From an uncultured Thermococci archaeon (GTDB lineage Archaea > Methanobacteriota_B > Thermococci > Thermococcales > Thermococcaceae), in the NCBI GenBank assembly GCA_964487115.1, contig CAZAPD010000019.1, positions 1 through 26,008 on the forward strand: 26,008 bases of DNA. Reading direction: 5' to 3'. Within the stretch, counting starts at the first letter, position 1; every line of letters starts with the position of its first letter. Made by a program: the position numbers and the translations under genes. Of this stretch, positions 1-26,008 are shown one piece after another. The notes beneath the pieces are model-generated. The model was not told where the DNA came from and made no database searches. It saw only the letters and a list, made by a program, of their open reading frames with translations.

Positions 1-46
1 CCACCGATGAGCATGACTACTAAGTCTAATTAAGAGGCCTGCAATC

Positions 47-53
47 AAAAAAA
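47..53 (-). terminator. Oligo-T (T7) archaeal terminator after the 63-3615 operon
   Basis: A7 on + (47-53) is T7 on the - strand, 10 nt after the stop codon at 63. Confidence 0.5.
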
Positions 54-62
54 TAATGTAAA

Positions 63-680
63 TTAAAGCTCTTCCAACCATTTCTCTTTCTTCTTTTTCT
101 CTCTCTCCTCGCCAGTCACTTTCTCAGCAGCTACTTCCGGCTCAAGCTCCCCCTCCTTTACGGCATGTATTGTCCTCATTATCTCTGCCAGCTCCTCGTC
201 CTCCCCGAAGTCAACACCCGCTCCGATCGTCTGGTCGGTCATGCCGAGCATCTGATTGAGGTTCTCGCTGAAGTTTCGAGCATCGAGCTGCATCTCAGCT
301 AAGTTTCTTTCAAGCTCCTCCGGAGACATGTTATTGAGCAAATTCCACGTCGGTGTGCCTTTCAGTATTGCTTCATTTTCCTTGATAATGGTGAGGTTGC
401 TTATGAGCATGAGCTGTTTGTTCAGCTGAGCGTGCGTAGCTTGGAGGTTCTTTTTACGTTGATTTAGAGTTTTTATCTTCGTCGCTATCGTCAGCTCTTC
501 GCTTTTGCTTCGGGCTTTTTTTGCCTGCTCGAAAAGCAGAGCGATTTCCCTATCTATTGCAGCGATATCCTTCTCAACCTTTTCAATTTGATACTCCAGC
601 TTTATCTGGCTCTCTTTAAGCTTGGAGAGAGGTATATCAAGCGGATTCTTCTTTCCAAAAAATCTGGAGAAAAAGCTCAT
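63..680 (-). CDS. Snf7/ESCRT-III-like helical protein, paralog 2 (205 aa)
   Basis: N-terminal amphipathic segment MSFFSRFFGKK, long helical hairpin, basic N-half and acidic C-half. Aligns by eye with the 677-1270 protein. Start overlaps the upstream stop (ATGA). Confidence 0.65.
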   Translation of the reverse strand: MSFFSRFFGKKNPLDIPLSKLKESQIKLEYQIEKVEKDIAAIDREIALLFEQAKKARSKSEELTIATKIKTLNQRKKNLQATHAQLNKQLMLISNLTIIKENEAILKGTPTWNLLNNMSPEELERNLAEMQLDARNFSENLNQMLGMTDQTIGAGVDFGEDEELAEIMRTIHAVKEGELEPEVAAEKVTGEEREKKKKEKWLEEL

Positions 681-1270
681 TCCTCTTCCTCCAGCTCTTT
701 ATCAATGGAAGCTATCTTTTCAGTTACTTCCTCAACATCGGCTTCACCAGCCTCAACCTGGCTCCACGCTCTCATGAGTTCCTTCTCGGTCTCATCCTCT
801 GCTGCCTCAAACTCCGCTATTTCCATTTCAAAGACTCTGTTGAGGCTGCTCACCATTTCATCGAACTCTTTACCATCGAGATTTACCTTTATCAGCGCTG
901 CTTCAAGATGTTCAGGTTCAACATTGGCCAATTTGTTCCAGATACCGATTTTTCTTAGCTCCTTTTCGTATTTCTTGACTATTATAAGGTTCTTAACAAG
1001 GGTGTACTGCTTTTGGGCTGTTGTGAAGTCTTTGAGCTTAAGCTTCTGCTCCATGTCAAGGCCTTTAATCTCCTGTGCCAGCATCTTCTTCTTCAGTTTG
1101 TCCGCACCAATTCCCTCCTGGAAGAGCTGCTTCTTTTTCTTCTCTATCTGGTTTATATCCTTCTTCAGCCTTTCAAGCCTGTTTTTCAGTCTTATCTCCT
1201 CCGCCTGAAGCTCTCTCAGAGAGAGCTTATCGATTGCATTCTTCCTGCTAAATCTATCTAATATGCCCAT
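677..1270 (-). CDS. Snf7/ESCRT-III-like helical protein, paralog 1 (197 aa)
   Basis: MGILDRFSRK amphipathic start, basic coiled-coil hairpin, very acidic C-terminus. RBS GGGGGTGA just upstream of ATG 1270. Confidence 0.65.
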   Translation of the reverse strand: MGILDRFSRKNAIDKLSLRELQAEEIRLKNRLERLKKDINQIEKKKKQLFQEGIGADKLKKKMLAQEIKGLDMEQKLKLKDFTTAQKQYTLVKNLIIVKKYEKELRKIGIWNKLANVEPEHLEAALIKVNLDGKEFDEMVSSLNRVFEMEIAEFEAAEDETEKELMRAWSQVEAGEADVEEVTEKIASIDKELEEEE

Positions 1271-1289
1271 AAGATCACCCCCTTCAAAC

Positions 1290-3098
1290 TTACATCTCTT
1301 TTATCAAAACAAATCCAACCCCATCAATAAACTTGGTCACGTAGCTCTTTTCTCTGGCAAGTTCGTAGAATGCTTTTTTCACAACATTTTCCGGGCCATA
1401 CTCGAGCATGTCCTCAAGTCTAACGTAACCCTTTTTGGTAATTTTCTCTGTGGTAATGTTCTTAATTCTGCTCATCAGCTCATCATCTCTCTCAAGCCGA
1501 AGGAAAGGTTCGAATGCCTTAGCATATTCATCGTTTGGATTTATGGTGAGCTCTCCAGTTTCAAGATCAAGGAGTACCAGAGAAACCTTTTCAGAGACAA
1601 AGTTCCTGTGGAAGTCTGCTGAGCTTATGTAATCCTTTACACGGTGCTCAAAGCCGGTTGGAGATGCGAGGAGAAGTATAACCCTATCAGAGTTTTCATT
1701 TCTTGCATCAATAAGGAGTGCATTTATGTCGGCAAGCTCAGCCGGATCAACATCAAATCCTATCTCTGCATACTTCTCGGGTCTGCCGTAGAAAATGGCT
1801 TTGACAAGAATTGTTTCTTTCTTTCCAAAGAGCTTCTTCTCCCTAAGAAGTGCAAGCAGAGCAGTATTCTCAGGTATGTTCTTCAGATCCCTCTCATTCA
1901 GCTTTCCTGCAAAGATTCCCGTATCAAAGGTGGCTTTTTCGGTTAGTGATTCAACCTTGAATGTCTTCCCGAGTATCTTAAGCTCACCCTTGAGCTTGCC
2001 TTTCATTCTCCCTATAAAGTTCATCTCCATTATCCTTGCCTCATCTCTCCTGACAAAGCGTGAGCCCTTCTCTATCTTTCCTCTGGCAGCTATTATCTCC
2101 CTTATCCTTTTCTCGACCTCGCTTTCCTTCTGAGATACTTCTATCTCTTTTTTCCTGAGCTCCATCTCCCTCTGCTTCAGCTCAAGCTCTCTCCTCCTTA
2201 TCTCATCTTCCATAGCTTTAATGCTGGCAAACATTTCTCTCTGCATTCTGTCAAGCTCTTCCTCAAGCATTTTCCTTGCTTCTTCATCTTTCATTTTTGA
2301 AATTTCTTCTATGAGTCTCTGACGCTCTTCTTCAAACTGTCTCCGCATCTCTTCCTTCTCCTGAATGAGTCTGGATATCTCTTCCTCTCTCGCCGTTTCA
2401 AGCTTTTTTCTAAGCTCCTCTTTTTCCCTTTCAAACCTCTCTTTAAGTTTAGAAATCTGCTTTTGATATATGTTTTCTATTGCTTCAATTTCTTCCATCT
2501 TCTGCTTCTCCCATTCAGCCATCAGTGATCTGAACCAGTCAAAACGCATAACAGCCTCACTTAATGCCCCGTTAACCTTGCTCTTATATGAATCCCACTT
2601 ATTTTTCAGAAAATATCTAAGTGCAAGCTTTATTTCCGGATCATTCAGCAAATCCTCAATCCATTTATCCACTCCAAGGTAATAGTCCCTCAGAAGGCCA
2701 AGAAGCCTTTCATCTCTGGCAATGAGCTTCTTCATGATGTCATCTTTGCTCATAATCTCGAAGACATTGTAGCGCAGAATCCGTTCAATTGCCTGGATTT
2801 CCTTATTCTGATATCTTTTTTGAGCTGGTGGATAAAGCTCACCGTTATACCAGAAGCTCCAAGCTAAAATCGCCATTGCTCCCTCAAACTTTGCCCTGAA
2901 ATGTCTGTCTAAATCAGGAAGGAAATTACCGCACTTACCATCCAAATAACGGTCATAGTTCTCTTCAACCTGTATCCAAAGCTTCTCTCTTTTATTAAAG
3001 CTTTCGATGTGTATATCCATTCCCTGTCGGATGATGCGCTCGGCTGGTCTCAAAAGTTCCTTAACACATTCAGTTTTTCCTTCTTCGAATATCCCCAT
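1290..3098 (-). CDS. Coiled-coil protein with C-terminal restriction-endonuclease-like domain and winged helix (602 aa)
   Basis: Start moved to ATG 3098 (GGTGG RBS; follows upstream stop at 3100). E/R/K-rich coiled coil at about 2080-2535. Mrr-like pattern VILLLASPTGFE...VSLVLLD. wH-like C-terminus. No Walker A motif. Confidence 0.75.
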   Translation of the reverse strand: MGIFEEGKTECVKELLRPAERIIRQGMDIHIESFNKREKLWIQVEENYDRYLDGKCGNFLPDLDRHFRAKFEGAMAILAWSFWYNGELYPPAQKRYQNKEIQAIERILRYNVFEIMSKDDIMKKLIARDERLLGLLRDYYLGVDKWIEDLLNDPEIKLALRYFLKNKWDSYKSKVNGALSEAVMRFDWFRSLMAEWEKQKMEEIEAIENIYQKQISKLKERFEREKEELRKKLETAREEEISRLIQEKEEMRRQFEEERQRLIEEISKMKDEEARKMLEEELDRMQREMFASIKAMEDEIRRRELELKQREMELRKKEIEVSQKESEVEKRIREIIAARGKIEKGSRFVRRDEARIMEMNFIGRMKGKLKGELKILGKTFKVESLTEKATFDTGIFAGKLNERDLKNIPENTALLALLREKKLFGKKETILVKAIFYGRPEKYAEIGFDVDPAELADINALLIDARNENSDRVILLLASPTGFEHRVKDYISSADFHRNFVSEKVSLVLLDLETGELTINPNDEYAKAFEPFLRLERDDELMSRIKNITTEKITKKGYVRLEDMLEYGPENVVKKAFYELAREKSYVTKFIDGVGFVLIKEM

Positions 3099-3099
3099 T

Positions 3100-3615
3100 T
3101 TAACCACCTGCAAAAAGCTTCATTTCTTCATCAATCCTTTCGGCCAGAAAATCTACAGCGTCTCCATACCCTTCAATCCTAAAAACAACCGATGAAGTTC
3201 CATCACCTTGGATAATGGTCTTGATAACTGCTCTTCCCTTTCGAGTATATACTTCATATACCTTTGCTGAGCCATCGGAATATGAGTAAGTAGCGTTCAG
3301 CTTGGAGAGTAGATATTCTACGAATTTTCCTATGACTCTTGTATCCTCAGGTATAGCATACTGGAGCATTTGTACATTAGCTTTAACCTTTTTTACTGCC
3401 TCCTCGATTTTATAAATCTCTACTTTCTCGGGTGCATTACCAGAAAGCTTTGAAAGAAGCTCCTCCAAGAATTCATTTGCCTCCTCAGTGTCTATAATGA
3501 AGACCATGCCTCGTGGTTTCTTTATTTTAGCTCGACCTGACCATTTGTCAAGAAGGTAATCAACTCGTTTTCTCTCGGCATCGCTTTCATAACTCACAAA
3601 AACCACATATTCCAT
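3100..3615 (-). CDS. Conserved hypothetical protein with Cas2/VapD-like ferredoxin-fold N-terminus (171 aa)
   Basis: YVVFVSYESDAERKRVDYLLDKW...GMVFII resembles the beta-alpha-beta start of Cas2/VapD. First gene of the operon. CDS is confident, fold call is tentative. Confidence 0.7.
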   Translation of the reverse strand: MEYVVFVSYESDAERKRVDYLLDKWSGRAKIKKPRGMVFIIDTEEANEFLEELLSKLSGNAPEKVEIYKIEEAVKKVKANVQMLQYAIPEDTRVIGKFVEYLLSKLNATYSYSDGSAKVYEVYTRKGRAVIKTIIQGDGTSSVVFRIEGYGDAVDFLAERIDEEMKLFAGG

Positions 3616-3648
3616 GTAGCATCACAATGAATATTTTTGGCAGTTTCA

Positions 3649-3665
3649 CTATATAAACTTTTCTC
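3649..3665 (-). promoter_or_regulatory. BRE/TATA promoter of the 63-3615 operon
   Basis: Minus strand reads GAGAAAAGTTTATATAG about 35 nt upstream of ATG 3615. Confidence 0.7.
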
Positions 3666-3787
3666 CAATTTGGAGGTTTTTTAATGTTGTCATACGTGGA
3701 AAAGTAGAAAAGAGAGGTAACAGAGCACTGGTTATATCCACAACTACCCTCCGTTAGGCTCTTAAACACCAAGAGCACACTAAGTCC

Positions 3788-4375
3788 ATGCAGGGCAAAC
3801 ACTATATCCATCCCTTCAAAACCGGGATGCTGGGCCTAAGCAACGCCCCTCACAATGGTGGTTTAACCATAGCTGACGGTTTCTTCTTTATGCATGTGCA
3901 TAAGAACTATAGAGGGGATTACAGGAAGGATTGCAGTGAATTTGAGAGGCAGAATGGATTGAAAAATTATGTGGGCTTCATGACTGCAGTCAATATTGAG
4001 AAAGTTCTCACCAATGTAAAGGCCGGAAACGTTGAGGCATATGTTACTGCCGGCATAACAAATCCAGCCATAGCAGGTGAGATACCTCCCCCCTGGAAGC
4101 CAGGAACGATAAACATTGTCCTCATAATATACGAAGGCCTCACCGTTGGGGCAATGGCAAACGCCATAATGACTGCAACCGAAGCAAAAACATACACTCT
4201 CATGAAGCTTGGCTACAATGCAACCGGAACGACGAGTGATGGAATAGGAGTATTTGCCTGCAGGGGCACAACTCAATGGGCAGGAACAGCTACAGAGCTC
4301 GGAATTTCAATTGGAAGAGCCGTGAGAAATGCCCTTGAGAAGAGCCTCGAAAAATGGAAGAAAATTCGTGGGTAG
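3788..4375 (+). CDS. cbiZ: Adenosylcobinamide amidohydrolase (CbiZ family)
   Basis: Motifs LSNAPHNGG, GFMTA, VTAGITNPA, PGTINI, TATEAK, ATGTTSD. Confidence 0.85.
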   Translation: MQGKHYIHPFKTGMLGLSNAPHNGGLTIADGFFFMHVHKNYRGDYRKDCSEFERQNGLKNYVGFMTAVNIEKVLTNVKAGNVEAYVTAGITNPAIAGEIPPPWKPGTINIVLIIYEGLTVGAMANAIMTATEAKTYTLMKLGYNATGTTSDGIGVFACRGTTQWAGTATELGISIGRAVRNALEKSLEKWKKIRG

Positions 4376-4933
4376 TTACTTTATCTTGAAAAGATCAGAT
4401 CGTGTTATTATTCCTATTATCTTACCCTCTCTGTTCTGAACAAGCACTGCCTGATGTTCCTCCAGCAGGTATTTAACCACTTCTATATCCTCTTCCTCCG
4501 TGACTATCGGGAAAGGTTCTTCCATAACCTCCATGACCTTTCTGTCGTAGATATCTTCATATTCAAGACTCTTTCTAACAAGCACTCTCTCCGTCACAGA
4601 GCCCACAATCTTATTGCCTGTTATCACAGGAATCTGGGAGATATTGTATTTATTCATGAGTTTTATTACAGTCTCAACAGTCTCGTAAGGCTTAACTGAT
4701 ATAACGGGAGAAGACATGAGTTGTCTCGCAATCAGTTTGGCCTTTTTGCACTCCAGCAAAGCCTGAAGAATTCGATTAAAGGTAGAAAGCCTCGGGTCAA
4801 CCCTCCCAGCTTCAAGTTTTGCAATATACGCCTGAGTAACGCCCGCTTTTCTGGCGAGTTCTTCCTGTGTTATACCGAGTTCTTTTCGAATTCGACGTAT
4901 CTCTCTTGGATCAATTGGCCTTGGAATGGGCAT
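4376..4933 (-). CDS. XRE/Cro-HTH transcriptional regulator with a CBS domain pair
   Basis: IRKELGITQEELARKAGVTQAYIAKLEAGRVDPRLST helix-turn-helix followed by two CBS repeats. Start set at ATG 4933 behind a GGTGG RBS. Confidence 0.9.
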   Translation of the reverse strand: MPIPRPIDPREIRRIRKELGITQEELARKAGVTQAYIAKLEAGRVDPRLSTFNRILQALLECKKAKLIARQLMSSPVISVKPYETVETVIKLMNKYNISQIPVITGNKIVGSVTERVLVRKSLEYEDIYDRKVMEVMEEPFPIVTEEEDIEVVKYLLEEHQAVLVQNREGKIIGIITRSDLFKIK

Positions 4934-4961
4934 AATAACCACCAGTTATTGCTATGGAAAG

Positions 4962-5123
4962 GGATGTGGGCCGGCAACAGAGGCCCGCAGTCACCATTCC
5001 TGCGGGTGGATGCACCGGCCCTGTGGGCTTGGTGTGAGCACAGCCCCATCACCCAGCCCGATATGTCTGGGGCGCGGGTTTAACCAAGCCCAGAGGAGAC
5101 TGTTGTCCCCTCACTGTCGGCAT
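4962..5123 (-). ncRNA. Two-hairpin box H/ACA pseudouridylation guide RNA (probably HgcF/Pab35-type; HgcE-type not excluded)
   Basis: Minus strand GGGCUUGG...CCAAGCCC-ACA-GGGCCGG...CCGGCCC-ACA. Each hairpin has an internal pocket and a K-turn/K-loop (CAGA/UGAUG; GAAUGGUGA). GC-rich intergenic island. TATA TTTTTAAG at 5150-5143. Confidence 0.9.
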
Positions 5124-5157
5124 TATAGGTTAAGGTGCATATCTTAAAAAGATTAGC

Positions 5158-6036
5158 TTAAGCTGTTGAGATAAGTATAACACCAACAACTGCAAGAATC
5201 AGACCTTCAAATATTTTCTTGTTAGGTGGTTCTTTAAGAACAAATATAGCCAGAAATGATGCTATTATTGGGTTTATGGCAGAGACGGGGGCGGCTATCT
5301 GTGATCCCACGAGGTTGACTGAATACACAAAAAGATACTGTCCTATGAGTAACCCGGATGCAGCCGCACCTATCAGTAGAAGCACCTCCTTTCTGGTTAT
5401 TCTTTTGAGTTCCCAGCTGTATTTAGGCAGGAAAATTGAAACACCAACAGCCGCAAACATCAGTCTGATGCCTGCGAGGGTTAATACAGGAACTCTTTGA
5501 ACCGTAAGCCAGTCCATAGTTAAAATGGCTAAACTCCATGAAAGAGGAGCAAGCAAGGCAAAAATAAATCCCCTTGGGTTTATACGTTCCTCTTCCTCAG
5601 CCTTTTTAACAACAACAATAGCAGTAACGACAAGAACGGCGCCCATGATTATTTGAAGATTTATACCCCTGTTAAGAAACAAAAATGCCCATAATATGGC
5701 CCATAACGGATACGTGGATGTTATTGGGACCGTTCTGGAGACACCCATTAGTTTCAGAGCAGTTAAGTAAAAGTAATCTCCAATAACAAAACCGAACTGA
5801 CCAGAGATAAATGCGATTACCAGCTCTTTGATTGAAAGGAGATGAAGAGAAGAGAATGTTCCATTTACAACAAATACGAGGATAAACATCAGAGAAACCA
5901 CATAAAGTCTGAAGATATTAACCGATATCGGACTCTTATTTTTCATCCCGGCTTTTATGAATATTGTTGACACTGCCCAAGAAAATGCTGATATCAAAGA
6001 TGCAGTGACACCAAGTAACATCACATTCACACTCAT
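5158..6036 (-). CDS. DMT/EamA family transporter
   Basis: About 10 hydrophobic segments in two EamA repeats (GVSRTVPITSTYPLWAILWAFLFL / GSQIAAPVSAINPIIASFLAIFVLKE). Confidence 0.9.
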   Translation of the reverse strand: MSVNVMLLGVTASLISAFSWAVSTIFIKAGMKNKSPISVNIFRLYVVSLMFILVFVVNGTFSSLHLLSIKELVIAFISGQFGFVIGDYFYLTALKLMGVSRTVPITSTYPLWAILWAFLFLNRGINLQIIMGAVLVVTAIVVVKKAEEEERINPRGFIFALLAPLSWSLAILTMDWLTVQRVPVLTLAGIRLMFAAVGVSIFLPKYSWELKRITRKEVLLLIGAAASGLLIGQYLFVYSVNLVGSQIAAPVSAINPIIASFLAIFVLKEPPNKKIFEGLILAVVGVILISTA

Positions 6037-6164
6037 GGTTTGGAAGATGTTCCTTAAGCTTAAAAACTTAGCGTTTCGATGGAAGACGAATGGATACCAT
6101 TAAGAGCATTAAAAATTATAATGTGTGCTCGGATTTTGGATTGTCAGTGGACGATTAAGGCATT

Positions 6165-7079
6165 TCAAAGGAACAACGCCAGAGGAAGAGTGTACAACCA
6201 CTCTCCATCAACCCATACATCAAGAGACTTCCCGGGTCTGTAGCCTTCTTTGGCAAAATGCAGTATATATGCGTATCCATTCAGAATTGAGAATACTAAT
6301 ACTGGGATGTACCTATTAAAGTATCCAAAATAATACGTCAGAAAGAGCCATAGAATAAACGTTGAATTCAATGCAATTAAGAGAACCTTACTCTTTTTAA
6401 ATCCGAGTTTTACAGGTATGGTTTTTATACCGTTAGCGCTATCGCCCTCTATATCTCTGAGGTCAAAAAGGATTGTATTTATCATGCTCTTCATGAAAAA
6501 GAAGTAGTAAATTAAAGCAACTTTTGATAGAGACACCCCTCCCACAACTAAATAAGGAAGGAAGGTCGTACCGTTCGCCCACGTAGTTGCAATTATCAAG
6601 TTTTTAACCCCTGTAATATCTTTGAGTCTTGGATATTTTGGGGATATACGGATGCTGTATAATGCTCCAGAAACTATGGGAAAGAGAACAACCAAAATTG
6701 CCCATAGACTGGTTAAGGCACTCAATACTATAGCCAAAATTAAAGAGAGTATTATAGCATATTTGAGAGCTTTGGCTATTCTTTTTATATACCCAACCCG
6801 TTCGGGATTGTTAATTTCATCTTCACCCAAATCTGTTAGTTTATTAAGACCATAAACACTGAAAACGAGGAAGAATGTTGTCAGGAGGAGATTCCACTGA
6901 GGCTCAATTCCATAAAGTACAAACGACAGATACAGCTTAAAAACTCCACTGAAAGCTAAAAACAAGGATGTGGATATCATGAATGCCAAAAACCCTTCGA
7001 CTAACCTAAACCCTGTTCCAAAGGCTATAAACAAACCATTATTCTTCAGATATTTAACATGATTATGAGAGGCTGCCAT
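6165..7079 (-). CDS. UbiA-family prenyltransferase
   Basis: Asp-rich motifs NKLTDLGEDEINNPER and FDLRDIEGD...GIKTIP, multiple TM helices. Start uncertain (7079, 7085 or 7088). Confidence 0.85.
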   Translation of the reverse strand: MAASHNHVKYLKNNGLFIAFGTGFRLVEGFLAFMISTSLFLAFSGVFKLYLSFVLYGIEPQWNLLLTTFFLVFSVYGLNKLTDLGEDEINNPERVGYIKRIAKALKYAIILSLILAIVLSALTSLWAILVVLFPIVSGALYSIRISPKYPRLKDITGVKNLIIATTWANGTTFLPYLVVGGVSLSKVALIYYFFFMKSMINTILFDLRDIEGDSANGIKTIPVKLGFKKSKVLLIALNSTFILWLFLTYYFGYFNRYIPVLVFSILNGYAYILHFAKEGYRPGKSLDVWVDGEWLYTLPLALFL

Positions 7080-7137
7080 AACCATCACATTCTTAACTTA
7101 ATTTTAATTTAAACACCTTATTACCAAGCCTTGGAGG

Positions 7138-7932
7138 TTATATGACTCTTTCAGCTCTCTCTTTGTAATATTCAAAGAGATCAATTCCCCATTTTTTGGC
7201 TTTCTCAGTTTTGCTTATCAAGTCACTCATCATGTCGTATGTGCCATCCGGAAGGAAAAGACCAAGGGACAGAAAGTTATTAGTGACTGTGAACGCTACC
7301 TTTGGATTTTCTTCCACAACATATAATTTAACGTTGGGAATATTTTTAACTTTTTCAACCGCTTCCGGTGGGGAGAGTTTTATGAGTCTCTCATATACCG
7401 ACTTGGTAGTTATGATCTCAATATCAACTTCCTTTCCAAATGCCAGTCCAAGAAATTCCTGCGGATAGTCTGAAAATAATATAGGAGAAACCCCCTTGAT
7501 CCACTTAGAAGTCTTTATGAGTTCAATATAAATCTCATGGGGTAGCTTCAGATGTTCAGGGGTAGTTACATGGAGCTCCGAGTCCTTTAAATCCCCGATA
7601 CGGATTAATAACTCCTCAGGAATTCCACTTAAATCATGAGAAAGCCAGAAATCCTCAAATCTTTTTATGCTCTCCAGTGAGCTGGTAACATGTTTTATCT
7701 GGAGGTATATCAACCAACCCACATTCGTGAGCTTGTACTTTTTGGTCTCAGAATCCTGTGTTATTAGTTTCTCATCTTCTAAGTCACTCAGTGCATGGGA
7801 AATTGTCGATTTGGTTGATCCAACCTGCATCTGTATTTCACCAAGACTCTTAGCTCCCTCTGAAAGAGCCAGCAATACTCTATAGCGCACGTTTGATGTT
7901 ACAATCATTTTAAGCACATTTTCGGAATTCAT
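7138..7932 (-). CDS. Winged-helix transcriptional regulator (ArsR-like HTH plus DUF1724/FilR1-like C-domain)
   Basis: Start moved to ATG 7932 (GGAGG RBS). RYRVLLALSEG-KSLGEI-STISHALSDLE HTH; FWLSHDLSGIP..LL.RIG.L and LSLGLF..DG.YD motifs of this archaeal family. Confidence 0.85.
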   Translation of the reverse strand: MNSENVLKMIVTSNVRYRVLLALSEGAKSLGEIQMQVGSTKSTISHALSDLEDEKLITQDSETKKYKLTNVGWLIYLQIKHVTSSLESIKRFEDFWLSHDLSGIPEELLIRIGDLKDSELHVTTPEHLKLPHEIYIELIKTSKWIKGVSPILFSDYPQEFLGLAFGKEVDIEIITTKSVYERLIKLSPPEAVEKVKNIPNVKLYVVEENPKVAFTVTNNFLSLGLFLPDGTYDMMSDLISKTEKAKKWGIDLFEYYKERAERVI

Positions 7933-8029
7933 GCTCTCTCCTCCCTTCTGTTTTATGTTATCCCCCCTAATAAACTTTTTCTTCATAAACAATTTTTGTT
8001 CCCACAAGACAATTTTGTCTTTGTAGAGC

Positions 8030-8043
8030 AAAAAGGTTATATA
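8030..8043 (+). promoter_or_regulatory. BRE/TATA promoter of the KaiC-like gene
   Basis: AAAAAGGTTATATA about 35 nt upstream of ATG 8078. Confidence 0.65.
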
Positions 8044-8077
8044 CCCTAAATGCAGAAAGTCTATTGTGTGGTTTAAC

Positions 8078-8818
8078 ATGCAAGTAGTAACATCTGGATT
8101 AAAAGATATGGACCACGCTGTTGGAGGGGGCATTGTTAGAGGTTCAAGTTTGTTAGTTATTTATGACTCTTTTTCACTGGGATGGGCAATGCCGTTTAAA
8201 ATTCTAAAATATCAGCTTTCAAAGGGATATCTCGGGGTTATAATAAACTATAACTTACCTCTCCCCAAGTTAATACTGCGCGGAAAATCTGTTGGGTTGG
8301 ATATTGAGGAAGAAGGTAAAAAGGGTAATTTGATAATAATCGATGTATTTGGCTCAAAATACGATTTTCATTATCCAGGTGATTATATTTACAGAATCGA
8401 AGTATTTAACCCTGAAACATATATACCAAAGCTGGAGCATATATACAGAGAGATATTCAAAAAAACAAGTAAAACTGGTGTTGTGGAATTTGTATTTTCA
8501 GTTGACGGCATGGCTTTTGAGATTGGTGAAGATAGAACGGTCAAGCTTATTAAACGTCTGTTGTCAAATAAGACCATAAACGGAAGGCATTTATTCTCAA
8601 TATATCTCCTGAATAGGGACAGAGTTTCTATGGAGTTCCTCTCATGGAATATTGAATTCAATGATTATGTAATCGAGTTCTTGAGCGAAAGGAATGATCA
8701 TGAAATCTCAGAACAGATGTATGTCCTCAAATCTCCACTATTCGAATTTGAACCAAGTGTATATAGGTATGATATAAAACATCAGAACATAATCCCCGTT
8801 AATTTGTTAAAGAGATAA
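8078..8818 (+). CDS. KaiC/RAD55-like RecA-fold protein, predicted inactive ATPase
   Basis: Typical KaiC-like start TSGLKDMDHAVGGGIVRGSSLLV and LIIIDVF strand, but Walker A is replaced by YDSFSLGWA. Start ATG 8078. Confidence 0.8.
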   Translation: MQVVTSGLKDMDHAVGGGIVRGSSLLVIYDSFSLGWAMPFKILKYQLSKGYLGVIINYNLPLPKLILRGKSVGLDIEEEGKKGNLIIIDVFGSKYDFHYPGDYIYRIEVFNPETYIPKLEHIYREIFKKTSKTGVVEFVFSVDGMAFEIGEDRTVKLIKRLLSNKTINGRHLFSIYLLNRDRVSMEFLSWNIEFNDYVIEFLSERNDHEISEQMYVLKSPLFEFEPSVYRYDIKHQNIIPVNLLKR

Positions 8819-8821
8819 AAA

Positions 8822-8876
8822 GCATGATGAACTCGGCAGGCTGACGAGAGGATGATGACGATCTTGAGTGCTGAAC
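8822..8876 (+). ncRNA. Box C/D methylation guide sRNA, predicted tRNA-Leu guide (sR47-like)
   Basis: C box ATGATGA 8824-8830, D' CTGA 8841-8844, C' ATGATGA 8852-8858, D CTGA 8871-8874, with 10- and 12-nt guides. Fills the gap between two convergent genes. Confidence 0.92.
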
Positions 8877-10603
8877 TATCTCACAATGATTTCAACCTTC
8901 CTTGGTACGATTGTTACACTGTAATCATGTGACACATCTTTAATGGCTCTCTTGATGATTGTAATAGACTCTTCCTTGATTCTATCTTCTGGAACACTGG
9001 AAAATGCTCCAAATAGCCCACCAATTTCCTCCTTTACAAAACTTGCCTCAATATCAACCTGTGCAACTTTCCCATCAAAGTCCCAGTTAAATTTGAGCCA
9101 TTTGAAGCTGGCTCTTGGAACAAGCTTGAGTTCACTATGTATTCTTGATTTTAAAGTTTCCATCGCAGGTCTAACCCGGTTTTGGATAAGAGTTTGCTCA
9201 GTCTCTTTTTTCTTCTCCTCCGTGAATGGTGCAAGCTCATCTATTCCAGCTTGTTTTAGCAGCAGCTCAACCTCTTTTTCAAGTTCCTCTTTTTTCTTAA
9301 GTATCTCTTCAGCTTTGGATGAAGATACAGCACTAATGCCTTTAGCTTCCTCCAGCTCTACAGTTACTTTATGGACTGTGGTGTATTTATTCAAAATTTT
9401 TCCAATTTCTCTGGCATGTCTGGAGACAATGGCACCTACAGTGGTTTCAGCTTTTACTTTGTCCATCTCCACGGTAGAAATGCCAGCAAGAGATACGTTA
9501 ATCTCAAATTCTTGTCTTCCAACAATATCTACGTACATTTTTTTGACTTTGATTCCTGCCTCCTCGATTTCTTTTAAAATTGTTTTTGAGAAAGCGCTAA
9601 AATAACTCCAGTAATCCTCCAATGCCGTTAGCGTTATTATGCCTTCCTTCCCAACAGGAGCAGTTTTTCGTTTATCCCTATCCACGATTTCTTGTGGTCT
9701 AACCTCCTCCCCGTCAATCACAATTTTCATATCCTTAATTATGGCTTTTATTCCAGTTTCCCTGAATATGACCGGGGCATATTTGCTTATCGCATGCATC
9801 ATTCTTTTTTCAGCTATCTCCTTCTGCATTGGGGGAGCATTTGAAAAACCATATAATGTCACATTTAGATAAACAACACCTTCACCAACATTGCCCTCAA
9901 AGACAATTTTTGTAATTTTGAGCCCTTTGATCCTCTTTGATTCTTTAAGGAGATCCTTTGCATATTTTTCAAATGCTTCTTCAGGTATTGATCCCCCTTT
10001 TAGGGTTATTAATACCTCAGGAGATTCAGGAGATATTTCTCTTGAGACTCGGGTTTCCGGGATAAGTGATTCCTTTATTTCCGGTTCAGTTTTCTTTTTA
10101 GTTTCCTCTCTTTTTTCTGGAACTTCTCCTTTCTCTTCCTTTGGTTGTGATGGATGGACCACTGGAGTTGCGGGTTGAGCTTTGAATTCTTCTTTAGTTT
10201 TAGTTCTGGTTTCGGGTTCCTCCCGTTCAAGAAGTTCCGAAATAGAGACCTTAGGAGTTGAAGTATATGCCTCAATATTATCAGCCAATGAAAGTTTAAG
10301 CCCTATTTCATCAAGTTGATAGACATCCAGCACCATTGGCCTTCCTAAGAGAGATCGGAATATTTCAAATGCTTTATCGCCTATTACAGATCGGTTTTGA
10401 TCTACGAGCATTGCTTCCATTGCTAAGAGCTTTGATCTGTCTATCAGCATCATGATGTAATATTTTCCACTGGAATCTTTTGCAAAAATCTTTAAAAAAA
10501 TCCCATTTGAGTTCGATAGAACCTCATTTATAATCGATTTAAGCTCCTGAATCTCTGTTATAACTATATTTTCCCTAACTGGCTGTTCCGCGGGGAGTTG
10601 CAT
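8876..10603 (-). CDS. Conserved hypothetical multidomain protein (DUF2226-like N-terminus, P/E/K linker, three alpha/beta repeats)
   Basis: Long ORF, GGTGA RBS before ATG 10603, low-complexity linker, short coiled coil. Domain calls are tentative. Confidence 0.75.
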   Translation of the reverse strand: MQLPAEQPVRENIVITEIQELKSIINEVLSNSNGIFLKIFAKDSSGKYYIMMLIDRSKLLAMEAMLVDQNRSVIGDKAFEIFRSLLGRPMVLDVYQLDEIGLKLSLADNIEAYTSTPKVSISELLEREEPETRTKTKEEFKAQPATPVVHPSQPKEEKGEVPEKREETKKKTEPEIKESLIPETRVSREISPESPEVLITLKGGSIPEEAFEKYAKDLLKESKRIKGLKITKIVFEGNVGEGVVYLNVTLYGFSNAPPMQKEIAEKRMMHAISKYAPVIFRETGIKAIIKDMKIVIDGEEVRPQEIVDRDKRKTAPVGKEGIITLTALEDYWSYFSAFSKTILKEIEEAGIKVKKMYVDIVGRQEFEINVSLAGISTVEMDKVKAETTVGAIVSRHAREIGKILNKYTTVHKVTVELEEAKGISAVSSSKAEEILKKKEELEKEVELLLKQAGIDELAPFTEEKKKETEQTLIQNRVRPAMETLKSRIHSELKLVPRASFKWLKFNWDFDGKVAQVDIEASFVKEEIGGLFGAFSSVPEDRIKEESITIIKRAIKDVSHDYSVTIVPRKVEIIVR

Positions 10604-10720
10604 GACCATCACCATTAGATATATATATCACCTTCTTCTAAGAGAACGCTAAGGAAATTCATCGTCATAGTATATCAGAGCAAATATTTAAACATTATTG
10701 TACTCAAAAGGTGAGGATTC

Positions 10721-12184
10721 ATGAGGATATTGATACTTGGAGGAGGTTCAATTGGCCGGTTAATTGCAGAGGCATTAAAAGGTGAATTCGACATCGTCAT
10801 TATAGAAAAGGATGAACTTAAAGCCAAAACCCTCTCCGAAAGTGGCTTTAAAGTTGTGCATGGAGATTTCTCATATACCGCAACGTTATTGAAAGCTGGA
10901 ATTGACAAAGCCGAACTCGCTGTAATAACCGTGGCAGACGTATCTTTAATAAAACGCACTGTTCATGTGATAAAGACGAATAATAAAAATATTCCCATAC
11001 TTACAGTCCTTCCAGATGAGTTAAAAGCAGAAAATCTTGAAAAAGAAATCCGAGAAGAATTTGAAACCGAGGTTCATATAGATTATGCAATTCACCCCAA
11101 GAAAGCTATTGTCAGTAGCATAGTGAATATTGTATCCCATATTGGAGAAAGAAAAAATGCAAATACGCTGTCTAAAAAACTCCAAGAATTGAAAAAAGAG
11201 GGAGAAGGACTTGCCATAGTTGTTCATGACAATCCCGATCCCGACGCACTTTCAAGTGCCATGGCTTTAAGTGTTATAGCCCAAAATGCTGGACTAAAAA
11301 CCAGAATATTTTATGGAGGAGAGATAACCCATCACGAGAACCGAGCGTTCGTTAATATTCTTGGAATAGATGTCCGAAGGATTTCAAAAGGTTCATACGA
11401 GCTAAAAAGATTCCCCTCTATAGCATTGGTAGACTGTCAGCCTAATGGCAATTTAACAATACTTGAAGAGGAGGATTTCAAGAAAATAAAGATAATAATT
11501 GATCATCATCAGATTCTTCAGCATCTTAAAGATCTACTCCCAGAGGATGTTTTTCTTGATATACGGCCGGAGGTTAATGCTTCAGCCTCTATATTAGCAG
11601 AATATCTAAAAATGCTGGGGATATCCATGTCAGAAACTCTTGCAACAGGTTTGTTTTATGGAATTTACATTGATACAAAAAAATTCTCAAAAATTGGACA
11701 TGCCGAATTAAAAGCTATAGAATTCTTAACTCAAAATGTTAATTATGAACTGCTCGATAAAATTGAACATCCTGATATCTCGACTGAAATTGCCGAAATA
11801 CTTGCCAAAGCGATAATGAATCGTAGGATATACAAAAACATCCTCATTTCAAATGTGGGATTTATAAGGAGCAGAGATGCTATCGCTGAATCAGCTGATT
11901 TTCTCCTGAGGCTTGAGGGAATAAACACCGTTTTAGTATTTGGTATAGTTGATGACAGAATAGAGATATCAGCCAGAACAAGAGATGTACGGGTGAATAT
12001 CGGAAAGATACTCAAGGAAGCTTTTGGCAATATCGGAAGCGGAGGTGGACATTCCCAGATGGGTGGTGCAAGAATCCCTCTCGGAATATTCACCTTAGCC
12101 AAAGACAAATCATCACTACTCAGACTTGCAGAGGAAGCAATAACAGAAAAGTTCTTAGAGGCTCTGAAAATTAAAGAAGGTTAA
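10721..12184 (+). CDS. DHH/DHHA1 phosphoesterase with N-terminal TrkA-N (RCK) domain
   Basis: ILGGGSIG Rossmann motif; HDNPDPDALSS, LVD, IIDHH, GIYIDT, ISAR, GGGH. Confidence 0.9.
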   Translation: MRILILGGGSIGRLIAEALKGEFDIVIIEKDELKAKTLSESGFKVVHGDFSYTATLLKAGIDKAELAVITVADVSLIKRTVHVIKTNNKNIPILTVLPDELKAENLEKEIREEFETEVHIDYAIHPKKAIVSSIVNIVSHIGERKNANTLSKKLQELKKEGEGLAIVVHDNPDPDALSSAMALSVIAQNAGLKTRIFYGGEITHHENRAFVNILGIDVRRISKGSYELKRFPSIALVDCQPNGNLTILEEEDFKKIKIIIDHHQILQHLKDLLPEDVFLDIRPEVNASASILAEYLKMLGISMSETLATGLFYGIYIDTKKFSKIGHAELKAIEFLTQNVNYELLDKIEHPDISTEIAEILAKAIMNRRIYKNILISNVGFIRSRDAIAESADFLLRLEGINTVLVFGIVDDRIEISARTRDVRVNIGKILKEAFGNIGSGGGHSQMGGARIPLGIFTLAKDKSSLLRLAEEAITEKFLEALKIKEG

Positions 12185-12390
12185 TCTTCTCTCGTTTTTA
12201 CAAGTATTATGTCCCCTATAGCCGTAACTCTATCATAGGGAATACCTACCTTTTTTCCTGGCAGCCCAAGAGCAAGAACCTTTCCCTCCCCCCTGTCAAG
12301 TTCAATAAGGACCTCATCAACATAACCAACATAATAACCTTTAGTATTGTATATTTGCTTCCCATAGAGCTTTGATAATCTTATCACCAT
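12181..12390 (-). CDS. Stand-alone PRC-barrel domain protein (CdpB-like)
   Basis: LSKLYGKQIYNTKGYYVGYVDEVLI...IPYDRVTAIGDIILV. Start moved to ATG 12390 behind a GGTGA RBS. Confidence 0.88.
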   Translation of the reverse strand: MVIRLSKLYGKQIYNTKGYYVGYVDEVLIELDRGEGKVLALGLPGKKVGIPYDRVTAIGDIILVKTRED

Positions 12391-12424
12391 TTTAATCACC
12401 TGAAATACTTCAGCTCTATGATAT

Positions 12425-12952
12425 TTAAATATTGCCTTTAATCCCTTCTCTGAACATTCCAAAGAAAACTCTAATCAGGTTTATGAAGAAAGCCACAAAT
12501 GCTCCAGCAACACCCGTGAGCATGACACTCATAGCAGCACCTTCAATTTCTCCAAGATGCGTATTCATGAAGAGAAGCATTCCCAGTATAAATCCCCCAA
12601 AGTACGAGAAAGGTATCATTCCAATGTCCAAGTTGCTTTTTCCCTCTACCATAAACATACCCACAATAACTATTCCGAGAAATGCAAGGGAATAGGCAAG
12701 TGTAAGAGGTTTATACATCCACAGATAGTTCAGAAGCACCGTTATCGTCAAGCCCAGAATAAAAGCGACACCCGAAGCATATCCGCCCTTCTTTATTCCG
12801 CCGTAGACAGCACCAGTAAAGAGCCCGATAAGATATATTGGGGTTAAGGTGCTCATGCTGGTTGATGGGTGAAAGAGCATCACTATTACCAGAAAGCTCA
12901 CGGTTATTCCAAGGCCTGCAAAGGCCAGAGAAGATAACACCCATTCCTTCAT
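12425..12952 (-). CDS. Hypothetical integral membrane protein (about 6 TM)
   Basis: Gly-rich hydrophobic helices. ATG 12952 overlaps the ribK stop (ATGA). Confidence 0.8.
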
Positions 12953-13584
12953 TTTATCACCTTCAACGTTATTTTCGAACCATCGTTGAGGTTCAGGGCT
13001 TCTCTGAGGCATAGTGGAGCCACAACTTCGGCGATTTTGGGAGGATGGATTGTTCTCGAAGGAATGACTATCGCTCCCTCTATGCCATTAATCTGAACCC
13101 TGTATGCTTTAACGTCGCCGAATGTCCTGCCCTCTTTAACGAACCCGGGAATAGTTATTGGCTTTGCTCCGCACAAAGCGTCGAATATCGTTTTTGGAAA
13201 TATGACTTTCACGTTGAGCGTGCCAGGATATGGGACAAACCCAAGATATTCCTCTATCAGGGGGGAGTAATGCTTGACATAATATGCTCCCTCCCCAATT
13301 CCAGATATTACTTCTCCGATGATTATTCCCCGATATATGGCATCATAAACTTCATCGCAAAGCTCCTCAAGGAATCTTAGACCTTTTTCACTGATTTCAA
13401 CGTATGTTTTCCTTCCACTGACCTTTTTTATTATCAGCCCATCTCCTTCAAGCTCATCAAGGAGTCTGAGAACAGTCTGGGGGGAAACTCCCAGTTTTTC
13501 GGCAACTCCTCTCACGGTTATTTTTTTCTCTTTACCAATTGCTCCCCTCCTTGCCAGCAATAACATGAGTTTCAATTTCTTCAT
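12949..13584 (-). CDS. ribK: CTP-dependent riboflavin kinase with N-terminal wHTH (RbkR-type)
   Basis: [61 protein letters not shown]. Confidence 0.92.
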
Positions 13585-14137
13585 TCTCAAGCCCCCTTGA
13601 AAATCTGTCAGCGAGCTTTAGAGGCTTTGGATATCCCCTATCATTCAGCACCTTCACTATTTCCCCTGCACTTCTTAAATCAATTAGGTTGCCAACACTA
13701 ACATAAGCTTTTCCCACCCTTACCAGGGTGTCCTCAGGATAACTCCTCAGGGGTTTTTTGGCAACACCTATGACCGGCTTTCTGAGCAGTAACCCAATGT
13801 GAGAGGCCAAACCGTATCCCCGTGGATGGGCTTTTCCATGTCCCTCAACCAGCAGAATATCAAACTCTTCATTCTTCACAGCGAGCAGTACAGGTTTTGT
13901 TTCCCTCAGAAAGAAAAAAGTGGGAATATAAGGAAAATTAACCTCTGTTTTAATTACCTTGCTCTTAAGAAGTCTGCATTGAGGAAAAGAACATAAAACG
14001 AATGCAGCTCTCGCTGTATTTTCTCTGTATGAGACATCAACCGCGGCAACTGTTTCAATTTCATCCAATTTAATCGGTTGCTCAATTATTCTCCATGCCA
14101 GCTTCTTCTGCACACAAGCAATTCTCTTGAGATTCAT
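13532..14137 (-). CDS. nfi: Endonuclease V
   Basis: [56 protein letters not shown] before ATG 14137. Confidence 0.9.
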
Positions 14138-14163
14138 GACCTCCACCGGCTACAAAACATTAA

Positions 14164-14781
14164 TTATACTTTTAGTGCATTATTTAGTTTCTCCTCCAGA
14201 CTTTTAGTCAGCTTCGCCCGTGTTAAATCTTCAAGCGTTCTCTCAACGATGTATCTTGCTTGATCCTGCTTCTGTCTTATGTTCACAAGGCCTTTCGGGT
14301 ATTCAAGTGTCATCAGCTCTTCATAAATCCTGTTCATAGTCTCATAAACCTCCTGAGCCTCCTCAATTCTGCCATCTATGAGAAGGAGGAGGAAATGCCT
14401 CCTGAGCTCCCCGATGAAATCACCTATCCCTAAGAGGTAATTTGCCTCAGGCACTCCCAACTCCTTCGGCGATGGAAATTCAGAGTCAGTAATGTAGGAA
14501 TAGAACAGCACAGCTTCAACGAATTCCTGATGAGCATTCTGAACATAGCCAGTAAAATACAGATCTGGATGAGCCTGCAACTTTTCATTTAATCCCTTTA
14601 TCTTCTCCTTCGCCTTTTCAATCCTACCCTGTGCAAGTTTTATCTCTCCTCTGTGGAGTGCTTTTATGCTATCTCCACTCAATCTCACGATTTCTCTCGT
14701 GATTTTCAGAGCCTCTTCCCTAAGGAGGTCCTTTTCATCCAGAACTTTTCTTATATCTTCCATGATTTCTGAAAGTGACAT
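14164..14781 (-). CDS. Translin/TRAX family protein
   Basis: D..REEALKITREIVRLS, QEFVEA, YLLGIGDFIGELRR, RQKQD motifs. Confidence 0.88.
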   Translation of the reverse strand: MSLSEIMEDIRKVLDEKDLLREEALKITREIVRLSGDSIKALHRGEIKLAQGRIEKAKEKIKGLNEKLQAHPDLYFTGYVQNAHQEFVEAVLFYSYITDSEFPSPKELGVPEANYLLGIGDFIGELRRHFLLLLIDGRIEEAQEVYETMNRIYEELMTLEYPKGLVNIRQKQDQARYIVERTLEDLTRAKLTKSLEEKLNNALKV

Positions 14782-14950
14782 GTTCCCACCGTAACTTCTC
14801 TTGAAGAAGAGCTTAAAAAGTGTGGTGGCCTGCAGGTGTTTCGGCAGAATTTTATTTTCGGGTCGATAACCAACGGTTATATTAGGAATCCTAATTTATG
14901 CCGAAAAATATATAAAGCAATGAACTAAAGTGCGCATAGAGGTGATGATC

Positions 14951-16168
14951 ATGGTGGAAAAAATCAGGAATATAGTTGTGGAAGAGCTTATGCGTACCCC
15001 AGTCGAGATGCAGAAAGTCGAACTCGTGGAAAGGAAAGGAATAGGACATCCTGATAGCATAGCAGATGGAATCGCTGAGGCTGTTAGCAGGGCATTAAGC
15101 AGAGAGTACATCAGGAGATACGGAATAATTCTGCACCACAATACTGACCAGGTTGAAGTCGTGGGAGGCAGAGCTTATCCAAAATTCGGTGGTGGTGAGG
15201 TTATAAAACCTATCTACATCCTTCTCTCTGGAAGAGCTGTGGAGATGGTGGACAGAGAATTCTTTCCGGTTCATGAGGTTGCAATAAAAGCTGCTAAGGA
15301 TTATCTGAGAAAGGCTGTCAGGCATCTGGATGTTGAGAATCATGTTGTTATTGACTCCAGAATAGGTCAGGGTAGCGTCGATCTTGTCGGAGTTTTTAAC
15401 AAGGCCAAAGAAACCCCAATTCCACTCGCCAATGACACCAGCTTTGGTGTGGGCTATGCTCCGCTCAGTGAGACTGAGAGAATAGTGCTCGAAACAGAAA
15501 AGCTCCTTAACAGTGAGAAATTCAAAAAAGAGTGGCCTGCAGTTGGTGAGGACATCAAGGTCATGGGACTAAGGAAAGGTGAGGAGATTGACTTGACCAT
15601 AGCAGCTGCTATAGTGGACAGCGAAGTTAGCAGTCCTGCAGAGTACTTGGCTGTGAAGGATGCTATTTATGAAGCTGCCAAAGGTATTGTTGAGGAACAC
15701 ACAGAGAGGCCTACTAAGATATTTGTTAACACAGCTGATGACCCAGATAAGGATATATACTATATCACAGTAACCGGAACCTCAGCAGAAGCTGGAGATG
15801 ATGGATCAGTTGGGAGAGGAAACAGGGTTAACGGTCTTATCATTCCAAACAGACACATGAGCATGGAAGCAGCGGCAGGAAAAAATCCGGTAAGCCACGT
15901 CGGAAAGATATACAATCTTCTTTCAATGCTGATAGCTAACGATATAGCTGAGCAAGTTGAGGGGGTTGAGGAGGTATATGTCAGAATTCTAAGCCAGATA
16001 GGTAAGCCCATTGACGAGCCCCTTGTTGCAAGCATTCAGGTTATCCCGAAGAAGGGCTACAGCATTGAACTCATTCAAAAACCAGCCTACGAGATAGCAG
16101 ATGCATGGCTTGCCGATATAACAAAGATACAGAAAATGATAATTGAAGACAAATTGAATGTTTTCTGA
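14951..16168 (+). CDS. mat: Archaeal-type S-adenosylmethionine synthetase
   Basis: [66 protein letters not shown] before ATG 14951; TATA at about 14908-14916. Confidence 0.97.
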
Positions 16169-16197
16169 ATTCCTTTCTTTATACAAAATTTTAGAAA

Positions 16198-16416
16198 TTA
16201 GATCGTGATCGTGTGTCTATTCTGTTTTAAGAACCTCAGAAGCTTGGCTTCCTGAGTCATGAGAAGAAATCTCTCCTTCCTGACAGCAGCAAGGCTCCTT
16301 GCGGCGTCCTTCTTTTGATGCATCATCCTAACAAGCTTGGCCTCCTCAAGCATGAGAAGTTCCCTCTGCTTCTTTACAACTTGAAGTTTTCTTTCAATAA
16401 GCCTCAGCCTCTCCAT
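16198..16416 (-). CDS. Small basic coiled-coil protein with internal duplication (72 aa)
   Basis: GGTGA RBS before ATG 16416; two copies of L..V.K.R.LLM..EAKL.R...Q. Confidence 0.7.
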   Translation of the reverse strand: MERLRLIERKLQVVKKQRELLMLEEAKLVRMMHQKKDAARSLAAVRKERFLLMTQEAKLLRFLKQNRHTITI

Positions 16417-16543
16417 TATATTCACCACTTTTAAATTAAAGAAGCCCAACCTTAAAAGTTTTTCGCTTAATAACTAAATTATATTCGGCAATAGACGAAC
16501 TCCCAGCCATAATTTTAAAAACCAATCTGAACAGTGTATCATA

Positions 16544-17092
16544 ATGGGAGTGAGAGAAATGATAATAGCAGTGAGTGGAACCCCCGGAGTTGGCAAAACT
16601 ACAGTATCAAAGCTTTTAGCTCAGGAACTTGGCTATGAATATGTTAGTATAAAGGAACTGGCGGAGAAAACAGGTTCAGGGGAAAAAGTAGGGGATGAAA
16701 TAGAGATAGATATCGAAAAACTGGAAGGGTTCATAAGGAAGAAATTTAAGGGGAAGAATGTAATACTTGATAGTCATTTAAGCCATCTCCTACCGGTTGA
16801 TCTGGTCGTAATACTCAGACTCAGCCCATATCTTCTCCTGAAAAGACTTCAAGAGAGGGGTTATAAAAAGGAAAAACTGAGCGAAAACCTTGAGGCAGAG
16901 CTTGTTGATGTGTGTCTCATAGAAGCTCTTGAAGAACACAAACATGTTATTGAGGTGGATACAACCGATAAGACTCCTGAAGAAGTCGTTAACGAAATAA
17001 TCAACCTCATGGAAAAAGGTATTAAAAAGAGGGTTGGAATAGTTGACTGGAGTGAGAGCTATGAAAAGATCATGCCTTATTTAAGGAGGTGA
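16544..17092 (+). CDS. AK6/Fap7-type adenylate kinase / NTPase
   Basis: Walker [33 protein letters not shown]. Start could be 16559. Confidence 0.9.
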
Positions 17093-17096
17093 TAAC

Positions 17097-17963
17097 ATGG
17101 GGATTGAGTTATGGCTTAGGACAGGTCTCCTCATGGGGATAATGACCGGCCTCTTAATGGCTATTGGATACATCATAGGAGGACCAACTTGGATGTTCTT
17201 TGCGTTCATGTTTGCGTTAGTGCTGAACTTCTTCTCCTACTGGTACAGCGATAGACTTGTACTGGGATGGTATCATGCTCAAATCTTAGATGAAATGGAA
17301 GCCCCTGAGCTATATCGTATAGTTGAGGGACTCGCCAAAGAAGCGGGAATACCAACGCCAAGAATTGCGATAATTCCCACAGATACCCCCAATGCTTTCG
17401 CCACGGGAAGAAATCCACAGCATGCTGTGGTTGCAGTTACAAGGGGCCTACTAAGGATACTCAACAAGGAAGAACTTGAGGGAGTCCTATCACATGAGAT
17501 AAGCCATATAAAGAATAGAGACATACTGATTGGGACACTTGCTGCGGTTATGGCGGGAGCAATTATACAGCTCGCTTACTGGGCAAGATGGATAGCAATA
17601 TTTGGTGGGTTTGGTGGTGATAGAGATAATGACAACATTATAACCGCCCTTCTCATAGCCATCCTTGCTCCTCTTGCAGCCGCACTTATTCAAGCTGCCA
17701 TAAGCCGCTCAAGGGAATACCTGGCAGATGAAACAGGGGCGAAGATAAGTGGAAAACCATGGGCACTTGCAAGTGCTCTGGCCAAGATAGATCACACAGT
17801 TAGATTAAGACCACTCCGCGATGGAAATCCCGCAACAGCCCACATGTTTATCATAAACCCTTTCGCAGGAGGAATAGCGAATCTGTTTTCAACTCACCCA
17901 CCAACAGAGAAAAGGATTGAGAGACTCAGAAAAATCGCTGAGAGCATGGGGATGGCCTTCTGA
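17097..17963 (+). CDS. htpX: Zinc metalloprotease HtpX (M48)
   Basis: [33 protein letters not shown] helices. Confidence 0.95.
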
Positions 17964-17972
17964 GGGAGGCAC

Positions 17973-18629
17973 ATGAGAATAATTGCAATTACAGATATCC
18001 ATGGAAGGAGCGAGAAGGCAGAAAAGCTTGCAAAAGCATTGAGAAGAATGGAGTTCGACCTCATCTTAATAGCGGGAGATCTGACAAACTTTCAGGGAAG
18101 GGAAAAGGCCGAAGCAGTGCTTGGTCCTATCCTCTCACTCCAAAGACCTATTTTTTCAGTTTTTGGAAACTGTGATGGACGAGATGTGCCAGAGTTTCTA
18201 ATGGAGAAAGGAGTGCTTGTCCACGGCAGGAGAGTCGAATTTAATGGCGTGGGTATCATCGGTTTAGGAGGCTCCAATAGAACACCTTTTGGGACAATCT
18301 GGGAGTTCGAAGAGGAAGAAATAAGGAGAGTGCTGGAGCGGAACTACCGGGATGGGGATATAATACTCTCTCATGCTCCCCCGTATAAAACAAAAGCAGA
18401 TAGAGTTCATTTCGGCATGCATGTTGGAAGCAGAGCCTTGAGAGCATTTATCGAAGAGAAGCAACCTCCTCTCGTTATAACAGGACATATTCATGAGGGG
18501 AGAAGTGTTGATAATATAGGAAAAACCGTCATCGTAAATCCCGGTCCTCTATTCAGGGGGTACTACGCCGTTGTCGAGATAGGAGAGAGAATCTCTGCAA
18601 AGCTTGATAGACTTCTGAGCGGCAGATAA
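17973..18629 (+). CDS. Calcineurin-like metallophosphoesterase
   Basis: TDIHG, AGDLT, GNCD, SHAPP, GHIHE, NPG. Confidence 0.92.
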   Translation: MRIIAITDIHGRSEKAEKLAKALRRMEFDLILIAGDLTNFQGREKAEAVLGPILSLQRPIFSVFGNCDGRDVPEFLMEKGVLVHGRRVEFNGVGIIGLGGSNRTPFGTIWEFEEEEIRRVLERNYRDGDIILSHAPPYKTKADRVHFGMHVGSRALRAFIEEKQPPLVITGHIHEGRSVDNIGKTVIVNPGPLFRGYYAVVEIGERISAKLDRLLSGR

Positions 18630-18670
18630 GGGATGCTGAGAAAATGAAATAAAAACAAGAGAGGAGAAGA

Positions 18671-19837
18671 TTAAGCGAGACCTTTTGTTTTCAGCACTTT
18701 CTCCATTCTCTCCATAGCTTCTTCAAGCTTTTCATATGCAGTGGCATAGCTGATTCTTATGTATCCTTCTCCAGATTTTCCAAAGGCGCTCCCTGGGACC
18801 ACCACCACTTTTGCTTCTCTAATCACGAGTTCGCTGAACTCCTTACTGCTTAAACCTGTACTCCGGATCCTCGGGAAGATGTAGAAGGCTCCCTTTGGTT
18901 TAACCGTTGGAAGTCCCATCTCATTAAGACGCTTCCATACAAGGTTTCTCCTTCGATTGTATTCCCGGCGCATTTCCTCAACAGCCTTCCAACTTCTTTC
19001 ATCCCTCAGACCCTTGGCGGCTGCATATTGAACAAATGTAACAGGACAGGTTGCATTATACATCTGGAACCGGGTCATCCTCTCAATTATCCACTCAGGG
19101 GCTGCAACAAAACCCAAACGCCAACCAGTCATGGCAAATGTCTTAGAGAAGCCGTTGATTGTGAGGGTGCGCTCAAACATGCCGTCGAGGGAAGCTATGC
19201 TGTAATGTTTTGCATCATAGATGAAATACTCATAGACTTCATCACTCAAAACCATGAGGTCGTGTTCAAATACAAAATCTGCAATTTCTTCAAGGTCTTT
19301 CTTTGTTAAAACCGCTCCTGTTGGATTATTTGGGCTGTTTATGAGCAAAGCTTTTGTTTTTTTCGTTACGTACTTTTCTAACTCATCAACACTCAGCCTA
19401 AACTCGTTTTCCTCGTAAGTGGGGACTTCAACAGGCTTTCCACCAGCTAAAATTACTGCGGGGGCATAACTAACGAACATGGGTGAGGGGATGAGAACCT
19501 CATCATTATCCTTAAGAAATGTTGCAAAACCCATGAGCAAAGCCTGATTTGCTCCGACAGTTATCATAACCTGTGTCTTTGGATTAACATCGATTCCATT
19601 GTCCCTCTTCAGCTTCTCGGCCACTGCTTCTCTGAGCTCCATGATGCCTGCATTGGGGCTATAATGTGTCATACCTTCATCAAGAGCTTTTTTTGCGTAT
19701 TCCTTGATGTGCTCGGGAGTATCAAAATCAGGCTCACCGATACCCAGTGAGATTACCCCCTCAATACCCTGAGCTAAATCAAAAAGCTTCCTAATTTCAG
19801 AAGGATTTACACGTTCTAATACATCACTCAGCGCCAT
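18671..19837 (-). CDS. Class I PLP-dependent aminotransferase (aromatic amino acid aminotransferase type)
   Basis: LGIGEPDFDTP, NSPNNPTG, SDEVYE, GFSKTFAMTGWRLG. GGTGA RBS before ATG 19837. Confidence 0.92.
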   Translation of the reverse strand: MALSDVLERVNPSEIRKLFDLAQGIEGVISLGIGEPDFDTPEHIKEYAKKALDEGMTHYSPNAGIMELREAVAEKLKRDNGIDVNPKTQVMITVGANQALLMGFATFLKDNDEVLIPSPMFVSYAPAVILAGGKPVEVPTYEENEFRLSVDELEKYVTKKTKALLINSPNNPTGAVLTKKDLEEIADFVFEHDLMVLSDEVYEYFIYDAKHYSIASLDGMFERTLTINGFSKTFAMTGWRLGFVAAPEWIIERMTRFQMYNATCPVTFVQYAAAKGLRDERSWKAVEEMRREYNRRRNLVWKRLNEMGLPTVKPKGAFYIFPRIRSTGLSSKEFSELVIREAKVVVVPGSAFGKSGEGYIRISYATAYEKLEEAMERMEKVLKTKGLA

Positions 19838-19963
19838 GAGAATCACCATAATGAGGTCGCAGGGAGAGCTTATAATTTTGCCGCTGTAAAATATTCGATG
19901 AAATAAAAATATACTCGAAAAACTTTGGAGATAACATTAAATGTAGCGAAGTATCTGAGAAGA

Positions 19964-21574
19964 TTAGCGTTTCCACACCACAAATTTCCCAGCTACCAGT
20001 AAATCGAGTTTCGCCTTTCTGAAGGTTCTCAATGCATCCTCTAATGAGCAAACTATGGGTTCACCATGCATATTGAAGCTCGTGTTAAGAACGGCTCCGA
20101 GGCCAGTTTCCCGCTCGAAGAATTTAATAACGCTGTAATAATCAGGATTGATTTCCTTCTTCACTGCTTGGGGCCTCGTCGTGCCGTCAACGTGAACCAC
20201 GGCAGGAGCAAGCTCTCTAAACTCCTCTTTCGCTACATAATCCATTGTCATAAACTCATTCGGCTTTCCGTTGAGGTCTTCGAGGTATTCTTCGGCTCTT
20301 TCCCACAGGAGAGATGGTGCGAAAGGCTGAAAAACATCGCGGTTCAATGCAATGTTGAGTTTTTCTTTAATTCCCTCCGTTCTTGGGTCGGCTAAAATGG
20401 AGCGGTTCCCCAAAGCTCTCGGTCCGAACTCCATCGCCCCCTGGAAGAAGCCAACGAGCTTTCCTTCTGCAAGAGCATCCGCTACAAAGCTGGAAACATC
20501 GGTCTCTTCAAATTCAATGCCATTTTTTCTTAGAATGGTCTCAACGTCATTCGTTGAATATTCCGGACCGAGATAAACATGTTCTAACTTAAACGGCTTC
20601 CATCTTCCATCGAGCCTCTCCAGTTGACTCTTGACAAAAATTGCCGCTCCAAAAGCTAAACCCCCATCATCCATCGCCGGAAAGACCCAGAGATTGTCAT
20701 CCCCAAATACATGCCTCAGTACAGCGTTTGCCTTGACATTCTGGGCAACCCCACCGGCATAGGCGAGCAGATGGCCTCTACCCTTCAATTTAAGTCCCAG
20801 CTCCCCAATGAGCATCTCAAGATGCTCCTGCACGCTGGCCGCTATCTCTATCGCTTTCCTCTGGAGCTTGCCATTGAGTTCCCCACACTTCATCCGGTTC
20901 GCTATCTCTTTCGCCCTTGATAGCGGGTAGCCAAAGAATTCGGCGAGTCTTTTTGTTGCTTCCACACCGATAACCTTGAGGTGGTTGTCGAAGCCCAGTC
21001 CGTTCAGCTCAATTATCGCGCTCAAATCGTAGCTCGGCCTCCCGTAGGCGGCGAGGCTCATGACCTTGCCCTCGTGGTGCATCGGCCTGAAGCCAAGAAG
21101 TTCTGTGACCGAGGCATAGAAGTCGCCGGGGGAGTCGAGGTATGTACTCTGCGCGATTCTAACCATTTCACCGTCATTGGCAACGTATATTGACGAGCTC
21201 AGCCCATCTCCTGCAGCATCGATGCTGATTGCAAGGGCATCGCGCCAGCCCGAGGTGTAGTAGGCGGAAGCTGAGTGAGCGAGGTGGTGCTCAACGAAGA
21301 GAATCTTCTCCTTGAATTTCTGCCCAAATATTGCTTTAAGATTCTCTTCAAGCTTAAGGAGGCGTTTTTGCTTCCTGAATATGCCCGCAACAGCAATGGT
21401 TTCAACGTCTTCTGGACTGGCCTTTGCCATCTCCATAACTTTTCTCACGCTCAGGAAAGGGAACCCTCGGTATTTCTTAACTCTGTTAAGTCGCTCCTCG
21501 TTAACGGCGAATATTCTGTCATCATCTATGAGGACTGCACCCGCATCGTGACCGTCGTGGATTCCAAGAATCAT
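19964..21574 (-). CDS. NodU/CmcH/TobZ-family O-carbamoyltransferase
   Basis: GHDAGA, EERLNR.K, EHHLAH, EGKVM.LA.YG, GGVAQNVKAN, EFGPRALGNRSILADP, HVDGTTRPQ, LNTSFN.HGEPIV. Confidence 0.93.
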   Translation of the reverse strand: MILGIHDGHDAGAVLIDDDRIFAVNEERLNRVKKYRGFPFLSVRKVMEMAKASPEDVETIAVAGIFRKQKRLLKLEENLKAIFGQKFKEKILFVEHHLAHSASAYYTSGWRDALAISIDAAGDGLSSSIYVANDGEMVRIAQSTYLDSPGDFYASVTELLGFRPMHHEGKVMSLAAYGRPSYDLSAIIELNGLGFDNHLKVIGVEATKRLAEFFGYPLSRAKEIANRMKCGELNGKLQRKAIEIAASVQEHLEMLIGELGLKLKGRGHLLAYAGGVAQNVKANAVLRHVFGDDNLWVFPAMDDGGLAFGAAIFVKSQLERLDGRWKPFKLEHVYLGPEYSTNDVETILRKNGIEFEETDVSSFVADALAEGKLVGFFQGAMEFGPRALGNRSILADPRTEGIKEKLNIALNRDVFQPFAPSLLWERAEEYLEDLNGKPNEFMTMDYVAKEEFRELAPAVVHVDGTTRPQAVKKEINPDYYSVIKFFERETGLGAVLNTSFNMHGEPIVCSLEDALRTFRKAKLDLLVAGKFVVWKR

Positions 21575-21683
21575 GATGATGCATTCTATCTTTGTTTTTT
21601 AAATCTTGGGGGAGGAAAGAATATTGCTATCATGTTTAATGGTATCCCAATAATAACAGACCTCTCAGGAGTAATAAAAAAGA

Positions 21684-23123
21684 TCAATAGGTTCTTGCAA
21701 ACCTTGCTATAAACTTAGCTTCTTTTCCGCAGTGGGCGCATTTCTTTCCTTCAATCTCTGCTTCCTTCTCAGGATATGGAATACCAAGCATTTTAGCATC
21801 GAGAATTTCTTCCATCTCAAGGCCACAATTTTCTTCGCCACACCATGGAAGTTCGACAATTCCCCTCCTGTCCTCAAAAACTCCCTTTGCTTCCTCAAGA
21901 GTATCTACACGTTTGATGTGGCTCTCAAGAAACTTCTTTGCTCGGTCATAAAGACTCCTGTGGATATCATCAAGAGTTTCTCTGACTTTACCAATCAACT
22001 CGTTCCTGTTAATTGTGAATTTTTCAAGGGTATCTCTTCTTGCAAGCACTGCTTTCCCGTTTTCAATATCCCGTGGGCCCACTTCAATACGTAGTGGCAC
22101 ACCCTTAAGCTCCCAGTCGTAGAACTTTCTCCCCGGTCTTATGTCGCGTTCATCAACGTGAACACGGAAACCTGTCCTTTTAAGCTCCTCTGCAATTCCC
22201 CTTGCATAAGCATACACATCATATTGGGAGTCCTTCTTTGGAATCGGCACAACAACAACCTGAACTGGAGCTATGGCAGGAGGTAAAACGAGTCCTCTAT
22301 CATCCCCATGAACTGCCATGACAGCCGCTAAAAGACGTTCGCTCATTCCGTAGGTAGTCTGATGCACATATTCATGCTCACCTCCTTCGGTCTCATACTG
22401 GATGTTGTATGCTTTTGCAAAGTTCTGCTTGTAATTATGCATCGTTCCGATCTGAAGGGTTCTCCCATCAGGCATCACAACTTCTGCACCAAGGGAATAG
22501 AAAGCCCCTGGGAACTTATCCCACTCAGGCCTCTTTGATACAATGTATGGCATCGCCAGTTTCTTCATGAGTCTTCCGAATATTTCAAGATCCTCCTTTA
22601 TCTGTCTCTCGGCATCCTCAAAGCTATCGTGAGCAGTGTGAGCCTCAAAGAACCTGCTTATCTCCCTAACTCTGATTAAAGGCCTTGTGTGCTTGGTCTC
22701 GTAGCGATAGACGTTGACTATCTGATATATTTTGAATGGCAGGTCTGCATGGGAGCGGATCCAGAGGGAGAACATGGAATACATAGCAGTCTCACTGGTG
22801 GGCCTCATGATCAGCCTTACTTCCAGCGGGTCATGACCTGCATGAGTTACCCAGAAAACCTCACCTTCGAAACCGGCTATGTGCTCAGCCTCCTTCTGGA
22901 ATTCGGTTTCTGGGATCAAGGCAGGGAAGAGAACCTCATTATGTCCAGTTCGCTCCATTTCCTCATGAATAAAGCGTTCTATGTTGCGCATAATCCTCAG
23001 ACCATAGGGTAGCCATATGTTCATCCCTTTGACCGGATACCTTTTATCCTGAATCTCAGCTGTCTCGATAAGCTCGTTATACCACTCGCTGAACTCTTCG
23101 CTCCACCTTTTCCTCTCGACCAT
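21684..23123 (-). CDS. proS: Proline--tRNA ligase, archaeal/eukaryotic type
   Basis: [50 protein letters not shown]-terminal Zn Cys motifs and ARTY. Confidence 0.97.
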
Positions 23124-23226
23124 TAACACCACCTGAGGGAAAGAGAACTTTAGACGTTTTTAATCTTTCGCTAACGCTAAAAAGATTTATTAGTTCGTTT
23201 CGATAAACATCTAATCAGGTGATACC

Positions 23227-24228
23227 ATGAGACCGAAAGTTGCGGTGCTGTTCAAGATGAAGAGGAGGCCTGTGGAGGAACTTAAAAAATACGCAGATGT
23301 TGAGTTCATTTTATATCCCAACATCGATGAGATTGAAGAAAGGATAGATGAGTTTGATGGTGTCATTCTCTCCCCGCTGAATCCTTTCCCCCGCGAGGTC
23401 ATCGAGAGGGCCGAAAAGCTAACGGTTATCAGCTGTCATTCAGCGGGCTACGACCACGTCGACGTGAAGGCCGCCACCGAGAGGGGAATATACGTCACAA
23501 AGGTGAGCGGTGTTCTAAGCGAGGCAGTCGCCGAGTTCGCAGTCGGCCTGACCATAGCCCTCCTCAGGAAGATAGCCTACACCGACAGGTTCATCCGCTC
23601 CGGAAAGTGGGAGTCTCACAGAGTAATATGGAGCGGCTTCAAGGACATTGAGACCGTTTACGGCAAAACCGTCGGGATACTTGGCATGGGGGCGATAGGG
23701 AAGGCCATAGCCCAGAGAATGAAGGCGATGGGGACGGAGATACTCTACTGGTCGCGCTCAAGGAAGCGGGATATAGAGGAGGAGGTCGGTGCAAGGTACC
23801 TCCCCCTCGACGGCGTCCTGAGGGAGAGCGAGGTCGTTATCCTGGCCCTCCCGGCCACGAGAGAAACTTACCACATAATCAACGAGGAAAGGCTGGAACT
23901 CCTTGAAGGAAAATACCTCGTCAACATCGGGCGCGGGAGCCTGGTGGATGAGAATGCCATCGTGAAGGCGCTCGAGGAAGGGAAACTGAAAGGCTACGCC
24001 ACGGACGTCTTCGAGAGGGAACCGGTTACCGAGCACGAGCTCTTCAGGCACGAGTGGGAGACGGTTTTAACGCCCCACTACGCGGGCCTCTCGAAGGAGG
24101 CGATGGAGGACATGGGCTTCCAGGCGGTAAGGAACCTCCTGGCTGTTCTCCGCGGTGAGGTTCCAGAGACACTCGTGAACCGCGAAGTACTCAAAATCCG
24201 CCCGCCGGAGAAGGTCAGGATGCTCTGA
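23227..24228 (+). CDS. D-isomer-specific 2-hydroxyacid dehydrogenase (glyoxylate reductase-like)
   Basis: SAGYDHVD, GILGMGAIG, VNIGRG, DVFEREP, LTPHYAG. Confidence 0.92.
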   Translation: MRPKVAVLFKMKRRPVEELKKYADVEFILYPNIDEIEERIDEFDGVILSPLNPFPREVIERAEKLTVISCHSAGYDHVDVKAATERGIYVTKVSGVLSEAVAEFAVGLTIALLRKIAYTDRFIRSGKWESHRVIWSGFKDIETVYGKTVGILGMGAIGKAIAQRMKAMGTEILYWSRSRKRDIEEEVGARYLPLDGVLRESEVVILALPATRETYHIINEERLELLEGKYLVNIGRGSLVDENAIVKALEEGKLKGYATDVFEREPVTEHELFRHEWETVLTPHYAGLSKEAMEDMGFQAVRNLLAVLRGEVPETLVNREVLKIRPPEKVRML

Positions 24229-24237
24229 GGTGGTTGT

Positions 24238-25233
24238 ATGCTCGTCGATGAGCTGAGGGAAATCACCCGGGTTCCGGGGATTTCCGGCTACGAGGAAAAT
24301 GTCAGGGAGAAGATTGAGGAGTGGGTCGAGCCGTACGCCGACTACACCGTCGATACCATTGGAAACCTGCTCGTCGAGCTCGGCGAGGGCGAGCTAAAGG
24401 CCATCTTCATGGCCCACATGGACGAGATAGGGCTTCTCGTGACGGGTATAAGGCCTGACGGAAAGCTGACCTTCAGGAAAATCGGCGGCATAGACGACAG
24501 GCTGCTTTACGGCAGGCACCTCGACGTGATAACCGAGAGCGGGAAGTTCGACGGCGTCATCGGCGCCCTGCCGGTACACCTCAATCTTGAGCGGAAGTTC
24601 GACACAGTCCCATGGAGCAAGCTCGCCATAGACATCGGGGCGGAGAGCAGGGAGGAGGCTGAAGAGCTCGGCGTTAAGGTTCTCGACTACGCGGTCTTCA
24701 AGAAGCACTTCGCGGTTCTCAACGGCCGCTACGTCTCCACCCGCTCCCTCGATGACCGCTTTGGGGTCGTTGCCCTCGTGGAGGCGATAAAGGATCTGGT
24801 GGACCACGACCTCGACGGGCGCTTCATCTTCGCCTTCACCGTGCAGGAGGAGATTGGCCTCAAGGGCGCCCGCTTTTTGGCGGAGCACTACACCCCGAAG
24901 TACGCCTTCGCCGTCGATTCCTTTGCCTGCTGTGGCGAGCTAACGGGTGACGTCCGCCTCGGCGGAGGAGCGGTGATAAGGGCAGTGGACAACTCGGCCA
25001 TCTACACGAGGAAGCTCGCCAGAAAGGTTGCCGAGATAGCGTCGAGGAACGGGATTCCCCTCCAGATTGGGGTGACCGGCGGCGGAACGGACGCGTCAGT
25101 CTTCCAGGGCAAGAGTGAGGTTCTCGCTTTGAGCGTTCCGATGAGGTACCTCCACAGTGAGGTCGAGACCCTCCATCTGGCCGACCTTGAGGCACTGATA
25201 AAGCTTATAGAGGCAATTGCCTTCGAACTGTAA
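24238..25233 (+). CDS. M42 family (TET-like) metallo-aminopeptidase
   Basis: PGISGYE, AHMDEIG, LDDRFG, TVQEEIGLKGA, GGTDA, RYLHS. Confidence 0.93.
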   Translation: MLVDELREITRVPGISGYEENVREKIEEWVEPYADYTVDTIGNLLVELGEGELKAIFMAHMDEIGLLVTGIRPDGKLTFRKIGGIDDRLLYGRHLDVITESGKFDGVIGALPVHLNLERKFDTVPWSKLAIDIGAESREEAEELGVKVLDYAVFKKHFAVLNGRYVSTRSLDDRFGVVALVEAIKDLVDHDLDGRFIFAFTVQEEIGLKGARFLAEHYTPKYAFAVDSFACCGELTGDVRLGGGAVIRAVDNSAIYTRKLARKVAEIASRNGIPLQIGVTGGGTDASVFQGKSEVLALSVPMRYLHSEVETLHLADLEALIKLIEAIAFEL

Positions 25234-25275
25234 GCTTTAAATACAACCTGCACATAAGTGGGATTGGTGGGAGAA

Positions 25276-25530
25276 GTGGGACTAACGAGGATAGACACCA
25301 AGGGAAGGATAGTAATCCCGAAGGAAATCCGGAAGAGGATGGGCATCAAGCCCGGTGAGGAGTTCCTGATAACGGAGATAGATGGAGACACCATAGTCAT
25401 AAAGCGCTTTGACGTCAGGAAGATGCTCAAGGAGATTATGAAGAACGCCAGAGGGCTGGATCTCGACGAACTTGAAGGGGAGATAGAAAAAGAGGGGAAC
25501 AGGGTTGCAAAGGAGCTCTACGACCTCTAA
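25276..25530 (+). CDS. vapB: AbrB/MazE-type antitoxin (VapB)
   Basis: IDTKGRIVIPKEIRKRMGIKPGEE AbrB motif. Probable GTG start at 25276. Overlaps the downstream PIN gene. Confidence 0.85.
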   Translation: MGLTRIDTKGRIVIPKEIRKRMGIKPGEEFLITEIDGDTIVIKRFDVRKMLKEIMKNARGLDLDELEGEIEKEGNRVAKELYDL

Positions 25531-25933
25531 GTTCCTTCTCGACACTAACGTCTTCATTGCGGCTGTGAAAAAGGGCTGGACCGACACCACCGAGCTAATA
25601 CTCCGCCTCCTTTCGAGCCAAGAATACCGCATCGTCGGGAACAACGTTCTCCTCGCGGAGTATCGAAAATACGCCGAGCGCCTAAACGCCCGGGACTTCT
25701 ACGAGTTCCTGAGGTTAAGGATGGAGATGGTCAATCCCACCAGGGAGGAGGTGCTCAGGCTTCTCCCCTACTTTCCCCCGAGCCAGATGGCGGATGCCGT
25801 CCATGCCGCCACGTGCCTGAAGACGGGGGCTGTTTTGATAACCAACGACAGGCATTTTGATAGGGTTGCAGAGGAAGGCCTGATAGAGGTGTGGGACATA
25901 AGTAAAGCGATACGGAAGATCCTAAGGAGGTGA
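25505..25933 (+). CDS. vapC: PIN-domain toxin (VapC)
   Basis: FLLDTNVF, LAEY, ADAVHAA, LITNDRHF acidic PIN motifs. Confidence 0.88.
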   Translation: MQRSSTTSKFLLDTNVFIAAVKKGWTDTTELILRLLSSQEYRIVGNNVLLAEYRKYAERLNARDFYEFLRLRMEMVNPTREEVLRLLPYFPPSQMADAVHAATCLKTGAVLITNDRHFDRVAEEGLIEVWDISKAIRKILRR

Positions 25934-25937
25934 TTCC

Positions 25938-26008
25938 TTGCTCAAATACGTCTCCTACTTCGCAGTCGGGATATTCATCGGCATCCTCGCGGCGCTCTTC
26001 GGCCTCGG
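25938..26008 (+). CDS. 5' fragment of a probable TauE/SafE (TSUP) family membrane transporter, truncated by the window end
   Basis: GGAGGTGA RBS then TTG; translates MLKYVSYFAVGIFIGILAALFGLG, matching the family's first helix before G.GGG. Not in the ORF track. Confidence 0.6.
   Translation, partial: MLKYVSYFAVGIFIGILAALFGL

Follow-up and report, generated by a model that had tools for sequence, protein, structure and literature searches.

A tandem pair of overlapping, very divergent and probably ESCRT-III-type genes in a Thermococcaceae archaeon

The window, by which we mean the whole 26,008-nucleotide stretch of DNA analysed here, carries on its minus strand four closely spaced genes, D, C, A and B, of which the last two form the pair under study. 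The features are, from upstream to downstream:

3650..3657, minus strand: TTTATATA box lying 34 nt ahead of the start codon of gene D; judged from sequence only, a candidate promoter of archaeal type for a D-C-A-B operon
3100..3615, minus strand: gene D (D171), encoding a protein of 171 aa with two alpha/beta domains; by position the equivalent of arCOG08177 (inactivated Cas2-like plus TBP-like/DUF3568)
1290..3098, minus strand: gene C (C607), coiled-coil protein of 602 aa counted from the ATG at 3098, with no Pfam family found; positional equivalent of arCOG09748
677..1270, minus strand: gene A, ORF of 197 aa with an ATG start; upstream member of the pair, ESCRT-III/Snf7-superfamily paralogue of the arCOG09747 type
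677..680, minus strand: ATGA overlap of the A stop and B start codons, with a purine-rich Shine-Dalgarno-like run just upstream
63..680, minus strand: gene B, ORF of 205 aa with an ATG start; downstream member of the pair, ESCRT-III/Snf7-superfamily paralogue of the arCOG09749 type

The TTTATATA box is presumably a TATA box, by the archaeal consensus, and is treated as a candidate. The ORF finder begins gene C at a TTG (3113), giving 607 aa; the ATG at 3098, giving 602 aa, lies 1 nt past the D stop codon and has GGTGG upstream. The ATGA overlap at 677-680 that an earlier note on this DNA had claimed was confirmed, with both ORFs as described, and GGAGGAAGAGGA is the run directly 5' of the B start codon.

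A and B are the last two genes of the four-gene cassette D171-C607-A-B, which is conserved across Thermococcales, Archaeoglobales and Methanococcales. Synteny was compared over 20 related loci from Thermococcus, Archaeoglobales and Methanothermococcus; a 31-residue match on a Synergistaceae contig (L024, E 3e-4) was taken as chance and excluded from all counts. A lay upstream of B in 18 of the 20 loci, a gene C homologue stood directly upstream of A in 17, and gene D was kept upstream of C in 16, the order D-C-A-B being held without exception. Within the window, housekeeping genes lie upstream of D, and the contig stops 62 nt beyond B. In its rows for such loci, Table S2 of Makarova et al. (2024, mBio, PMC10936438) gives the tandem arCOG09747/arCOG09749 'Snf7 family protein' genes as ESCRT components, with arCOG09748 (winged-helix protein) and arCOG08177 (Cas2-like plus TBP-like) upstream of the pair. 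The length and position of gene C agree with the arCOG09748 rows (ESCRT protein with a C-terminal winged helix), and the 516-nt size of gene D agrees with those of arCOG08177. The AF2 model of D (pLDDT 91.5) has two domains, which in Foldseek matched ferredoxin-fold proteins, the KA1 domain and START/Bet v1-like chains. None of NCBIfam, PADLOC and PHROGs gave a meaningful match to any protein of the cassette; PADLOC had no model for A, B or D, and C drew only weak coiled-coil matches.

A and B had been described in the earlier note as tandem diverged paralogues that align end to end, and this description holds. BLASTP aligned them end to end across 191 residues with 31% identity (E 2e-22), and profile-profile comparison with hhalign gave E 1.7e-19 at a probability of 99.2%. 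Both are strongly conserved, sharing 54-60% identity with their Methanococcales orthologues. The claimed charge polarity was also borne out: A has a net charge of +12 over residues 1-105 and -18 over residues 106-197, and B has +7 over residues 1-105 and -12 over residues 106-205. A basic N-terminal half followed by an acidic C-terminal half, one of the marks of ESCRT-III membership, is therefore present in both proteins. The earlier note also described an N-terminal amphipathic segment in each protein. There, F7 and the K11-N12 motif show little or no variation across the A and B families. The helical hydrophobic moment over residues 1-11 is unremarkable, at the 82nd-86th percentile among windows of the same protein, and residues 1-10 were modelled by AlphaFold with low confidence (mean pLDDT 54).

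The distribution of the family is patchy. It is present in 27 of 61 Thermococcaceae genomes, 26 of which hold exactly one adjacent A-B pair; the other has a B-type gene only, fused to a long C-terminal extension. In all 11 Thermococcales pairs compared from Table S2 (PMC10936438), the A stop and B start overlap or lie within 1 nt of each other, and the overlap is of 4 nt in six. In the tree, clade A (support 100/100) holds all three orders and group B likewise spans all three, indicating that the duplication is older than the split of the orders; the branch separating clade A has a length of 3.06. A and B may form a 1:1 heteropolymer, a reading favoured by their strict co-occurrence. They could instead be ESCRT-III-type proteins that act in sequence or polymerise separately, with one protein templating or capping its partner, for which Sulfolobus offers a precedent in CdvB followed by CdvB1/CdvB2. 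We regard such an arrangement as possible, if rather doubtful. It would suit the long separation of A and B, which have been distinct lineages since before the orders split, and the retention of the extended B-type gene alone in one genome. It would also suit the Methanococcales, in which A and B are often non-adjacent, lying 19 nt to about 12 kb apart, so that tight coupling is not universal and equal co-translation is not required. The single adjacent pair in 26 of the 27 Thermococcaceae genomes and the overlap or gap of at most 1 nt in the 11 Thermococcales pairs argue against it.

The earlier note proposed a profile search with Snf7 and PspA_IM30 as a check. Pfam Snf7 (PF03357) matched B at E 0.021 with 15.0 bits, below the cut-off of 27.3, in a colinear alignment of residues 19-170 with profile positions 4-149 of 171; A was not matched, and neither protein reaches the gathering cut-off. 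Among the family representatives, 2 of 129 reached Snf7 at E 0.001 or better, the scanned set being 127 of 148 new listed matches plus A and B; the 21 left out were either fragments shorter than about 170 aa or fusions longer than 250 aa, and seven of these were scanned separately. This cut-off is a weak test for archaea, as none of 14 control genomes passed it in a six-frame genome search, including that of Sulfolobus acidocaldarius, which has accepted CdvB proteins.

Comparisons between profiles reached further. An A+B profile matched the Vps4-linked arCOG07402 family over 159 colinear columns (hhalign probability 81%, E 1.2e-5), and a broader A/B profile matched it at 44.6% (E 2.3e-4); several arCOG07402 members carry PF03357 in precomputed annotation. 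In tblastn, the 191-aa protein of this type from the window's own genome matched a B orthologue at E 8e-6. When a broad family profile was run with hmmsearch against 177,635 PDB sequences, the top match was CdvB (9s9j_A, E 0.0033), with alpha1-alpha2 in register, and this was the only PDB sequence match with relevance to the ESCRT-III superfamily. Phmmer searches of the PDB with A and with B found no relevant match, and there the B-family profile returned only weak NF-YC matches and no ESCRT-III protein, nor did the arCOG07402 profile return one. A HMMER search of 1.84 billion representatives with the A+B profile collected 340 relatives, and because nearly all of these are without Pfam annotation they form no transitive bridge to Snf7. 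In the ESM Atlas, Snf7 appeared in 5 of the 30 clusters nearest to B and in 18 of 30 named clusters for A, and some B orthologues bear the NCBI name 'SNF7 family protein'. Colinear profile similarity to accepted ESCRT-III proteins is thus present, as a remote rather than a strong signal.

These data bear on whether A and B might be generic coiled-coil proteins of other ancestry, such as the 'chromosome assembly protein' that NCBI makes of many A homologues. The sub-threshold Snf7 scores would fit that reading, as would the ease with which helical hairpins match unrelated folds (Z 6-8). We consider it close to negligible, since the match to the Vps4-linked Snf7 family runs colinearly over nearly the whole length, CdvB tops the PDB matches, the operon linkage to Vps4 is conserved, and no SMC, kleisin or other chromosome-related family was matched in Pfam or NCBIfam. 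Membership of the PspA/Vipp1 type, which would imply membrane maintenance independent of Vps4 rather than a Snf7/CdvB-type role, is very improbable in our judgement. In VIA-align, PspA (4whe_A, Z 6.7) and Vipp1 (8qfv, Z 6.5) scored like Snf7-type chains, and both types typically begin with an amphipathic segment. PspA_IM30 (PF04012), however, gave no match on A or B at E up to 1, and none at their coordinates in the genome-wide search; the sole PDB sequence match is CdvB; and the partner gene in relatives is Vps4, which is not known to accompany PspA systems.

The AF2 model of B (pLDDT 72.7) predicts a hairpin of two helices, residues 18-54 and 59-101 (pLDDT 80-90), followed by shorter helices of lower confidence at 110-117, 120-128, 134-147, 162-175, 181-189 and 191-204. 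As a prediction, this is compatible with the ESCRT-III core fold, a long hairpin followed by alpha3-alpha5 and alpha6. Foldseek found no match to the model at E 0.001 or better, the best being CdvB2 (E 0.18). Among the best 50 matches listed by VIA-align, eight ESCRT-III/PspA/Vipp1 rows had Z 6.3-7.0 and unrelated hairpins scored equally or higher, up to Z 7.8; fold searches with the model cannot tell the B hairpin from other hairpins.

The suggestion that the C-terminal tail of B, EKKKKEKWLEEL, recruits a partner was not upheld, as orthologues vary in this tail or lack it, the model gives it a pLDDT under 50, and the family is without MIM1-like enrichment. MIM1, the one MIM type covered by the motif test, has the consensus (D/E)xxLxxRLxxL(K/R). 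Its half-motif occurred in 4 of 128 family tails, compared with 4.15 +/- 1.9 in shuffled tails, and the A and B tails of the window had no MIM1 match. MIM1-like matches were confined to the A tails of Methanococcales (4/4, D[RE]ELFKRL) and two B tails.

Downstream of B, a Vps4 homologue was found in 13 of the 20 related loci, as the immediate next gene in 10, and Ser/Thr kinase genes in 17. The four neighbouring ATPases tested all had AAA and Vps4_C above the Pfam cut-off, and no Pfam MIT domain was found at E 0.01 or better in these or in the Vps4 of the window's own genome. That genome has one Vps4-type gene, on a contig other than that of A and B: a short contig (C59, locus L001) carries a kinase, the Snf7-like 191-aa gene and Vps4 (AAA plus Vps4_C). 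Partnership with Vps4, a further mark of ESCRT-III membership, is seen as linkage across the related loci, from which we infer that A and B are linked to Vps4 within their own assembly as well.

The earlier note's assignment of A and B to the ESCRT-III type is thus supported by the linkage to Vps4, the remote profile similarity to the Vps4-linked Snf7 family and to CdvB, the predicted alpha1-alpha2 hairpin and the published arCOG label 'Snf7 family protein'. We consider it likely that A and B are an anciently duplicated and very divergent ESCRT-III pair of the main-clade locus, which would co-assemble into membrane-bound filaments remodelled by Vps4.

The kinase paralogues at the related loci are multiple and variable. 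In the window's own genome, a beta-propeller Ser/Thr kinase encoded on contig C28 contains 52 residues that copy the tip of the B alpha1-alpha2 hairpin (50% identity, E 3e-14); a kinase bearing a piece of the B hairpin is one small new observation.

The variable kinases and the patchy family could also point to a cassette that serves a kinase-controlled response to membrane damage or viruses, with the polymer as a sensor or effector scaffold rather than a housekeeping machine for vesicles or sorting. In P0293 a relative of the A/B domain is joined to SPFH/Band 7 plus TIR, and in P0312 one is joined to TIR; Table S2 further lists a TIR protein, AAA-HTH-nuclease genes and an MNT/HEPN pair at the locus of T. 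gammatolerans. Such neighbours may be mere passengers, housekeeping genes flank D in the window, and PADLOC recognised none of the cassette beyond the weak coiled-coil matches of C; we hold this reading to be improbable. A more specific version makes the A/B polymer the scaffold for a membrane alarm wired through kinases, in which ESCRT-III would serve as sensor or effector when the envelope is damaged or a virus attacks, and not as a machine for vesicles or sorting. It draws on the kinase copy of the hairpin tip and the SPFH/TIR fusions of distant A/B relatives. The copied tip would let the beta-propeller kinase insert into or cap a B filament. This version strikes us as slightly less probable still.

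For the preferred reading, a membrane-bound A/B filament remodelled by Vps4, a mechanism can be sketched by analogy. The overlapping genes would be co-translated, supplying both subunits together. The models for it are CHMP2A-CHMP3, CdvB1/CdvB2 and Asgard ESCRT-IIIA/B: each protein would bind the membrane and neighbouring protomers through its basic alpha1-alpha2 hairpin, and its acidic C-terminal half may be autoinhibitory. C607, as a winged-helix/coiled-coil protein, and the two-domain D171 could act as nucleators or adaptors, the kinases may regulate assembly, and Vps4 would disassemble the polymer. Because the genome has two FtsZ genes, a role in division is unlikely, and the task of A and B is likely to be vesicle budding, membrane repair or protein sorting. 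On the other side, a 2021 review (PMC10117752) cites as unpublished that in T. kodakarensis deleting any of three Vps4 homologues left vesicle production unchanged.

The same review of archaeal vesicles states that Thermococcales lack ESCRT-III (PMC10117752), a claim that the 2024 survey (PMC10936438) corrected on paper only. Judged from its genes, the pair would form a compact ESCRT-III set of two thermostable subunits, served by its own Vps4, by a partner with a winged helix and by kinases, in hosts whose division relies on FtsZ. This makes it a clean system for studying non-division functions of archaeal ESCRT and how early ESCRT-III paralogue pairs arose. The present analysis leaves knowledge of the family's identity unchanged and adds quantified evidence on the strict A-B co-occurrence, on a duplication before the orders split, on how weak the signals from sequence and fold are, and on the lack of a MIM1 signal.

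Among known systems, the PspA/Vipp1 (IM30) branch (Liu et al. 2021, Cell, PMC8281802) resembles A and B in helical hairpin architecture, as far as the predicted fold shows, with structural scores equal to those of Snf7-type proteins; A and B differ in their linkage to Vps4 and in having no PspA_IM30 profile match. CdvB/CdvB1/CdvB2 of Sulfolobales, Asgard ESCRT-IIIA/B, CHMP2A-CHMP3 and Snf7/CHMP4 share with them a length of about 200 aa, a long basic alpha1-alpha2 hairpin such as is predicted for B, the acidic C-terminal half, paralogue pairs and a Vps4 partner. Both closest matches, CdvB by PDB sequence (E 0.0033) and CdvB2 in Foldseek (E 0.18), are marginal. In contrast to these proteins, A and B have no CdvA, no C-terminal winged helix of their own and no recognisable MIM1, and they occur in a Thermococcus organism with FtsZ.

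The arCOG07402 'ESCRT-III/Snf7 family' (188-191 aa, next to Vps4) is of the same length class, has the colinear profile match to A+B and shares a locus with A/B in relatives such as L012. It differs in that its own-genome member shows no resemblance to B in pairwise BLAST (E 3.7), and it forms a separate deep branch in the tree (length 4.27) and lies nearer to Pfam Snf7 (E 0.0076) than A or B does.

The closest system is the euryarchaeal 'main clade' ESCRT system, which the main text of Makarova et al. describes, leaving the tandem pair as such undiscussed there (PMC10936438). The order arCOG08177 - arCOG09748 - arCOG09747 - arCOG09749 is the same, the sizes are about 198 and 205 aa, and the 4-nt overlap recurs in T. 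gammatolerans, Thermococcus sp. AM4, sp. 4557, T. cleftensis, T. eurythermalis and T. profundus. With A or B, named orthologues from these species share 74-85% identity: Thermococcus sp. 4557 has GQS_00145 (199 aa), 83% identical to A, which corresponds to the arCOG09747 row GQS_RS00145 of Table S2; CL1_1730 of T. cleftensis, an A orthologue, corresponds to row CL1_RS08940; and B homologues occur in P. pacificus and T. eurythermalis (rows PAP_RS08620/08625 and TEU_RS08010). Nothing of substance differs, the window being another species' copy whose locus is broken by the contig end 62 nt past B. The lengths and order of these orthologues fit the Table S2 rows and place the pair in arCOG09747/arCOG09749, already known from the 2024 comparative genomics.

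Genes A and B, which the earlier note had described as tandem ESCRT-III-like paralogues, are preceded on the same strand by two tightly spaced genes, C and D.

Features of the cassette and its surroundings (window coordinates)
63..680, minus strand: gene B, ORF of 205 aa
677..1270, minus strand: gene A, ORF of 197 aa
1290..3113, minus strand: gene C as called by the ORF finder; ATG 3098 is 1 nt past the D stop and most likely the true start
3100..3615, minus strand: gene D (D171), ORF of 171 aa
34 nt upstream of the D ATG, minus strand: TTTATATA box, from the sequence
4954-5121, minus strand: HgcF (Pab35) H/ACA guide RNA, 118 bits, full length

The tandem arrangement was borne out by the ORFs. 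An ATGA at 677-680 contains both the stop of A and the start of B, and a GGAGG-rich run formed by A's final codons lies directly 5' of the B ATG. Pairwise alignment gave 31% identity between A and B over their full length (E 2e-22), and profile-profile alignment of the two orthologue sets gave 99.2% probability. The proposed polarity holds as well: in both proteins the first half is basic and the second acidic (net charges of +12 and -18 in A, +7 and -12 in B).

A pattern scan with one genome per species yielded 21 loci, of which 20, from Thermococcus, Archaeoglobales and Methanothermococcus, were kept; the remaining one, a bacterial contig matching over 31 residues, was put aside as chance and stands outside the counts. 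An A homologue lies 5' of B at 18/20 loci, and homologues of C and D are present at 17/20 and 16/20. The order is D-C-A-B at every locus, missing members belonging to loci with too short a flank. Ser/Thr kinase genes occur at 17 of the 20 loci, and a Vps4-type ATPase lies 3' of B at 13, being the immediately next gene in 10. All four neighbouring ATPases tested carry AAA and Vps4_C domains above the Pfam cut-off. Two loci show broken frames that probably reflect frameshifts or misassembly of metagenome bins: at L008 the A frame ends at 99 codons while similarity goes on, and the L010 copy of C falls into two separate frames.

In the window, the contig ends 62 nt past B. The only Vps4 with AAA and Vps4_C in the same genome is on contig C59 (locus L001), which spans 2.9 kb and is truncated on either side; it holds a kinase (5' cut), a 191-aa gene and the Vps4 gene (3' cut). 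The 191-aa gene, a third Snf7-like gene of the arCOG07402 type, starts within an overlap with the kinase stop. Probably, the window contig (C19), C59 and a further kinase-bearing contig, C28, are pieces of one large ESCRT locus split in assembly by paralogous kinases.

On their own evidence, the assignment of A and B to ESCRT-III is weaker than the annotation implies. The Pfam Snf7 profile remained sub-threshold on B (15 bits vs a cut-off of 27.3) and did not match A, while PspA_IM30 matched neither protein. An A+B profile found 340 relatives in 1.84 billion representatives, and of the 129 scanned only 2 matched Snf7 with E ≤0.001. In the AF2 model of B, a long hairpin (helices 18-54 and 59-101), as expected, precedes a string of shorter helices. 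The model's top row in Foldseek was a CdvB2 filament (E 0.18); an exhaustive structural search placed ESCRT-III, PspA and Vipp1 chains at Z 6.3-7.0, not above unrelated hairpins, which reached Z 7.8. Remote sequence comparison supported the core of the ESCRT-III reading. In hhalign, the A+B profile aligned colinearly over 159 columns with that of the arCOG07402 family (81% probability, E 1.2e-5), and the arCOG07402 protein matched a B orthologue in tblastn (E 8e-6). When a broad family profile was compared with PDB sequences, CdvB was the single best match (E 0.0033), with alpha1-alpha2 in register. Language-model Atlas neighbours agree with a Snf7-type reading, as a lead only. From these profile, PDB and tblastn matches, the Vps4 neighbourhood and the lack of a PspA_IM30 match to A or B, we conclude that A and B are very divergent ESCRT-III superfamily members on the Snf7/CdvB side.

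The family is patchy in Thermococcaceae, being present in 27 and absent from 34 of the 61 genomes searched, and 26 of the 27 have one adjacent A-then-B pair. The one remaining genome (G046) has a B-type gene but no A (L034:1333-3171, plus strand). Past the AVKEGELEPE helix, its product continues into a C-terminal extension of >400 residues, and the gene lies beside an ABC transporter, not the ESCRT cassette. In the maximum-likelihood tree, A sequences from Thermococcales, Archaeoglobales and Methanococcales form one clade (100/100); the B group covers the same orders, its monophyly appearing in just 16% of bootstrap trees. Since the A clade and the B group each span all three orders, the duplication predates them. 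In Thermococcales and Archaeoglobales, A and B overlap, abut or are separated by spacers of ≤4 nt, and in Methanococcales the distance ranges from 19 nt to ~12 kb. Strict co-retention favours an obligate A-B partnership, and a 1:1 A-B copolymer would be a reasonable inference from the precedents of CHMP2A-CHMP3 and paired archaeal paralogues.

Other sequence features read from the proteins fared less well. A conserved F...KN(P) segment does open both A and B in the orthologue alignments, but the amphipathicity claimed for it is ordinary (hydrophobic moment in the 82nd-86th percentile) and AlphaFold confidence for this stretch is low. The C-terminal tail EKKKKEKWLEEL, suggested as a partner-recruitment helix, lacks conservation: orthologue tails vary in length and sequence, and some stop right after the AVKEGEL helix. 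Its pLDDT is under 50, and a MIM1-like half-motif is present in 4/128 family tails, which is the level of shuffled tails, so that the proposed role is not upheld. MIM1-like tails are found only in Methanococcales A (D[RE]ELFKRL, 4/4).

The remainder of the window is housekeeping (CbiZ, EamA transporter, SAM synthetase, ProRS and others), with the HgcF RNA between a CBS/HTH regulator gene and the EamA transporter gene. The window belongs to a Thermococcus genome: it carries this RNA, and the best protein homologues are Thermococcus proteins (85-91% identity).

Contig C28 (L031:547-3048, plus strand) encodes an 834-aa Ser/Thr kinase, cut by the contig end, with beta-propeller repeats, a linker and a Pkinase domain. 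Its residues 449-500 resemble B residues 29-80, the tip of the alpha1-alpha2 hairpin (52 residues, 50% identical, 81% similar, E 3e-14), and may let the kinase dock onto the B polymer. Homologous propeller kinases lie 3' of B in L005 and L009-L011, where the segment is absent or partly aligned. Three distant relatives from the profile search are fusions: P0293 (SPFH/Band 7, A/B domain and TIR, 792 aa), P0312 (A/B domain and TIR, 730 aa) and P0279 (TPR and A/B domain, 294 aa). Their architectures suggest that some A/B-domain relatives act in immune-type signalling. The hairpin-tip copy and the SPFH/TIR fusions would also fit a kinase-wired membrane alarm system, a reading of the cassette that we consider improbable.

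The AF2 model of D171 comprises two alpha/beta domains (pLDDT 91.5), whose Foldseek neighbours are ferredoxin-fold proteins, a KA1 domain and START-like helix-grip chains; no Cas2 chain was among the matches listed. The model is compatible with the published description of arCOG08177, an inactivated Cas2-like domain plus a TBP-fold DUF3568 (Makarova et al. 2024, PMC10936438). The second domain resembles Chk1 KA1 (5wi2_A; E 9.5e-4, TM 0.67 on target, rmsd 3.2, 86 columns). KA1 domains bind acidic phospholipids, and thus this domain could serve to target the cassette's products to membranes.

A 2021 review states that Thermococcales are without ESCRT-III, and reports as unpublished that Vps4 deletions left vesicle production unchanged in T. 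kodakarensis (PMC10117752). The genome studied here has two FtsZ genes. Makarova et al. argue that systems of this kind act in forming vesicles or sorting proteins and are controlled by phosphorylation (PMC10936438); the A/B system probably has one of these roles, membrane repair being equally possible.

Main-clade systems are described there for Thermococcales, Methanococcales and others, with Vps4, ESCRT-III, arCOG08177 and arCOG09748 (N-terminal helical domain, coiled coil, globular domain and C-terminal winged helix), often accompanied by kinases and phosphatases. For T. gammatolerans, Table S2 of that paper gives arCOG08177 (516 nt), arCOG09748 (1827 nt) and two 'Snf7 family proteins', arCOG09747 (935163..935759) and arCOG09749 (934549..935166), with gene sizes and a 4-nt overlap that match those in the window. 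The tandem is also listed in Thermococcus sp. 4557, AM4, T. cleftensis, T. eurythermalis, T. profundus, T. nautili, P. pacificus and others, and the closest matches of A and B include named orthologues of Table S2 species (GQS_00145 is 83% identical to A). Accordingly, A is arCOG09747 and B arCOG09749, and the 191-aa gene adjoining Vps4 is arCOG07402. A full-text literature search turned up these arCOG numbers solely in that paper and copies thereof. The finding on A and B is already known from comparative genomics, and the locus holding the D-C-A-B cassette is the archaeal ESCRT locus that Makarova et al. 2024 (PMC10936438) describe for the 'main clade'.
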